Shown here: positions 1-58,675 of the stretch, one piece after another
Numbering within the stretch: the stretch's first letter is position 1
How the letters are laid out: every line of letters begins with the position of its first letter
From: Nanohaloarchaea archaeon B1-Br10_U2g1
Lineage (GTDB): Archaea; Nanohalarchaeota; Nanosalinia; Nanosalinales; Nanosalinaceae
Length of the DNA stretch: 58,675 nucleotides
Reading direction: 5' to 3'
Assembly: GCA_001563875.1 (NCBI GenBank)
Contig: LKMN01000003.1
Span: 1-58,675, forward strand
Program-made: the position numbers and the translations under genes
The notes under the pieces: model-generated
What the model was told of the DNA's origin: nothing
Seen by the model: the letters and a program-made list of their open reading frames with translations, nothing else
The model's database searches: none

Positions 1-2
1 AG

Positions 3-815
3 GTTCAGAAAGTTTCAGATATTTACACTGAAGAGAAAGCCGAATCCTACGGACTTGAAGAAGATCAGATAGTAGTGATGATACATTCCGGCTCAAGAGG
101 TCTAGGACATGAAACCTGTACAAAGTACCTTAGAAAGTTTGAGAAGCAGTATCCGGAAATAGCTGAAGAGATACCTGAAAAAAATCTTATGTATGCCCCA
201 CTCAACGACAAGCTAGCGCAAGACTACAAGGAAGCCATGTATGCTGCAGCGAACTACGCTTGGGCAAACAGACAAGCACTAACACAGGCAGTAAGAGACT
301 GTCTAGACCGCATCTTTGATCAACCAGAGGTAGATCTGCTTTACGACGTATGCCATAATATCGCGAAAGAGGAGAGGCATATGGTTGACGGAGAGGAAAA
401 ACAGCTACTTGTACATAGAAAAGGCGCTACTAGAGCCTTCCCCTCAGGGAGGGAGGAGATACCTGAAACCTATAGAAAGATAGGTCAGCCAGTGCTCATA
501 CCTGGAAGCATGGGAACCTCAAGCTATATCCTCTCCGGAGGAAAGAAATCACTAGATATGTCGTTTGGATCGACAGCTCACGGCGCCGGTCGACTAAAAT
601 CCCGGACACAAGCCAAAAAGGACTACTGGGGAGAAGATGTACAGAAGGAGCTTGAACGAAAAGGTATTCTTGTGAAAGCAGCATCAGGATCAACAGTTGC
701 TGAAGAGGCTCCTGGAGTCTACAAAGATATTGATGAAGTAATAAAAGTCTCAGACAGATTAGGAATCGGCGAAAAAGTAGCTAAGACTCTCCCTTTGGTA
801 AACATTAAGGGATAG
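3..815 (+). CDS. rtcB: RNA ligase RtcB, 5'-truncated at window edge
   Basis: IHSGSRGLGH, DVCHNIAK, HRKGATRAF, PGSMG, STAHGAGR, EEAPGVYK motifs; frame open from position 3. Confidence 0.95.
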   Translation, partial: VQKVSDIYTEEKAESYGLEEDQIVVMIHSGSRGLGHETCTKYLRKFEKQYPEIAEEIPEKNLMYAPLNDKLAQDYKEAMYAAANYAWANRQALTQAVRDCLDRIFDQPEVDLLYDVCHNIAKEERHMVDGEEKQLLVHRKGATRAFPSGREEIPETYRKIGQPVLIPGSMGTSSYILSGGKKSLDMSFGSTAHGAGRLKSRTQAKKDYWGEDVQKELERKGILVKAASGSTVAEEAPGVYKDIDEVIKVSDRLGIGEKVAKTLPLVNIKG

Positions 816-866
816 ACTAAAGACAGCTCAGCCCTTTTTTATGACCCTACTTCACAGGACGCCTTA

Positions 867-973
867 TTTATAAAAGTTAGTTTCGACTGTTTTGATACTC
901 CCTTGGAATATACTTTTCTTGGGAGACAAGCCCTTTTCTAAACGAAAGGGCCTCTGGGAGGACTGATAACACT
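867..973 (+). promoter_or_regulatory. TATA box and structured 5' leader of the L3 operon
   Basis: TTTATAAAA at 867-875; stems CTCCC/GGGAG (898-902/921-925) and GCCCTTT/AAAGGGC (930-936/945-951); GGAGG before ATG 974. Confidence 0.6.
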
Positions 974-1945
974 ATGCCAAAGAAAAATAGACCAAGAAGC
1001 GGATCTTTACAGTTTAAGCCCAAGGTTAGAGCTGAAAGGATTTACCCAGACATCTCTAAATGGGAAGAAACAGACGAACAAAAACCGTTAGGCTTCGCAG
1101 GCTACAAAGTAGGAATGACCCGAGTCCTAATGATCGATGATCAAGAAGGCGCAACAAGAGGTCAAGAAGTAGCGGAAGCAGTAACAATACTAGAAGCACC
1201 GCCACTAAGAGTTTACGGAGCACGTTTCTACACAGAAGACCCTAACTCTGGTAAACAGGTCTTCACAGAAGCATGGACAGAAAGTCCTTCCAAAGAACTA
1301 CAAGAGGCAGTCGACATTCCAAAGGACGGAAACCTCGACAACTTCGAAAAAGCAGAAAAACACGCCGACAGACTAAGCGACGTAACACTTCTCGTACATA
1401 CACAGCCACAGCACACCGGACTGTCAACAAGCAAACCGGCAAACTTCGAACTAGGTATCGGAGGAGATATAGAAGACAAGCTTGAGTACGCAGAAGAAAT
1501 GATTGGAAAAGAAATCGAGTTCGGAGACGTATTTGAAGAAGGAGACTACTCCGACGTAATCGCAGTAACGAAAGGAAAAGGATTCGAAGGACCAATAAAG
1601 CGTTACGGAATCAAGAAACTAGACCACAAGACACAGAAGAAACGCCGTAAAGCAGGAAACGTCGGTCCATGGCATCCAGACACACTAAGCTGGAGAGTGC
1701 CATTACCAGGACAACAAGGATTCAACAACCGTACCGAGCTGAACAAGAGAATTCTAGAACACGGAGAAGAGCCAGAAGAAGTTCAGAGAGACGGCGGATT
1801 CAAAGGATACGGAGAAGTCCAGTCTAACTACATACTAATCAAGGGATCGGTTCCAGGACCATCAAAGAGAATAGTCCGATTAAGAACCGCTCTTAGAAAC
1901 GATGAAAACCCAGGCAAACCAGAGATAACACACATCGACCAGTGA
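974..1945 (+). CDS. rpl3: Ribosomal protein uL3
   Basis: RPRSGSLQF, GFAGYKVGMT, TKGKGFEG, KGSVPGP; first gene of cluster. Confidence 0.97.
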   Translation: MPKKNRPRSGSLQFKPKVRAERIYPDISKWEETDEQKPLGFAGYKVGMTRVLMIDDQEGATRGQEVAEAVTILEAPPLRVYGARFYTEDPNSGKQVFTEAWTESPSKELQEAVDIPKDGNLDNFEKAEKHADRLSDVTLLVHTQPQHTGLSTSKPANFELGIGGDIEDKLEYAEEMIGKEIEFGDVFEEGDYSDVIAVTKGKGFEGPIKRYGIKKLDHKTQKKRRKAGNVGPWHPDTLSWRVPLPGQQGFNNRTELNKRILEHGEEPEEVQRDGGFKGYGEVQSNYILIKGSVPGPSKRIVRLRTALRNDENPGKPEITHIDQ

Positions 1946-1952
1946 GAAAAAA

Positions 1953-2711
1953 ATGACAGATCTACCTGAACAGTTCGAAGAAAGAGTAAGACCGGATATT
2001 ATCAAGAGAGCATTCCTCTCAATCCAGTCAAATAAAAGACAATCATACGGCCACGACAAAGAAGCAGGCCTGAAACACGTAACATACTGGAAAAACAGAA
2101 ACAACGCTTACAGAAGCCGTAAGGGAAGAGGAATGTCCCGAGTACCTAGGAAGATAAGCGTAAGAAGAGGAAGTCAGTTGTTCGGACCTGCAGCAGAATC
2201 CCCAGGAACAAGAGGCGGAAGAAGAGCACACGGACCGAAAGCTGAGAAAGAGTTCTCAGAAGACATAAACAACAAAGAGAGAAGAAAAGCAATCCGTTCA
2301 GCACTCGCAGCTTCAACCTATCAAGAAATCGTTTCAGAGAAACATAACTACAACGGAGAACTACCTCTTATAACAGGAGGTCTAGACAGTATCGAAAAGA
2401 CTTCTGAACTAAAAGAGACACTAGAAGAACTAGGACTAGAAGATGAACTAGAAAGAGTAACAGAGAAGAAAGTAAGAGCAGGAAAAGGAACAGGTAGAGG
2501 CAGAAAATACAGCAGGAAAGTAGGTCCTCTAGTAGTAGTTGCTGAAGACAACGGAATAGTTAACGGAGCAAACAACCTTCCCGGAGTAGAAGTCTCGTTA
2601 GTAGATCAGCTAAACGCAGAGAAACTAGCACCAGGAGCACACGCAGGAAGACTTATCGTCTGGGATCAAAAAGCATTAGAAAAACTTGAAGAGGAACAAC
2701 TTTACCTCTAG
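1953..2711 (+). CDS. rpl4: Ribosomal protein uL4
   Basis: VRPDII, GRGMSRVPR, TRGGRRAH, LAPGAHAGRL. Confidence 0.96.
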   Translation: MTDLPEQFEERVRPDIIKRAFLSIQSNKRQSYGHDKEAGLKHVTYWKNRNNAYRSRKGRGMSRVPRKISVRRGSQLFGPAAESPGTRGGRRAHGPKAEKEFSEDINNKERRKAIRSALAASTYQEIVSEKHNYNGELPLITGGLDSIEKTSELKETLEELGLEDELERVTEKKVRAGKGTGRGRKYSRKVGPLVVVAEDNGIVNGANNLPGVEVSLVDQLNAEKLAPGAHAGRLIVWDQKALEKLEEEQLYL

Positions 2712-2727
2712 AAAGGTGAATAAAGAA

Positions 2728-2997
2728 ATGGAAGAACATAAGGCACTAAACATAATAGAGAACCCTCACATGACCGAACAAGCAATGGACATGGTAGACA
2801 GAGACAACAAACTAGTACTTATAGTAAATCTCGACGCAAATAAGAACCAAGTAGAAGACGCGGTTGAGAGCTTGTTCAATGTTACGGTTAAAAAAGTAAA
2901 CACCTCGATTACACCACAGGCGAAGAAGAAAGCTTACGTCCAGCTATCTGATTCGGACGATGCAATGGATATCGCCACGAAAATGGGTATGATGTAA
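2728..2997 (+). CDS. rpl23: Ribosomal protein uL23
   Basis: PHMTEQAM, NKLVLIV, KVNT..KKAYVQL; ATG 2728 preceded by GGTGA (ORF-track start 2686 is an over-extension). Confidence 0.95.
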   Translation: MEEHKALNIIENPHMTEQAMDMVDRDNKLVLIVNLDANKNQVEDAVESLFNVTVKKVNTSITPQAKKKAYVQLSDSDDAMDIATKMGMM

Positions 2998-2998
2998 A

Positions 2999-3703
2999 AT
3001 GGGAGGAAAAATACGTACACAAAGAAAGGGTAAAGGCTCTTCGAACTACAAAGCCTCATCTCACAAAGGCAAAGGAGCCGTAGAAACAAAGAACGCAGAA
3101 ATAACAGGAACAGTAGTAGATATAGGTCATGACCCAGCAAGAACAGCTCCTATAGCGAAAGTAGAATACGAAGATGGAGAGACCAGAAACATTCTCGCGC
3201 CAGAAAATCTTGCGGTAGGAGACGAGATACAGATAGGTGTATCAGCACCAATTGAAGAAGGTAATACCCTACCAGTAGGAGAAATCCCTGAAGGAGTACC
3301 AATACACAATATTGAATTACAGCCAGGAGACGGTGGAAGACTTGTTAGAAGTAGCGGAACATACGCATTCGTTGTAACACACGAAAACGATGGCGTAAGA
3401 ATCCGGTTACCAAGTAAAGATTTCAAGAAACTTAACACAAAGTGCAGAGCAACCGTAGGAAAAGTTGGAGCCGGAGGAAGACTAGAGAAACCGTTTGTAA
3501 AAGCAGGAAACAAGCATCACGCAATGAAAGCAAGAGGAAAACAGTATCCGAAAGTTTCAGGAGTAGCAATGAACGCTGTAGACCACCCATTCGGTGGATC
3601 AGCAAAACCAGGAAAAGCAAAAACCGTTTCACGTCACGAATCACCTGGGCGTAAAGTCGGTAACATAGCCGCAAAAAGAAGCGGTAAAAAGAAGAAAGAT
3701 TAG
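2999..3703 (+). CDS. rpl2: Ribosomal protein uL2
   Basis: HDPARTAP, GVAMNAVDHPFGG. Confidence 0.97.
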   Translation: MGGKIRTQRKGKGSSNYKASSHKGKGAVETKNAEITGTVVDIGHDPARTAPIAKVEYEDGETRNILAPENLAVGDEIQIGVSAPIEEGNTLPVGEIPEGVPIHNIELQPGDGGRLVRSSGTYAFVVTHENDGVRIRLPSKDFKKLNTKCRATVGKVGAGGRLEKPFVKAGNKHHAMKARGKQYPKVSGVAMNAVDHPFGGSAKPGKAKTVSRHESPGRKVGNIAAKRSGKKKKD

Positions 3704-3716
3704 GTGAGCAGAAAAA

Positions 3717-4094
3717 ATGAGCGATGAATTCACATTCAGAGGAAAAACAATGGATGAACTGGAAGAGATGAACCTCAACCAGTTCGCAGATCTCCTCAAC
3801 GCAAGAGGAAGAAGAAAAATCAAGAGAGGTCTAAGAGAAAACGAGAAAAAGATTCTCAAAAATCTCAAAGAGAAAGACACAGTAAGAACCCATGAGAGAA
3901 ACATGATAATCGTCCCTGAGATGGTAGGAAAGACCGTTGAAGTATACAACGGCCAAGATTTCGTACCTGTAGAAATAAAAGAGAAAATGCTAGGACATTA
4001 CCTCGGAGAATTCGCAAAAACCCGTAAAAGAGTTTCACACAGCGCACCAGGACTCGGTGCTACAAGAAGCTCACAGCACGTACCTCTCAAGTGA
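3717..4094 (+). CDS. rps19: Ribosomal protein uS19
   Basis: FTFRGKT, VRTHER, MLGHYLGEF, GATRSS. Confidence 0.97.
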   Translation: MSDEFTFRGKTMDELEEMNLNQFADLLNARGRRKIKRGLRENEKKILKNLKEKDTVRTHERNMIIVPEMVGKTVEVYNGQDFVPVEIKEKMLGHYLGEFAKTRKRVSHSAPGLGATRSSQHVPLK

Positions 4095-4099
4095 TATAA

Positions 4100-4516
4100 A
4101 TGCCAGTACAGACAGAAGAACATCAGGCAAAAGCAGTTGGAAACAATCTCAGAGTTTCCTGGAAAGACTGTACAGAAATCGGTCGCTTTATCAAAGGCGA
4201 CTCTGTAGAAAAAGCAGAGGAAAAGCTAGAGAGAGTAATAGAAAAAGAGCTACCTGTACCATACACAAAGTTTGACTCGGATGCAGGACACAAATCAGGT
4301 GGAGGAGCAGGAGGATACCCTGTAAAAGCTTCAGAAGAAGTACTTGACCTTCTAAGAAGTGCGAAATCCAACGCAGAACACGAAGGACTGAATGTTGACA
4401 GCCTTGAAGTACAAAACGTAATAACAAACCAAGGATCAACATTTAGAACACCTAAGAGACACAGAGGCAGAAGCCCTAAAACCGCTCACGTAAACATAAT
4501 TGTAGGAGAACGATAA
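4100..4516 (+). CDS. rpl22: Ribosomal protein uL22
   Basis: VSWKD, GYPVKAS, AKSNAE; position after S19. Confidence 0.94.
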   Translation: MPVQTEEHQAKAVGNNLRVSWKDCTEIGRFIKGDSVEKAEEKLERVIEKELPVPYTKFDSDAGHKSGGGAGGYPVKASEEVLDLLRSAKSNAEHEGLNVDSLEVQNVITNQGSTFRTPKRHRGRSPKTAHVNIIVGER

Positions 4517-4517
4517 T

Positions 4518-5528
4518 ATGCAGGAAAAACAGTTTATACAGGAAGGCGCAAGGAAAGTACGTCTACACGAGAGACTTCAAGAAGAGCTTGAAGGCGCAGG
4601 ATACTCAAACGCTGACATAGTAAGAACCCCTACATCCACAAAGATAGTTATATACGCACAGAGACCAGGACTTGTGATCGGTAGAGGAGGTTCCCGAATT
4701 AAAGAACTAACAAATACTATAGAAAACGTCTTTGACTTTGAGAATCCTCAGATCGAGGTAAACGAAATAGATAACCCTGACGCAAACGCACAGATAGTAG
4801 CACAGTCAATGGCCTCTTGGTTAGAGAAAGGAGGAAGAGCAAAAAGGGTAGGATACACATACCTTAGAAGAGTTAAAGAATCTGGAATTATCGGAGCAGA
4901 AATCGAAGTAACAGGTAAGATCAGCGGAAACCGTGGAAGAACAGAGAAGTTCTCATTCGGATACGTCAAAAGATGTGGGAACACATCAAAAGAGAACGTA
5001 GATAAAGGATACGCATTAGCAAGAACCAAGCCAGGAGCAATTGGAGTAAAGGTCCGGTTGATGAAAGAGATGCCTGATTTCATGCACAGAGACGTAGACG
5101 TGGAGAAAGAGCTGATGCATGAAACAATAAGTTCTGATGAGACACATGAGAAATCAGAGAAGATAGAAATGATTATCGCTGAAGCTGAAAACATGACAGC
5201 AGGAGAGATAGAAAGAGCTATAGAAGAGCTTGAGGGAATCGGTGAAGGAGATGTGTCAACTTCAGAGGTAAGAAAAGTATTCGAGAAAGGTGACCATGAT
5301 ACAGAAGAGAGTGAAGAAACTTCGGAAGAAGTTGAAGAAGAGGAAGTTGAAGAAGAAACAGAAGATACAGAAGCCGATTACGAAGAAATTGTTTCAGGAA
5401 CTATCAGCGATGCAAAAGATGCATTAAATGAACTGGAGAATCCTGACTATGCAGCAGCACTTGAAGCTGAAAAATCAAACAAAGACAGAAAAACTCTAAC
5501 CCAATGGTTAGAGAATAAGAAAGAATAA
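4518..5528 (+). CDS. rps3: Ribosomal protein uS3 with ~150-aa C-terminal extension
   Basis: KH motif RPGLVIGRGG, KPGAIGVKV; then acidic linker and terminal helical domain. Confidence 0.96.
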   Translation: MQEKQFIQEGARKVRLHERLQEELEGAGYSNADIVRTPTSTKIVIYAQRPGLVIGRGGSRIKELTNTIENVFDFENPQIEVNEIDNPDANAQIVAQSMASWLEKGGRAKRVGYTYLRRVKESGIIGAEIEVTGKISGNRGRTEKFSFGYVKRCGNTSKENVDKGYALARTKPGAIGVKVRLMKEMPDFMHRDVDVEKELMHETISSDETHEKSEKIEMIIAEAENMTAGEIERAIEELEGIGEGDVSTSEVRKVFEKGDHDTEESEETSEEVEEEEVEEETEDTEADYEEIVSGTISDAKDALNELENPDYAAALEAEKSNKDRKTLTQWLENKKE

Positions 5529-5553
5529 AAACAGAACACTAGGTGTCATAGAT

Positions 5554-5757
5554 ATGGCGATTTTAAGAACAGACGAAGTAAGAAACATGAGCGAAGATGA
5601 ACTCAAAGAAAAAATAAGAGACCTCAAAACAGAGATAATGGAAGAACGAGGTCAGATTGAGACAGGAGGATTCGCTGACAACCCGGGAAGAATCAAAGAG
5701 ATGAAGAGAACAATCGCCCGTATAAAAACAATTCTTAACGAAAGAGGTTCTGAATAG
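5554..5757 (+). CDS. rpl29: Ribosomal protein uL29
   Basis: MAILR..EVRNMS, NPGRIKEMKRTIARIKT. Confidence 0.95.
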   Translation: MAILRTDEVRNMSEDELKEKIRDLKTEIMEERGQIETGGFADNPGRIKEMKRTIARIKTILNERGSE

Positions 5758-5763
5758 ATACTA

Positions 5764-6075
5764 ATGGCTGAAACTACTTGTCAAAAATGCGGAATGCCTG
5801 AAGACCTGTGCGTATGTGATGACATCGCACGGGACGAACAGAAGATAACAGTTAAAATCGATACAAGAACTTTCAACAAGGAAATGACCGTTATAGAAGG
5901 TCTTTCCGAGGACGTTGATATAGACACACTTTCTTCCACACTCAAGTCTAAACTTGCATGCGGCGGAACAGCTAAGAATGGCCAGATACAGCTCCAAGGA
6001 AACCATATCCGAAGGATCAAAGAAGTTCTGTCCGATGAAGGTTTCGACAGAAACCAGATAGAAGTAAAGAACTAA
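5764..6075 (+). CDS. sui1: Translation initiation factor SUI1/aIF1
   Basis: CxxCGMPEDLCVC, LKSKLACGGT, IQLQGNH; canonical position after L29. Confidence 0.95.
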   Translation: MAETTCQKCGMPEDLCVCDDIARDEQKITVKIDTRTFNKEMTVIEGLSEDVDIDTLSSTLKSKLACGGTAKNGQIQLQGNHIRRIKEVLSDEGFDRNQIEVKN

Positions 6076-6114
6076 AGGAGAAAAATTAAACATCTCCCTT
6101 AGCTATCCTTTATT

Positions 6115-6648
6115 ATGCCAGGAGCATTATTTCTTGAAGACGACAAAGTCAATCTTAGAACTATTGAGGAGGAAGACTTAGAGTTTCTAAGAGATAATAT
6201 AAACAGTCCTAGAATTCGTACATTTCTAACTGTAAGAAAGCCTCAAAATATGAGCCAACAAAAAAGTTTTTACGAAGAGGTTATCAGCGGTGAAGAAGAT
6301 GTGCACCTGGCAGTATGTGATGACGAAGATATAGTAGGAATCATCTCTCTGGAAGAAGACAGGAAAGATGTCGGTGTAGCGAAAATAGGTATCTGGATAG
6401 GGAAAGATTACCAAGGAAACGGTTATGGTACAGAGGCAGCAGAACTCATAACAGATTACGGTTTCAGCACCTTAGACTATCACAGAGTTATGGCCCAGGC
6501 TTATGAATCCAATAAGGCGTCACAGAGAATATGGGAGAAGCTTGGATTCACCAAGGAAGGAGAGCTACGCGAACAGATCTACAGAAACGGTAACCGGGAG
6601 AACGCATATGTTTATGGAGTTCTAAAAAGAGAGTGGCTGGAAGAGTAA
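6115..6648 (+). CDS. GNAT N-acetyltransferase, RimJ/RimL-like
   Basis: IGIWIGKDYQGNGYGTEA acetyl-CoA motif, NKASQRIWEKLGF.KEG.LRE. Confidence 0.9.
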   Translation: MPGALFLEDDKVNLRTIEEEDLEFLRDNINSPRIRTFLTVRKPQNMSQQKSFYEEVISGEEDVHLAVCDDEDIVGIISLEEDRKDVGVAKIGIWIGKDYQGNGYGTEAAELITDYGFSTLDYHRVMAQAYESNKASQRIWEKLGFTKEGELREQIYRNGNRENAYVYGVLKREWLEE

Positions 6649-6683
6649 CCCTATTTATAAAACTTGGTTTCGATTATTGTCTT

Positions 6684-6820
6684 GTCCGCTTGAAGTCGGA
6701 CTTTGAGCCTGACAGCCTTTTGTCTTGGTTGTAGGTTAGAAGGGTTCGATACTTCAGGCATTGGAGAAAAACCTCGTATTAAGTCTGAGTTGTTTTTCCA
6801 TGTGCCTGTTGTCAAGTGGT
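6684..6820 (+). ncRNA. Candidate structured non-coding RNA (three-way junction, ~134 nt), identity unknown
   Basis: TTTATAAA at 6654; closing stem 6686-6693/6812-6819; arm 1 6695-6750; arm 2 6755-6808; G-U pairs favour + strand; U/G-rich unlike flanking A-rich coding DNA. Confidence 0.65.
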
Positions 6821-6867
6821 TTAAAAGATTTACATACGATTTGAAGACTACGAAGAAGGTGTTGACC

Positions 6868-7170
6868 TTGGCAAAACAAGAACAAGAAGAGGAAAAAATT
6901 GAACAGTCGACAAGCATAGAGTTCCCGACTAGAGGCAGTACTTTCGTCGGAACCGTCGAATCAACAAAGATGGAGAAATCAGCAACGGTAAGATGGGAGT
7001 ACAGTCAGAAAGTACCGAAATACGAGAGATTCGAAAGAAGAAACACAAAAATAACCACTCACGTCCCTGAAGATCTAGAAGTGGAAGAAGGAGACAGAGT
7101 CAGAGTTGCCGAGACAAGACCTATCTCAAAAACCAAAAGCTCCGTAATAACAGAGGTTCTACAGAAATGA
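6868..7170 (+). CDS. rps17: Ribosomal protein uS17
   Basis: TRG..FVGTVES.KM.KS, KYERFERR, AETRPISKTK; likely TTG start at 6868 after AAGGTG. Confidence 0.93.
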   Translation: MAKQEQEEEKIEQSTSIEFPTRGSTFVGTVESTKMEKSATVRWEYSQKVPKYERFERRNTKITTHVPEDLEVEEGDRVRVAETRPISKTKSSVITEVLQK

Positions 7171-7565
7171 AGCCAATAGGTTCCAGCATTACAAGAACAC
7201 TGGATATCGGTGCAGAGCTAACATGCGCAGACAACTCCGGAGCAAAGAAGCTGAAAATCATCGGAGTAAAAGCACGGCAAGGAAGAAGAAGCCGCAGAAA
7301 CTCTGCAGGAATCGGAGACGTAGTAATGGTAAAAATACTTAGAGGAGATCAAGAAGTCAAAAACCAGGTCTTTGAAGCAGTAATCGTGAGACAAGCAAAG
7401 GAGTTCGAAAGACCGAACGGACTAAGAGTAAACTTCGAGGACAACGCAGCAGTGCTAGTAGAAGAAAACGGTCTTCCAAAAGGATCAGTAACACGAGGAC
7501 CAATTGCAAAAGAAGTAGTAGAAAGATACTCCCCAATCGGGAAAATCGCATCACAGGTGGTATAG
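7167..7565 (+). CDS. rpl14: Ribosomal protein uL14
   Basis: CADNSGAK, FEDNAAV, GPIAKE. Confidence 0.97.
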   Translation: MKPIGSSITRTLDIGAELTCADNSGAKKLKIIGVKARQGRRSRRNSAGIGDVVMVKILRGDQEVKNQVFEAVIVRQAKEFERPNGLRVNFEDNAAVLVEENGLPKGSVTRGPIAKEVVERYSPIGKIASQVV

Positions 7566-7568
7566 AAA

Positions 7569-8285
7569 ATGGTAGACAAGACACAGAACTGGAGCAGCAA
7601 CTGGAAATCAAGCACCAACCCTTCCAAACAAAGAAAATACAGAGAAAATGCTCCACTACACGTTAAGGATAAACTTATTTCAGCAAACATGGATAAAGAA
7701 CTCAGAGAAGAACTTGACACAAGAAATATTACGATTAGGACCGGCGATAGAGCTAAAGTAATGAGAGGAGACCACAAAGGCCGCGAAGGAATAATCAATA
7801 GAATTGATAGAGACAAAGGAGTTGTGTTTATTGAAGGAATCCAAAATGAGAGACAGGACGGCTCTAAAAGCCAGTTACCGATAAGACCTTCCAACATCCA
7901 GCTTACAGCGCTAAATGTAGATGAGCTTACAAGAATCCAAAAATACGATGTTGACGATGTTGAATCAATCAAGGTTGATGAAGAAGAACTCGAAGTACTT
8001 GAAGAAGATGAAGAAAGTGAAATGATGCAGAGAATGCAAGAGCAGTCGGATACAGAACAAGATGACGAAGATGAAGAAGAGGAAGTACAGGAATCTGAAG
8101 AAAAAGAGGAACCAGAGGAACAAGAAGTAGAATACGAAGAAGTAGTATCTCAAAACATCGGAGAAGTCAAAGAAGAACTAAACAACCTTGAAGAACCTGA
8201 TTACGAAGCAGCACTTAAAGCTGAAAAAGCAGGTAAAGACAGGAAAACCCTTGTAGAATATCTAGAGAACAAGAAAGAGGATTAA
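7569..8285 (+). CDS. rpl24: Ribosomal protein uL24 with ~110-aa C-terminal extension
   Basis: PSKQRKY..NAPLH, KOW GDRAKVMRGDHKG, PIRPSNI; then acidic linker and domain shared with uS3. Confidence 0.95.
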   Translation: MVDKTQNWSSNWKSSTNPSKQRKYRENAPLHVKDKLISANMDKELREELDTRNITIRTGDRAKVMRGDHKGREGIINRIDRDKGVVFIEGIQNERQDGSKSQLPIRPSNIQLTALNVDELTRIQKYDVDDVESIKVDEEELEVLEEDEESEMMQRMQEQSDTEQDDEDEEEEVQESEEKEEPEEQEVEYEEVVSQNIGEVKEELNNLEEPDYEAALKAEKAGKDRKTLVEYLENKKED

Positions 8286-8288
8286 ATA

Positions 8289-8939
8289 ATGACACATCAG
8301 AAAAGACTCTCAGCACCAAAACACTACCCAATAAAAAGAAAACAGAACACATACGTGTCGACAATCAAAGGATCAAGAAGTAGTGAAAACGCTATACCTG
8401 TTGTACTGTTCCTAAGAGACGTATTAGAATACGCAGACACAGAAAAGGAAGCAAAAGAAATAGTAAGAAAAGGACAGATCTTAAGGAACGGAGAACCTGT
8501 AGGAGATATTAAAGAAGGAGTAGGAATCCTCGACATCATTGAGATAAAAGAGACAGAGGAAATCTACAGAGGAATTAGAAGAGGAAAATACATAGAGTTT
8601 CTCCCTGTAGAAGACAAACGAGCATTCACAAAAATAGTAGGAAAAACCGTTCAAGACGAAGACTACGTATACAGACTTCACAACGGAGAAAACTACAGAA
8701 CTGGAGACGAATACAGCACCGGTAACACACTACTGTTCGAAGACGGAACAGTAAAAGAGCTAGAACTAGAAGAAGGATCAGAAGTACTAGTGATAAAAGG
8801 TAAACACGCCGGAAAAACCGGGGAACTTGAAGAAATCGAGAGAAGAGGGAACAACAAATCCGGAAAAGTCACTAACGGCGAAATGTTTGAAACCAAGATA
8901 GAGAACCTTGTAGCTATAGAAGAGATGGAGGTTGAATAA
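8289..8939 (+). CDS. rps4e: Ribosomal protein eS4
   Basis: HQKRLSAP, FLRDVLEYA, KGKHAGKTG. Confidence 0.94.
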   Translation: MTHQKRLSAPKHYPIKRKQNTYVSTIKGSRSSENAIPVVLFLRDVLEYADTEKEAKEIVRKGQILRNGEPVGDIKEGVGILDIIEIKETEEIYRGIRRGKYIEFLPVEDKRAFTKIVGKTVQDEDYVYRLHNGENYRTGDEYSTGNTLLFEDGTVKELELEEGSEVLVIKGKHAGKTGELEEIERRGNNKSGKVTNGEMFETKIENLVAIEEMEVE

Positions 8940-8941
8940 AA

Positions 8942-9454
8942 ATGTCAGAAAACGTAATGAAACAGATCTACGTCAGCAAAGTTACAGTAAACGTTGGTAT
9001 AGGACAAGTCGGAGAAGACGTAGAGAAAGCAGTAGATCTCCTAGAAAAACTAACAGGTAAACAACCTATCAGAGCCGAATCGAAAGAATCAGCAAAAACA
9101 TTCGGGCTCAGAAGTGGACTTAACATAGGAGCTACAGTAACACTAAGAGGAGAAGAAGCAAGAGATTTCGTTGAAAAGGTTGTACCTGCGGTACAAGAAA
9201 TCAATGCAGGATCATTCGACGGAAATGGAAACTTCTCTTTCGGAATATCAGAATATATCGATGTACCAGGAATCGACTACGATGCAGACATCGGTATGAT
9301 GGGATTCGAAGTAACAGTAAACCTAGAGAGACCAGGTTACCGTGTTAAAAGAAGAGACTACAAACCAACAGAGATAGGTAAAGAACATATTGTTTCAGAT
9401 GACGAAGCACAAGGGTTCGTTGAAGAAGAACTCGGAATAGAGGTGGTAGAGTGA
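8942..9454 (+). CDS. rpl5: Ribosomal protein uL5
   Basis: [36 protein letters not shown]. Confidence 0.96.
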
Positions 9455-9675
9455 GCTACGAAAAAGTACTTGAACAGATTAAACACAAGAAAGGAAAGAG
9501 AGAAAGATTTGAGAAACATAACGCGCCTAAAGACCGCGACTACGGAAAATCCAAGAAAGAATGCAGAAGATGCGGAAGAACAGGAAGAGGAGTAATCAGC
9601 GAATACAACCTCAACTACTGTAGACAGTGCTTCCGTGAAATCGCAGAAGACCTCGGTTTCGAACAACTAAAATAG
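9451..9675 (+). CDS. rps14: Ribosomal protein uS14 (Zn ribbon)
   Basis: CRRCG..CRQCFRE.A..LGF; GTG start overlapping L5 stop. Confidence 0.93.
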
Positions 9676-9686
9676 GTGAATAAAAG

Positions 9687-10076
9687 ATGCAGCATGATAC
9701 ACTAAGCGACGCATTATCCTCGATAAACAACGCAGCTAGGAATGATAAAGAATACGCAGAAGTCAGTCCTACATCCAATATAGTACAGAATGTCCTCCTG
9801 AAACTCCAGGAGGAAGGATACGTAGGAGTATTCGAACTAGTAGAAGATGGAAAAGGAGGCAAATTCAAAGTAGAGGTACAGAACACTGTAAACCAGTGTC
9901 AGCCCGTGAAACCGAACTTCTACGTAAAAAGCGACGAATACACAGAGTGGGCTAAAAGATACCTACCAGCAAGAAACTTCGGAAAACTCATCGTAACAAC
10001 TCCACGTGGAGTCCTAACACATGACGAAGCAGTGGAAGAAAACGTAGGAGGAAAACTCCTAGGATACGTCTACTAG
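9687..10076 (+). CDS. rps8: Ribosomal protein uS8
   Basis: DTLSDALSSINNA, DGKGG, YLPARNFG, GGKLLGYVY. Confidence 0.96.
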   Translation: MQHDTLSDALSSINNAARNDKEYAEVSPTSNIVQNVLLKLQEEGYVGVFELVEDGKGGKFKVEVQNTVNQCQPVKPNFYVKSDEYTEWAKRYLPARNFGKLIVTTPRGVLTHDEAVEENVGGKLLGYVY

Positions 10077-10089
10077 CGAGGGCAAAAGA

Positions 10090-10617
10090 ATGAAACTTAT
10101 TACCGAACTACCAGAAGACGCAGAAGCAAGCTACAAAGAAGGGATTTTAACAGTAGAAAGATCAGGGAACTCTCTAGAAAGAAAACTAGATCACGCCCAA
10201 GTAGATGTGAAAGTAGAAGATGGAGAAGTAGCTTTCGAAGCACTAGAAGATCGTAAAAACATTACTAGTATAGCAAAAACCTTTCAGAGCCACTTAGAAA
10301 ACATGATTGAAGGTCTAGAAAACGAATACGTCTACAAGATGAAAGGTGTTTACGCACACTTCCCTATGACAATAAAGACAGAAAGCAACCAGATAGTAAT
10401 CGAAAACTTCATGGGAGAAAGATATCCAAGAAAAGTAGATATAGAAGAAGGCGTAGACGTACAAGTAAACGGAGAAGACGTAGAAATCAGCGGACCAGAC
10501 AAAGAAGCAGTAGGACTTACAGCAGGAAGACTAGAACAGTTATGCAAAAAAGGAAACAGAGATCCAAGAACCTTCCAAGACGGCGTATACATAACAAGTA
10601 AAGGTGATGAGGAATGA
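10090..10617 (+). CDS. rpl6: Ribosomal protein uL6
   Basis: YAHFPM, ENFMGER, DPRTFQDGVYI. Confidence 0.96.
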   Translation: MKLITELPEDAEASYKEGILTVERSGNSLERKLDHAQVDVKVEDGEVAFEALEDRKNITSIAKTFQSHLENMIEGLENEYVYKMKGVYAHFPMTIKTESNQIVIENFMGERYPRKVDIEEGVDVQVNGEDVEISGPDKEAVGLTAGRLEQLCKKGNRDPRTFQDGVYITSKGDEE

Positions 10618-10961
10618 GCAAGAAAAAGAAGAAATTCAAGAGAGAAGGATCACACAAGAAGAAACAGACACCAAGCTCCTGGAGAAAACCTAGAGGAAGA
10701 CACAGCAACGCAAGACTACAGAAAAAACACGCAGCGCCACTACCAAAGTCCGGATACAGAACATCCAAAGAAATAAGAGGAAAGCATCCTTCCGGATACG
10801 AAGAAGTAATGGTACACAACACATCAGACCTAGAAAAAATTGATCCAGAAACCGAGGCAGCAAGGATAGCATCCTCAGTAGGAGCAAAGAAAAAAGAACA
10901 GATAGTTGAAAAAGCTGACGAAGAAGATATCAAAGTACTGAACCCGGGTGAAGAACAATGA
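10614..10961 (+). CDS. rpl32e: Ribosomal protein eL32
   Basis: WRKPRG.HS, GYR, RGKHPSGYEEV.VHN. Confidence 0.95.
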   Translation: MSKKKKKFKREGSHKKKQTPSSWRKPRGRHSNARLQKKHAAPLPKSGYRTSKEIRGKHPSGYEEVMVHNTSDLEKIDPETEAARIASSVGAKKKEQIVEKADEEDIKVLNPGEEQ

Positions 10962-11398
10962 ACCTAAAGAGTCAGAAACGAATGGCAGCAGAAATACTAG
11001 ATGTAGGAGAAACCCGTGTATGGCTAGATCCTGAACAGAAAGACCGTATAGACGAAGCAATAACACGGCAAGATATCAGAAACCTGATAGAAGGAGGAGC
11101 AATAGAGAAGAAACCCAAAAAAGGCACCTCAAAAGGAAGAAGCAGAAAGAAGAAGAAACAGAAAAAGAAAGGAAGAAGAAAAGGCCACGGGAAGAGAAAA
11201 GGAAAGAAGACAGCAAGGAAAGGATCCAAAGAGAATTGGCAAGAACAGATCAGAGCTATCAGAAAACGGTTGAAGGAAATGAAAGAAAACGAAGATATCA
11301 GCAACGAAAAATACTGGAAGCTGTACGATATGGCTAACGGAGGCTTCTTCAGAGACGTTAAACACCTAGAAAACCACGCAGAAAACAAGATGGAGTGA
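10958..11398 (+). CDS. rpl19e: Ribosomal protein eL19
   Basis: QKRMAA, RVWLDP, AITRQDIR, GHGKRKG. Confidence 0.96.
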   Translation: MNLKSQKRMAAEILDVGETRVWLDPEQKDRIDEAITRQDIRNLIEGGAIEKKPKKGTSKGRSRKKKKQKKKGRRKGHGKRKGKKTARKGSKENWQEQIRAIRKRLKEMKENEDISNEKYWKLYDMANGGFFRDVKHLENHAENKME

Positions 11399-11403
11399 TA
11401 AAA

Positions 11404-11913
11404 ATGGCAGATAACTCAAACTACGCACTACCTTTCCAGAGAAGAAGAGAACAGAAAACAAACTACAAACAGAGATTAAAACTACTGAAATCAGGTAAAC
11501 CACGTCTAGTAGTAAGAACATCAAACAACCATACACAGGTACATATATCCAAGTATGCAGACGATGGAGACCAAAACACATCACAGACAGTCAGCAAAGA
11601 ACTTGAAGAGTACGGATGGGAGAACCATACCGGAAACCTGCCAGCAGCATATCTAACAGGATTCCTAGCAGCAAAGAAAGCTGAAGTAGGTGAAGCAATA
11701 CTAGATACAGGACTAAAAGAGAAGAACAAAGGAGGAAGAATGTTTGCAGCTGTACAAGGAGCAATAGACGCCGGACTAGAAGTACCGGTAGGAGAAAAGA
11801 TGGTTCCCTCTGAAGGAAGACTTAGAGGCGAACATATAGAAGAAATAACTGGAGAAAACGTGACAGAAAACTTCGAAAACGTAAAAGAAGAGATAGAAGG
11901 TGAGTTCAAATGA
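11404..11913 (+). CDS. rpl18: Ribosomal protein uL18
   Basis: RRREQKTNY..RL.LL, NLPAAYLTG, GAIDAGL. Confidence 0.96.
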   Translation: MADNSNYALPFQRRREQKTNYKQRLKLLKSGKPRLVVRTSNNHTQVHISKYADDGDQNTSQTVSKELEEYGWENHTGNLPAAYLTGFLAAKKAEVGEAILDTGLKEKNKGGRMFAAVQGAIDAGLEVPVGEKMVPSEGRLRGEHIEEITGENVTENFENVKEEIEGEFK

Positions 11914-12572
11914 ATCAGGAAGAGACAGAAATATGGAAACCCAAGACCAAACTCGGTAAAAAAGTCGCTAACGGACAGATAACAGATATTAAAGAAGCGT
12001 TAAACTCCGGATACAAGATAATGGAGGAAGAGTTAGTGGATCAACTAACCAATCTAGAAGAAGAAGTAATCCTAATCGGTGGAACTCCAGGAAAAGGAGG
12101 AGGAATAAGAAGAACAGTCTCCAAAAGAACAGTAAGAATGCACAAATCCGGAGGAAGACACTCCTCAAACGCCATGGTAGTACTAGGAGACAGAAGAAAC
12201 GTTATAGGAATCGGCGAAGGAGAGTCAAGCGACACACGAGCAGCAATAGAAGACGCCACAAGGAACGCAAAACTCAACCTTATAGAGGTACAGAGAGGAC
12301 AAGGATCTTGGGAAGACCAAGGAGAAGACAACTCAAGCATCCCATTCAAAGTATCAGGGAAAAGCGGATCAGTAGAAGTAGAACTAATGCCTGCACCGAG
12401 AGGGACAGGACTAGCCTGCAGCGATGAAGTCAAGAAACTATTCGAACTGGCAGGGATAGAAAACATCTACATGAAAAGCCGTGGACAGACACAAACACGA
12501 GAAAACCTAATCAAAGCAACATTCAATGCTTTGAAAAAACTAAACGAATACGAAGTACCAGAGACTGAGTAG
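11910..12572 (+). CDS. rps5: Ribosomal protein uS5
   Basis: WKPKTKLGK, GSWE, PAPRGTGL, ATFNAL. Confidence 0.96.
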   Translation: MNQEETEIWKPKTKLGKKVANGQITDIKEALNSGYKIMEEELVDQLTNLEEEVILIGGTPGKGGGIRRTVSKRTVRMHKSGGRHSSNAMVVLGDRRNVIGIGEGESSDTRAAIEDATRNAKLNLIEVQRGQGSWEDQGEDNSSIPFKVSGKSGSVEVELMPAPRGTGLACSDEVKKLFELAGIENIYMKSRGQTQTRENLIKATFNALKKLNEYEVPETE

Positions 12573-12573
12573 A

Positions 12574-12921
12574 ATGATAGCAGCAGTAAGAGTCAGAGGC
12601 GATGTAGACGTATCGCACAAAGTATCAAGAACACTACAAGATCTAAACCTAGAGAAAAAGAATAGTTGTGTAGTATTTGAAGATACTGAATCAGTAAGAG
12701 GAATGCTAAAAGTTGGAAAAGACTACATAGCCTATGGAGAAATTTCCGAAGATACAGTAGAGAAGTTATCAGAAAGAAACGGAGAAGAAGTAAAATCAGG
12801 TGACGTTATCAACCTTTCACCGCCTTCAGGAGGATACAGAGACACAAAAAGACAGGTACAGCAGGGCGGAGCACTCGGAAAAAGAGAAAACATGGACGAA
12901 CTAGTCCAAAAAATGGTTTAA
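12574..12921 (+). CDS. rpl30: Ribosomal protein uL30 (short archaeal form)
   Basis: AAVRVRG, GMLKV..YIAYGE, LSPPSGGY, GGALG.R. Confidence 0.92.
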   Translation: MIAAVRVRGDVDVSHKVSRTLQDLNLEKKNSCVVFEDTESVRGMLKVGKDYIAYGEISEDTVEKLSERNGEEVKSGDVINLSPPSGGYRDTKRQVQQGGALGKRENMDELVQKMV

Positions 12922-12932
12922 GGTGATAAACA

Positions 12933-13361
12933 ATGGTTAAGAGACGTAAGAAGAAAAAGAAAAGCGGAAGTCACGGATACGGATCCTCTAAAAAGAACAG
13001 AGGCGCAGGAAGCCGTGGTGGAAGAGGTAAAGCTGGAAGAGGAAAAAAGGCAAAACACGAAAAGATGACCAAAGAAGGAATCCACAAACTTGGAGAGAAA
13101 GGATTCACATCAAGAAAGGATAGTCAAGAAGGCATCAACCTTAGAGACATCGATCAGAGAATCGAAGAATTCGTGGAAGAAGGCTTTGCAGAAGAAAAAA
13201 ATGATAGCTATGTATTCTATGCCAACAAAGCTGGGTACGACAAGGTACTTGGAAAAGGAAAACTTTACAAGGACATAGAGATTCATGCAGAGAACTTCTC
13301 AGATTCAGCTAAAGAAAAGATTGAAGAAACCGACTCAGAAATAGTTGAAATAGAAGAGTAA
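12933..13361 (+). CDS. rpl15: Ribosomal protein uL15
   Basis: SHGYG..KKNRGAGSRGGRGKAG, KVLGKG, FS.SAKEKIE. Confidence 0.95.
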   Translation: MVKRRKKKKKSGSHGYGSSKKNRGAGSRGGRGKAGRGKKAKHEKMTKEGIHKLGEKGFTSRKDSQEGINLRDIDQRIEEFVEEGFAEEKNDSYVFYANKAGYDKVLGKGKLYKDIEIHAENFSDSAKEKIEETDSEIVEIEE

Positions 13362-13420
13362 CATGAGGACTATTAAACAATCCTCTCAAAGAACATTGTA
13401 CGAAGGTGTTTTGAACTAGA

Positions 13421-14809
13421 ATGTCTAAACTTCTCCAAGTAGCAGAACTTCTACCAACAGTGAAGGAACCAAAGAAAGAGCAGTCACTAAAACAGATGCT
13501 TACTTGGACAGGGATTGTATTACTACTTTACTTCTTTTTAGTATCTATAGATGTCTACGGTGGAGACGCAGCCGCTGTAGAACAAGCACTTCAGCAGCTG
13601 GGAGAAGTACAGACTGTTATGGGTGCTGAAATAGGATCAATTGTAACACTTGGTATTGCACCTATCGTTACATCCTCCATTGTACTACAGATGATGGTAG
13701 GTTCAGAGATACTTCCTTGGGACACCAACACCCAGGAAGGAAAACGGAAGTTCCAGAGCACACAGAAACTGCTTGCCTATACTTTAGCACTTGTACAGGC
13801 GTCAGGTTTCGTTCTAGCAGGAACATTCGGAGACGTAACAGGAGATCCTGTACTGACAGGTCTACTAATTGGACAGATAACGTTGGGCGGATGGATAATA
13901 ATAATACTAGACGACTTAGTGCAGAAATGGGGATTCGGATCAGGAGTAGGACTGTTCATTGCCGCAGGAGTATCACAAGCAGTATATATGAGCATGTTGT
14001 CCCCATTAACCCAGACAGGACAGCTTTACTGGCTTGTAGACGGTAACCCTGAAGGAATGCTTATATCCTTCTTTACAACCTTAGAGTTCACACAGCTGCT
14101 ACCTCTTGTATCTACACTATTAGTTTTCGTAGTGGTTGTCTACCTACAGGCCATGAAGGTTGAGATACCTCTAACATTTGGAAACGTTAGAGGCTTTGGG
14201 CAAAAATGGCCGTTGAAATTCCTATACACCTCTGTTATGCCTGTCATCCTTATTGTAGCAGCACTGGCTAACGTAAACATAATGGCTACATTCTTGGCAG
14301 GTGACGATGGCTGTAGCATCCTAGGATGTTTCGATGCAAACAGTCAGCCTGAAAGCGGGCTTATATACTACTTAACACCGCCTGTAGACTTCTTCCAGCT
14401 ACTGTTTGTATCCGGACCTATGGCGGTTGCAGACCAGATACCTCACGTAATCTTCTATACAGGTGTATACGTTATCGGGTCTATAGTCTTCTCCATATTC
14501 TGGATGAAAACCACAGGCCAAGATTCAGACGCTGTGGCCGATCAAATCCAAAGAACCGGTATGAAGGTGCCAGGATTCAGAAAAGATAAGAGAGTAATAA
14601 AGAAGGTGTTAGACCGTTACATTCCTGGTCTAACAGTTCTGTCGGGAGCAGTTGTAGGATTCATCGCGGCAATGGCAGATATGACCCAGGCGGCAGGAGG
14701 AGGTATAGGTATCCTACTTACAGTTATGATACTTTACCGGCTGTATGAGCAGCTAGCTCAGAAACATATGGAAGAAATTCATCCAGCTATGAAAGAGTTC
14801 TTCCAGTGA
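13421..14809 (+). CDS. secY: Preprotein translocase SecY
   Basis: LGIAPIVTSSI, GSGVGLFIAAGV, PLKFLYTS.MP, PGFR, L.RYIP; ~10 TM segments. Confidence 0.97.
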   Translation: MSKLLQVAELLPTVKEPKKEQSLKQMLTWTGIVLLLYFFLVSIDVYGGDAAAVEQALQQLGEVQTVMGAEIGSIVTLGIAPIVTSSIVLQMMVGSEILPWDTNTQEGKRKFQSTQKLLAYTLALVQASGFVLAGTFGDVTGDPVLTGLLIGQITLGGWIIIILDDLVQKWGFGSGVGLFIAAGVSQAVYMSMLSPLTQTGQLYWLVDGNPEGMLISFFTTLEFTQLLPLVSTLLVFVVVVYLQAMKVEIPLTFGNVRGFGQKWPLKFLYTSVMPVILIVAALANVNIMATFLAGDDGCSILGCFDANSQPESGLIYYLTPPVDFFQLLFVSGPMAVADQIPHVIFYTGVYVIGSIVFSIFWMKTTGQDSDAVADQIQRTGMKVPGFRKDKRVIKKVLDRYIPGLTVLSGAVVGFIAAMADMTQAAGGGIGILLTVMILYRLYEQLAQKHMEEIHPAMKEFFQ

Positions 14810-14864
14810 CAGCCCTGAAGTCATAACATCTGGTTTAAAAGACTTCAAACTCTACCTTTAATTT

Positions 14865-15596
14865 ATGGTAGTTGATATTCAGACAGTTTTGACAGGGCTT
14901 TACGGCTTTTACGATGTACTTTTCCAACCTGTCTTAGCCTTAGGGCCTTATTACGCACTGGCATGCTTTTCAGCCGGTCTAGCCGCACTCTTCTCACTTA
15001 TTTACTGGTATCTTTTGGATATAGACAAGGCTGACAAGCTAAAGAAGAAAATAAAGGATAAACAGAGCGAAATGAAGAAGGCGCGTAAAAACGAAGAGTC
15101 CGATAAGGCGTCAGAGTTTATGCAAGAGACCATGCAGCTTAACCAGAAGCTGATGATGCTTAACTTCAAGCCTATGATAGCAACCATGGTATTTGTATCC
15201 CTTATCTTTCCTTGGTTAAGTATAACTTTCTCACCAGACATACCTATGGAGGAAGATAACGGTATCTACACAGGAAGCCTAGAGTACGCAGGTAACTCCA
15301 TACCTATAACAGTTGAAAACAACTCCGAAATGGTTCTAAGTACGGACAATCAGTCCGCAGAATTGGGTGAAGAGATAGAGGCTCATGGAATAACCTGGGA
15401 GTTCCATAGGTTTACAGAAGACAACGGAGGATTCTTCTCAGTATATGATGAGAACGTGGTAAACATGAGAGCCGGATTCGTTGATCTACCTTTCAGTCTA
15501 CCTTTCGCAGGAAGTACATTGAACTGGCTTGGTTTCTACATAATTATGGCCATGCCTTTAACGATTATCTTCCGTAAACTACTTGGAGTGAACTGA
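14865..15596 (+). CDS. DUF106/EMC3-TMCO1 (Oxa1-superfamily) membrane protein
   Basis: TM-coiled coil-FKPM-TM..WLGFYI..RKLLG pattern; position downstream of secY. Confidence 0.85.
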   Translation: MVVDIQTVLTGLYGFYDVLFQPVLALGPYYALACFSAGLAALFSLIYWYLLDIDKADKLKKKIKDKQSEMKKARKNEESDKASEFMQETMQLNQKLMMLNFKPMIATMVFVSLIFPWLSITFSPDIPMEEDNGIYTGSLEYAGNSIPITVENNSEMVLSTDNQSAELGEEIEAHGITWEFHRFTEDNGGFFSVYDENVVNMRAGFVDLPFSLPFAGSTLNWLGFYIIMAMPLTIIFRKLLGVN

Positions 15597-15599
15597 AAG

Positions 15600-16553
15600 A
15601 TGGAATGGTATACCCGGGAAGAGGCAGAAACTTCAGAGAAGTTCGGCTGCATACCCGAGAAAAGATCTGTAGAGGAACTGTTTGAGAAAGGCATAATAAT
15701 AGTAGACAAACCGTTCGGACCTACCAGTAACCAGGTCTCCACATGGCTAAAAAAAGAGCTGAACCTGAAGAAGACCGGACATTTCGGAACACTAGATCCG
15801 AACGCGACAGGAGTTCTACCTGTAGGAGTAAACAGCGGTACACGACTAAACCCTGCACTAGCTAAAACAGATAAAGAGTATATTTTTGAAGCGGAATTAA
15901 GAGAAAAAAGAACTGAAGAAAAGATAAGGCAGACTCTTAAAGGGTTTGAAGGAGTCAACAAACAGGTTCCTCCAGAGAAAAGTGCTGTCAAAAGACAGGA
16001 AAGAGAAAGGGACGTATACGAGACAGAGTTAATAGAGACCTATGAACAAAAAGTTTTAGGCCGAGTTAAATGCGAATCAGGTTTTTACGTAAGAGTGTTA
16101 ATCAGCCAGTTAGCTGAGAAACTGAGTACAGAGGCGGATATGACCGAGTTAAGAAGAACACAGCAAGGACAGATAACGGAGAACGACGCCAACACCCTAC
16201 AAGATATAGTAGATGCATACCATTTCTACAAAGAAGGAGACGAGAAACCCATAAGAAAGGTTTTACACCCTGTAGAGAAGGCAGTAAACCATCTGAAGAA
16301 GATTGCGGTAAAAGACTCTGCCGTAAACGCTGTATCGAACGGAGCTAACCTAGGTACATCGGGAATATCAAAGTTCCAAGACAAGATAAAGAGAGGAGAA
16401 ACCATCGCCATCACAACATTAAAGGGAGAGCTTGTGGCTCTGGCAGAGGCAGAGATGACCTCTGAAGAGCTTTATGACGAAGATGGTACCGCAGCCAAAC
16501 TCAAATCCGTACATATGAGTCCTGAAACCTATCCAAAGAGATGGAAACAGTGA
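15600..16553 (+). CDS. cbf5: Pseudouridine synthase Cbf5 (TruB family with PUA domain)
   Basis: DKPFGPTSNQV, GHFGTLDP.ATGVL, CESGFYVR, ELRRT, C-terminal PUA, YPKRW. Confidence 0.93.
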   Translation: MEWYTREEAETSEKFGCIPEKRSVEELFEKGIIIVDKPFGPTSNQVSTWLKKELNLKKTGHFGTLDPNATGVLPVGVNSGTRLNPALAKTDKEYIFEAELREKRTEEKIRQTLKGFEGVNKQVPPEKSAVKRQERERDVYETELIETYEQKVLGRVKCESGFYVRVLISQLAEKLSTEADMTELRRTQQGQITENDANTLQDIVDAYHFYKEGDEKPIRKVLHPVEKAVNHLKKIAVKDSAVNAVSNGANLGTSGISKFQDKIKRGETIAITTLKGELVALAEAEMTSEELYDEDGTAAKLKSVHMSPETYPKRWKQ

Positions 16554-16612
16554 TTGAAACTTCTTCCTCCTACAAGTTCTTAAGTCCTAGAAAAAATCTT
16601 TAGACAGGACCT

Positions 16613-17209
16613 ATGAAAGATAAGACAAGTATCAACCTTCTACTGAAGAGTTTGAACCTGAAAGATGAGAAAAGAACAGGCTGGGAGCTACGTGGTATAG
16701 AGGATCCTGAAAAAGTTGCAGCACACTCCTGGGGTGTAAGCCTTCTCACGCTAATCTACGGTAGCGAAGAAGATCTGAAAAAAGATAAAGCAGTCAAGAT
16801 GTCTATTATACACGATTTAGCTGAAGCAGAGGTTGGAGATATACCAAAAAGAGCTATAGATGTCCAAAAAGAAATATCTGCCAGTGAAAAGGAAGAACTG
16901 GAAGAGAAAGCTATGGAAAAGTTTTCCAAAGGCCTAGGAGAAGAACTTAACGACCTCTGGAACGAGTACGAGAACCGAGAGACATTAGAAGCGAAATTTG
17001 TGAAAGACATGGATCTGATAGATATGTGTCTAACGGCATTAAAGTACGAGAAGGAGAAGAGATACGATCCTTCAGAAGACAACCCTAACTTTGTGACCTA
17101 CAAAAATCTGGACGAATTCTTCATAACATCACAAAACAGGCTCAACACCGAAACAGGGAAGAAACTTTTCACAGAAATAAAAACAAGGTATGAAGAGACC
17201 AGACAGTAA
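16613..17209 (+). CDS. HD-domain hydrolase (YfbR/HDDC2-like nucleotidase)
   Basis: LK...RTGW, E.VAAHSW, IIHDLAEA..GDI, EAKFVKD.D. Confidence 0.85.
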   Translation: MKDKTSINLLLKSLNLKDEKRTGWELRGIEDPEKVAAHSWGVSLLTLIYGSEEDLKKDKAVKMSIIHDLAEAEVGDIPKRAIDVQKEISASEKEELEEKAMEKFSKGLGEELNDLWNEYENRETLEAKFVKDMDLIDMCLTALKYEKEKRYDPSEDNPNFVTYKNLDEFFITSQNRLNTETGKKLFTEIKTRYEETRQ

Positions 17210-17250
17210 TAGGTTATAAGATAGTTACGCGGAAAAATATTATCTACAGA

Positions 17251-17336
17251 GCCGGGATGACTGAGTGGCTAAAGGTGCCGGTCTTGAAAACCGGTGAGTC
17301 TCACGACTCTCCTGGGTTCAAATCCCAGTCCCGGCG
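17251..17336 (+). tRNA. tRNA-Ser(TGA)
   Basis: Acceptor GCCGGGA/TCCCGGC, anticodon arm CCGGT-CTTGAAA-ACCGG, long variable arm, TTCAAAT loop; no encoded CCA. Confidence 0.96.
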
Positions 17337-17630
17337 TTCAACGTTTCGTTTTAATATAAAGACATACAAACCCTTTCTTAACAATTTTAGATAGTTTTTA
17401 CTTCCCAAATAAGCGTTTAACTTCATAAGCGTGGTTCTGCTCAAGCCGTCTTTACATGAAACATTTCACCGCGGATCCTGATACAAAATACCTCAACAAC
17501 ATCCTTGCACGTAAGAAGAGTAGTTTACAGCCAAGATTCTGATATCAAATCTGTTAAAATATACCCATACCTTTAAAATCCCTGTTTAAGGCTCGATACA
17601 CTTAAAAACAACTGTTTTAATTAGTTTTGT

Positions 17631-17846
17631 ATGAGAAAATCATCATTAGTTCTTGTAGGACTTCTTGCAATGGCTGTAGTTGCATCCGGATGCTTAGACG
17701 GAGACGCAGAGACACCTGAGGAAGATCCGATCGAAGAACCGGAACAAGACCCAATAGAGGAGCCTGGAGACGATGACCTCGATGACGGTCTTGAAGACGA
17801 TCTAGACCAAGATCCTCTAGAACCTGACGACGGAGAACTACCTTAG
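17631..17846 (+). CDS. Small acidic lipoprotein
   Basis: Basic-hydrophobic N-terminus with VASGC lipobox, then D/E/P-rich repeats (DPIEEP x2). Confidence 0.75.
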   Translation: MRKSSLVLVGLLAMAVVASGCLDGDAETPEEDPIEEPEQDPIEEPGDDDLDDGLEDDLDQDPLEPDDGELP

Positions 17847-17925
17847 TCTAGGTCCTAGAAACCAAACTTATTTCTTTATTTATTCTATATTAAAAAGCTT
17901 CTCTGACAAGTACTTACCAATAGAA

Positions 17926-18276
17926 ATGGTTTCGAAAGAAAACTATCTCAAAGCAGTCTATCGGCTTACAGAGAAAGGAGACTCCTCAACAACCACATCA
18001 GAAGTCGCATCGACACTAAAGGTATCTGATGCAAGCGCCTCAGAAGCCATCCAAAAGCTTGAAGACGAGAAACTTGTATGTCGAGCACCATATAAAGGCT
18101 TTACTCTTAGCCCGCCAGGAAAAAAAGAGGCAGAAACCATTACAAAAAAGTTTAAAGCAGTTAAAAACTTTCTATCTGAAAATCTGGAAGTTGAGAAAGC
18201 GGAAGAACAAGCAGAAGCCATTAAGCATCACATAACCGAAGAAACTGCTGAAGAACTTGAAAAATTAAACACATAG
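17926..18276 (+). CDS. DtxR/MntR-family metal-dependent regulator
   Basis: SKENYLKAVY, HTH, PYKG..L...G, A..I.HHI. Confidence 0.85.
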   Translation: MVSKENYLKAVYRLTEKGDSSTTTSEVASTLKVSDASASEAIQKLEDEKLVCRAPYKGFTLSPPGKKEAETITKKFKAVKNFLSENLEVEKAEEQAEAIKHHITEETAEELEKLNT

Positions 18277-18356
18277 TAACTTCTATAGTTCCAGACGGTT
18301 TAGAGCAACCTCAAGATAACACTTCTTAAAAGTTTATCAACCGATACTTTACTGTA

Positions 18357-18429
18357 AGCCCCCTGGTGTAGCGGCCAATCATAGCGGCCTTTGGAGCCGC
18401 TGACCCTGGTTCGAATCCGGGGGGGGCTA
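18357..18429 (+). tRNA. tRNA-Gln(TTG)
   Basis: AGCCCCC/GGGGGCT acceptor, GCGGC-CTTTGGA-GCCGC anticodon arm, TTCGAAT. Confidence 0.96.
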
Positions 18430-18563
18430 ATATCCTAATCTTATTTCTAGTTTGATCGTAGATAATCTTGTCTTTTTCTAACATCTATTCATTAAAGCCT
18501 CAAAGACCAGAGATAACTGGTTTCTACCGTATTGTTATTAGTAGAGATTAAAAAATCAAGTAT

Positions 18564-19712
18564 ATGAGTGATGGAAACCTGGATGAAGAGTTTGAGAAGC
18601 TAGAATCACAGGTAGAACAGGATCAACAAGAAGCGGAGAATATTGAGAAAGATGTGGAGCAGAAGGAAAAACAGGTTGAATCTGAAGAACAGTCTTCTGC
18701 CGCAGAGATTAAAGATGCCGAACAGAAAGGTGATCAAAGAGAAATTGTAGATGCTGAAGAAAAAGTAGAAAGAGAAATACAAGAAGAGTCTCAGATAGAA
18801 GAAAAGATAGAGCAGGCAGAACAAGATTTAATGGAAGAAATTAATCTGGAGGAGAAACAGGAGCAGCTTCTAGAAAAAATGCAGAAAGATACGAAATCTG
18901 AGTTGAAAGATGCTTTAAACAGGTTGAAGAAGGAAAAGAAAAAGTTGTTGAATGCTAAGAAAGGTGAAAATACACAGATACAACCTTCAGACTACGAAAA
19001 CATAGAAGAAGTCTTAAACGAATTTAGAGATGCTGCAGGTAACGCCCACAGATTCACTAGAGAACTGGAGGAGCTTCTACAGGAGATCAGTAGAACAGAG
19101 GATGAGGAAAATTATCTTGAAAACTTGACCTCTAGGCTGCCTCAAGAACTAGGTTTTATGGAGAATGAAGTTAAGGGACTTCTGACAGATTTTCAGAAAC
19201 TACAAGACTCCAAGCACGGCAAAATGGCTCAAAAAGAAGGAAAGCAACTTAAACAGATAGAGCAGGAAGAGCAGAAAATAGTACAGAAAGAACATAAGAT
19301 AGATCAAGAGATCCAGAAAGAGCTCCAGGAAGCAGAAAAGCTAGTTAGAGAAGACGAACAGATGATGGAAACAGTAGAGCTGTCAATTTCTGAACTTGAA
19401 GAGCTTTACAGAATATTAGAGGAAGAAAAGAGTATTTGGCGCTTCTCTTTGAACCAAAATCCTCCTCTAAACGATGTAGAGAGCACTGTAGAAATGTTGA
19501 GGAAAGTGATAGAGGAAGATAAATCAGAGCTACAGAGAGCAAGTAAGTTTACATCCAAGCTGATGCAGAAGGCTCCTAGCGGCCCATCTACAAGCTCAGC
19601 TGCAAGTGCCACAGCAAGAGCAAGTATAGGTATTACGAAATGGGTCGTTATTGTTGTGGTAGTTCTTGTTCTGACCGGGTTCTTATACACCGAAGTTTAC
19701 AGCCCTATTTGA
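18564..19712 (+). CDS. Long coiled-coil protein with single C-terminal TM anchor
   Basis: E/Q/K heptad-rich ~340 aa, Ser/Ala linker, WVVIVVVVLVLTGFLY near C-terminus; no signal peptide. Confidence 0.8.
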   Translation: MSDGNLDEEFEKLESQVEQDQQEAENIEKDVEQKEKQVESEEQSSAAEIKDAEQKGDQREIVDAEEKVEREIQEESQIEEKIEQAEQDLMEEINLEEKQEQLLEKMQKDTKSELKDALNRLKKEKKKLLNAKKGENTQIQPSDYENIEEVLNEFRDAAGNAHRFTRELEELLQEISRTEDEENYLENLTSRLPQELGFMENEVKGLLTDFQKLQDSKHGKMAQKEGKQLKQIEQEEQKIVQKEHKIDQEIQKELQEAEKLVREDEQMMETVELSISELEELYRILEEEKSIWRFSLNQNPPLNDVESTVEMLRKVIEEDKSELQRASKFTSKLMQKAPSGPSTSSAASATARASIGITKWVVIVVVVLVLTGFLYTEVYSPI

Positions 19713-19747
19713 GGTGTGATATAAAACTTGGTCGAACTATCTTTACT

Positions 19748-20029
19748 ATGGCATCAGAAGTTCGTGCATCACATATTTTGGTAGATGATAAGGAGAAAGC
19801 TGAGAACATTAAAAACCAGATTGATAACGGCAAAAGTTTCGAAAAACTGGCTAAAGAGACCAGTAATTGCCCTTCCTCCGAAAAAGGAGGAGATCTCGGG
19901 TTCTTCGGTAAAGGACAGATGGTGAAACCTTTCGAGAGAAAGGTTTTCAGTATGGACGTAAATGATATATCCAAACCCGTCAAGACAAAGTTCGGCTACC
20001 ACTTAATAAAGAAAACTGATGAAAGGTAG
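19748..20029 (+). CDS. ppiC: Parvulin-type peptidyl-prolyl isomerase
   Basis: VRASHILV, S.CPS..KGGDLGFF, MVKPFE, KTKFGYHLI; ATG 19748. Confidence 0.93.
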   Translation: MASEVRASHILVDDKEKAENIKNQIDNGKSFEKLAKETSNCPSSEKGGDLGFFGKGQMVKPFERKVFSMDVNDISKPVKTKFGYHLIKKTDER

Positions 20030-20086
20030 TAACCTTTCTACACCTTTATAAGATTTAGCTGGGATTTACGAGTTACGGGTTAAATC

Positions 20087-20566
20087 ATGTCCGAGACACA
20101 AGAAGTTGTAAGAATTGCAAGAACAGGAGTAGACGGCACCAAACCTATCTCCGAAGCTCTTACAGGGCTTAAAGGAGTGGGTAGCAGATACGCTAACGCA
20201 GTAGAAAAAGAACTAGATCTAGAATCAGATACACGTTTAGGAGACCTATCGGAAGACCAGATAGATGAGATTGAGGAGATGATAAAAAACCCGGATCAGA
20301 TGGATCTACCGAAATGGCTTAGAAACCGAAGAAAGGACAGAGACGACGGAGACCACAACCATCTTATTGAGTCCGACTTAGAGCTTAAAGAAGAGTTCGA
20401 TATCAGAAGACTGAAAGAGATCGGATCCTACAGAGGATGGAGACACAAGATCGGTCTACCAGTGAGAGGTCAGAAGACCAAATCCTCATTCAGATCAGGA
20501 AGCAAGATCGGTGTTTCAAGAGCAAGACTACAAGAAGAAGCTTCAGGAGATGGAGGCGACGAATAA
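20087..20566 (+). CDS. rps13: Ribosomal protein uS13
   Basis: ALT.LKGVG, W..NRRKD, YRGWRH..GLPVRGQ.TK. Confidence 0.97.
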   Translation: MSETQEVVRIARTGVDGTKPISEALTGLKGVGSRYANAVEKELDLESDTRLGDLSEDQIDEIEEMIKNPDQMDLPKWLRNRRKDRDDGDHNHLIESDLELKEEFDIRRLKEIGSYRGWRHKIGLPVRGQKTKSSFRSGSKIGVSRARLQEEASGDGGDE

Positions 20567-20569
20567 ACA

Positions 20570-21118
20570 ATGGTAAAGAAACTTAAGCAGCAGTACGAGA
20601 CCCCTAGCGAAGGATGGAGTAAAGAAAGAATCCAGAAAGAGGACGAACTAATAGAGTCATACGGCCTCAAAAACAAGAAAGAGGTCTACAAAGCGGAAAG
20701 CGAGCTAAGAAATCTTAGAAGAGAAGCTAGAAGATTGATTGCAGAAGAAGATGAGACACAGAAAAAAGATCTTATTGAAAGAGTTAACGGCCTAGGACTT
20801 GTTAGAAGTGACGCCGAACTAGAGGATATTCTAACACTTAATACTACAGACATACTAAATAGACGTCTTCAGACAGCTGTAGATAGAAGAGGTCACTCAG
20901 AAACAGTTAGAGAAGCAAGACAGCTTGTTACCCACGGACACGTCTACATAAACGGAGAAAAAGTAAACATTCCCGGATACCTTCTAACACAGGAGGAAGA
21001 AGAAGAACTGGAAGTACGAAAGCCAGAGCCTTCAGAGACCGAAGAACAAGAAGAAACTGAAGAAGAGGAAGAAGTAGAAGGGTCTGAAGAAGAAAACGAA
21101 GAAGGTGATGAAGAATGA
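20570..21118 (+). CDS. rps4: Ribosomal protein uS4 with acidic tail
   Basis: [24 protein letters not shown]. Confidence 0.96.
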
Positions 21119-21498
21119 CTAAAAAAGGAATAGTAAACATTTACTCAAGCTTCAACAACACAATAATTCACATAACTGATGCGACAGGCGCAGAAACTAT
21201 TTCACGCGTAAGTGCAGGAATGGTGACAGATAAAGGAAGACTACAAGGATCTCCTTTCCCTGCGATGAAAGCAGCTAAGAAAGCATCAGAAGAAGCACTT
21301 GAGAAAGGAATTGAAAAAGTAGATATACAGGTTAGAGCTCCAGGCGGAAGCAAGATGAAGATGCCTGGTAAAGGAGCACAGCCAGCTATCAGAGCTATCT
21401 CAAGAAGCGATCTTGACGTAGGAAATATCGAAGACGTAACCCCTGTACCGCACGACGGCGTAAGAGCTAAAGGCGGAAAGAGAGGAAGAAGAGTCTAA
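21115..21498 (+). CDS. rps11: Ribosomal protein uS11
   Basis: [40 protein letters not shown]. Confidence 0.97.
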
Positions 21499-21512
21499 GG
21501 GTGTAATTTTTA

Positions 21513-22085
21513 ATGGATATCGAGACTGTGGAGGAGACAGACGACGTACTAAAACTGAGAGTCGAAGGGATAAACGAAGCTATAGCTAACTCTCTAAGAC
21601 GTTCAATGATTGTAAAAGTTCCGACACTAGCAGTGAAAGAGCTCCATATCAATAAAAACGAATCAGGACTTCTTGACGAAATTCTAGCAAACAGGGTTGG
21701 ACAGATACCGTTCACAGTACCGAAAAATGTTGGAGAAGAAGACGAAGTAAATATCGCGCTGAAACAGGAAGGTCCTGGAACAGTGCTTGCAGAAGATCTC
21801 AAGGCAGACAACGATGAAGCCGAGCCTGTGAACCCAGAAGCAGTAATAGTAAAGCTGAAAGAAGACCAGGAGCTTGAATTTGAGGGTGTAGCTGTACTTG
21901 GAAGAGGAGAAGAACACGCTAAGCATCAGGGAGGAACCGTTGGATATGAACAGGAGGAAGAAGATACATTCCTATTCAGAGTTGAGTCTACCTCAGGCTA
22001 TAGCAATGAAGAGCTCTTTAGTCAAGCAGTCGACGAACTTAGAAGAGAGCTTAACGAGTTTGAAGAAGCTGTAGAAGAGATTTAA
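21513..22085 (+). CDS. rpoD: RNA polymerase subunit Rpo3 (D), short form without Cys cluster
   Basis: ANSLRR.MI..VPTLAV, DEILA.R.G.IP, G.G.EHAK. Confidence 0.93.
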   Translation: MDIETVEETDDVLKLRVEGINEAIANSLRRSMIVKVPTLAVKELHINKNESGLLDEILANRVGQIPFTVPKNVGEEDEVNIALKQEGPGTVLAEDLKADNDEAEPVNPEAVIVKLKEDQELEFEGVAVLGRGEEHAKHQGGTVGYEQEEEDTFLFRVESTSGYSNEELFSQAVDELRRELNEFEEAVEEI

Positions 22086-22150
22086 CTTCAATAAGCTTCT
22101 AAACTCTTTTACACCCAATTTTTATACTTTAGCAATTTTTAGATTAATTA

Positions 22151-22696
22151 ATGAGAGGTCCTGAAAAACCTCAGACACCTGGGAAGACTAATTTTAGGCC
22201 TACAAATACATTCATAGATTTTGAGTCTCTAAAATCTATAGAAAAAGAACTGGAAGAATTTGGTCAACATTATAACAACTTTAAGGATATAGTTAACAGT
22301 CTGGATACTGCAGTAAAATCTCATCCTGATACATCAAACGGAGCTGAGAGCGGCAAATATTTTTACGGCCAAACAGTTGAAAAAACAGATATAGAGACCG
22401 ATATAGCTGTGATGATAGGTATAGCGTCTCAAAAATGGTCTTATATAAGAGGGATGCACAACAACCTGTACAAAGAGTTTAAAGAGTATGAACAAACCTA
22501 TAGAGAGCATTTAGACAACTCTAAATACTACGAAAGATTGTGGAGAGAGTATAGAGAACATGGAAAAGAGCTGGAAAGTAAAGAACAGCTTCTAGAAAAC
22601 ATATCCGTGGAAACTTACAGACTGTTAGGAGAGCAGCCATCACCACAGACCAAAGTGTTGAGACCTAACTCCTCCCAACTTGTAAGCAGCGACTAA
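22151..22696 (+). CDS. Hypothetical protein
   Basis: 181-aa ORF, TTTATAC 30 nt before ATG; no family recognised. Confidence 0.65.
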   Translation: MRGPEKPQTPGKTNFRPTNTFIDFESLKSIEKELEEFGQHYNNFKDIVNSLDTAVKSHPDTSNGAESGKYFYGQTVEKTDIETDIAVMIGIASQKWSYIRGMHNNLYKEFKEYEQTYREHLDNSKYYERLWREYREHGKELESKEQLLENISVETYRLLGEQPSPQTKVLRPNSSQLVSSD

Positions 22697-22742
22697 GACC
22701 GGTCCCTCTTTAAAGGATTAGAGATCTTTCTGTATAATACTT

Positions 22743-22825
22743 GCCGGGTTAGCCAAGTGGTCAAAGGCGACGGACTCAAGATCCGTTCCCGCAGGGGTTC
22801 GCAGGTTCGAGTCCTGCACCCGGCA
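22743..22825 (+). tRNA. tRNA-Leu(CAA)
   Basis: GCCGGGT/ACCCGGC acceptor, ACGGA-CTCAAGA-TCCGT, long variable arm, TTCGAGT. Confidence 0.96.
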
Positions 22826-22904
22826 TTTGCTGCCCTAGTTTATAGTAAAAAAGAGAACATTTGCGTTGCGGTACGCGGTGAACTTAAAGAAAGTCTAAAA
22901 GAAT

Positions 22905-23258
22905 TTACTGGTCTCCAAGACCAGAAAGTTCACTTTGAAGACTCTCAAGCTCCGAATGAAGTTCCTGTACCGAATCATCAATCCTATCTGTCTGACTGTC
23001 GTCTTCAGGAGGATTATATGTGGCGACAGCACCTTCAACTTCCGGCATCTCTATCTCTATGTCCTCCAGTTTCTCGTTTAGACGATCAACGTTTTCATAG
23101 ATAGTGTCTATAGATTTCTCCTTAACTTCTCTCACTTGTGAAAGAACTTCTGAGGCCTCGTTAATGTTCTGTATAATCTGTCTTACGGCTTCAAGGTCCT
23201 GTAACAGAACTTTATATCCATCCACTCTAACGTATAGCTGTTCGTCTTCCGCTGCCAT
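22905..23258 (-). CDS. Hypothetical acidic coiled-coil protein
   Basis: LYVRVDGYK followed by heptad helices; acidic composition typical of this proteome. Confidence 0.8.
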   Translation of the reverse strand: MAAEDEQLYVRVDGYKVLLQDLEAVRQIIQNINEASEVLSQVREVKEKSIDTIYENVDRLNEKLEDIEIEMPEVEGAVATYNPPEDDSQTDRIDDSVQELHSELESLQSELSGLGDQ

Positions 23259-23325
23259 TTGTTTACAAGAACTGTTTCTTGCCGCCTCTTATTAAAAATA
23301 ACTTTTCAAAAGGGAAAAACAGATT

Positions 23326-23400
23326 TCTCAGAGGTGTTCAAGTTGTCATCATCCCTCTTTAGCGGTCGAGGATCAGACGATGTCATATACCTCATCATCG
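23326..23400 (-). ncRNA. Box C/D guide sRNA
   Basis: Minus strand: ATGATGA (C) - 15-nt guide - CTGA (D') - hairpin - ATGATGA (C') - 14-nt guide - CTGA (D); all four boxes are consensus. Confidence 0.85.
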
Positions 23401-23621
23401 AAAAAAATACTGACAAGTCTCTAAACAAAACTCTAGCAGCAAACGCTTAAACAAGTAGCCCCCAAGAATTTAGGACTGTTTCAGAGATTAAAATTTTATT
23501 AAAAGTTTTCAAGTGGTCTCCAGAACAATAAAAAACCATATAAATAAGAAAGAAGTCTGAAAACTGTTCTAGAGTATATTATATCCGTTAGGAATATTAA
23601 AACTGGCTCCTATACAACGTT

Positions 23622-24491
23622 GTGACCATGAGATGGATTGCCGCACTACTAATGTCACTGGCTTTAGTCTCAGGGGTCGCGGTAGCACAAGCTCAAGAAG
23701 AGCCTGAAGAAATGGAAGCTCCTGTCTTACTTACAGCACAGGACGCAGACTTCTTGATTGCTTCCTCAGTAGCTGAAAATTTCGACGCAGACTTACTGAT
23801 GACCGACTCCGAACAACTCTCTGAAGAGGTAGTAATGCAGATGGAAGAGTTACAGCCTACAGAAGTTGTGATAATCGGAGGTCCGGAAGCAATCTCTGAC
23901 GATGTAGTCAACCAGGTTGAAGAGTTTGAAACCGTTGAAGAAGTAAACCAGATCTACGGCGAAACAGCTATGGAAACCTCTCTACAGGTCTCCGAAATGT
24001 TCTGGATGGAAGCTGAAGAAGCAGCAATAGCACCTCCAATGCCTAACGAAGCAGCAGTCATGGACATTACAGAAAGACAGATCCAAGGACCTATCTTAAT
24101 GACCGCCGACGAACCAGAGGAAGAAATGCCTGAAAACGAAACAGAACCAGAAGAGATACCAGAGGATGAAGCTGTACCTGAAGAGGAGCCAATGCCCGAA
24201 GAAGAGATGAACGATGGAGAAGCTCCTGCTCAAGAACAGCCTGAAGAGAACGAGACACAACAAGAAGCTTTAGATCAGGAACTTGTCAGCGAACTTGAAC
24301 GCCTAGGTGTTCAGAACGTAGTACTCTACACAGAAGATGAAGAGATGGCTGCCCAGCTGGAGGAAATGGGTATTACTGTAGAGATGGAAGAACTAGAGGA
24401 AATACCTGAAGAAGAGGAAAACGGGATTCTGGATGATCTAGAAGAAGAGTTCGACGATCTGTTCAACGGTGAAGAAGAACCTGCAGAGTAA
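23622..24491 (+). CDS. Secreted acidic protein with cell-wall-binding-repeat-2-like segment
   Basis: Signal peptide (..VAVAQA), VVIIGGPEAIS..V and IYGET..ETS motifs, E/P-rich linker. Confidence 0.7.
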   Translation: MTMRWIAALLMSLALVSGVAVAQAQEEPEEMEAPVLLTAQDADFLIASSVAENFDADLLMTDSEQLSEEVVMQMEELQPTEVVIIGGPEAISDDVVNQVEEFETVEEVNQIYGETAMETSLQVSEMFWMEAEEAAIAPPMPNEAAVMDITERQIQGPILMTADEPEEEMPENETEPEEIPEDEAVPEEEPMPEEEMNDGEAPAQEQPEENETQQEALDQELVSELERLGVQNVVLYTEDEEMAAQLEEMGITVEMEELEEIPEEEENGILDDLEEEFDDLFNGEEEPAE

Positions 24492-24607
24492 AGTTTGAAG
24501 AACTGCTCTACCGGATCACTGAAGAAAACAACATTTCCATTCCCTCTTTTTTTCTCGAAGTCCATAAAAAAATAGATGTTGAAATCCTTAAACTGTGAAG
24601 AATCCTT

Positions 24608-25918
24608 ATGATGGAAAGAAAGTATACACATGATATTACAGCCGAAGACGAAGGCGAAAAAGTTTCAGTAGCCGGATGGGCTCACGAAATAAGAGATCTT
24701 GGAGGCCTAAGCTTTGTAATCCTTCGAGACCGTGAAGGCGAAATACAGGTAATATTCAAAGAAGACGAAGACGAAGAACTGTTTGAAAAAGCTCAAGAAA
24801 TCGGTAAAGAAGACGTTATCCACGTAACCGGTACTGTAAAGGAAAACGATCAGGCGCCAGACAATAGAGAGATTGTGCCTGAAAGTTTGGAAATAATAGG
24901 CGAAGCGGAAAGCCCTCTACCTATGGACGTATCAAAAGAGATAAAGTCAGACCTCTCAACAAGACTAGACAACCGTTTCATCGACCTTAGAAAACCAAGG
25001 CTACACGCCATATTCTCCTTAAGAAGCCATATGATAGAGTCTATGGAGGAATGGTTCGATAAAAACAACTACATTAACATCCAGACACCTACAATAGCCA
25101 AGATGGGTGCCGAAGGAGGAGCCGAACTCTTCCCTGTAATCTATTATGGGGAAGAGGCCTTCCTATCTCAGAGCCCTCAGCTCTACAAACAAATGTTGAT
25201 GGCTGCCGGTTTCGATAAAGTATATGAGACAGGAACAGCTTTCAGAGCAGAAGAGTTCGCTACATCAAGACATGTATCTGAAATCTCAATGTTTGATGTA
25301 GAACTAGCATTCATTGAGGACCAGCATGACGTAATGGATGTATTAGAGGAATCTCTGATTTATACTCTGGAAAACGTGGAGAAAAGAGCTGCTGACGACT
25401 TAGATATTTTAGGAGTGGATTTAGAGATTCCTGAAGAGAATTTCCCACGAATAAAGTTTGAAGAGGCCCGTGAAATCTTAGAGGAAGAGTTTGATCATGT
25501 ACCTGATGATGAACACGATCTGGATACGAAAGGCGAAAAGCTTCTTGGAGAGTATTTCGAAGAACAGGGACATCCTGCTTTCTTCGTTATAGGTTACCCT
25601 CAAGAAAAGTTCTATTACATGGAAGCAAGAGAAGGTGATGAGTACCAGTCAAGAAGATTCGACCTAATTTACAAAGGCTTAGAGCTGGCTTCCGGAGGCC
25701 AGAGAGAACATGACCTAGATAGATTAATGGCTGCAGTAGATGATGAAGGCATTGAACCGAAAGATATCAGCTTCTACCTAGAAAGCTTCAAGTTTGGTAT
25801 GCCTCCACACGGCGGATATGGACTAGGAATCGACAGACTGCTAAAACAGATAGCAGAGCTAGACAACGTCAAAGAAGGAATCCTGTTCCCAAGAACTCCA
25901 GACAGGCTAACACCTTAA
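24608..25918 (+). CDS. aspS: Aspartyl-tRNA synthetase, archaeal type, probably non-discriminating
   Basis: GWAHEIRDLGG, LSQSPQLYKQ, FRAE, GMPPHGG.GLG; His and Pro at the positions associated with ND-AspRS. Confidence 0.95.
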   Translation: MMERKYTHDITAEDEGEKVSVAGWAHEIRDLGGLSFVILRDREGEIQVIFKEDEDEELFEKAQEIGKEDVIHVTGTVKENDQAPDNREIVPESLEIIGEAESPLPMDVSKEIKSDLSTRLDNRFIDLRKPRLHAIFSLRSHMIESMEEWFDKNNYINIQTPTIAKMGAEGGAELFPVIYYGEEAFLSQSPQLYKQMLMAAGFDKVYETGTAFRAEEFATSRHVSEISMFDVELAFIEDQHDVMDVLEESLIYTLENVEKRAADDLDILGVDLEIPEENFPRIKFEEAREILEEEFDHVPDDEHDLDTKGEKLLGEYFEEQGHPAFFVIGYPQEKFYYMEAREGDEYQSRRFDLIYKGLELASGGQREHDLDRLMAAVDDEGIEPKDISFYLESFKFGMPPHGGYGLGIDRLLKQIAELDNVKEGILFPRTPDRLTP

Positions 25919-25978
25919 CCTTTCCTTTCTCCTTCTTGTCATAGTCTTTTTATTCAGTAGGCCGTAAACTGTTTTTAC

Positions 25979-28504
25979 ATGGCAGAGACCGTTCAGAAAC
26001 AAGAGACAGAGACCTCTACTAAGATTAACAAGGTTACTTCTAAAGGATTCAAGTCCTTTCAACAAAAAACCGCTGTACCTTTCTTCGAAGGACTTACAGC
26101 GATCGTAGGCGAGAATGGCAACGGTAAAAGCAATATTCTTGACGCCATGAGCTTTGTGTTCGGTCGTAGAAGCTCTAAGATCAGGGCCGAGAAGATGACA
26201 CAGCTTATCTTTAACGGTGGAGAGAACCGTAAAGCCGCCGACTACGCACATGTGACTATCTACCTAGACAACTCTAGCGGTATTTTCGACGAGTTTCTGG
26301 AAGAAGGTGAAGAAGCTGATGAGATAACCGTAGGCCGTAAGATTACGCGTGCAGGAAGCTCTATGTACAAGTTTCAAGGAACCAACTGTAAAAAATCGGT
26401 TATAGAGGATATTAAACGTAAGGCGAACATAGATCCTGACGGATACCACTTTGTAAGACAGGGAAAAGTAACAGAGATTGTTGAACAAAGCGATGTAGCG
26501 AGAAGGAAAGTGGTAGATGAGCTTTCAGGAGTATCGAAGTTTGATGAAAAAAAAGACGAGGCCGAAGAAGAGCTTGAAGAAGTGGAAACAAAACTTCAGG
26601 AGCAGGAAATACTTCTAGAAGAGAAGAGAGAATACCTGGAAAAATTAAAGGAGCAGAAAGAACTCGCATTAAAATATAGAGAACTTGAACAACGTAAAGA
26701 AAAGCTAGAAGCTTCAATACTTATAGTACGTAAAAGAGCCCTATCCAATCAGTTGGCAAATATCAATACTGATGTATCCGACAAAAGAGAGCGTATAGAA
26801 GAGCTTGAAGAAGAGCTAGAGGAGTTGGATGAAGAAATAGACCGGAAACAGGACAGAATTGACGAGATCGATGAACAGCAGTCCTCCGGAATGACCGACG
26901 TACAGCATTTAGAAAACCGTATAGAGAAGAAAAAAGGTCAGATAGAGAACAAGAGGGACAAGGTAGAAGATCTTGAGGAGACCATCCAAGAGCTAGAAAA
27001 GATGCAGAACCGCCGGAACACAGGCTCTAGAGCGGTTGACGCCGTTCTATCCATGAACAACAGTAAGATTTTAGGAGCGTTCCAAGACCTTATATCTGCG
27101 GACAACCGTTACGCGGTAGCCATAGAGACTGCTGCAGGAGGACATATGAAAGACGTTGTTGTTGAAGATAAGGATACTGCTTTAGATGCTATAAACTACT
27201 TAAAGAGAGAAAGTATAGGCAGAGCGCGGATGCTACCTTTGGACAAGATAAGCACTCGGTCAAAAAGCGCTAAGTCACAAATGGCTAAGAAGAAGAAAGG
27301 CGTAATAGGATATGCCTCAGAAATAGTCAACTACGATCAGAAGTACGCAAAAGCAGTTAACCACGTCTTTTCAGATACATTGATTGCAGAAGACCTTGAG
27401 TCAGTTAAAAATATCGATGGTATCCGTGTCGTGACACTTGATGGAGACGTTATGTCCCGTGGAGGAGCTATGAGCGGAGGTAAGAAAAAAAGGCGTAGAG
27501 GGAAAAACAAAAAGCTCTCTCAAAGCCTTGACCCTGAGAAAAAGAAGGAGGAGAAGAAGGAAGTTGAGAAAGAGATAGAGAAACTTCAGAAAGATATCGC
27601 CGAACTAAAACAGATGAAGGAAAGGAAGGAAGGTGAACAGGAAACAGACGAAGACCTGGTTGAAGAGAAAAAACAGATAAGAAAGGACCTGAGGTCTCTG
27701 AGAGACAAAAGACAAGACCTTTACTCAGAAAAACAGAGGATGAAAACCAAAGTTGACGACGTCGGCGGGAAGAAGGCACGGCTCAAAGCAGAACTAAGTA
27801 ACACAGAAGACGATTTAGAAGACTATGACTACAACGAAGATGAACTACCAGGACTAGACTCGTCTCCTGAAGACCTCAAGAAGAAAAAGAAGAAGCTACT
27901 ACGCAAACAGAACTCAATGGGGCCCGTAAACATGAGAGCCATAGACGAGTATAAACAGCAGAAAGAAGAGTTCGATGAGTTTAATGATAAGATCTCGCAA
28001 ATCAGACAGGAGAAACTCGAAATTGAAGACATGATTAACGAAATTGAAAAGAAGAAACGATCCTGCTTCATGGAAACCCTGAAACAGCTGCAGGAAAGTT
28101 TTTCCCGTATATTTACGCAACTGTTCGACGGAGGTAATGCCGAACTAGTTCTAGAAGACGATGATATAGAAAAAGGATTGAAAATAAGGGCAGCCCCTCC
28201 AAAGAAAGATCCTCATATAATACAAGCCTTATCAGGCGGAGAAAAAACCCTAACAGCAATTGCTTTTGTATTCGCAATCTTAGAATATGAAGAAAGTCCT
28301 TTCTACATAATGGACGAGATAGATGCTGCGTTAGACAAGAAAAACTCAAAGAAGCTTTCAGAGCTGCTGAAAGACTATGCCGATGACAACCAGTTCATAG
28401 TTATCAGCCACAACGAGATAACGGTTAGACATGCTGAAAGAGCCTACGGAGTATCTATGAAAGAAGGTGTATCTCGTATGAGAAGTATAGAACTAGATGC
28501 TTAA
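25979..28504 (+). CDS. smc: SMC ATPase with short coiled-coil arms
   Basis: GFKSF, Walker A GENGNGKSN, hinge ending GGAMSGG, PVN, LSGGEK, Walker B IMDEIDAALD. Confidence 0.93.
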   Translation: MAETVQKQETETSTKINKVTSKGFKSFQQKTAVPFFEGLTAIVGENGNGKSNILDAMSFVFGRRSSKIRAEKMTQLIFNGGENRKAADYAHVTIYLDNSSGIFDEFLEEGEEADEITVGRKITRAGSSMYKFQGTNCKKSVIEDIKRKANIDPDGYHFVRQGKVTEIVEQSDVARRKVVDELSGVSKFDEKKDEAEEELEEVETKLQEQEILLEEKREYLEKLKEQKELALKYRELEQRKEKLEASILIVRKRALSNQLANINTDVSDKRERIEELEEELEELDEEIDRKQDRIDEIDEQQSSGMTDVQHLENRIEKKKGQIENKRDKVEDLEETIQELEKMQNRRNTGSRAVDAVLSMNNSKILGAFQDLISADNRYAVAIETAAGGHMKDVVVEDKDTALDAINYLKRESIGRARMLPLDKISTRSKSAKSQMAKKKKGVIGYASEIVNYDQKYAKAVNHVFSDTLIAEDLESVKNIDGIRVVTLDGDVMSRGGAMSGGKKKRRRGKNKKLSQSLDPEKKKEEKKEVEKEIEKLQKDIAELKQMKERKEGEQETDEDLVEEKKQIRKDLRSLRDKRQDLYSEKQRMKTKVDDVGGKKARLKAELSNTEDDLEDYDYNEDELPGLDSSPEDLKKKKKKLLRKQNSMGPVNMRAIDEYKQQKEEFDEFNDKISQIRQEKLEIEDMINEIEKKKRSCFMETLKQLQESFSRIFTQLFDGGNAELVLEDDDIEKGLKIRAAPPKKDPHIIQALSGGEKTLTAIAFVFAILEYEESPFYIMDEIDAALDKKNSKKLSELLKDYADDNQFIVISHNEITVRHAERAYGVSMKEGVSRMRSIELDA

Positions 28505-28606
28505 ACCGCAATATTAGGGCAGAAAACCCCTTAACGTTAAATATTGGCCTTCTTAACTTTTCAACATTAGAGGGGTTAAGAAGAGGGAGACTTAAGAGAT
28601 GAGAGA

Positions 28607-29329
28607 ATGGACAATTACGAGATTGATGAATTAGCGGAGCAGCCTTGGGAAGAGACCTTAGAAGTCTTAACTGCAGACATGGATCCTCATAGTATCGATA
28701 TCTGCCTTCTTACAGAAAGATACCGTGAATACATACAAGAACTTCAAGACTTCAACCTAGAAGTACCTGCCAGAGCTGTTAGACTGTGCTCAGCTCTTCT
28801 AAGAATAAAGACTCTCGCACTTACGGGAGAGCAGGTGATTGAAGAGGAAGAGCCAGAAAATCCTATGGACTTTGAGGAACAGGAAATTATAGAAGAGGAG
28901 TTCGTGGACGACGACCCAGATTTAGAGGCTGGTCCCGATCTAGAGATACCTGTAAAACCCCGTCCCCGAAGAAGAATGAGTCTAAAAGAGCTTAAAGAAG
29001 CACTGAATGATGCGCTTGAGGTTAAAGAAAGACGTGAAGAACGTCAAGAGCTTAGAGAGCAGATAGAAGATCCTGTTGATATAGATGAGAAGAGTTTAGA
29101 AGAAAAAGTCAACTCGCTATTCTCTAAAGTAACATCGCTTGTCACATCGAAAAGCAGAGAAAAAATATCTTTCAACAGCCTTATTGAAGAAAACGACAGC
29201 GAAGAGAAGATAGAGAAATTTCTGCACGTTCTCCACCTTGAAAACGAGGAGAAGGTACAGTGTATACAAGACGAATGGTTAGGAGAGCTTGAAGTCAAGC
29301 CTGAAAAAGAGTCGGAAATACCTAATTAA
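28607..29329 (+). CDS. scpA: Kleisin ScpA
   Basis: MDP..IDI..LT..Y, LLRIK, C-terminal FL.VLHL...V...Q; follows smc. Confidence 0.88.
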   Translation: MDNYEIDELAEQPWEETLEVLTADMDPHSIDICLLTERYREYIQELQDFNLEVPARAVRLCSALLRIKTLALTGEQVIEEEEPENPMDFEEQEIIEEEFVDDDPDLEAGPDLEIPVKPRPRRRMSLKELKEALNDALEVKERREERQELREQIEDPVDIDEKSLEEKVNSLFSKVTSLVTSKSREKISFNSLIEENDSEEKIEKFLHVLHLENEEKVQCIQDEWLGELEVKPEKESEIPN

Positions 29330-29379
29330 ACTCATCATCAGATCCATCTTTTTCAATACAGAGATTCTAAACACTTGAT

Positions 29380-29916
29380 ATGGAGGAGAAAAAGTCACGT
29401 CTTGAGGCAGCATTTTTTCTGAGCGAAGAACCTCTAGACAATGAAGAAATTGCAGACATACTTGACCTTGGAAGTATAGGATACGTAGACATGCTTATAG
29501 AAGAGTTTCAGGATGATCTAAAGTCAGAAGAACGAGGACTGGAACTTGTTAAGACTCCTGAAGGATATGAGCTAAAGGTGAAAAAAACCCATCTAGAACA
29601 CGTCTCACATCTAGCACCGCACCAAGATCTCAACCAGGGAGAGCTCAGGACACTTTCCTTGATAGCATACAACTCTCCGGTCGAACAGGCAGATATCATC
29701 GATATAAGAGGGAACAGGGCTTACCAACACGTTAAAGAACTGGTTAAAAGAGGCTTCCTGTCAAAAGAGAAAGATGGAAGGACAGCTATACTTGAGGTCA
29801 CAGACCATTTCCTAGACTACTTCGAGATTGATGATGTAGACGAGTTCAAGAGACAGTACGACAACCAGCAAGCAGGAAGAGATTCTGCACAAGACGGTAT
29901 AGATGCCTTCAAATGA
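29380..29916 (+). CDS. scpB: Kite protein ScpB
   Basis: LEAAFFLS.EPL, LRTLSLIAY..PV.Q, IRG, T..FL.YF. Confidence 0.9.
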   Translation: MEEKKSRLEAAFFLSEEPLDNEEIADILDLGSIGYVDMLIEEFQDDLKSEERGLELVKTPEGYELKVKKTHLEHVSHLAPHQDLNQGELRTLSLIAYNSPVEQADIIDIRGNRAYQHVKELVKRGFLSKEKDGRTAILEVTDHFLDYFEIDDVDEFKRQYDNQQAGRDSAQDGIDAFK

Positions 29917-29956
29917 AGGACATGGCTTTTTGTAACTCACCTATCCAACAGACCCT

Positions 29957-31852
29957 ATGGAGCTAACCAGTCTGGACCTCTCACTTCTAATGGACGACTT
30001 CAAGGAGCTTGAAGAAGGCCATGTACAGAAAGTTTATCAGAGAAAAGACGAACTAACTATAGAGGTCTATGTCGGCGGAGAAGGAAAGAAAAGGATTATC
30101 ATAGGACCTAATTACGCCTTTCTATCTAAATATAAACGAGATAACCCTACAAGACCGCCAGGTTTCGCTATGGAGCTTAGGAAACACTTAGGAAAAGTAA
30201 ATTCTATAAAACAGAGAGGTTTCGACCGTATACTTGAGATAGAAAGCGGAGACACTCGACTCGTATGCGAAATTTTCGGAAGAGGAAACTTCATACTCCT
30301 AAAGGACGACAAGATAATCGGAGCTCTAAGAGAGGAAGAATGGGCCGACCGCACCATAAGAGTCGGCGAGAAATACGTTTATCCTGATCCAACACACGAT
30401 CCACGTGACGGAAAGGATTACACCAACACTTTAAGCAGCGGAGAAGTAGTAAGAAGTATAGCTTCCGATCTAAGTCTTGGAGGGACCTATGCCGAAGAAA
30501 TATGTGAACGCACCGAAGTAGACAAACACACAAAGCTAGAAAACCTCTCAGAAGCCGAAAGAGAAAAGTTGAACCAGGAGATAAATGAAATGGTTGAAGG
30601 AAGCTTGTCTCCACGCATATACCTAGAAGAAAAAGACCCTGTAAGAGCTTCGCCATTTAAACTAGAGACGTATACTCAATACAGCGAAAAAGAAACAGAA
30701 AGCTTCTCAGAAGCACTGGACAGCTACTTCTATATTAAAGAGAAAAGAAAAGAGGAGAAAAAAGTAAACGAAGCATACAGAGAAAGAAAAGAAGGTCTAG
30801 AAAGACAGTTAGAACAACAGAATAGAAAGATACAGGGACTTGAAAAATCCTCAGAACAGAACCGAGAGACCGCCGAAAAGATATACACCAACTACCAAGA
30901 ACTCTCAGAAATCAAAAAACTAATAGAAGATGCCTTAGAAAACCATGGCTGGAAAGAAACAGAGAAAAAGATCAGAGAATCTGAAACAGAGCTAGCAGAA
31001 CGTGTAAAAGGTTTCAACGAGCAAGAGGAGTTCTTCACCATCTCTCTAAAAGACCAGACAGTAAAACTGAAGCCAGAAGAAAACCTTGAAGCGGCAGCAT
31101 CCCGATACTACGACAAAGCCAAAGACTCAGAATCAAAGATAGAGAAAGTAAAGAAGGCCAGAGAAGAGACTCAGAGAGATCTCGACAACCTTGAAAAAGA
31201 AGAGATAGAGCTCGAAGACGTTTTAGAAGACAAATCCGATAAACGTGAGAAGAAATGGTTCGAGAAATACCGCTGGTTTAAGTCCTCAGAAGGATTTCTG
31301 GTATTATGTGGTAGAGATTCCCAGACAAACGATATGCTTGTGAAAAAGCATATGGAGAACAATGACCTCTACTTCCATGCAGACTTCGACGGCGCACCCA
31401 GCGTTGTTGTAAAGGAAGGTCAAGAGGCAGGAGAGGAAACACTTCAAGAGGCAGCGAAGGCAGCAGTAACCTTTACGAAAACATGGAAAGCAGGTATCGG
31501 CTCCGATAACGTTTACTACGTTGAGCCCGACCAGGTTTCACAAGATCCGGAGCCCGGAGAGTATCTGCCGAAAGGCGCTTTCATAGTACGCGGAGACAGA
31601 AACTATATACGTAATGTTAAAGTGGAAGCGGCCGTAGGAACTCATGAAATTGAGGAAGATGTCTATATCCCAATCTGCGGACCCGTAAGCTCTATTGAAG
31701 AGAACTGTAACGATTACGTAGAGCTGGAGCCGGGAAGAAAAAAGAAGTCAGAGATCGCAAAGGAGATAAATTCAAGATTTAAAGACTATGATCTAGATCT
31801 CGACTACATAATACGTGTTCTGCCTCCCGGCAAATCAAGTATAAAGTCCTAG
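29957..31852 (+). CDS. rqcH: Ribosome quality-control factor Rqc2/NEMF (NFACT)
   Basis: F.M.LRKHL, Q..FDRI, GN.IL, WFEKYRWF.SS.G, GRD..N, GEYLPKGAF.VRG. Confidence 0.92.
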   Translation: MELTSLDLSLLMDDFKELEEGHVQKVYQRKDELTIEVYVGGEGKKRIIIGPNYAFLSKYKRDNPTRPPGFAMELRKHLGKVNSIKQRGFDRILEIESGDTRLVCEIFGRGNFILLKDDKIIGALREEEWADRTIRVGEKYVYPDPTHDPRDGKDYTNTLSSGEVVRSIASDLSLGGTYAEEICERTEVDKHTKLENLSEAEREKLNQEINEMVEGSLSPRIYLEEKDPVRASPFKLETYTQYSEKETESFSEALDSYFYIKEKRKEEKKVNEAYRERKEGLERQLEQQNRKIQGLEKSSEQNRETAEKIYTNYQELSEIKKLIEDALENHGWKETEKKIRESETELAERVKGFNEQEEFFTISLKDQTVKLKPEENLEAAASRYYDKAKDSESKIEKVKKAREETQRDLDNLEKEEIELEDVLEDKSDKREKKWFEKYRWFKSSEGFLVLCGRDSQTNDMLVKKHMENNDLYFHADFDGAPSVVVKEGQEAGEETLQEAAKAAVTFTKTWKAGIGSDNVYYVEPDQVSQDPEPGEYLPKGAFIVRGDRNYIRNVKVEAAVGTHEIEEDVYIPICGPVSSIEENCNDYVELEPGRKKKSEIAKEINSRFKDYDLDLDYIIRVLPPGKSSIKS

Positions 31853-32787
31853 ATTTCTCTTCTCTCTTCAAGCTCTTCTAAGAGCCCTAGCTCTTCTGCA
31901 AACTCTCTATAACCCTTCCTTATAGTAACTTCTGTAACCCCTACTGCTTCCGCAATCTCTTTCTGAGAACGTTTTTCGTCTTCAAGTACAGCTGAGATAT
32001 ACAGCGAGGATGCTACAACTCCTTCAGGACTTCTACCAGCCATAAGACTTTTTTCTCGTATCTGCTTTATTATCCTATGTGCTCTACCTCTTACTGTGCC
32101 TGAAAGATCGAGATAAGACGCGAAACGAGGTAGAAAGTCTTCAGGTCTTGCAGGAATAACTCTTTTATCAAGTTCTCTAGCTAAGTAACGGTAGTTTCTA
32201 CCCACTTCCGTTCTTTCTATCTCGGCAGCATCAGATATTTCGTCTAACGTCCTTGGTATGTTCTGCATTCTGCATACTAGGAATACCGAGGCAGCCACGA
32301 TATCTTCAACCCGTCTTCCTTTGACTACTTCTTTTTCCCAAGCTTTTTCATAGAGTCTAGCAGCCTCTTCATGCACTTTTGAAGGCAGTTTCAGATCGTC
32401 TATAATTCTCTGCATCTCTGAAAGCGCTAGCCTCATGTTTCGAGGTTTTGAGCCGGAAAGACGTCTATCCCATTTCTTCATGCGGTGGTAACGCCCTCTC
32501 TTGTCCGCAGACATCTTATCCATATTCTTTGTTCCTATACGTGTCACTATACCTCTATGATGTTTGGTATATGTTATAGGAGAGCCGGTACGTTTTTTTC
32601 GCTGTCTTTCTTCGAAATTAAAGGCTCTTCTGGAGGCAGATTGCTCCACTAAGTCTTCTTCTATAACACCTCCACACTGATTACATACTAGTTCACCAGT
32701 GTTGCTGTTCTCTAAAATATTTTGTGAACTGCAGAATGTGCAGCGACGTTTTTCAACAGTTTCAGGACTCTTTAACTTGTTCTCCAT
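31849..32787 (-). CDS. tfb: Transcription initiation factor IIB
   Basis: Zn ribbon CxxC..GELVCxxCG, two cyclin repeats, PRTLDEI, VTEVTIR. Confidence 0.95.
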   Translation of the reverse strand: MENKLKSPETVEKRRCTFCSSQNILENSNTGELVCNQCGGVIEEDLVEQSASRRAFNFEERQRKKRTGSPITYTKHHRGIVTRIGTKNMDKMSADKRGRYHRMKKWDRRLSGSKPRNMRLALSEMQRIIDDLKLPSKVHEEAARLYEKAWEKEVVKGRRVEDIVAASVFLVCRMQNIPRTLDEISDAAEIERTEVGRNYRYLARELDKRVIPARPEDFLPRFASYLDLSGTVRGRAHRIIKQIREKSLMAGRSPEGVVASSLYISAVLEDEKRSQKEIAEAVGVTEVTIRKGYREFAEELGLLEELEERREI

Positions 32788-32970
32788 AGAAAAATCCCCT
32801 CCCAGATTTTAAAGCTTCTCTCTCACCATTGAAAACCTTTCATGCAGTCGAACAGATTATATCCATCATATACCTTGAAGCCGGTTCTTCTACCGCCTTT
32901 TCATATCTGTTCTATTCTATCCGAACAAAGCTACTAGGTTATAAAAGAAAACTAGGTTTAAAGAGTTTAT

Positions 32971-34077
32971 ATGGTTAAGAGAAAGCATATCCTCCCTCTA
33001 ATTATTCTGCTACTAGCCTCCACATCACTAGCAGGAAACATGGAAAAGACCAACATCACACTCCAGATGGAGGAAGAAGTAGAGGTAGGAGAGTACGTTA
33101 TAGAATACTATCAAGCCTCTCATGTCGACAACGAACAACGCCTGAAAATAGGTTACGATACCGGCACCACCCTTCAAGTGCTTGAAAATCTGAGAGGTGA
33201 GAATCTGTTTGAAATGGAGGGCGAAACCCTGAATGTATCGGAAGAGATAGGTATCAAGATCAACGAGCTAGGCAACTCAAGAGACGGCCTTTATATCGAT
33301 CTAAACGTAAGATCTGAGGAAGATGTTCTCAGCTCTGCACAGATGGAACTAGACACACCTTCAAGCATAAATGTCGGACAGGGAGAAGACACAACGATAC
33401 CTATAAAGCTATCAAACAACGGTTTAACAAATCAGACCTTCCAGCTTAACGCATCAGAATCCGATACAGTACAAACAGTATTTAGAAACGATGGCTTTAC
33501 AGTATCAGAAGTATTTGTAGAGGCAGGAGAGACCGAAACGGTAGATGCGGATATAAGTATCTCTCAACAGGCCGAACCGGAAACCCGTATAATGGAGTTC
33601 CAGGCAGAAAACATTTCATCTCTAACAGAGACAGTTAATATAGAGGTTGACGGCGCAGAGCGCCACGAAAGCATGAACCTTAACATAGGAGACCGTTTCA
33701 TAAGAGCAGAACCCGGAGAAACAATAGCAACAAGCCTAAGAGTAAGAAATAACGGAGAAGTGACACTGAACAATGTAGAGATAGATATTGAAGGACCTGA
33801 AGACTGGGAGCCAGATATGCAGCCAGAAGGTGTAGACACGATAGGGCCTTTCGAATCAGAAAATATCGATATAGATATAGATCTCCCGGCCAACGCAGAT
33901 ATAGGAGATGAATTTGTAGAAATCTCAGCCACCTCTGATGAATACACCCCTGAAGAAGCTGAGGAAGTGAGAATTAATGTTACAGAAGAAAGCAATATGA
34001 GCATAGTCGGGCTAGCCCTAATGGCTTTCAGTCTAATAATGCTTCTAGCTGTCTACAGAAAGTTTGGCCGGAGGTAA
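32971..34077 (+). CDS. Secreted, C-terminally anchored Ig-like (NEW3/CARDB-like) protein
   Basis: Signal peptide, V.N.G...L.NV and P.DW motifs, TM plus KFGRR tail; precedes ABC genes. Confidence 0.75.
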   Translation: MVKRKHILPLIILLLASTSLAGNMEKTNITLQMEEEVEVGEYVIEYYQASHVDNEQRLKIGYDTGTTLQVLENLRGENLFEMEGETLNVSEEIGIKINELGNSRDGLYIDLNVRSEEDVLSSAQMELDTPSSINVGQGEDTTIPIKLSNNGLTNQTFQLNASESDTVQTVFRNDGFTVSEVFVEAGETETVDADISISQQAEPETRIMEFQAENISSLTETVNIEVDGAERHESMNLNIGDRFIRAEPGETIATSLRVRNNGEVTLNNVEIDIEGPEDWEPDMQPEGVDTIGPFESENIDIDIDLPANADIGDEFVEISATSDEYTPEEAEEVRINVTEESNMSIVGLALMAFSLIMLLAVYRKFGRR

Positions 34078-34083
34078 AACTTA

Positions 34084-34980
34084 ATGACAGTTATAGAACT
34101 TGAAGGAGTAGAAAAAAGTTATGGAGATCTCAAAGTCTTGAAAGGAATCGATCTGGAAGTTGGGAGCGGAGAAATATTCGGAATACTCGGACCTAATGGA
34201 GTAGGGAAAACAACACTTTTCCAGACCATTATAGGGCTTTTAAAACAGGACTCGGGAAAAATAAAGATAAACGGCGAACTAAATGACCACAGCAAGGAAC
34301 TGAAGAGGAAGATAGGTTATCTGCCCTCCGATGTAAGTTTCTACGAAGACCGTTCCGCTAGAAAAAATCTGGAGTTTTTCTCTGATTTAGCGGATACAGA
34401 TCCCGATATTGACAGCCTTCTAGAAATGGCAGGTCTTGAAAACGATGCCTCAAGGAAGGTAGGAGAGTTCTCAACAGGTATGAAGAAAAGATTAGGTATC
34501 GCCCAGTCGCTGATAAAGGATCCTGAAATCATAATCTACGATGAACCTACGACAGGTTTAGATCCCGAAGGGAAAAAGGAGTTCAAAGACCTAGTGAGAA
34601 AAATTAACAGTGAAGGAGAAAAAACTATTGTAATCTCTTCACATATAACTACAGAGATAGATTCTCTCTGCGACAGATTCGCCATACTAAAGGACGGCAA
34701 AGTTGTTGCGAGCGGAACTAAAGAAGAGCTAGGTGATATATCGGATACCGATTACAGAATACTAATTGAAACCAGAGAACCAGAAAAAGTTGAAGAAATT
34801 CTAGAAGAAGATAAAAGAGACTTTGAGAGAAACAAAGACCGTCTCACCGTAAGGACCCGGGAAGATATACGCAACCAGCTTTTCCAAAAGTTTACAGAAG
34901 AAGAGATTGATATAAAGAAAATCGAGCTAAAAGAGGAAACCCTCGAAACAACATATCTAAGACTTACAAGTGGTAACTGA
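34084..34980 (+). CDS. ABC transporter ATP-binding protein
   Basis: GPNGVGKTT, FSTGMKKRL, DEPTTGLDP, SSH. Confidence 0.95.
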   Translation: MTVIELEGVEKSYGDLKVLKGIDLEVGSGEIFGILGPNGVGKTTLFQTIIGLLKQDSGKIKINGELNDHSKELKRKIGYLPSDVSFYEDRSARKNLEFFSDLADTDPDIDSLLEMAGLENDASRKVGEFSTGMKKRLGIAQSLIKDPEIIIYDEPTTGLDPEGKKEFKDLVRKINSEGEKTIVISSHITTEIDSLCDRFAILKDGKVVASGTKEELGDISDTDYRILIETREPEKVEEILEEDKRDFERNKDRLTVRTREDIRNQLFQKFTEEEIDIKKIELKEETLETTYLRLTSGN

Positions 34981-35972
34981 TGGGATCTAAATGGGATATA
35001 GGTCGGAAACAGCTTGAAGACACCTTTTCCAGCAAAAAGTTTCTGCTAATCTTCGGTCTATTCCTACTCCTATCACTTGGATCCGTACATATAGGTGTTG
35101 GAGAGTACGAGGACGAAATGGAAAGATACGAGTCAGGAGACACAGGTATAGGAAACCAGGTCCCTGAACCACCCTCACTAGTCGAAACCTTTCAGCTTAT
35201 GGTAGGTTTCAATCTTCCTCTAGCCGCCGCGATATTGGCCCTACTTTTAAGCTATAATTCGATATCCAAAGAAAGAGAAGAGGGCACTATCGAACTTCTT
35301 TTATCCTATCCTGTATATAGAGATGAAGTTATTAATGGGAAATTTTTATCAGGACTATTCACAGTCGCAATCGCGCTACTCGTTGCATTCATCGCTTCTT
35401 CAGGATATGCAGTTTACAGGACCGGTGTAGCTCCCAACTTAACCGAGGTAGCAAGAATAGGCTACATGTGGTTAGGTAGTGTAGTATACATGGCTTTCTT
35501 CTACGGACTAGGAATCTTTCTTTCTACAGTGTTCCGATCAAGCAGAAGAGCGCTCATAACAGGGATGATAATTCTAGGTATTTTCCTTGCAACACCTTTC
35601 ATCGCCGGAATAGCCTCTGATTATATCTACCCTTACGAAGACGAACCTCAACCACGTGAAGAAGTCGAGTTTGTGGAAGGAGGGGCGACAACAGAAGTAG
35701 AAACATTTCCCGGAGAAACCTCAGATAGAACAGATAGAGCTGCCGTAAGAGCTGAGCGTGATCGCTTCGTGGACCAAGTATCTCGTTTCTCGCCTTCCAC
35801 CAGCTACACCAACTACATGGGAATAATAATAGGTAACGATTACGATACAGAGTTCCCGCCTACATTGGGAGAGAGCTTAGAACAGTCTTTTGGCTATATA
35901 GTATTTCTGTTTAGCCAGACTATGTTAGTGTTTGCAGCCTCATACGCCGTATTTATGAGACAGGACCTCTAG
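34980..35972 (+). CDS. ABC-2 family permease
   Basis: ISKEREEGTIELLLSYPV.R..V..GK, multiple TMs, F.RQDL end. Confidence 0.9.
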   Translation: MGSKWDIGRKQLEDTFSSKKFLLIFGLFLLLSLGSVHIGVGEYEDEMERYESGDTGIGNQVPEPPSLVETFQLMVGFNLPLAAAILALLLSYNSISKEREEGTIELLLSYPVYRDEVINGKFLSGLFTVAIALLVAFIASSGYAVYRTGVAPNLTEVARIGYMWLGSVVYMAFFYGLGIFLSTVFRSSRRALITGMIILGIFLATPFIAGIASDYIYPYEDEPQPREEVEFVEGGATTEVETFPGETSDRTDRAAVRAERDRFVDQVSRFSPSTSYTNYMGIIIGNDYDTEFPPTLGESLEQSFGYIVFLFSQTMLVFAASYAVFMRQDL

Positions 35973-36010
35973 ACAAGACTATATAGGTTTAATCGATGAA
36001 GAAATTGATA

Positions 36011-36083
36011 GGCGGGGTAGTGTAGCGGACTATCATCGTACCCCGGGGCGGTACGGACGGGGGTTCAAATCCTCCCCCTGCCA
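36011..36083 (+). tRNA. tRNA-Pro(GGG) with C33
   Basis: GGCGGGG/CCCTGCC acceptor, GTACC-CCGGGGC-GGTAC anticodon arm, GGGGG-TTCAAAT-CCTCC. Confidence 0.9.
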
Positions 36084-36164
36084 ACCCTAGTTCAGCTTAA
36101 CAACTAATTCTCTGTAATAATTCTTCTATTAACAGACAGCTGTTTTGTTTTTAGTGAGTGCTTA

Positions 36165-36776
36165 ATGACAGAAAAATACAGTAGACGGCATATCATCGGT
36201 TTAGGCAGTATAATATCTGTCTCTGGCTGCTTGAACTGGGTCCCGGGAACAGAAGATAACGACACAAATGATCCGGAGACACATCCCGAAATTGCCGCAC
36301 TCTCTGAAGAAGCAGAAAACCAGATCCGTGATGAAGAGATACTAATTCCTTATGAAGAAGCAGATAATAGGATATTAGCAGACACTGTAGAAGTAGAACC
36401 AAGCATGATTAGAGAAGTCGGGATAGGAGATGCACAGGAGTACAGAGTCAGTGCCGAACTCGAACTAGGCCGCAATGCAGATGATTTAGTCGGATACGTT
36501 GATGAAGATAGAGAAACTCTAATTGAAAAGGTAAGCGAACCCTCATACGATATGACCACAGTAGTTTTTGAGAACCTAGAGGAGTACGATGCAGAAGAAA
36601 GAAACGTACACCAAACAAGGATAACACAGTACCAAACACGGTTCCATGGGAGAGACGACAACTTTGTACATTATCGGCTAAGTAACGAAGAACTAAGAGA
36701 GCTGGAAGACGAGGAAGAATACCTCGAAAACTTTAGAAACAATGCAGATGTCTATATAGACAGTGAAACCTATTAA
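36165..36776 (+). CDS. Tat-exported lipoprotein, function unknown
   Basis: SRRHII twin-arginine motif, VSGC lipobox, acidic mature region. Confidence 0.75.
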   Translation: MTEKYSRRHIIGLGSIISVSGCLNWVPGTEDNDTNDPETHPEIAALSEEAENQIRDEEILIPYEEADNRILADTVEVEPSMIREVGIGDAQEYRVSAELELGRNADDLVGYVDEDRETLIEKVSEPSYDMTTVVFENLEEYDAEERNVHQTRITQYQTRFHGRDDNFVHYRLSNEELRELEDEEEYLENFRNNADVYIDSETY

Positions 36777-37708
36777 TAGACCAAATAACCTATTCCTGCT
36801 GTCAATGCAACCGCCAAGAAAAAAGCGCTAATCCATGCTAAAACCGTAAACCCTATTTTTGACATGTCGTTGTTTGACTTGCCTTCAACCATCCCGCTGC
36901 CGATGACCGCTGCAATAATAGCTAGATTGGCTGATATAGGTGCACCTATCATAACACCTGCCTGTGCCGTTATACCCCCTGCTGCAAGAGCTGCTATCGA
37001 ACGCCTAGGACCTATATTCGAATAATCATAAGAAACAGCTTTTATTATACGTGGAGAATACATCCAAGTACCTAAAAGTATGGAAACAGCTCCAAAAGAC
37101 AATAAAAATATTTTAGAGTAATCCAAAGCAGCCATAGGGCCAGATACAAGACCTACTGAACCCGCACCCGTAGTATAAGCCATGTAGGAGGCCGAAATAA
37201 CTAGTAGATACCTTATAGGTTTTTTGGCATCTTTAGGTATATACCTTTGCAAGACTATTGCTGTCACATACGCAATTATCAGAGAGGCCACAGGAACCGC
37301 AAACCAGTAGGCAACAATATCAAAGAGTTCCGACCAGTTTACAGCACCTCCAAAACCATATGCACTACCCACAACTGCTCCAGTTGTTGTAAAGGCTGTA
37401 GGCATAGGATAATCTGTTAAAACACTTACAATGACTAATAAACCTGCAACAAAGAGTATTGTTGCTGCCTGAGCCACCTGTATCTCAGTTGTTAGTAATC
37501 CGGAACCCATGGTCTCAGCCACGTTATGGCCCTGTAAAATCGATCCTAGAAATGCAAAGACTCCTGCAACCAAAGCAGCTCTAAGAACATTCATTGCTCC
37601 GGAAGAACTTACAGGCCCAAAAGTCGCAGCAACACTTGATGCTCCTATGGATATACCCATAAAGAGAGCTGCAACCATAGTTACTAGCGTTATAAGCTCT
37701 ATCATCAA
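36773..37708 (-). CDS. PiT-family inorganic phosphate transporter
   Basis: IGA..VA..FGP, G..V.ETMG, P...A....GA..G repeats; highly hydrophobic. Confidence 0.85.
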   Translation of the reverse strand: MMIELITLVTMVAALFMGISIGASSVAATFGPVSSSGAMNVLRAALVAGVFAFLGSILQGHNVAETMGSGLLTTEIQVAQAATILFVAGLLVIVSVLTDYPMPTAFTTTGAVVGSAYGFGGAVNWSELFDIVAYWFAVPVASLIIAYVTAIVLQRYIPKDAKKPIRYLLVISASYMAYTTGAGSVGLVSGPMAALDYSKIFLLSFGAVSILLGTWMYSPRIIKAVSYDYSNIGPRRSIAALAAGGITAQAGVMIGAPISANLAIIAAVIGSGMVEGKSNNDMSKIGFTVLAWISAFFLAVALTAGIGYLVY

Positions 37709-38273
37709 TTATATTCCCTAAATCTGTCTTTCAATTGTCTTCTACTGTCCTCATCCGGAACATTGACACCAAAGCGATAGACGCCATCTTTATGGCTACG
37801 CATATCCACCGAGAAGTCTTCTGTATCGAAGAAAAATGGATTAAATCTCAACATCATGTCTGAGTAGACAGCCTCCTCAACTTTACGGACTGAAATAATC
37901 GTTTTTGAGGCAACAAAGTTGGAAACTTCTTCAGATGCGTCTTTGAGCTTTCTATTCGGGTTTTCATTATTACCTATTTTTTTACCGGCTTCTACAACTC
38001 TTTTGGTCGCTTTTACCAAGTCTTTAGATCCATCAGACTTTTTCTCCGATTTCTTAAGATCTATAGAGGCGTGCTCAACCGTCTTCTCCCTCAGTTCTTC
38101 GAATCCTTCTTCAGTACGAGGCCTCCATTTTCTGTAACGTCTTAAAGATTTATCTTGTATTGAAGTGTCCTTCATACCTCCTCGACTTCTTCAGCGAATT
38201 CGGTTATTTCGTCCCACTCTCCTTCTTTTTCTATTCCTGAATTAGTGTGCGTAACATTCTCGGGATTGGACAT
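37705..38273 (-). pseudogene. DUF5828-like protein split by a 1-nt frameshift (38273-38172 plus 38175-37705)
   Basis: 33-aa upstream ORF MSNPENVTHTNSGIEKEGEWDEITEFAEEVEEV matches the N-terminus of the adjacent paralogue; the 156-aa ORF matches the rest. Confidence 0.7.
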
Positions 38274-38389
38274 TCTATATCTACCCATAAGATACCCTGG
38301 TTAAAAAGCGTATCCTTACCCCCAACTCTCTTCAAACTCAGAGACTAAGAAAAACAGTTCTCTTTATAGGTTATAGTAAAGAAGCTTCT

Positions 38390-38974
38390 CTAGTTATCAG
38401 GATTTTTTACATCTTCCTTGAGACTGTCTCTCTTTTCATCGTCTTTAATACTTATATTCAGATCGTATTTTCCAGATCTTTTTCTCCTAAGATCGGCAAA
38501 AACCTCTTCCGAACTGAAGTAAAGGTCGTTAAACTTCAGCATCAGACGTTTGTAGATATTTATCTCAACAAACTCTAGAGCCTTAGTGAGAACATATAGT
38601 AACGGACTGAAAACTCCTTTCACCATATTTTCCAGTTCCCTACCCGGAGGCCTCTTCTGATCAACTATCTTTCTCTCTGCCTTCTCTGCCTCCTTTTCAA
38701 CCTCATTTATACCTTCTTTAACTCCAGGAAGATCTTCTTCAAGCTCTTTCTCTTTCCTAACTGCTGAATCAACAGTTTTATCTTCCATATCTGTTATACT
38801 ATCTTCTTTTCTTGGACGCCATTTATCGAACTCCTCAACTGTCTTCTCGTCAACGTCCTCTTCTTTGAGAGCATCTTCTACATCTTCTGCAAACTCGGCG
38901 ACCTCCTCAATGTCTCCTTCCTTTTCTACACCCGAATTTGTCTCTTTCAGCTTCTCATCTTCAGAATCTGCCAT
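38390..38974 (-). CDS. DUF5828-like protein (haloarchaeal family), intact paralogue
   Basis: SG....G...V, WRP, KT...A, Y..LM......YF..E...A motifs. Confidence 0.7.
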   Translation of the reverse strand: MADSEDEKLKETNSGVEKEGDIEEVAEFAEDVEDALKEEDVDEKTVEEFDKWRPRKEDSITDMEDKTVDSAVRKEKELEEDLPGVKEGINEVEKEAEKAERKIVDQKRPPGRELENMVKGVFSPLLYVLTKALEFVEINIYKRLMLKFNDLYFSSEEVFADLRRKRSGKYDLNISIKDDEKRDSLKEDVKNPDN

Positions 38975-39014
38975 GCCCGGTAAGAAATAGGATGCTACGA
39001 CATAAAAAGCCCCG

Positions 39015-39614
39015 CTAAATCATTTTCTTGCGCTTGAGTTCTTCATGAACTCTGTCAAAGACTTCTTGTTTCGTCATCGATGCATCAATTAGCACGATTT
39101 CTTCCTCAAGCTCTTCAACAAGATTACTATACTTTAGAACCACTTCTTCTTGAAAATCAAGCTCTTCAAATATATTACCATCTTTTCCTCTGTTCTCTAC
39201 CCTTGACATACCTTCCTCAGCAGAAACATCCAGAATTATAGTCAAGTCCGGTTTCAAAGCAGATCTGTTCAGCTCTTCAACCCATTCTCTTTTGGCCCCC
39301 ATAACAGGTTGGTAGACGAGAGATGAGTGATAGTATCTATCACATACAACAGTTTCTCCGTTTTTGAGTCGAGGTATTATCTCTTCTTCAAGATGAACCA
39401 TCCTGTCCGCCGCAAAGCCTAATGCCACTGTTTCCGGAGAGTAATCTTCAGAAGATATAAGTCGGTCTACTTTTTCACCTATCTTGTTTCCTGAGGGCTC
39501 ATAAGTCCAGTGAGCATCTAAATCCTCTGCTAGCTTCTCTGACTGTGTTGTGGTTCCTGCACCGTCGGCGCCTTCAATTACGATAAATTTACCAGAGTAA
39601 GAGTTCTCGTCCAT
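39015..39614 (-). CDS. tmk: Thymidylate kinase
   Basis: FIVIEGADGAGTTTQ, FAADR..H, CDRY..SS.VYQ, PDLTIILDV. Confidence 0.93.
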   Translation of the reverse strand: MDENSYSGKFIVIEGADGAGTTTQSEKLAEDLDAHWTYEPSGNKIGEKVDRLISSEDYSPETVALGFAADRMVHLEEEIIPRLKNGETVVCDRYYHSSLVYQPVMGAKREWVEELNRSALKPDLTIILDVSAEEGMSRVENRGKDGNIFEELDFQEEVVLKYSNLVEELEEEIVLIDASMTKQEVFDRVHEELKRKKMI

Positions 39615-39673
39615 TACAGAATGTAGTCATAGAGCCGAGCTATTTAAAATGAGATGAGTATACTTCTTACATT

Positions 39674-40327
39674 ATGCTGGCGAAGCATGAGCTCAAGAGT
39701 CTGGGAATAGGCTCAGCATTGGTACTAGTAAACATTGCTTTAATGCTTGTATTTGCCAGAACATTCTTAGTAGATGTCTTCAACTATGTGTGGAGTTTAG
39801 GCGCTATAATAGGAATTATTGCTTATGCAGTACCTCTAATTGCAGGAAGCTGGCTAGGAAGAAAAGGTATCGAGCAAGAAAACCTTGGTCTGGCCGGTAT
39901 TGGCATCTCCCTTTTAATGCTTGCATATGGATCATTCGGCGCAGGAGTAATAGGAGCAATAGAAACTATTGAAACACAGGTACTGGTTTTAGCTGTAACA
40001 GCGTTGATAACAACATTAATAACAACTTTAGCTGGGCTATACGTCTACTGGACAGATAGAAATCTCAATAGAACTGGTTACTACTCAAATATCGCGTTCC
40101 TAGGCGTTTTCCTTACAGGATTTATAGGTACCTTCTTCCTACCGCTACTAATTCTGACCTTCCTGCTCGCATTTACAGGATTCCTTCTATACCTAATATA
40201 TGAAGTCTGGAGAATGAAAACTGAGGCAGTGAGCCCCGAGCTTACAGGCTTAGGACTTTACATCGCTTACGCAGGTGTCTTCATCCACGTGCTTCAGATT
40301 GTAGCCCGGTACTATATAGAAGATTAA
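39674..40327 (+). CDS. Multi-pass membrane protein, possibly BI-1/YccA-like
   Basis: ~7 hydrophobic segments; C-terminal LY....F..VLQI pattern. Confidence 0.6.
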   Translation: MLAKHELKSLGIGSALVLVNIALMLVFARTFLVDVFNYVWSLGAIIGIIAYAVPLIAGSWLGRKGIEQENLGLAGIGISLLMLAYGSFGAGVIGAIETIETQVLVLAVTALITTLITTLAGLYVYWTDRNLNRTGYYSNIAFLGVFLTGFIGTFFLPLLILTFLLAFTGFLLYLIYEVWRMKTEAVSPELTGLGLYIAYAGVFIHVLQIVARYYIED

Positions 40328-40363
40328 AAACGAGTTAAACGCACCACCTCAAGTTGTTGTTCT

Positions 40364-40795
40364 ATGAAGTACTCCTTGAGAAAAGCTGTTACACGCATAG
40401 AAAGACGCATACTGCCTTTGATTGGAAAAATACTGTGGCCTCCTACAGGAGCGAACGTGGTATGCTGGACCAGTAAAGACAGAGAAGAGCTTATCCTACT
40501 TGATATAGATGGAAATTACAACCTTCCTGCCGGCATGATAGAACAAGGAGAACATCCGAGAGAAGCTTCCGAACGAGAGTTCAAGGAAGAAACAGGACTT
40601 AATCTAGAGATTGAAAACTTTTTAGGTGTTAAGACCGCTTGGAACGGAATATCTGGCCTCCACTTCTTCTACGAAGCTATTTTGACCGACGATTTCGAGA
40701 AGAAGACGTCAGGATGGGAAGGAGAGCCCAAGATAATTGATAAAGAAGAAATCAGCGGGATGCTGGAGAAACTTCCTTCTCCGAAAGAAACATAG
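40364..40795 (+). CDS. NUDIX hydrolase
   Basis: Nudix box GMIEQGEHPREASEREFKEETGL. Confidence 0.9.
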   Translation: MKYSLRKAVTRIERRILPLIGKILWPPTGANVVCWTSKDREELILLDIDGNYNLPAGMIEQGEHPREASEREFKEETGLNLEIENFLGVKTAWNGISGLHFFYEAILTDDFEKKTSGWEGEPKIIDKEEISGMLEKLPSPKET

Positions 40796-40822
40796 TGACC
40801 GAACACCAAAACAAATCTTAGT

Positions 40823-42085
40823 ATGGAGCACCGAAATCTTTCTGAAGCAGATCCTGAAGTATACGAAGCACTGAAAAAAGAAATAAGCCGACAAGAGTCA
40901 GAAAGTCTAGAGATGATTGCGTCGGAAAACTTCGTGCCAAGACAGATATTAGAGGCTCAAGGCAGCGTTTTAACCAATAAATACTGTGAAGGCTACCCAG
41001 GAAAACGTTACTATGCTGGCTGCGAACACCACGACAAGATTGAAAACCTGGCTCGTGAAAGAGCCTGCAAGATCTTTAACGCAGAACACGCCAATGTACA
41101 GCCACACTCCGGTTCAACCGCAAACTTTGCAGCTTACTTCGCAGTTCTAGAAGCTGGAGACAAGATTTTAGGCCCTAAACTTTCGCACGGAGGACACTTG
41201 ACACACGGACACGATGTAAACTTCTCAGGAGATCTATTCGACTTCGAAGCTTACTACATCAATGAGAAAACAGAGATATTTGAAAAGGAAGATATCATAG
41301 AGGCAGCAGAAAAGCATAACCCCGACTTAATTGTATGCGGCTACTCAGCCTACCCTCGTGAGATAGACTTCGAGGCGTTTAGAGAGGCTGCTGACAGGGC
41401 AGACGCACTTCTTATGTGCGACATAGCTCACATATCAGGTCTTGTTGCAGCAGGAGAGCATCCCTCTCCTTTCCCCGAATGCGATATCGTTACAACAACC
41501 ACCCATAAATCTATCAGAGGTGCTCGCGGAGGAATGATACTCTGTAAGGACAAATATGCAGAAGCCGTAGATAAAGCAGTGTTTCCTTACAGCCAGGGCG
41601 GACCACTAATGCACCAGATAGCTGGTAAAGCCGTATGCTTCAACGAGGCTCTGAAACCTGAGTTCAAGGACTATTCAAGACAAATTAAAAAGAACGCCCA
41701 AGCTTTAGCTAGGTCTCTTACTGAAAACGATGTTCGACTGGTTTCAGACGGAACAGACAACCACTTGGTTCTAGCAGATCTTAGAGACGAAGAAATAACT
41801 GGTAAAAGAGCCGAGAAAGCGCTGGAGGAAGTGAACATCGTGGTTAATAAAAACACGGTTCCTTACGACCCCGAATCTCCTTTTGTAACCTCCGGGATAA
41901 GAATTGGAGCTCCAGCATTAACAACCAGAGGTATGGAAGAAGAAGAGTTCAAGTTAATCGGAGAGATGATCGCAGAAAGATTGAAGAACCCTGAAGATAC
42001 GGAAGTAGAGGAGAAGATTAAAGAAAACGTCTCCAAGCTTCTGGAGGACTACCCTCTTTACAGCGATTCCGGTGTAAAGTTCTAG
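40823..42085 (+). CDS. glyA: Serine hydroxymethyltransferase
   Basis: LEMIASEN, EGYPGKRYY, NVQPHSG, TTTTHKS.RG.RGG, SGIRIG. Confidence 0.97.
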   Translation: MEHRNLSEADPEVYEALKKEISRQESESLEMIASENFVPRQILEAQGSVLTNKYCEGYPGKRYYAGCEHHDKIENLARERACKIFNAEHANVQPHSGSTANFAAYFAVLEAGDKILGPKLSHGGHLTHGHDVNFSGDLFDFEAYYINEKTEIFEKEDIIEAAEKHNPDLIVCGYSAYPREIDFEAFREAADRADALLMCDIAHISGLVAAGEHPSPFPECDIVTTTTHKSIRGARGGMILCKDKYAEAVDKAVFPYSQGGPLMHQIAGKAVCFNEALKPEFKDYSRQIKKNAQALARSLTENDVRLVSDGTDNHLVLADLRDEEITGKRAEKALEEVNIVVNKNTVPYDPESPFVTSGIRIGAPALTTRGMEEEEFKLIGEMIAERLKNPEDTEVEEKIKENVSKLLEDYPLYSDSGVKF

Positions 42086-42909
42086 ACTTTTTCCAATCTA
42101 AACTTGCAGCCGAATCCTTCTTCATTTAAAGCAGTATCTTGACAGTACTCAATATCGCCATCGAAACAGTCTAGTATCTCTTTTCCAAGATAAAGACCGA
42201 ATCCTGTGCCGCTGCCTTTATCTTTTTCAAATATTTCCTCGCAGTCTCTATCCTCTAAACCAGGACCGTTGTCTCCTATGCCGAAAACTATATTCCCCTG
42301 ATCTTGGTACAATTTTACTCTAAGCTCTGCTTCGTCGCATTGTAGCGAATTCCCTGTTTCAGAACCGTATTTGACCCAGTTTTCCCCTACTGTTCTTGAA
42401 ACTATCTTGGCTGCTTTGTTCGCTCTTACTTCTACCTGATCCGGTAGTTCGCTTTCTATTCTGGCCCCGTAATCCTCTTCCAGCATCGATACTAATTCTT
42501 TCGCAGAGATTGAGCAGTCAACATACGATAAACCTTGTACTTCCTGATAGTCTTTTAGGCACGAGATCATTTCGACTACATCGTCAACTTTCTTACCTAG
42601 CTTTCCGTCAAACATGTCCCGGTAATCATAGATTTCTTCCGCTTTCACTGGTGGAACCCAGTTCTCTTCTTCAAGTAGATTAACTATTTTCTCTGTTTCT
42701 TCTACAAACTCTCTGACTTCTTCATCATTTTCCTCTATATCTTTCATAAGAGGGTTATCAACTGTTTCCTCATACTCCATCATTTCCAAGTATCCCGATA
42801 TAACTGATAGAGGGTTACCCATTTCATGTCTAAAAGTTCTGTATAGACAGACGTTTCTGTCCTCAAAAATCATTCTGTAGCCTTGTATAGAATTTTCACC
42901 CCAGTTCAT
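42082..42909 (-). CDS. Histidine-kinase-like protein without sensor domain
   Basis: H-box FRHEMGNPLSVISGY, DNGPGL and GTGFGLY boxes. Confidence 0.75.
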   Translation of the reverse strand: MNWGENSIQGYRMIFEDRNVCLYRTFRHEMGNPLSVISGYLEMMEYEETVDNPLMKDIEENDEEVREFVEETEKIVNLLEEENWVPPVKAEEIYDYRDMFDGKLGKKVDDVVEMISCLKDYQEVQGLSYVDCSISAKELVSMLEEDYGARIESELPDQVEVRANKAAKIVSRTVGENWVKYGSETGNSLQCDEAELRVKLYQDQGNIVFGIGDNGPGLEDRDCEEIFEKDKGSGTGFGLYLGKEILDCFDGDIEYCQDTALNEEGFGCKFRLEKV

Positions 42910-42993
42910 CTTGTTTACTCATAGCGTCAACTCTCAATTTTACTCGAATTATTAAATTGTTGTAAGCTAAACTACTTAACAGGGGGACCTTTT

Positions 42994-44004
42994 TTGCAAC
43001 AGTATCTAAACTTAGTCGAGAACATTCTAACAGAAGGAAACTACAAACCTAACAGGACTTCAGTAGACACCATATCTACTTTCGGACAGTTCTACAAGAT
43101 AGATTTATCGGAAGGATTTCCTTTACTTACAACAAAAGATCTTTCCGGATACCGTTGGAACTCGCTGATCCACGAACTACTATGGTACTTTTCGGGTGAG
43201 GAACATATCAAGAACCTTAGGGAAGAGACTAAGATATGGGATGCCTGGGCCGACGAAGAAGGACTCCTAGAAACTGCTTATGGACGTTTCTGGCGACGTT
43301 ACCCTATACCGGACGGAGATGCGCAGCTTGAAGGAGAAGCTTGGCCTGACAAAGACCATAAATGGGTCAACGAGGAAGAAGACGGAAGACTGACTTTTGA
43401 TCAGATCCAGTATGTTATCGATCAGCTGAAAGAGAACCCTAAGTCCCGTAGAATAATTGTAAATGCGTGGCATCCCGCGAACGCCACTGTTTCTAAACTG
43501 CCGCCTTGCCACTACAGCTTTGTCTTTAACGTACAGGACGGGAAACTGAACACTCATTTAACGCAGAGAAGTGCAGATACTGCTCTCGGAGTACCGTTCA
43601 ATATCGCGGCTTACTCGATAATCACGAGGCTGATAGCTAAAGAGGTAGGTCTTGACCTAGGAGAGTTTGGACACACCTTAGTTGATGCTCACCTCTACTG
43701 TGGAGAGGACGAGAGAGGTGAATGGTACGGAGAAAATATTGAAGAACTACAGCAAAAGATGAAAAATGTGGAAGAGAAGGAAGATTATCTTGAGATCCGT
43801 GAATGGATACTTGAGAACGCTCCTGAAGAGGAAAACGAAGGTAAAGACCATATACCCGGCATGCTCAAGCAGCTCTCCAGAGAGCCTCGTAAAAGACCTG
43901 AACTAGATATAGCTGACAAACCTCTAAACGAACTGGAATACAAGGACTTCGAACTGAAAGATTACAGTCCGCATCCAGGACTCAAGTTTGGTATAGCAGA
44001 GTAA
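42994..44004 (+). CDS. thyA: Thymidylate synthase (long, haloarchaeal-like)
   Basis: FPLLTTK, ELLW, IWDAWA, LPPCH, QRSAD..LGVPFNIA.Y. Confidence 0.96.
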   Translation: MQQYLNLVENILTEGNYKPNRTSVDTISTFGQFYKIDLSEGFPLLTTKDLSGYRWNSLIHELLWYFSGEEHIKNLREETKIWDAWADEEGLLETAYGRFWRRYPIPDGDAQLEGEAWPDKDHKWVNEEEDGRLTFDQIQYVIDQLKENPKSRRIIVNAWHPANATVSKLPPCHYSFVFNVQDGKLNTHLTQRSADTALGVPFNIAAYSIITRLIAKEVGLDLGEFGHTLVDAHLYCGEDERGEWYGENIEELQQKMKNVEEKEDYLEIREWILENAPEEENEGKDHIPGMLKQLSREPRKRPELDIADKPLNELEYKDFELKDYSPHPGLKFGIAE

Positions 44005-44079
44005 AACCTCAGAAAAGTTTAGGTAAGCCAAAAAACTCTTGTAAACCTTTAAATTAAAGTCGAAGCTATTTTTTTGATA

Positions 44080-44628
44080 ATGGCAAGGCAAGAACTGAGT
44101 TTAGAGTTGTTTGGCAAGAAAGCCAGTCTAGAATACTCTGAAAGATGGATTGGACAGTCTATCCTTGGTCTTCGAGTTCTGATGGCCTGGGTATTTATTC
44201 AGGCAGGACTTGAAAAGATTCTTGATCCTGAATGGACAGCAGTACATTTCCTTGAAGGAGTTGAATCTGCGAACCCTTTCATGTTCTTATTTGAATGGTT
44301 CGCGGCCTATCCCGGACTAGTTGATCCGCTGGTAATGTGGACCCAGTTACTGATTGGTCTCGCACTACTACTAGGTGTTTTCTTCCGTTTCGCAGCGCTT
44401 GGAGGAGCTATCCAGATGCTTATGTTCTGGCTAGCATCTTTTGAAGCAGGTTTAATGGCAGGATTCCCTGTTGCCCACGGATATCTCGTGAACGACACAC
44501 TTGTTTACGCAGTCCTACTTTTTGGGCTGGGAGCGCTCGGAGCAGGAAGACTTCACGGACTGGACTCGAAGCTTGAGGAAACTGATCTAGTTAAGGAGAA
44601 CAACTGGATTAGATACCTTCTAGGCTAG
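44080..44628 (+). CDS. DoxX-family membrane protein
   Basis: LRV.M.W.F..AG.EK, Q..IG..L..G...R, GAGR..GLD. Confidence 0.85.
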   Translation: MARQELSLELFGKKASLEYSERWIGQSILGLRVLMAWVFIQAGLEKILDPEWTAVHFLEGVESANPFMFLFEWFAAYPGLVDPLVMWTQLLIGLALLLGVFFRFAALGGAIQMLMFWLASFEAGLMAGFPVAHGYLVNDTLVYAVLLFGLGALGAGRLHGLDSKLEETDLVKENNWIRYLLG

Positions 44629-44663
44629 ACCTTTTTATCCCTTCCTTTTTACTTTCCTTTTTT

Positions 44664-45626
44664 ATGAAACTAGGATGGTTTAACGCCGAGGACTGGGAGA
44701 GACAGGAACTGGAAAATAGGGATATAAAGCCTATCTTTCACCCCGAGCCTTTGGGACCAGACTGTGAGGATCTCCAGTACGATGCCGTAACTGTTTTTGC
44801 GTCTTCCCGGTTAACAGCAGAAGTTCTTGAAAATATACAGCCTAAAGCAGTTTTCACACGTTCAACCGGTTTCGACCATATAGACCTAGATAAAGCAGAA
44901 GAGTTAGGCGTCAAAGTTTACAACGTACCAGAGTACGGCTCTTATACTGTTGCAGAACATGCTTTCGCGCTTCTTCTTTCTCTTTCAAGAAATATTTTAG
45001 AGGGCTCAAACAAGACTAAAGAAAGCTTTGAAAACGAAGGTTTAACCGGTTTCGAGCTTAGAGCTAAGAAGATAGGTATAATAGGTACAGGAAGAATAGG
45101 TTGTGAAATGATAAAGATGTGTAAAAGCTTTGGAATGGATGTAATCGCATACGATCCCTACGAGGACAGAGAGCTTGAGGAAGAGCTTGGATTCATGTAT
45201 GTCAGCTTTGAGGACTTAGTCAGGCATTCAGATATTATCTCACTACACTGTCCTCTTACAGACGAAAACCACCACCTGTTCTCCGATGATGAGTTCAAAA
45301 AGATGGATGAGACCGTCTTCATCAATACAGCGAGAGGAGAGCTAGTCAATTCACAAGCACTGCTTAACGCCTTAAAACAGGACCATGTATCAAAAGCCGG
45401 TCTAGACGTCTTAGAAAACGAGAACAGTCTGGAAGAAATAGAAAATCTGACGGATACTGAAGAATTCTGCTGTGAGGAGACAGAGGCTAACTGCGAACTA
45501 ATTGAACGCAGAGACGTCACAGTAACACCTCACAACGGTTTCAACACGGAAGAAGCTAAAAAAAGGATTCTAGACACAACAATAGAAAACATTATAGATA
45601 GGCCCGAAGAGAACCGGATTATCTAA
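44664..45626 (+). CDS. D-2-hydroxyacid (D-lactate-like) dehydrogenase
   Basis: RSTGFDHID, VAEH, GTGRIG, LHCPLT, INTARG, LDV.E.E, TPH. Confidence 0.9.
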   Translation: MKLGWFNAEDWERQELENRDIKPIFHPEPLGPDCEDLQYDAVTVFASSRLTAEVLENIQPKAVFTRSTGFDHIDLDKAEELGVKVYNVPEYGSYTVAEHAFALLLSLSRNILEGSNKTKESFENEGLTGFELRAKKIGIIGTGRIGCEMIKMCKSFGMDVIAYDPYEDRELEEELGFMYVSFEDLVRHSDIISLHCPLTDENHHLFSDDEFKKMDETVFINTARGELVNSQALLNALKQDHVSKAGLDVLENENSLEEIENLTDTEEFCCEETEANCELIERRDVTVTPHNGFNTEEAKKRILDTTIENIIDRPEENRII

Positions 45627-45676
45627 ATACATCGTACCGAAGAAGGTTTATAGTAAAACCAACCGGATTTAATTTT

Positions 45677-46159
45677 ATGGAGAAGGTTGTTATTGCGGCA
45701 GTTTCTGAAAACGGAGTCATAGGTAAAAACGGAGATATTCCTTGGTACTTTCCTGAAGACCTGAAACATTTCAAAGAGAAGACATTGGGACACCCTGTTG
45801 TCATGGGCCGGAAAACCTATGAGTCGCTTCCTGAAGATTACAAGCCTTTACCGGATAGGACCAATATCGTTCTGACCCGTTCCGAACCTGAACTTGACGA
45901 GAGTGTAGAAACAGCGAACAGTCTCGAGGAAGCATGGAAGAAAGCAAGGAGGACAGGTAAAGACAAACTGTTTATCGCCGGAGGCTCCAAAGTCTATGAA
46001 CAGACCTTAGATGACGCCGATAAAATAGTTCTGACACGGATACATGACCATTATGAAGGAGACTCTTTCTTCCCAGAGTTTGACAGAGAGGACTATGAAC
46101 TAGTATCTGAAGATGATCAAGGAGAAATGTCCTTCTTAGAGTACGTAAGGAAAGACTGA
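45677..46159 (+). CDS. folA: Dihydrofolate reductase
   Basis: NGVIG..G.IPW..PED..HFK..T, MGRKTYES, PLP.R.N, GG..VY, GD..FP. Confidence 0.96.
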   Translation: MEKVVIAAVSENGVIGKNGDIPWYFPEDLKHFKEKTLGHPVVMGRKTYESLPEDYKPLPDRTNIVLTRSEPELDESVETANSLEEAWKKARRTGKDKLFIAGGSKVYEQTLDDADKIVLTRIHDHYEGDSFFPEFDREDYELVSEDDQGEMSFLEYVRKD

Positions 46160-46185
46160 TATTGATCCTTGCTCTACCAAAGTAT

Positions 46186-46665
46186 ATGAAGGAATCCGAT
46201 AGAGATGCATTAATCGTAATGGTTTCAAGCGTTGTGATAGGGCTATCTCTATACAGTTTCAGTCTCGCGGAAACCGTGGCTCCTTTCTCCGAAGTACACC
46301 AGATAAGTACAGAGGACAACAGTTTGAAGCTTCATACCGGCTGCCACGAACTTGAGATGTATACCTCTGAAGGACAGTTGAACGCGATAGAAACCGGTTT
46401 ACAGGAAGTTGATACCGTTAGACCAACAACACATCAGCTGACAGAATCACTTATAGAGGGCTCCGGATCCAACGTAGATACGGTTGAGATCTACGGTTTC
46501 GAAGACGGCGCTTACCTGTCAGAAGTAGTTCTTGAGAACGGTGAAAGGGTTGATGCCCGGCCTTCAGACGGTGTAGCTTTAGCAGTTGAGGCCAACTCCT
46601 CTATAAGAATAGATAGAGGTCTTCTACACCAGCAAGGAGAATTTTTCTGCGACCACTACCTGTAA
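46186..46665 (+). CDS. DUF151/bifunctional-nuclease-family protein with N-terminal hydrophobic segment
   Basis: RPTTHQL, DG.Y, VDARPSDGVALA. Confidence 0.8.
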   Translation: MKESDRDALIVMVSSVVIGLSLYSFSLAETVAPFSEVHQISTEDNSLKLHTGCHELEMYTSEGQLNAIETGLQEVDTVRPTTHQLTESLIEGSGSNVDTVEIYGFEDGAYLSEVVLENGERVDARPSDGVALAVEANSSIRIDRGLLHQQGEFFCDHYL

Positions 46666-46699
46666 ACTGTCAAAAGGTTTCTGTACCAAACAGTTAGAC

Positions 46700-49600
46700 G
46701 TGAAAGTTGAAGACCTCGAGATACCTTCGCGGATAAAGAAAAAGTATCTCAGCTCCGGAATAAAGAAACTTAATCCTCCTCAGAAAAAGGCAGTTGAGAA
46801 CGGTTTAATGGCTGACGAAGATCTTATAATCGCTTCTCCAACCGCTTCAGGAAAAACATTTATCGCAGAACTAGGTATAGTGAATCAGGTTGTCAAGAAC
46901 CGGAAGAAAGCGGTTTACATCGTTCCTTTGAAGGCTTTAGCCTCCGAGAAATACGACGATTTTTCAGAGAGGTACGAGGAGCTGAACGTCATGATGTCAG
47001 TCGGAGACAAAGACGAGTCCGGAGACTACCTAGAGAACGCAGATATTGTAATCGTAACTTCTGAAAAACTGGACTCGATGCTGAGACACAACCCCTCGTG
47101 GATACATGATATAGGACTTGTTATAACAGATGAAATACATCTCCTGACCTCACCTAACCGAGGTCCAACACTAGAGATAACCCTGACAAGGCTGAGAGAC
47201 ATACTAGACTTCCAGATGCTTGGTCTATCCGCAACTATAAGCAACTCCAACGAACTAGCGGACTGGCTCGACGCAACACTCGTAGAGTCTGATTATAGGC
47301 CTGTAGAACTTGAAGAAGGGATAATACACGGCAACGAAATAAAGTTTTATCCTGAAGACTATCAGCCCGAGCAGGAGGAAGAGAAAAACGATTCACCGAC
47401 AAGCTTCAAAACAGGCTCCGAAATAAGAAGTAAAAAAACACCTGAAAACTCAGATAAAGCAATAATAAAAGACGGACACGGCAAGCCGACATTAAACATA
47501 CTAGAAGACACAATAAACAAAGAAAAACAGTGCATAATATTCTGTAACTCTCGCAAAGGATCAGAAAAAAGTTCAGACAGATGTGGAGAAGTTTCTGAAG
47601 AAGATTTAGATAGGGAAGAAGAACTAAAGCTAGAAGAGTACGCTGAAATAATAGAAAACACTCTAGGAACACCAACCAGCCAATGCAAACGATTAGCAGA
47701 AAACGTTCGGAAAGGCGCTGCATTTCACCACGCCGGTCTCTGTCTTTCAGGAGATTCCTTGATTCTTCATGCAGATGGAAGTTTTTCACGTATGGAAAAT
47801 CTGGTTAAAAACAGTAAGGAGACTGCTATCGGACTTTCTGAACATAAGATGGTCGAGTGCAATATAAAAGAAAAGTATGAATTAGATGAGAAACCTATTC
47901 TCAAGATTAAAACCAACAAAGGACGTGTAATCAAAGTTTCGAAGAATCACAGGTTGCCCATATTAGGAGAGGAGGGAATTATTTGGAGGAAATCAAAGAA
48001 TCTGAACGAAGAAGATAGAGTAGCCACACCAAGAAAAATTGATATAGACACCAAGATACCGGATCTGCGCGAGATGCTTAGAGAAAACGTTAGGACATAC
48101 AGAAAGCACGAAGAATTGGAGAACTTGGTCAAAGACCTAGATACAAATAAAATTGAAGGGTTTAGCACTAGGTATACTATAGACCGAAATATAACAGTAG
48201 GCGACCTTAGAACGATATGTAACAGGAAAAATGAATCGGCAAGCAAATATCTGAATACCGTGATGTCGAAAGGAGGTCGAAAACCTGTAGACATACCCGC
48301 AAGACTTGACAAAGATATTTCATGGGCTATAGGGGCTGTTGCAGGTGACGGGTATATTGATAATCACTCAGTAGTTTTAACCGGGAGCTGTGAAGAAATA
48401 ATAAACCGATTCCAGAAAATATGTAGTGAAAAATTCTCCAGGAAAGTCTCTTCTTCAGAGAGAGATGACGGAGTCCGGACAGTAGCTCTTAATGCCAAAG
48501 TTGTTGCAGATATTTTGAAAGACTTCTTTGGAATTCCAGAAGGCGAAAAGGCAAAAAATCTTCGGATGCCTGAAGTAGGTCTTCCCAACGAACTTCTAGC
48601 ATCATACATTAGAGGATTATTTGATACAGATGGATCGGTCAGCTGTAGAGATAACGCAGATGGCTCTCCCTGTATAGAGTTTTACACTGCAAGCAAAGAA
48701 CTGGCTACAGAGCTTCATACCTCCCTGCTCAGATTCGGGATAACCGCCTACAGGGACAAAAAAAAGACGGAGAGTAGAATAACAAAGCTAGGAGAACGTC
48801 AAATAAACACAAACGGGGATATACACAGACTCACAATTTATGGATCAGAACAGCTAAGAGAATATAGAGATACAATCGGATTTACGCATCCTAGGAAGAA
48901 ATCTAGGCTCGATGAGGCAATTAAAAACAATCCTAATGGCGGAAGAAATCAGAACGACATAATACCTAAACCAATAGGCACAAAAGTAAGAAAAATTCGT
49001 GGAAGCAAAAATCTCAGCCTTTCAAATCTTGAACCAGAAATCCCAAAATCAACATTATCGCGATTTGAAAATCATAAGACGCCGATAAAAAGAAAGACGT
49101 TCCAAAAACTAGCTAAAAAACTGGAAGACAAAGAGCTACAGAAAATAGCAAACTCCGACATCTACTGGGAGAAGATTACAGAGATAAAAGAGAAAGAACC
49201 AGAAAAACTCTACGATATAAGTACCTCAACAGAAAACTTTATAGCAAATGGTGTAATAGCACATAATACTACAGAACAACGTAAGGCTGTTGAAAAAGGT
49301 TTTAAAGAAGGATTTATCCGTTCAGTCTCTGCAACACCTACTTTGGCGGCAGGAGTGAATCTACCGGCTTATAGAGTAATTATGCGTGATTTAAAACGTT
49401 ATACAGGCAGAGGAATGGAATACATTCCTGTATTAGAGTATGAGCAGATGTCGGGGCGCGCAGGACGGCCAAAATACGATAATACAGGTCAGGCGATCAG
49501 TGTTGCGAAGAATCCTGGTATGACAGATGAAGTATTGGACCGTTACATTCTGGGTGAGCCAGAGCGTATACAGTCTAAGCTTGCTGCGGAACCGGTTCTG

Positions 49601-50485
49601 AGGATGCATACGTTAGCGCTTGTGGCCTCTAAGTTCTGTACTTCTATGGACGGTCTGCTTAGCTTTTACAGAAAAACGTTTTACGCCTATCAGTACGGCG
49701 ATATGAGCCAGGTAGAGTCAAAGATCGAAAAGGTTGTTAGACAGCTGCAGAAATACGGGTTTCTTGAAGAGACCGGTTTAGAAGCCACTAAGATCGGTAA
49801 ACGGGTTTCAGAGCTTTACATCGATCCGGACTCAGCCAATCTTATTATAGAGTCGCTACAAGAAGCAGAGGAAAAAGATGTGAAGCCGATATCCTATCTC
49901 TTTATGCTTTCAAGAACAACTGAGATGCAGCCTCGGCCACGTGTAAGAGACAAGGAGGCTTCCGATATCGAGGAAGCGCTTTTTGATGCGGAGAAGTACC
50001 TGCTTGAAGAATTGCCTAAAGAATGGAGTACTGACTACGAGCACTTCCTAGAGTGTATGAAAAACTCTTTGATGATGCAGGCATGGATCTCCGAGGTCGA
50101 TGAGGAAAGGATAATGGACAAGTACAATGTGGCACCGGGCGGTATAAGAGCTAAGATGCAGAACGCGGACTGGCTTGTATACGGATCTCAGGAACTGTCT
50201 CGTATGAAAGGTATAGATATTGGAAAGGACCTTGAGAAGCTTCGTCTAAGACTGAAACACGGCATAAGTGAAGAACTGCTATCTCTTATTAAGTATGACC
50301 AGATTGGTCGTGTAAGAGCTCGGAAACTGTACGATCACGGGATACGAGACAGAGAAACTATCCGAGAAACAGGTTTTGAGAAGCTGAAAAGGCTTATAGG
50401 GGAGAAAACTGCTCGGAAACTGAAGAAACAGGTGGGCCAAGAAAATATTTTTGATAGAGAGAACATAATGGATTATTTCGATTAG
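46700..50485 (+). CDS. hel308: Ski2-like helicase Hel308 precursor containing an intein (~752 aa after splicing)
   Basis: SPTASGKT, DEIH, LSAT, HHAGL, TPTLAAGVNLPA, QMSGRAGRP, GRVRARKLY. Confidence 0.95.
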   Translation: MKVEDLEIPSRIKKKYLSSGIKKLNPPQKKAVENGLMADEDLIIASPTASGKTFIAELGIVNQVVKNRKKAVYIVPLKALASEKYDDFSERYEELNVMMSVGDKDESGDYLENADIVIVTSEKLDSMLRHNPSWIHDIGLVITDEIHLLTSPNRGPTLEITLTRLRDILDFQMLGLSATISNSNELADWLDATLVESDYRPVELEEGIIHGNEIKFYPEDYQPEQEEEKNDSPTSFKTGSEIRSKKTPENSDKAIIKDGHGKPTLNILEDTINKEKQCIIFCNSRKGSEKSSDRCGEVSEEDLDREEELKLEEYAEIIENTLGTPTSQCKRLAENVRKGAAFHHAGLCLSGDSLILHADGSFSRMENLVKNSKETAIGLSEHKMVECNIKEKYELDEKPILKIKTNKGRVIKVSKNHRLPILGEEGIIWRKSKNLNEEDRVATPRKIDIDTKIPDLREMLRENVRTYRKHEELENLVKDLDTNKIEGFSTRYTIDRNITVGDLRTICNRKNESASKYLNTVMSKGGRKPVDIPARLDKDISWAIGAVAGDGYIDNHSVVLTGSCEEIINRFQKICSEKFSRKVSSSERDDGVRTVALNAKVVADILKDFFGIPEGEKAKNLRMPEVGLPNELLASYIRGLFDTDGSVSCRDNADGSPCIEFYTASKELATELHTSLLRFGITAYRDKKKTESRITKLGERQINTNGDIHRLTIYGSEQLREYRDTIGFTHPRKKSRLDEAIKNNPNGGRNQNDIIPKPIGTKVRKIRGSKNLSLSNLEPEIPKSTLSRFENHKTPIKRKTFQKLAKKLEDKELQKIANSDIYWEKITEIKEKEPEKLYDISTSTENFIANGVIAHNTTEQRKAVEKGFKEGFIRSVSATPTLAAGVNLPAYRVIMRDLKRYTGRGMEYIPVLEYEQMSGRAGRPKYDNTGQAISVAKNPGMTDEVLDRYILGEPERIQSKLAAEPVLRMHTLALVASKFCTSMDGLLSFYRKTFYAYQYGDMSQVESKIEKVVRQLQKYGFLEETGLEATKIGKRVSELYIDPDSANLIIESLQEAEEKDVKPISYLFMLSRTTEMQPRPRVRDKEASDIEEALFDAEKYLLEELPKEWSTDYEHFLECMKNSLMMQAWISEVDEERIMDKYNVAPGGIRAKMQNADWLVYGSQELSRMKGIDIGKDLEKLRLRLKHGISEELLSLIKYDQIGRVRARKLYDHGIRDRETIRETGFEKLKRLIGEKTARKLKKQVGQENIFDRENIMDYFD
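47741..49267 (+). mobile_element. Intein (509 aa) with LAGLIDADG homing endonuclease and HTH
   Basis: Starts CLSGDS after HHAGL; GAVAGDG and IRGLFDTDG blocks; ends YDI..NFIANGVIAHN|T. Confidence 0.95.
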
Positions 50486-50543
50486 TGGTCTCGGAGCTAC
50501 AAGTCTTTGAGATTAAGACTTAGTTCTTTTTGCTTTTAGAGGA

Positions 50544-50915
50544 CTATTCCGAAGGCTCTAAGAAGTTGGAAATATCTGTGAAGTCCTCTAATGTACCTAC
50601 AAGTTCTGCTCTGTTCCTCTCTTCTAACCTAGAATCTCCATAATCCAGTATTATTCTAAGCCTATAGACTGAGTTTCCATCCCGGAATTCGGAGATTATT
50701 TCGGCGTGCTCTTGTTCTAGCTCAAGATTGTGGTAGTTACTGTCAGGAAGAGTCTCTCTTATATTCTCTTTTTCTAGGCTGTAGCCGTGCTCTCTCACCA
50801 GTTCTACGGCCTTTTGGTACAGTTCATCTCCATTATACTGTTCTGAGAGTTTATTGTTTATCTCGTTAGCTATATCGTATATATCCTTGGACAAGTCGGC
50901 CCCTCTCCCTACCAA
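50544..50915 (-). CDS. Hypothetical protein
   Basis: Acidic ORF downstream of fbp on the same strand; start uncertain. Confidence 0.6.
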   Translation of the reverse strand: MVGRGADLSKDIYDIANEINNKLSEQYNGDELYQKAVELVREHGYSLEKENIRETLPDSNYHNLELEQEHAEIISEFRDGNSVYRLRIILDYGDSRLEERNRAELVGTLEDFTDISNFLEPSE

Positions 50916-50964
50916 CTACTGTTATGTAAAAATAATAAAAACATATCGAGATACAGCTTGCTTT

Positions 50965-51822
50965 TCAGTTCTTAAGTTCTTCTTCCAGTCTATTGATCAG
51001 TTCCGTGTTTCCGGCGTGGAACGGAACACGTTGATGTAAATCTTCGGCCTCGACATCTAAGATAGATTTTTCTCCATCTGTAGACGCTCCTCCAGCCATC
51101 TCTGCTATATAAGCCATGGGATTTCCCTCAAAGAGTAGTCTATACTTACCGTTCTCAGCATCCTTACAACTTGGGTAAGCAAAGATTCCTCCGTAATGCA
51201 GAATCTGATTGAAGTCGCCCACCAAAGCTCCTCCGTACCTAAGCTTGTACTGTTCCGAGATCTTGTTTTCAAACTTACAGAAGTTTTCAGTCCAGTTATT
51301 GTTACCTCCAAAACCATAAAGTTTGGGCTCCGGTAGTTTTAGACCTTCAGAAGCCAAATAAATTTCTATACCGTTGCTTTTCTTCCCTTCAACTACGTAT
51401 TCGTTTACCTCCCCGTTTTCCGCTCTTACTATACTTATTAAAGGGCCAAAGACTACGTAAAACGCCGAAACTATGTTTCTTCCACTGCAAGGAAGCTTTT
51501 CATCATATACAGCCACTATCGTCCCCACGATATTGTTGGTCGGTATATTTGAAGAACCGTCCAAAGGATCTACTGCAACTGATAGGCCTTCCCCACAGTC
51601 AGTTACCTCGCGCTCTTCTTCTGATGCATACTCCCCTACACCATCTATACAGGTTATTTTCTCTTTTAGAAGTTCGTTAGCCCATATATCGGCTTCTAAC
51701 TGGTCTTCTGAACTAGGATTTTCCGTCTGGATATACTCTCTTCTGTGAAGTAGACCAGAGTATATATGTGGAGCGGTTTCTGCGACCGCTTCAAAGATTT
51801 TCTCTACAGCCTCTTGAGTCAT
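50965..51822 (-). CDS. fbp: Fructose-1,6-bisphosphatase class I
   Basis: SEE, DPLDGSSN, LRYGGALVGD, GGIF.YP, RLLFEGNPMA, LHQR. Confidence 0.94.
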   Translation of the reverse strand: MTQEAVEKIFEAVAETAPHIYSGLLHRREYIQTENPSSEDQLEADIWANELLKEKITCIDGVGEYASEEEREVTDCGEGLSVAVDPLDGSSNIPTNNIVGTIVAVYDEKLPCSGRNIVSAFYVVFGPLISIVRAENGEVNEYVVEGKKSNGIEIYLASEGLKLPEPKLYGFGGNNNWTENFCKFENKISEQYKLRYGGALVGDFNQILHYGGIFAYPSCKDAENGKYRLLFEGNPMAYIAEMAGGASTDGEKSILDVEAEDLHQRVPFHAGNTELINRLEEELKN

Positions 51823-52604
51823 CTTTTGAAGATTACTTCTTCGAGCCTATCCAGGATTTCTTCAGGATTTTCTCTCTGAAAGACATTCCTTCCTACAGCT
51901 AGACCGTTTGCTCCTGCGTCTATAGTTGTTTGTACATCTTTTATGAATTCATCATCGCTTCTTTTGCTTCCCCCGCTCATCACTACTTTGGTCTTACCTG
52001 TTACGTTCACTACATGCCCCATATTTCCTTCCGATCCAGGATACTTTACCTTTACCATATCTGCTCCTAGTTCTAGTCCTAGTCTTGCGGCATAAGCGAT
52101 TACATCAGGATCTGTTGATCCGCCATAGTCTGAGTTCCCTTCTATACCTTTTCCACGAGGATAAGCCCACATTACAACAGGTACATCATATTTACGTGCT
52201 TCTTCCTGTACCTCACGGAAATCTTCCCACATCTTATCTTCGTATTTAGAACCAGCATACATTGTGTAGCCGACGGCTTCCGCTCCTAACTCCTCCACAG
52301 CATACCTTACAGTACACTGTTTCGGACTGTAGTAGTCTTCGCGTTCAGATAGATCAGAGTTTCCGTTAAGTTTTACCATCAAGTTTACATCATCCTTATA
52401 ATCAGGATAGTATGTTTCCGCTATACCTTTTTGAACAGCTAAACACGTAACAGCGTCGTGTTTAGCGACTTCGAATACATGTCTAGGATCTATGCTCTCA
52501 GGATTTGGCTTGAAATCGACAGGTCCGTGCTCTGTACCGTGATCGTAAGCTACTATTAGTGAGTTTCCGTTTCGTAGAATTGGGGAATCCGAGAAGTCTC
52601 TCAT
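51819..52604 (-). CDS. fba: Class I (DhnA-type) fructose-bisphosphate aldolase
   Basis: AYDHG.EHGP, W.YPRG, ELGADMVK..Y, SGG, G.AVGRNVFQ. Confidence 0.93.
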   Translation of the reverse strand: MRDFSDSPILRNGNSLIVAYDHGTEHGPVDFKPNPESIDPRHVFEVAKHDAVTCLAVQKGIAETYYPDYKDDVNLMVKLNGNSDLSEREDYYSPKQCTVRYAVEELGAEAVGYTMYAGSKYEDKMWEDFREVQEEARKYDVPVVMWAYPRGKGIEGNSDYGGSTDPDVIAYAARLGLELGADMVKVKYPGSEGNMGHVVNVTGKTKVVMSGGSKRSDDEFIKDVQTTIDAGANGLAVGRNVFQRENPEEILDRLEEVIFKR

Positions 52605-52658
52605 AATAACATATTGTATGACTCGGCACCGATTTTAAACTACCGGAATATAGACCGT

Positions 52659-52874
52659 TTAGTTGTGGTTGTAGGCGTCGTATATCTGCCACAGGTAAAT
52701 TATAGGTGTTGTAATTAATCCTATTACAGCGAAAGCTAGCAAACCGGATACAGTGAGAGCTATGACTATTCCTATAGCCTTGAAAATTTCTCCCTTAACA
52801 AGCTGTCCTAGCCCAGGTATTAGAAGCGACAGCAATGCAGGCACACCATGTTTCTGTTCGACATCTTTAGACAT
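52659..52874 (-). CDS. Small membrane protein
   Basis: ALLSLLIPGLGQ...G..W.IYDAY pattern, two TMs. Confidence 0.8.
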   Translation of the reverse strand: MSKDVEQKHGVPALLSLLIPGLGQLVKGEIFKAIGIVIALTVSGLLAFAVIGLITTPIIYLWQIYDAYNHN

Positions 52875-53054
52875 CGAAGAATGGTTCTACAGCCACTATT
52901 TTAACCATTTCGCCTGCCGTGTCTTTTCACTTGTCTCCACAGGTTTGGGGAAGGAGGAAGAGAACTACCGATATAGCTGATACAAGTCTTTTGCTGAGAG
53001 AGGTCAAATACTAAGACATGTACCGTATTAAACCTCAGGATAAAATAGGTCTAT

Positions 53055-53612
53055 ATGACACTGAAACAATCGGATCCTGATATATCTGTCGGCGAAACAG
53101 CTCCTAACTTTGAATTAGAATCTTACAATGGAGAAAAGGTAAGTTTAACCGATTTAGATAATTTTGACGGCGTACTAGTTATTTTCATGTGCAACCACTG
53201 TCCTTACGTTAAGACCCAAACAGATGAACTTCGTAAGCTAACCGAAGAGTTCCCAAGTATAGCTTTTGTAGGTGTTAATCCTAACACCGAGACGCATGAA
53301 GACGACAGTGTTGAAAAGATGGAGAAGTTTGTTGGTGAAAACAGTCTAAGCTCCAGCAACTTCTACTACCTTGTTGACAAAGACCAAGAAGTTGCAGAAC
53401 AGTATGGAGCTGTCTGCACACCTGATCCCTTCCTACTGGACTGGAGACACCGTCTGCACTACCAAGGACGTTTAAACGATAAGACGTCTCCTGAAGAAGA
53501 CGTGACTGAAAGGGAGATGAAGAATGTAATCGAAGACATGTTAAAGAGGAAAGACTCTCCCAAGGAGCAGAAACCAAGCCAAGGCTGCTCAATAAAGTGG
53601 AGAAACCAGTGA
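53055..53612 (+). CDS. Thioredoxin-like (AhpC/TSA) protein
   Basis: APNFEL, FMCNHCPYV, YGAVCTPD, S.GCSIKW. Confidence 0.9.
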   Translation: MTLKQSDPDISVGETAPNFELESYNGEKVSLTDLDNFDGVLVIFMCNHCPYVKTQTDELRKLTEEFPSIAFVGVNPNTETHEDDSVEKMEKFVGENSLSSSNFYYLVDKDQEVAEQYGAVCTPDPFLLDWRHRLHYQGRLNDKTSPEEDVTEREMKNVIEDMLKRKDSPKEQKPSQGCSIKWRNQ

Positions 53613-53618
53613 TACAAA

Positions 53619-54188
53619 ATGAGCTACACTATAAGACCGTCGAACCAAGACCTGAACAAGATTAAAGACATGGTTGATAGAGCCGTAAGCTCTTACCTCC
53701 ATTCTGTCAGTGTAGAAAACTTTGAAGTCTTAATTTCCTGGCAGGACTTCGATAGAGGCACAAGCGTCATAGATGCGGGTGAGGACAAGATTTCGCTCGC
53801 AGTTAACAAAGATATATCAAAGATCGAGTACGAGGAGCTTGAAGACTCTGTACTCACGGCTTTACTTGAATTAGAGTTTCTTAACTATTCAGAGCATAGT
53901 TTAGAGTTCAAATGGCAGGAAGTTCTCAAGTTTGCTTACGTAAAGATGAGGAAGTCGGAACTGACAGACTTCGAACCTGTAACTGATCATGAGCTTGAAG
54001 AGTACTGGAGCGGCGTGATTGAACAGCTTTCCAAAGATATCTCCGAGTACGACGAGTTCTTCTACACCAATACCGGATCTATAGGAGAGGCATTTGCAGA
54101 CTATCTAAAAGATGATTATAGCGCTGAAGAGGTTACAAAACTCAGGATGTCAGATGTTAAAAAGGCTGGAAAACAGGTTTTCAACTAA
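53619..54188 (+). CDS. Hypothetical protein
   Basis: 189-aa acidic ORF tightly packed between neighbours. Confidence 0.75.
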   Translation: MSYTIRPSNQDLNKIKDMVDRAVSSYLHSVSVENFEVLISWQDFDRGTSVIDAGEDKISLAVNKDISKIEYEELEDSVLTALLELEFLNYSEHSLEFKWQEVLKFAYVKMRKSELTDFEPVTDHELEEYWSGVIEQLSKDISEYDEFFYTNTGSIGEAFADYLKDDYSAEEVTKLRMSDVKKAGKQVFN

Positions 54189-54724
54189 TGAAAGCGGTCT
54201 TCCTAGGACGTTTCCAGCCTCTGCATAACGGCCATCATCAAGCCATCCAATCGGCTTTAGCTGAATATGACGGTCTAGAGATAGTTATAGGTTCAGCTGA
54301 TAAATCTGAAACCGAGAAAAACCCTTTAACGAGCAAGGAAAGGGAGGACATAATTAAGCAGTGTTTTCCCGAGATAGAGGTTCACCGGCTCGATGACTGT
54401 GAAAGCGACAAGGCCTGGGCAGAAAATCTGGCAGCACTTGAGCCAGAAGTCGTGCTAACAGGCAACCCTAACGTACAGGACATACTGGAGGAGTTCTCTA
54501 GTCTAGAATTCAAAAGACCTGAGATGTTTCATCCAGATATATATTCAGGCAGTGAAGTTAGAAGACGGATCAAATCAGATGAAGAGTGGAGATACCTGGT
54601 CCCAGAATGTGCTAAAGAGAAGATAGAACAGTATAAAGAAAAGATAAAGAGATCCGGTATCCAGTACAGCTTCGAACCAGGATGGAAAAGAGAGAACTCT
54701 AAACACGGCAAAGTAAAAAAGTAG
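54188..54724 (+). CDS. nadM: Nicotinamide-nucleotide adenylyltransferase-like protein
   Basis: GRFQPLHNGH, IGSA, NPL...ER, SGSEVR, W..LVP. Confidence 0.88.
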   Translation: MKAVFLGRFQPLHNGHHQAIQSALAEYDGLEIVIGSADKSETEKNPLTSKEREDIIKQCFPEIEVHRLDDCESDKAWAENLAALEPEVVLTGNPNVQDILEEFSSLEFKRPEMFHPDIYSGSEVRRRIKSDEEWRYLVPECAKEKIEQYKEKIKRSGIQYSFEPGWKRENSKHGKVKK

Positions 54725-54837
54725 ACGTTTAAACAGACACCGAAACAGATTTGGTCTAAACTGTGAAGAACCCGACTAACCTTTCTCATATGTTAGAAGT
54801 ACTAGTTTTTTATTCGGCTCTCTGAAAACCAGTATCT

Positions 54838-55863
54838 ATGGTAAACGTTGTCGTAAACGGAGTTGGGACAATAGGCAAAAGAGTGGCAGAAGCCGTTAAA
54901 AAACAGGATGACATGCATTTGTACGGTATCTCAGACGTTGCACAGGCAGGAGGTATCAGGACAGTCCTGATGGAAAATGCTCCGCTTCACGGCACCGATC
55001 TCTATGCATCAGACTCTAAAGGAAAACAGAACTTGGAGGAGCAAGGCTTCCATGTCAACGACATTCTTGAAAATATTTTACACGAAGTCGACATTGTAGT
55101 TGACTGTACGCCTCCCGGTATCGATAAAAGAAATAAAGAGAAACTTTACGAGCCGAACAATGTTAAAGCTATCTTCCAAGGAGGCGCACCTGACAGTGTC
55201 GGACCTGTAGCGTTTAACGCTCTAGCTAACTATGAAGAGGCGAAAGGAGAAGACTACGTAAAAGTAGTCTCCTGTAACACAACATCTCTTTCCAGAACAC
55301 TTGATGCTCTTGATAAAAGATTTTCTGTAGATAATATTGTTGCTAACCTTGTTAGGCGTGGAGGAGATATACCTCAAGACTCTCGAGGACCTATAAACTC
55401 TACGATACCTGTAACAGATGTTCCTTCACACCATGGACCAGATGTAAAGGCGGTTATGCCTCAGCTGGATATCAAAACCTTGGCTGTGAAAGTACCTGTA
55501 ACCTTTGGACACGTACACATGGTCAACGCCGATATAGAAGAAGACGTCTCGGAGGAAGATATTAAACAAGCATTCAGAGATCAACCCCGAGTAAAACTGA
55601 TCAAAGCCGGACACGGATACGACTCAACAGGGAAGATCCACGAGATGATGAGAGATCTAGAAAGACCTAGAAGCGATATGCCCGAAGTAGGTATCTGGGA
55701 GGAAACAGTAACCGTAGAGGACGGAACCGTCTACTGGATACATATGGTTCACCAGGAGTCCATAGTTGTCCCAAGCAATATCGATGCTATCCGCGCAATG
55801 TTCGAGACCGAGGACAGCGAAACATCTATCGAGAAAACCAACCAGACATTGGAAATAAGCTAG
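54838..55863 (+). CDS. gap: Type II (archaeal) glyceraldehyde-3-phosphate dehydrogenase
   Basis: NG.GTIGKRVA, FQGG, VVSCNTT, SHHGPDV, HQESIVVP.NIDAIRA. Confidence 0.95.
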   Translation: MVNVVVNGVGTIGKRVAEAVKKQDDMHLYGISDVAQAGGIRTVLMENAPLHGTDLYASDSKGKQNLEEQGFHVNDILENILHEVDIVVDCTPPGIDKRNKEKLYEPNNVKAIFQGGAPDSVGPVAFNALANYEEAKGEDYVKVVSCNTTSLSRTLDALDKRFSVDNIVANLVRRGGDIPQDSRGPINSTIPVTDVPSHHGPDVKAVMPQLDIKTLAVKVPVTFGHVHMVNADIEEDVSEEDIKQAFRDQPRVKLIKAGHGYDSTGKIHEMMRDLERPRSDMPEVGIWEETVTVEDGTVYWIHMVHQESIVVPSNIDAIRAMFETEDSETSIEKTNQTLEIS

Positions 55864-55934
55864 TACTCTCCACAGGGCGTACAGAGTCTGAACAATTCAG
55901 AAGAAATAAAGTTAACCGGATTAAACGGTACTCT

Positions 55935-56975
55935 GTGAAACCTAAAATCTTGATTGTTGGATGGGGATTCCCTCCCAAGATAGACGGAGGTCTTGACATA
56001 CACGTACACCATCTGTTCAAAGAACTGGAGAAACAGGAATTAGATGTTAGTCTTGCTTTACCTGCGGAGAGAGCTCCTGAAAGACCCAAAATTATTTCTT
56101 TAGAAACCGGGGAAGGGGACATGGTAGAGAGATCGCGGAGAATGAGCCAGAAGGTCGCTGAAATAGCGGGAGACTTTGATATTATCCACACACATGACTG
56201 GTTTGGAGCAGAAGCAGGGTTCAAATCCAAAAAATACAGCGATGTAAAATGGGTCTCGACAGTTCACTCCTTAGCAGGAGGTAGAACAAGAAAACCTGAT
56301 GAACGTCTTGAGAAACTTGAGAAAGTAGCTATAGAACATTCAGATCTTTCTATAACAGTTAGTAGAAAACTACAGAAAGAAATAAGTGAAAAGTACGGTA
56401 AAGAGCCAGAAATAGTTTACAACGGCTTTTCAAAGCCAGCATCTTCAGGCATAGATATCAAGAAACGCTACGGAATAGAAGACGAGATGTTTTTCTATGT
56501 TGGACGCCATGCAGAGCAGAAGGGTCTTGAACATCTTATATACGGCTTTAGAAAGGTATTAGAGGAACGGGAAAACGCCAAACTAGTTCTTGGTGGCGAA
56601 GGCCATCTTACAGGCTCTCTGAAAAAGTTTGTTGAGATACTTGGCATACAGAATAACGTAGTTTTCACAGGCTTTATACCTAGAGAAGAGTTAGGAGACT
56701 ACTATAGCGCAGCAGACGTTTTCGTATCTCCGTCCGTCAATGAACCATTTGGTTTAACTATAACAGAAGCGCTGGAATCAAATACTCCTGTAGTAGCGAC
56801 TAAAAATGGCGTGGAAGAAATTACAGACTCAGGCATTGTTTCTGTAAGACCTAACTCTGATTCTATAAAAAAGGGTGTTTTAGAAGCGCTGAAAAACGGT
56901 TCTGTGGAGAATTTAGAGTCTAGAGGCTGGGAAGAGATGACTGAAGAGCTGCTGAATTATTATAACAGTTTATGA
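55935..56975 (+). CDS. GT4 glycosyltransferase (glycogen-synthase-like)
   Basis: W.FPP...GGL, IH.HDW, GR...QKG, PS..EPFGL...EA; next to GH57. Confidence 0.88.
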   Translation: MKPKILIVGWGFPPKIDGGLDIHVHHLFKELEKQELDVSLALPAERAPERPKIISLETGEGDMVERSRRMSQKVAEIAGDFDIIHTHDWFGAEAGFKSKKYSDVKWVSTVHSLAGGRTRKPDERLEKLEKVAIEHSDLSITVSRKLQKEISEKYGKEPEIVYNGFSKPASSGIDIKKRYGIEDEMFFYVGRHAEQKGLEHLIYGFRKVLEERENAKLVLGGEGHLTGSLKKFVEILGIQNNVVFTGFIPREELGDYYSAADVFVSPSVNEPFGLTITEALESNTPVVATKNGVEEITDSGIVSVRPNSDSIKKGVLEALKNGSVENLESRGWEEMTEELLNYYNSL

Positions 56976-57200
56976 CAGAACTTCTATCTTTTCTATACTT
57001 CCTGTGTGGACAACGCCGTATCCTTCCGTAGTTTTCTCTAGAGCCTCTGTTTTCTCAACATAATAAGAACTATCGCTTCCGGCAGAACCAGGTAAATAAA
57101 TTCTTTCGGTTTCAGGTCCTTTTACAACCAAAGCAATTTCTTTATTAGTTCTAACCTTTATTTCTGTTCCCTTTTCTGTTTCTTGGGTCTCTACGTCCAC
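56970..57200 (-). CDS. Small hypothetical protein
   Basis: 76-aa ORF (ALVV....ERIYLP) with proteome-like composition. Confidence 0.6.
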   Translation of the reverse strand: MDVETQETEKGTEIKVRTNKEIALVVKGPETERIYLPGSAGSDSSYYVEKTEALEKTTEGYGVVHTGSIEKIEVLS

Positions 57201-57271
57201 AGAACAGTTTTAGTCTCGAGACGTTTTTAATGACCGCGGTCAATTTAAACGACCTGTCCTCAAATTGTTGT

Positions 57272-58489
57272 ATGTTACCTGTAACCCTTTCATTCGAGGT
57301 CCATCAGCCTCATAGACTAAGAATAGACGGAGTAAACGAGGACGCGAACAGTTTGTATGACCGTTATTTTGACGATGAAATGAACGAGCATTTCTTCAAA
57401 GACGTGGCAGAGAACTGTTACTTCCCTGCGACTGAAAGACTTCTTCGTGAGGCTAAAAAGTTTGAAGGGGAAGACAGAGAGTTCGTTGTAAACTTTTCTA
57501 TCTCAAGCTCGTGGGTCAACCAAGCTAAACAGTATCATCCTGAGCTTATTGACATGATTAACCGGTTTCCTGACTCCACGGTCGACTTTATCGGTCAGGC
57601 GCATTACCACTCTTTAGCAGGACTCTTTAACAACAAGGAGGAGTTCCGTTGGCAGTTGAAGAAACATAGAAACATAATTGAAGATAATTTCGGCGTAAGA
57701 CCTCAGGTAATGACTAATACAGAGTTAATCTACCATAACGAGGTTGGTAAAATTGCAGCTGAGGAAGGTTACAAAGGTATTTTTACTGAAGGCGCCGACC
57801 GGATACTTGGTTGGAGAAGCCCTAACCACGCCTATACACAGCCAGACTTTGTTACTGAAGACGGCACCAGCATACTTTTACGTAACAGAAAGCTTACGGA
57901 CGATGTCGGATACCGTTTTTCGGCCGAGTGGTGGGACGAATATCCTTTGAGCGCTGAAAAATATGCTTCTTGGCTCAATGCAGCACAAGGAGATATGTTG
58001 AACCTTTTCATGGACTACGAAACATTCGGAGAACACCACTGGGAAGGAACAGGAATATTATGGTTCCTAGAAGATCTCCCTACACAGGTTCTGAAGCACG
58101 ACAACCTGACTTTTGCTAAGGTGCGTGACGTCGCAGAGAACAACAGGCCTGTAGGAACTTTTGATGCTTTCGAGTATAATACAGTTTCTTGGGCGGACCA
58201 AGAGATGGATGCCTCTGCTTGGCTCGGGAACCCTATGCAGAAAATGCTTTTTGAAAAGATTCAGAAACTAGAGTCTAAGGTTAAGAGACTGGACGATCCA
58301 GAAGTACTTGATGTCTGGAGAAAGTTCATAACCTCAGACCATTTACATCATATCGCAACCAAGACCTACGAAGACGGGAATGTACACAACTATTTCTCAT
58401 ACTTTGATCACCCACACCAAGGATTTGCGGTGATAACCGACCATCTGATGGATTTCCAGGAGCAGGTAGAAAAAAGGCTGCGTAGTTAA
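57272..58489 (+). CDS. GH57 alpha-amylase
   Basis: FEVHQP.RL, YHSLA, NTELIY, LLRN..L.DD..YRF, DYETFGEH, SWAD, AWLGN.MQ, SDH. Confidence 0.93.
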   Translation: MLPVTLSFEVHQPHRLRIDGVNEDANSLYDRYFDDEMNEHFFKDVAENCYFPATERLLREAKKFEGEDREFVVNFSISSSWVNQAKQYHPELIDMINRFPDSTVDFIGQAHYHSLAGLFNNKEEFRWQLKKHRNIIEDNFGVRPQVMTNTELIYHNEVGKIAAEEGYKGIFTEGADRILGWRSPNHAYTQPDFVTEDGTSILLRNRKLTDDVGYRFSAEWWDEYPLSAEKYASWLNAAQGDMLNLFMDYETFGEHHWEGTGILWFLEDLPTQVLKHDNLTFAKVRDVAENNRPVGTFDAFEYNTVSWADQEMDASAWLGNPMQKMLFEKIQKLESKVKRLDDPEVLDVWRKFITSDHLHHIATKTYEDGNVHNYFSYFDHPHQGFAVITDHLMDFQEQVEKRLRS

Positions 58490-58631
58490 TCTTTCATAGT
58501 TTCCAAGCCTCATATTCTTCTTTAACTGAGACGTGTCGATTCACATATAAAGTTTAGTGTGTAATTCCTGTGTAGTAACACCATAATTTAGTATCGTGGT
58601 ACAACCTTAACCTAACAACAAGTGATAAAAA

Positions 58632-58675
58632 ATGGAAAACTACACACGAAGAGAGCTTCTTGCAGGAGGCGGAGC
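58632..58675 (+). CDS. Start of a probable Tat-exported protein (truncated)
   Basis: MENYTRRELLAGGG twin-arginine motif after AGTGA. Confidence 0.6.
   Translation, partial: MENYTRRELLAGGG

What the first reader, a model, noticed from the sequence alone, without database searches (positions are those of the whole stretch)
5379..8285. Same ~49-aa domain appended to both uS3 (small subunit) and uL24 (large subunit)
Seen: uS3 ends YEEIVSGTISDAKDALNELENPDYAAALEAEKSNKDRKTLTQWLENKKE (5379-5525); uL24 ends YEEVVSQNIGEVKEELNNLEEPDYEAALKAEKAGKDRKTLVEYLENKKED (8133-8282). They align without gaps at 32/49 identity, each behind a long Glu-rich linker. Established: neither protein normally has this module; uS3 lines the mRNA entry channel and uL24 rims the peptide exit. 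Inference: a flexible ribosome-tethered docking or dimerisation module, which might link neighbouring ribosomes (polysome/hibernation), bridge subunits, or recruit RNAP, translocon or chaperone. It resembles small helical repeats I recall from haloarchaeal proteins, but I cannot assign a family.
Basis: partly seen in the sequence, partly recalled or inferred. Interest (0 to 1): 0.85.

Follow-up and report, generated by a model that had tools for sequence, protein, structure and literature searches.

The report
Shared leashed domain on nanohaloarchaeal ribosomal proteins
Two ribosomal proteins of this tiny salt-loving archaeon end in the same small three-helix domain on a long acidic leash, and that domain also sits on other ribosomal proteins, RNA polymerase, replication and membrane proteins across the whole phylum, so it looks like a shared docking handle whose partner is still unknown.

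Summary
uS3 (4518-5528) and uL24 (7569-8285) end in the same ~49-aa module (32/49 identical; BLASTP E 1e-16), each behind a Glu/Asp-rich linker.

It is not a local duplication. It is a member of a mobile domain family:
- 7 copies on 6 proteins in this 710-kb genome.
- Present in 70 of 70 genomes of the phylum (Nanohaloarchaeota).
- 499 cluster representatives among 1.84 billion proteins.

Carriers include uS3, eS24, uL24, eL31, uL22, uL10, RNA polymerase A'', Gins51, KaiC-like and MoxR ATPases, a single-pass membrane glycoprotein, two multivalent acidic proteins, and bL31 of a Paceibacteria (CPR) bacterium.

The uS3 fusion is ancestral: 34 of 38 relatives by the first profile, plus one divergent copy. 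It is under purifying selection (dN/dS about 0.05).

AlphaFold2 gives a confident (pLDDT 91) short helix plus three helices. No Pfam, NCBIfam, PHROG, PDB-sequence or significant fold relative was found. The only lead is Pfam 38.1 DUF8129, which I could not test.

Function is inferred, not shown. Most likely it is a leash-borne docking handle, analogous to the P-stalk tail, joining expression machines to a shared partner or membrane anchor (about 0.4). The main rival is a nucleic-acid-binding module (about 0.25). No description in print was found.

The parts
4518..5528 (+). uS3 gene (336 aa): normal KH plus S3_C core, then a lineage-specific extension ending in the module
   Evidence: ORF. Pfam KH_2 17-87 and Ribosomal_S3_C 99-180. 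NCBIfam NF003219 2-215, 233 bits against a cut-off of 147.
5151..5294 (+). uS3 residues about 212-259: a second conserved segment (...AEAENMT..EIERAIEE...DISK.EVR..FE) between core and acidic linker, seen in family f1 only
   Evidence: MAFFT alignment of uS3 tails from relatives' loci. Also conserved in the pairwise alignment with P0267. Function unknown.
5295..5378 (+). uS3 acidic low-complexity linker (residues 260-287)
   Evidence: D+E 0.67 in the 30-aa window starting at residue 261. Length and sequence are not conserved among relatives.
5379..5525 (+). Module copy 1 (uS3 residues 288-336)
   Evidence: Profile hits E 1.6e-33 and 2.5e-26. AF2 model pLDDT 91 with helices 2-5, 9-18, 24-34 and 38-48. 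Same-genus orthologue dN/dS 0.035/0.759.
7569..7940 (+). uL24 core (residues 1-124; KOW plus L26/L24 domain)
   Evidence: Pfam Ribosomal_L26 15-119 and KOW 59-89. NCBIfam TIGR01080 15-124, 106 bits against a cut-off of 47.65.
7941..8132 (+). uL24 acidic low-complexity linker (residues 125-188)
   Evidence: D+E 0.67 in the 30-aa window at residue 161. Relatives have linkers of different length and sequence.
8133..8282 (+). Module copy 2 (uL24 residues 189-238)
   Evidence: Profile hits E 3.1e-32 and 2.7e-24. Same-genus orthologue dN/dS 0.126/0.598.

Best explanation
Shown:
- The two tails are copies of an autonomous, mobile, roughly 47-aa domain: a short N-terminal helix plus three helices.
- The consensus is dYeEivsGTV.EvK..l..l..pDY..LLeAEk.GKdRKTLk.WLe.
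- The domain is characteristic of the phylum Nanohaloarchaeota.
- It is always terminal or in tandem, and always joined to its carrier by a low-complexity, usually poly-acidic, linker.
- Carriers are solvent-exposed ribosomal proteins of both subunits (uS3 ancestrally; eS24, uL24, eL31, uL22, uL10), RNA polymerase A'', Gins51, KaiC-like and MoxR ATPases, a single-pass membrane glycoprotein with the module on its cytoplasmic N-terminus, and two soluble proteins with 2-5 copies.

Inferred:
- It works as a docking handle on a leash, in the manner of the ribosomal P-stalk tail (acidic linker plus terminal binding element).
- It binds one shared partner, or other copies of itself.
- It thereby ties ribosomes, RNA polymerase and replisome parts to multivalent scaffold proteins and to the membrane anchor.
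- The invariant Glu31/Arg37 and near-invariant Lys13, Lys35 and Thr39 would form the fold's caps and the binding face.

The partner is unknown.
For: A real, selected domain:
- 7 copies on 6 proteins in the window's own genome.
- Found in 40 of 41 genomes (G000 included) with the 7-row profile and in 70 of 70 genomes of the phylum with the 40-row profile.
- 499 of 1.84 billion cluster representatives at E<=1e-3, and 136 at E<=1e-10.
- Purifying selection in orthologues, and saturated synonymous sites between the paralogues.
- In 286 distinct copies, Glu31 and Arg37 are 100% conserved, Tyr1 93%, Lys13 92%, Thr39 91% and Lys35 88%.
- The AF2 model has pLDDT 91.

Generic handle rather than part of any one machine:
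- Pfam tally of the best 150 representatives: S24e 13, L31e 9, KOW 3, and one each of S3_C, L22, RNA_pol_Rpb1_5, bL31, AAA_3, KaiC, Gins51_C and CheW (details).
- uL10 also carries it (P0201).
- Clustering of the same 150 gives 38 membrane proteins, 22 proteins of about 500 aa with two modules, and 3 winged-helix coiled-coil proteins with up to 4 modules.
- Position in those 150: only C-terminal in 53, only N-terminal in 49, and the remaining 48 are tandem, multi-copy or internal.

Membrane anchor:
- The alignment of 39 members shows an N-terminal module, an acidic linker, one hydrophobic helix, and then a domain rich in N-x-T/S sequons.

Leash analogy:
- In this genome only aP1, uS3, uL24 and one other ORF have a 30-aa window with D+E >= 0.66.
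- aP1 ends in the usual stalk peptide ...GLGDLF.

Not a salt adaptation:
- G028 keeps a divergent module on uS3 behind a Lys-rich linker.
- Three f3 genomes keep it behind Lys/Glu linkers.

Independent capture:
- bL31 type B, labelled Candidatus Paceibacteria, carries it at its C-terminus.
Against: - No binding partner was identified and no experiment exists.
- An AF2 model of a natural tandem pair (uS3 tail of G032, 5-row alignment) shows two separately folded modules. pTM is only 0.41 and mean pLDDT 71.6, so it gives no sign that modules pack on each other.
- The fold search gives no significant relative to borrow a function from. The best match is Z 5.3 to the Ctf4 C-terminal helical domain, within the noise for small helical bundles. 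Foldseek gave nothing at E<=0.001.
- The conserved basic residues in an otherwise acidic domain (mean net charge -5.4) would fit phosphate or nucleic-acid binding equally well.
- Most soluble carriers are nucleic-acid machines, which also suits the nucleic-acid rival.
Confidence: 0.4

Rival explanations
1. The module is a small nucleic-acid-binding domain, of the helix-extension-helix / SAP / Rho-N kind but with an extra middle helix. On a leash it gives ribosomes, RNA polymerase, GINS, zinc-finger ATPases and a membrane protein an extra grip on mRNA, rRNA or the chromosome. The membrane form would tether the nucleoid or mRNA to the membrane, as LEM/HeH proteins do in nuclei.
For: - A conserved basic cluster (Lys13 92%; K/R at position 32 75%; Lys35 88%; Arg37 100%; Lys38 58%) sits in a domain of mean net charge -5.4.
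- Nearly all soluble carriers act on nucleic acids: ribosomal proteins, RNAP A'', Gins51, C2H2 zinc finger plus KaiC-like ATPase, and a TrmB/MarR-type winged helix.
- Tandem copies could raise avidity.
- From my recall of the SAP consensus, helix 1 (tV.E.K..L) and the G-K...L...L end resemble it. This is recall, not a test.
Against: - Pfam SAP (PF02037) and Rho_N (PF07498) models find nothing in the window's own genome even at E<=10, with 13 and 8 candidates scored.
- No such family appears in the Pfam scans of the module at E<=1.
- The model has three helices plus a turn, not two.
- Net charge flips from about -5 to positive in the non-halophile G028 (by my count of its tail). Charge follows the proteome rather than a ligand.
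- Linkers of 30-100 acidic residues would repel nucleic acid.
Confidence: 0.25
2. The module binds the ribosome itself (rRNA or a ribosomal protein). On non-ribosomal carriers it would recruit them to ribosomes, for example RNAP A'' for transcription-translation coupling, or the membrane protein as a ribosome receptor. On ribosomal proteins it would be a second anchoring point.
For: - Ribosomal proteins are the commonest named carriers: at least 27 of the best 150 representatives.
- The oldest fusion is uS3.
- A bacterial capture is again on a ribosomal protein, bL31.
Against: - A long flexible leash is unnecessary for a contact next to the carrier.
- Six different ribosomal carriers lie far apart on both subunits (positions from established ribosome structures, not tested here).
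- No rRNA feature was examined.
Confidence: 0.1
3. One reading: the tails pair ribosomes or subunits (polysome packing, hibernation dimers, subunit bridging).
For: Modules are present on both subunits in the same genome: uS3 and eS24 on the small subunit and uL24 on the large.
Against: - The same module sits on RNAP A'', Gins51, ATPases and membrane proteins.
- G028 has a single copy (uS3) and G025 a single copy on a KaiC-like ATPase, so pairing between two ribosomal sites cannot be the ancestral role.
- The tandem model shows no module-module packing (weak evidence).
Confidence: 0.08
4. The module has no specific ligand. It is a stable folded cap that protects or organises the acidic tails (against exoproteases, or as a solubility or spacing device), and it spread because it is harmless.
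For: - It is always terminal and always next to low-complexity linkers.
- No partner was found.
Against: - Invariant and near-invariant polar surface-type residues across 286 copies.
- Strong purifying selection.
- It is retained where the linker is not acidic.
- It is at the N-terminus in 49 of 150 carriers, and up to 5 copies occur per protein.
- About half of the uL24 tails do without it. A cap is therefore not needed for an acidic tail.
Confidence: 0.1

Closest known systems
Ribosomal P-stalk tails (archaeal aP1 / uL10 C-termini)
   Same: Both are a ribosome-borne, highly acidic flexible linker ending in a conserved binding element, present in several copies per ribosome. This genome's aP1 has the ordinary form ending ...GLGDLF. 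One uL10 cluster (P0201) ends in the module.
   Different: The stalk element is a short hydrophobic peptide that recruits translational GTPases (established knowledge). Here the element is a folded 47-aa domain. It sits on other ribosomal proteins and on non-ribosomal proteins, and its ligand is unknown.
SAP / HeH / LEM / Rho_N helix-extension-helix domains
   Same: Small helical modules of 35-50 aa, often terminal and promiscuous, and found on membrane proteins with an N-terminal module (LEM/HeH inner nuclear membrane proteins; recalled). The pattern of helix 1 and the G-K loop looks similar from recall.
   Different: There is no HMM match. The predicted fold has three helices plus a turn. 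No such chain is among the 50 best fold matches.
UBA-like three-helix bundles (e.g. the C-terminal UBA of archaeal NAC, the N-terminal domain of EF-Ts)
   Same: Size of about 45 aa, three helices, and an association with the translation apparatus (recalled knowledge).
   Different: No Pfam UBA-type hit at E<=1 and none among the listed fold matches. The weak polyubiquitin hits of the profile are sums over repeats, at 5.9 bits per copy, and mean nothing.
Lineage-specific ribosomal protein extensions borrowed from other proteins (e.g. the histone-H1-like tail of mosquito RPS6, PMC548281, seen only as a search listing and abstract)
   Same: A ribosomal protein carries a C-terminal extension that is homologous to a module found elsewhere in the proteome.
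   Different: Here one module is shared by up to six ribosomal proteins of both subunits plus non-ribosomal machines, phylum-wide.
Pfam 38.1 DUF8129 (PF26450)
   Same: The language-model look-alike search put the uL24 module nearest to a 54-member cluster of 44-aa proteins, of which 13% carry DUF8129. The score was 0.89 with 201 of 256 features shared.
   Different: This is a lead only. The family is absent from the Pfam copy available here, so no alignment or score could be made. No paper mentions it.

Membership tests
uS3 (archaeal/eukaryotic type) | KH domain plus S3 C-terminal domain, scoring above the curated equivalog cut-off | tested here: met
   NF003219 at 233.1 bits (cut-off 147) and TIGR01008 at 213.3 bits (cut-off 150.25), covering residues 2-215. 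Pfam KH_2 and Ribosomal_S3_C also hit.
uL24 (archaeal/eukaryotic type) | KOW plus L26/L24 domain, scoring above the curated equivalog cut-off | tested here: met
   TIGR01080 at 106.3 bits (cut-off 47.65), covering residues 15-124. Pfam Ribosomal_L26 and KOW also hit.
SAP domain (PF02037) | Match to the family profile | tested here: not met
   0 matches in the window's own genome at E<=10, with 13 candidates scored. None in the hmmscan of the modules at E<=1.
Rho_N / HeH (PF07498) | Match to the family profile | tested here: not met
   0 matches in the window's own genome at E<=10, with 8 candidates scored. The control rings in 12 of 14 named genomes.
SAP / HeH / LEM fold | Two helices joined by an extended segment | tested here: inconclusive
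   The AF2 model has a short helix plus three helices. No such chain is among the 50 rows listed by VIA-align, but a family that is not listed is not excluded.
UBA-like three-helix bundle | Profile match, or a fold match standing above background | tested here: inconclusive
   No Pfam hit at E<=1. The best fold match is only Z 5.3 and is to a different protein.
P-stalk type tail | Acidic flexible linker on a ribosomal protein | tested here: met
   D+E 0.67 in the best 30-aa window of uS3 and uL24, as in aP1 at 0.70.
P-stalk type tail | Conserved C-terminal hydrophobic peptide (GLGxLF-like) that binds translational GTPases | tested here: not met
   uS3 and uL24 end in the folded module (...WLENKKE / ...YLENKKED). 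Only aP1 ends in GLGDLF. So this is 'works like', not 'is a'.
Pfam DUF8129 (PF26450) | Match to the family profile | not testable with these tools
   The family is not in the local Pfam library. There is only a language-model lead, score 0.89.
Any solved structure, by sequence | Significant profile hit in PDB sequences | tested here: not met
   The profiles A2 and A4 give only repeat-summed polyubiquitin hits (5.9 bits per copy; single ubiquitin E 0.33-1) and noise.

The most novel reading that the evidence does not exclude
The module is the common connector of a phylum-wide cytoplasmic tethering network. In these ultra-small cells, ribosomes (both subunits), RNA polymerase, the replisome and certain ATPases would be physically leashed by 30-100-residue polyanionic tethers. 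They would be leashed to multivalent scaffold proteins (2-5 modules each) and to a membrane glycoprotein. That would create an organised, membrane-linked or condensate-like gene-expression compartment, and a route to transcription-translation-membrane coupling that has no described counterpart in prokaryotes. Its capture by bL31 of a co-habiting CPR bacterium would mean the connector is portable between the two great lineages of nano-sized symbionts.
Probability: 0.25. Interest if true: 0.9.

Novelty: new variant of a known kind. Interest (0 to 1): 0.7.

Why it matters
Ribosomal proteins are among the most conserved proteins known. Here one foreign folded domain hangs on flexible leashes from up to six of them, on both subunits. 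The same domain is also on RNA polymerase, GINS and a membrane anchor, and it is conserved across an entire phylum and under purifying selection. That points to an unrecognised layer of organisation of the expression machinery in DPANN symbionts.

It gives a concrete, small, expressible handle of about 47 aa for pull-downs, structural work and cryo-ET in the few Nanohaloarchaeota-host co-cultures that exist.

There are two practical points for annotation:
- NCBI labels many eS24-module fusions 'hypothetical protein'.
- The domain has no model in the Pfam copy used here.

Tried and rejected
Searches and tests that led nowhere:
- Family libraries. Pfam, PHROGs and NCBIfam scans of the isolated modules gave only sub-threshold noise: AAA_lid_12, XhlA, an NTPase, VanS and phrog_29632. 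P0001, with four copies, matched no Pfam family.
- PDB sequence profiles. Only polyubiquitin summed over repeats, which I rejected as chance.
- Foldseek against the PDB. Nothing at E<=0.001.
- VIA-align wide. Best Z 5.3 (Ctf4 C-terminal helical domain, 5nxq_A), followed by many unrelated helical repeats at Z 4-5. I treat this as a common helical arrangement. No SAP, LEM, Rho or UBA chain was among the 50 rows listed.
- Complex prediction of two copies of the module (alignment A4). The verdict was 'no answer' (score 0.00, controls not run). It is evidence neither way.
- AF2 of a natural tandem pair. pTM 0.41.
- tblastn of the uL24 module against the phage and plasmid collections. No match at E<=0.01.
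- IMG/VR. The peptide-pattern scan found no relative. A degenerate DNA pattern for the EAEK.GKDRKT motif gave 3 stretches, but none of their ORFs matched the module profile at E<=1.
- Genome-contig scan. It returned only two loci of one same-genus MAG. The range outside the phylum could therefore not be mapped by organism name, and no haloarchaeal genome could be searched with the profile.
- Metagenome contigs with the Paceibacteria bL31. It returned only bL31 cores without the module, so that protein's genomic context stays unchecked.
- The search for homologous proteins with the divergent G028 tail. It found only itself.
- Gene neighbourhood of the membrane carrier on contig C8. Nothing informative by eye.
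- ESM Atlas on the C-terminal domain of the roughly 490-aa carrier. Scores <=0.80, no lead.
- Cluster look-ups of ten odd carriers. They added one more 'Candidatus Nanohaloarchaea' label and nothing else.
- P0267. It is labelled Aenigmatarchaeota but is 69% identical to this uS3 over its full length, so I read it as a nanohaloarchaeon.

Literature:
- Six full-text searches and term look-ups in four papers found no description of the module. The four are PMC7203096, PMC9765267, bioRxiv 10.1101/2025.08.05.668663 and 10.1101/2021.01.31.429008. I read only the passages returned.
- Supplementary files, such as the proteomics tables of PMC6642349, are closed. Whether peptides from the tails were detected could not be checked.

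Full report
**1. The observation**

The window's S10/spc-type ribosomal cluster encodes uS3 at 4518-5528 (336 aa) and uL24 at 7569-8285 (238 aa).
- Curated models cover only residues 2-215 of uS3 and 15-124 of uL24.
- The last 49-50 residues of the two proteins align without gaps at 32/49 identities. BLASTP with composition correction gives E 1e-16.
- Each tail follows a stretch with D+E of 0.67 in the best 30-aa window.
- At the DNA level the copies are 104/147 identical, with dS 1.57 and dN 0.23. They are therefore old copies under constraint.

**2. A domain family, not a local curiosity**

- A profile of the two copies finds five more in the same 710-kb, 96.75%-complete genome.
- Translating the surrounding frames and scanning them gives the other carriers in this genome:
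  - eS24 (module at the C-terminus).
  - A membrane protein of about 242 aa (module at the N-terminus).
  - A TrmB/MarR-type winged-helix plus coiled-coil protein (module at the C-terminus).
  - A very acidic 487-aa protein with two N-terminal copies.
- Source names attached to close homologues place the organism in Nanohaloarchaeota: Candidatus Nanohaloarchaea, Nanosalina, Nanohalococcus occultus and SG9. So does a same-genus MAG title.
- The 7-row profile hits 40 of 41 genomes (G000 included), with 1-11 copies in each genome that has a match.
- A 40-row profile hits 70 of 70 genomes of the phylum held.
- Against 1.84 billion cluster representatives there are 499 proteins at E<=1e-3 and 136 at E<=1e-10. 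That number is about what the phylum alone would give.

**3. Carriers**

Among the best 150 representatives, the module is only C-terminal in 53 and only N-terminal in 49. The remaining 48 carry it in tandem, in several copies or internally, with up to five copies per protein.

Pfam on all 150 and on chosen members names these carriers:
- eS24: 13.
- eL31: 9.
- uL24/KOW: 2-3.
- One each of uS3, uL22, RNA polymerase A'' (Rpb1 domain 5), Gins51, a KaiC-type ATPase with C2H2 fingers, a MoxR AAA+ ATPase, and a CheW-containing form of the 500-aa family.
- One bL31.

Other points on carriers:
- uL10 appears in the second search (P0201; sequence).
- Masking the module and clustering gives 38 membrane proteins, 22 of the 500-aa family, 12 eS24, 10 eL31, two unnamed families of 10 and 5, 3 winged-helix coiled-coil proteins and 3 uL24.
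- The bL31 is NCBI MFB6226321.1, labelled 'type B 50S ribosomal protein L31 [Candidatus Paceibacteria bacterium]'. A CPR bacterium has therefore captured the same module, again on a ribosomal protein. Its genomic context could not be checked.
- The membrane family has an N-terminal module, an acidic linker, one hydrophobic helix, and a roughly 90-aa domain full of N-x-T/S sequons. The module therefore faces the cytoplasm.

**4. History and selection**

I fetched the cluster around uS3 from 38 relatives and scored every ORF.
- uS3 carries the module in 34 of 38 loci, with two copies in five genomes of family f4.
- Of the four misses, two end at a contig edge (L053, L064). One is a divergent copy in the non-acidic genome G028, which the wider profile recognises. 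Only G033 truly lacks it.
- uL24 carries the module in 10 of 23 loci. The other uL24 tails are acidic and often end in [KE]GD[NKQS].
- None of uL2, uS19, uL22, uL29, SUI1, uS17, uL14, eS4, uL5, uS14 or uS8 carries it in these loci.
- With the full eS24-module protein as query, the alignment spans core and module in 45 of 50 genomes of family f1. This is my count of rows: 40 in one piece and 5 split within one frame.
- In none of the 19 other genomes with a hit does the alignment reach the end of the module. In four it reaches query residues 122-134, so a divergent copy there is not excluded.
- G028 and G025 each have a single copy, on uS3 and on a zinc-finger KaiC-like ATPase respectively.
- I infer that the uS3 fusion is ancestral to the phylum and that the others are later additions.
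- Same-genus orthologues give dN/dS of 0.035/0.759 for the uS3 module and 0.126/0.598 for the uL24 module.
- The nearest module by sequence is on the same kind of carrier for 73/81 eS24, 33/45 uS3, 30/41 of the 500-aa family, 15/25 uL24 and 9/16 eL31. This indicates mostly vertical descent after each fusion.
- The module is kept where linkers are Lys-rich (G028) or Lys/Glu-rich (three f3 genomes). It is therefore not a salt-adaptation device.

**5. Anatomy**

- AlphaFold2 on the 7-row alignment gives pLDDT 91 and pTM 0.69, with helices at 2-5, 9-18, 24-34 and 38-48.
- In 286 distinct copies, Glu31 and Arg37 are invariant. Tyr1 is 93% conserved, Lys13 92%, Thr39 91%, Lys35 88%, Leu28 87%, Thr8 80% and Asp23 79%.
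- Thr8, Asp23 and Thr39 sit just before the three long helices, so I read them as helix caps (inference).
- Mean net charge is -5.4.

**6. Kinship tests**

- No family in Pfam, PHROGs or NCBIfam matches.
- PDB sequence profiles give only repeat-summed polyubiquitin noise.
- Foldseek gives nothing.
- VIA-align's best match is Z 5.3 to the Ctf4 helical domain. By the tool's own guidance that is within background for helical bundles.
- SAP and Rho_N profiles find nothing in the genome at E<=10.
- The one lead is a language-model neighbour cluster in which 13% of members carry Pfam 38.1 DUF8129. That family is not in the local library and is in no paper searched.

**7. How it most likely works**

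Shown: this is a conserved, selected, portable, terminal folded module on flexible linkers. It is shared by machines that have nothing in common except being large assemblies of information processing, plus a membrane anchor and multivalent soluble proteins.

Inferred: it is a docking handle.
- The architecture is that of the P-stalk (acidic leash plus terminal binding element). This genome also has the stalk in its ordinary form, with aP1 ending ...GLGDLF.
- The combination of monovalent 'clients', 2-5-valent soluble proteins and a membrane-anchored copy is what a scaffold-client tethering system looks like.
- I put this at about 0.4.

The main rival, at about 0.25, is a nucleic-acid-binding module. 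It is favoured by the conserved basic residues and by the nature of the carriers. It is disfavoured by the failed SAP/Rho_N tests, by the charge flip in the non-halophile, and by the polyanionic leashes.

Ribosome binding, ribosome pairing and a passive cap are less likely, for the reasons given under rival explanations.

**8. Novelty and limits**

- I found no description in six full-text searches, nor in the passages read from four papers.
- If DUF8129 turns out to be this domain, the family has a number but still no function.
- The range outside the phylum is poorly sampled. No haloarchaeal genome could be searched with the profile, and only the best 150 of the 499 representatives could be inspected.
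- The structural model rests on a shallow alignment.
- All mechanism statements are inference.

Noticed in passing
window 6115-6648 (+): A GNAT acetyltransferase gene sits inside the ribosomal protein cluster, between SUI1 and uS17. It matches Pfam Acetyltransf_3 at E 5.7e-28, which from recall is the RimJ/RimL-like family. A homologue is in the same place in 3 of the 38 relatives' loci: L047, L049 and L063. It could be a ribosomal-protein acetylase.
   Followed up: partly
window 5151-5294 (+), uS3 residues about 212-259: A second conserved element lies in the uS3 extension...AEAENMT(S/A).EIERAIEE...DISK.EVR..FE. It sits between the core and the acidic linker, is present throughout family f1, and is absent from families f3, f4 and f5. 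Its function is unknown.
   Followed up: partly
relatives' loci L052, L058, L065, L069, L076, L077, L079-L081 (uL24 tails): uL24 tails that lack the module are still long and acidic. They repeatedly end in a short [KE]GD[NKQS] or GEN motif. This may be an alternative terminal element.
   Followed up: no
P0140 (NCBI MFB6226321.1): A bacterial bL31 type B, labelled Candidatus Paceibacteria (CPR), carries the nanohaloarchaeal module at its C-terminus behind a Gln/Glu-rich linker. This is probably inter-domain transfer between nano-sized symbionts of the same brines. Its genomic context was not recovered.
   Followed up: partly
L087 592-1755 (-), genome G025; also P0002: There is a conserved architecture of module(s) plus a C2H2 zinc finger plus a KaiC/RecA-like ATPase. 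This protein carries the only module found in the 61%-complete genome G025.
   Followed up: no
L083 (genome G028, family f5): This relative has Lys-rich rather than acidic ribosomal tails, on uS3 and uL24. That suggests a lineage of the phylum that is not a salt-in halophile. It keeps a single, divergent, basic module on uS3.
   Followed up: partly
G000 contig C4 8696-9004 (-), outside the window: The stalk protein aP1 has a normal acidic linker and a ...GLGDLF end. In contrast, one uL10 cluster from another nanohaloarchaeon (P0201) ends in the module.
   Followed up: no
one search hit list (eS24-module proteins): Several NCBI records name the eS24-module fusion 'hypothetical protein' although Pfam S24e matches. 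This is an annotation gap, perhaps because of the extra domain.
   Followed up: no
window 6703-7170 (+): The longest ORF over uS17 starts at a TTG 80 codons upstream of the S17 domain, which covers residues 83-150. The true start is probably later. No RNase P protein gene was noticed between SUI1 and uS17.
   Followed up: no

Follow-up and report, generated by a model that had tools for sequence, protein, structure and literature searches.

What is the structured segment that lies in the 220-nt gap between a GNAT acetyltransferase gene (6115-6648) and rps17 (TTG start, 6868-7170) in the ribosomal protein operon of this nanohaloarchaeon? The window analyzed here is a stretch of 58,675 nt, contig C18 in a 26-contig, 710-kb assembly (G000) with a completeness of 96.75%, and its DNA was present in salt-lake and soda-lake metagenomes. 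Genes are arranged here in the order L29, SUI1, GNAT, the gap, S17, L14, L24, S4e, L5, S14, and S8. An initial annotation had described a Y-shaped RNA with its own promoter in this gap and had offered three readings of it: a divergent 5S rRNA, a new class of non-coding RNA, or a switchable leader of the S17-secY operon. The start codon of rps17 was selected by its Shine-Dalgarno spacing. A coding extension of rps17 into the gap, along an in-frame ORF reaching up to 6703, was rejected because it is absent from the same-genus genome G001. The features used below are listed here; core bases carry the E. coli numbering of 16S rRNA helix 21.

6654-6661, + strand: TATA box of the leader promoter, TTTATAAA, read in the sequence, with a promoter-like box at the same place in relatives.
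6688-6759, + strand: helix-21-like hairpin, the proposed S8-binding form, consisting of a lower stem (6688-6693/6754-6759), the core, and arm 1; based on the isolated fold and on covariation in 37 sequences.
6694-6698, + strand: 5' half of the core, AGUCG, equivalent to E. coli A596, G597, U598, and the next two bases.
6747-6753, + strand: 3' half of the core, CGAUACU, which holds A640, the bulged U641 and A642, then C643 and U644.
6712-6732, + strand: apical stem-loop of arm 1, ACAGCC/GGUUGU, with a U-rich loop containing a conserved UUGU; 93.7% paired, compensatory changes in 6 of 6 pairs.
6755-6808, + strand: arm 2, from the minimum free energy (MFE) fold, with the base CAGGCA (6755-6760)/UGCCUG (6803-6808).
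6812-6819, + strand: 3' strand of P1, UCAAGUGG, from the MFE fold; it competes with 6752-6759 for the 5' strand 6686-6693.
6820-6827, + strand: second TATA-like box, TTTAAAAG, a putative internal promoter of rps17.
6857-6861 and 6868-7170, + strand: Shine-Dalgarno sequence AGGTG, and rps17 from its TTG at 6868 to the stop at 7170 (Pfam Ribosomal_S17, E = 1.3e-22).
9687-10076, + strand: rps8, seventh gene of the operon (S17, L14, L24, S4e, L5, S14, S8), whose product is the proposed ligand (Pfam Ribosomal_S8, E = 1.6e-21; neighboring families found in that order).

The elements named in the initial annotation were confirmed at the level of the sequence and its predicted fold. A TATA-like box TTTATAAA claimed at 6654 and a second one, TTTAAAAG, claimed at 6820 were both read there, the stem P1 (CCGCUUGA/UCAAGUGG, 6686-6693/6812-6819) was present in the MFE fold, and both arms of the Y shape were recovered as the MFE fold of 6686-6819. 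On the + strand, this segment folded at -54.3 kcal/mol compared to -32.4 ± 3.8 kcal/mol for 200 shuffled sequences (z = -5.79), none of which was as good. The signal is strand-specific, since the reverse strand folded poorly (z = -1.62; 12 of 200 shuffles as good). The structure goes far beyond chance, given its conservation in 37 sequences that show compensatory changes. Inside arm 2, an A-rich strand, GGAGAAAAACC (6763-6773), lies opposite a T5 tract (6793-6797); its GAAAAC motif is conserved in relatives, and the base of arm 2 reuses the 3' strand of the lower stem. A small additional hairpin is found between the start region and the core in many relatives (L042-L082); there is none in G000.

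A promoter-like CC(C)TTTT(T)AAAG or TATTTATAAA box was found at the equivalent site before the element nearly everywhere among the relatives, and the usual archaeal spacing would place the transcription start at about 6679-6686. As a separate observation, 14 of the 27 tRNA genes of G000 have TATA-like boxes that start 23-40 nt (mostly 31-40) before the mature 5' end, which would leave only very short tRNA leaders at these 14 genes.

To establish the distribution of the element, 43 loci were taken from the 42 of 50 genomes of the family in which S17 was found. Three loci end at contig ends, one of which (G022) retains the 3' half of the core where it breaks off, and 40 untruncated upstream regions were left. 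The element was located at the same place in 37 of these 40 regions, in 17 of the 20 genera having an rps17 locus, and it was not found upstream of rps17 in G003, G015, and G013. The bin G057 contains two S17 copies on two contigs, with the element at each. A covariance model of the hairpin gave a single match per genome, always before rps17, in 31 of 49 other family genomes (two matches in G057), one match only in the whole G000 genome, and none in 20 genomes of four sister families; this run used stricter filters and missed the most divergent genus, g20. In the sister families, rps17 follows an Rpp29-like gene within about 45 nt (4 genomes checked, 3 families), so the leader is an insertion specific to one family of Candidatus Nanohaloarchaea. 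Among the regions scored as lacking it, G015 (L052) carries, about 30 nt ahead of the rps17 Shine-Dalgarno sequence, a minimal CAGUCGAAACUG hairpin that resembles the g20 leader core minus its upper stem, and G003 retains the promoter and a degenerate remnant of the element.

Is the element a 5S rRNA? It is about the size of 5S rRNA (RF00001) and shares its three-way-junction topology, and canonical 5S was not found in the G000 assembly, in G001, or in G019. However, the element has neither sequence nor model similarity to it. With the 5S covariance model (RF00001, at least 38 bits), no match was obtained at the gathering score anywhere in the window, nor even at E ≤ 10 within 6550-6950. A search for canonical 5S elsewhere, which the initial annotation had proposed as a check, was informative only in the relatives: canonical 5S was present in 36 of 41 related genomes above the Rfam cut-off. 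Many of these genomes have the element before rps17, among them G016 (two 5S copies), G017, G009, G007, and G006. In the whole G000 genome, neither 16S nor 5S rRNA genes were found; the missing 5S is uninformative because 16S is missing too, the rRNA genes being unassembled, and rRNA-based arguments are impossible for G000. In addition, covariation favors another fold over the Y shape, as described below. The probability of a highly divergent 5S rRNA is thus practically nil, and the element is removed as a "missing 5S" candidate.

Other known RNA classes were considered at the same locus. Rfam detected four tRNAs only in the whole window, and in 6550-6950 at E ≤ 10 it gave three chance-level matches of 11-15 bits. 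A K-turn, H/ACA, or C/D RNA was rejected, since the snoRNA-family matches were among those at chance level (gathering scores of 45 and 100) and the bulge geometry was unfit. RNase P RNA was considered because the Rpp29 gene usually occupies this spot and because RNase P RNA (RF00373, E ≤ 1) and Rpp29 (PF01868) were not found in the 96.75%-complete G000 assembly. The Rpp29-like gene lies directly before the leader in most relatives, and the GNAT acetyltransferase takes that slot in G000. RNase P RNA also had no match in the same-genus G001, and it was present in the relatives G016, G002, and G011. The absence could be a loss in the genus, divergence, or an assembly gap. A tiny RNase P RNA was nevertheless rejected as an identity of the element, since the element is also present in relatives whose RNase P RNA and Rpp29 are normal.

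Comparative analysis was based on alignment A4, whose 37 sequences align cleanly at their ends. The hairpin helix joins CUUGAAG-UCG to CGA-UA-CUUCAGG, and its lower stem, CUUGAAG/CUUCAGG, is a pairing that the initial annotation had mentioned only as an alternative. Of the two alternatives named there, CUUGAAGU/ACUUCAGG turned out to be the best-supported helix of all, and GUCCG/CGGAC was not kept in a same-genus relative. Over the 37 sequences, 82.0% of the hairpin cells were paired compared to 74.3 ± 1.0% in shuffles (0 of 500 reached this value), and partners slid by 1-3 columns were only 35-48% paired. Compensatory changes on both sides were observed in 9 of 15 pairs, with a covariation score of 0.300 vs. 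0.172. The values listed above for the apical stem of arm 1 refer to the 21-22 sequences with a long arm; in the 15-16 others, arm 1 is reduced to a few pairs or a tetraloop.

Folding of the 5' 79 nt alone gave the same hairpin with its 2-nt UA bulge (-33.5 kcal/mol, z = -4.66). RNAalifold returned the helix-21-like pairing with 2 sequences and with 9 short-arm sequences; the MAFFT 3' ends were misaligned in these runs, which have no bearing on P1. On comparative grounds, the CUUGAAG/CUUCAGG hairpin, not the Y fold, is best supported. A conserved RNA structure with covariation was found consistently upstream of the operon that encodes the proposed ligand, which is the pattern of an r-protein autoregulatory leader.

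The reason for proposing S8 as that ligand lies in the core. In AGUCG...CGAUACU with the bulged UA, all letters but two were identical in 37 of 37 sequences. The pairs A596-U644 (6694-6753) and U598-A640 (6696-6749) and the next two pairs (C-G and G-C) were present in all 37. The bulged A642 (alignment column 72, window position 6751) was A in all 37, and it was unpaired in the isolated hairpin fold. The two varying features were the G597-C643 pair (6695-6752), found in 31 of 37, and U641 (6750), found in 32 of 37. An S8 site is defined by the (G597-C643)-U641 triple, by an invariant A642, and by the A596-U644 pair (PMC4176348). G597-C643 and U641 of a helix-21-type S8 site are thus present at the sequence level only, at which a base triple is invisible.

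In 7 relatives from 7 genera, 16S helix 21 reads ...AAGUC(C/U)GCUG...CAG(C/U)GGAUACUG..., and the core letters AGUC and GAUACU with the bulge are identical to it. In E. coli, S8 represses the spc operon by means of a helix-21 mimic located at the start of rplE (PMC3616713). Neither the S8 resemblance nor the conserved status of the "alternative" pairing had been seen in the initial annotation.

The match has exceptions. In 31 of 37 leaders (GC in 18, AU in 13), the base at position 595 forms a Watson-Crick pair with the next 3' base, and it could be left unpaired in a few sequences only (e.g., G063, G010, and genus g20; by eye). In rRNA, A595 is an unpaired base that forms a triple with A596-U644 (PMC4176348), and the base before A596 is unpaired in the 16S of the relatives, as the register requires. 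Positions 597 and 643 are C opposite C in 6 of 37 leaders (genera g19 and g21), and U641 is replaced by A, G, or C in 5 of 37, comprising four g20 leaders and one g21 leader (G042). The 16S rRNAs of G019 (g19) and G020 (g20) keep the canonical letters; the helix-21 part of the g21 16S (G021) was not recovered. In genus g21 (L053, L064, L055, and L070), C597 is mismatched with C643 in the hairpin and can pair with a distal-strand G in P1 (GCUGAGAC/GUCUCAGC), so that the S8 site might be assembled across the three-way junction there.

A relaxed S8 descriptor had 3 matches in the 710-kb genome compared to 0.8 expected from shuffles. The two matches outside the leader, on contig C2 inside a 404-aa ORF and on contig C5 at an ORF edge and not in rRNA, look like chance. 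A covariance model of the leader, run against 16S loci, did not match helix 21. Because the core is short and the descriptor matched 3 times against 0.8 expected, we do not rest the argument on a match in one genome. Its weight comes from exactly these letters being fixed over 17 genera amid covarying surroundings, in an operon that encodes S8.

These data also bear on a reading in which the same conserved leader or small RNA has another function, binding a different protein of the operon or acting via its Y fold, and the S8 likeness is coincidental. The common core is only about 10 nt long, with about 0.8 chance descriptor matches per genome. The A595 feature is not kept, three genera deviate at the triple positions, helix 21 contains nothing equivalent to the arm-1 UUGU loop or the arm-2 GAAAAC strand, and the Y fold is the predicted ground state. 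All of this would suit such a reading. However, the invariant nucleotides are exactly those defining the S8 site, including the 2-nt UA bulge in the 3' strand between A640 and C643, and the stems around this invariant core covary freely. Moreover, S8 is encoded downstream, and no different r-protein site with these letters was found in the literature examined. We therefore regard a function unrelated to S8 as fairly unlikely.

P1 (6686-6693/6812-6819) and the arm-2 base (6755-6760/6803-6808) both exclude the helix-21-like lower stem, and the Y shape is predicted to be a competing fold that breaks the S8-like site. Duplex energies of each strand with its own partner were compared to those with partners of other genera, using one genome per genus in 18 groups (the second G057 copy was treated separately, and the G052 row was mis-anchored). 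The lower stem gave -11.65 kcal/mol with its own partner vs. -8.60 ± 0.54 with others, P1 gave -10.80 vs. -8.69 ± 0.49, and the arm-2 base gave -10.95 vs. -8.67 ± 0.44 kcal/mol. Across genera, both partners of the competing fold thus follow the genome they belong to (z = -4.3 and -5.2). About half of the genomes have a strong P1, and genera g7, g11, g12, and g19 have a weak one. P1 was 86.3% paired in 10 long-arm sequences preselected for it, and its covariation was barely above shuffles (23 and 22 of 500).

In full-length ensembles, the A596-U644 pair had a mean probability of 0.03 and exceeded 0.5 in 0 of 37 sequences, and the Y fold was the predicted ground state of the full leader. Forcing the S8-like site cost 0.9-14 kcal/mol, and 1.4 kcal/mol in G000. 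A site that forms first during transcription and is later lost unless held is what a switch would look like in such predictions. Of the three readings in the initial annotation, the switchable leader for the S17-secY operon is the one favored by the evidence. The analysis shows conservation, covariation of both folds, a core identical to that of helix 21, and the operon context.

A further possibility is that the G000 element exists as a stable small RNA in its own right, about 110-135 nt long. It would have its own promoter, end at the T5 tract or before the second TATA-like box, and act in trans, for example as an S8 decoy or an assembly helper, with rps17 transcribed from the second promoter. 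TATA-like boxes do flank the element, and GGTTTAAAAG-like boxes were kept at the second site in 20 of 37 genomes. A run of at least 4 T, as in the T5 tract of G000, faces the conserved GAAAAC strand of arm 2 in 23 of 37 (G016 by eye). A conserved 266-nt intergenic RNA has been reported in a nanohaloarchaeon, in passages that do not give its locus (PMC7002113). However, 17 of 37 relatives lack the second TATA-like box, and for that reason the element must be the rps17 leader there and is probably co-transcribed with rps17. The T-run is also missing in 14 of 37, and the element occurs only before rps17, once per genome. We consider an independent small RNA quite improbable. The "new ncRNA class" of the initial annotation holds in that the element belongs to no Rfam family, and fails in that it behaves as a leader rather than a free-standing gene, with no second box between it and rps17 in those 17 genomes.

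In the 20 genomes with a second box, G000 included, there may be a second, possibly unregulated promoter that could bypass the leader. Just past this box, 6838-6854 is a near-copy of the leader 5' strand (GAUUUGAAGAC vs. GCUUGAAGUC), and similar copies of the 5' strand occur in G009 and G012. When the S8 fold was forced, the freed 3' strand of P1 paired with the 6838-6854 copy in the predicted structure. The promoter and 5' strand may have been duplicated.

The step at which a switch would act was approached through the rps17 start region and arm 2. Predicted accessibility of the Shine-Dalgarno sequence and start was the same in both folds (0.51 with the S8 fold forced vs. 0.49), so sequestration of the Shine-Dalgarno sequence was rejected as the output. 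The expression platform is not evident, since forcing the site left this accessibility unchanged. By analogy, the arm-2 T-run could be an archaeal termination signal; a poly-U after another archaeal leader has been suggested as a possible termination signal (PMC7247131). Attenuation at the oligo-T was rejected as a universal output, because the T-run is found in 23 of 37 only.

Taken together, we consider it probable that the element is a bistable, S8-binding autoregulatory leader that mimics helix 21 and is new for Archaea. It would be a cis-acting 5' leader of the S17-L14-L24-S4e-L5-S14-S8... operon. Its first 75 nt or so would fold while being transcribed into a hairpin that mimics 16S helix 21, the primary S8 site, having in common with it a G-C pair flanked by a bulged U and A, an A-U pair below, and a U-A pair above. 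When S8 is in excess of free 16S rRNA, it would bind and lock the hairpin. Otherwise, the later strands 6803-6808 and 6812-6819 would invade the lower stem, giving the more stable Y shape and destroying the site. The choice of fold would set the expression level of the operon, and candidate outputs are early termination at the arm-2 oligo-U tract, a change in mRNA stability, and an effect on translation. In this scheme, binding by S8, the direction in which it would regulate, and the step affected are inferred.

A more specific form of this proposal is a kinetic S8-sensing switch. S8 would trap the nascent mimic, with refolding into the Y shape otherwise, and the outcome would decide whether the polymerase stops at the arm-2 oligo-U or reads through into the operon of about 15 genes. 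We hold this specific form to be doubtful. If true, it would be the first archaeal S8 leader, among very few cases of regulated transcription attenuation in Archaea, and invented within a single DPANN family. In either form, the pair of a ~75-nt hairpin and a 129-aa protein would be a compact RNA-protein system, and the 37-sequence alignment is a ready seed for an RNA family. As a side observation on other proteins of this locus, S3 (4518-5528) and L24 (7569-8285) both have long, very acidic C-terminal extensions that end in a near-identical motif, PDY.AAL.AEK..KDRKTL...LENKKE, and the L24 proteins of G001 and G016 carry the same acidic-extension motif.

Feedback by r-proteins through rRNA mimicry is well established in bacteria. 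To our knowledge, only a handful of such cases are known or predicted in Archaea (L1, with S15, eL15, and L4 as candidates), and we know of an S8 mimic only from the E. coli-type spc operator. The archaeal leaders, L1 of Methanococcus and the S15, eL15, and L4 candidates, resemble the present element in placing rRNA-mimicking structures before r-protein genes (PMC7247131; for L1, PMC3616713). They differ in that none is for S8 and none is placed before rps17. The terms uS8, S17, rpsH, and "helix 21" are absent from the main text of that study (Eckert and Weinberg 2020). No description of an archaeal S8 leader was found in the literature searched, a coverage that leaves out most subscription journals.

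Compared to 16S helix 21 itself, the leader has identical AGUC/GAUACU letters and an identical 2-nt UA bulge, likewise set between a lower and an upper helix. Helix 21, however, leaves the A that precedes A596 unpaired, its lower stem differs in sequence, and its upper part is unrelated to the arm-1 loop.

The closest known system is the S8 operator of the E. coli spc operon, which is likewise an mRNA hairpin in an S8-encoding operon, with the internal-loop core of helix 21 copied and the distal stem variable (PMC3616713, PMC4176348). The hairpin of that operator overlaps the rplE start codon, in the third gene, and directly blocks translation of rplE (PMC3616713). In contrast, the element described here is a 5' leader in Archaea, at least about 110 nt before the first start codon (rps17); it ends at 6819 and has no overlap with the start of rplE (L5), which lies at 8942. 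The E. coli mRNA site keeps the A595 triple (PMC4176348), whereas the element has no equivalent of the unpaired A595. Unlike the E. coli operator, the element is embedded in a competing Y-shaped fold. Most E. coli r-protein regulatory RNAs are "narrowly distributed" to Gammaproteobacteria, as stated in the title of Fu et al. (PMC3616713). Since the element and the E. coli operator share no alignable sequence beyond the core, the element would be an independent invention. If so, the copying of helix 21 arose separately in halophilic archaea with tiny genomes, at a different operon position, and with the S8 mimic wrapped in two mutually exclusive folds that have both left an evolutionary trace.
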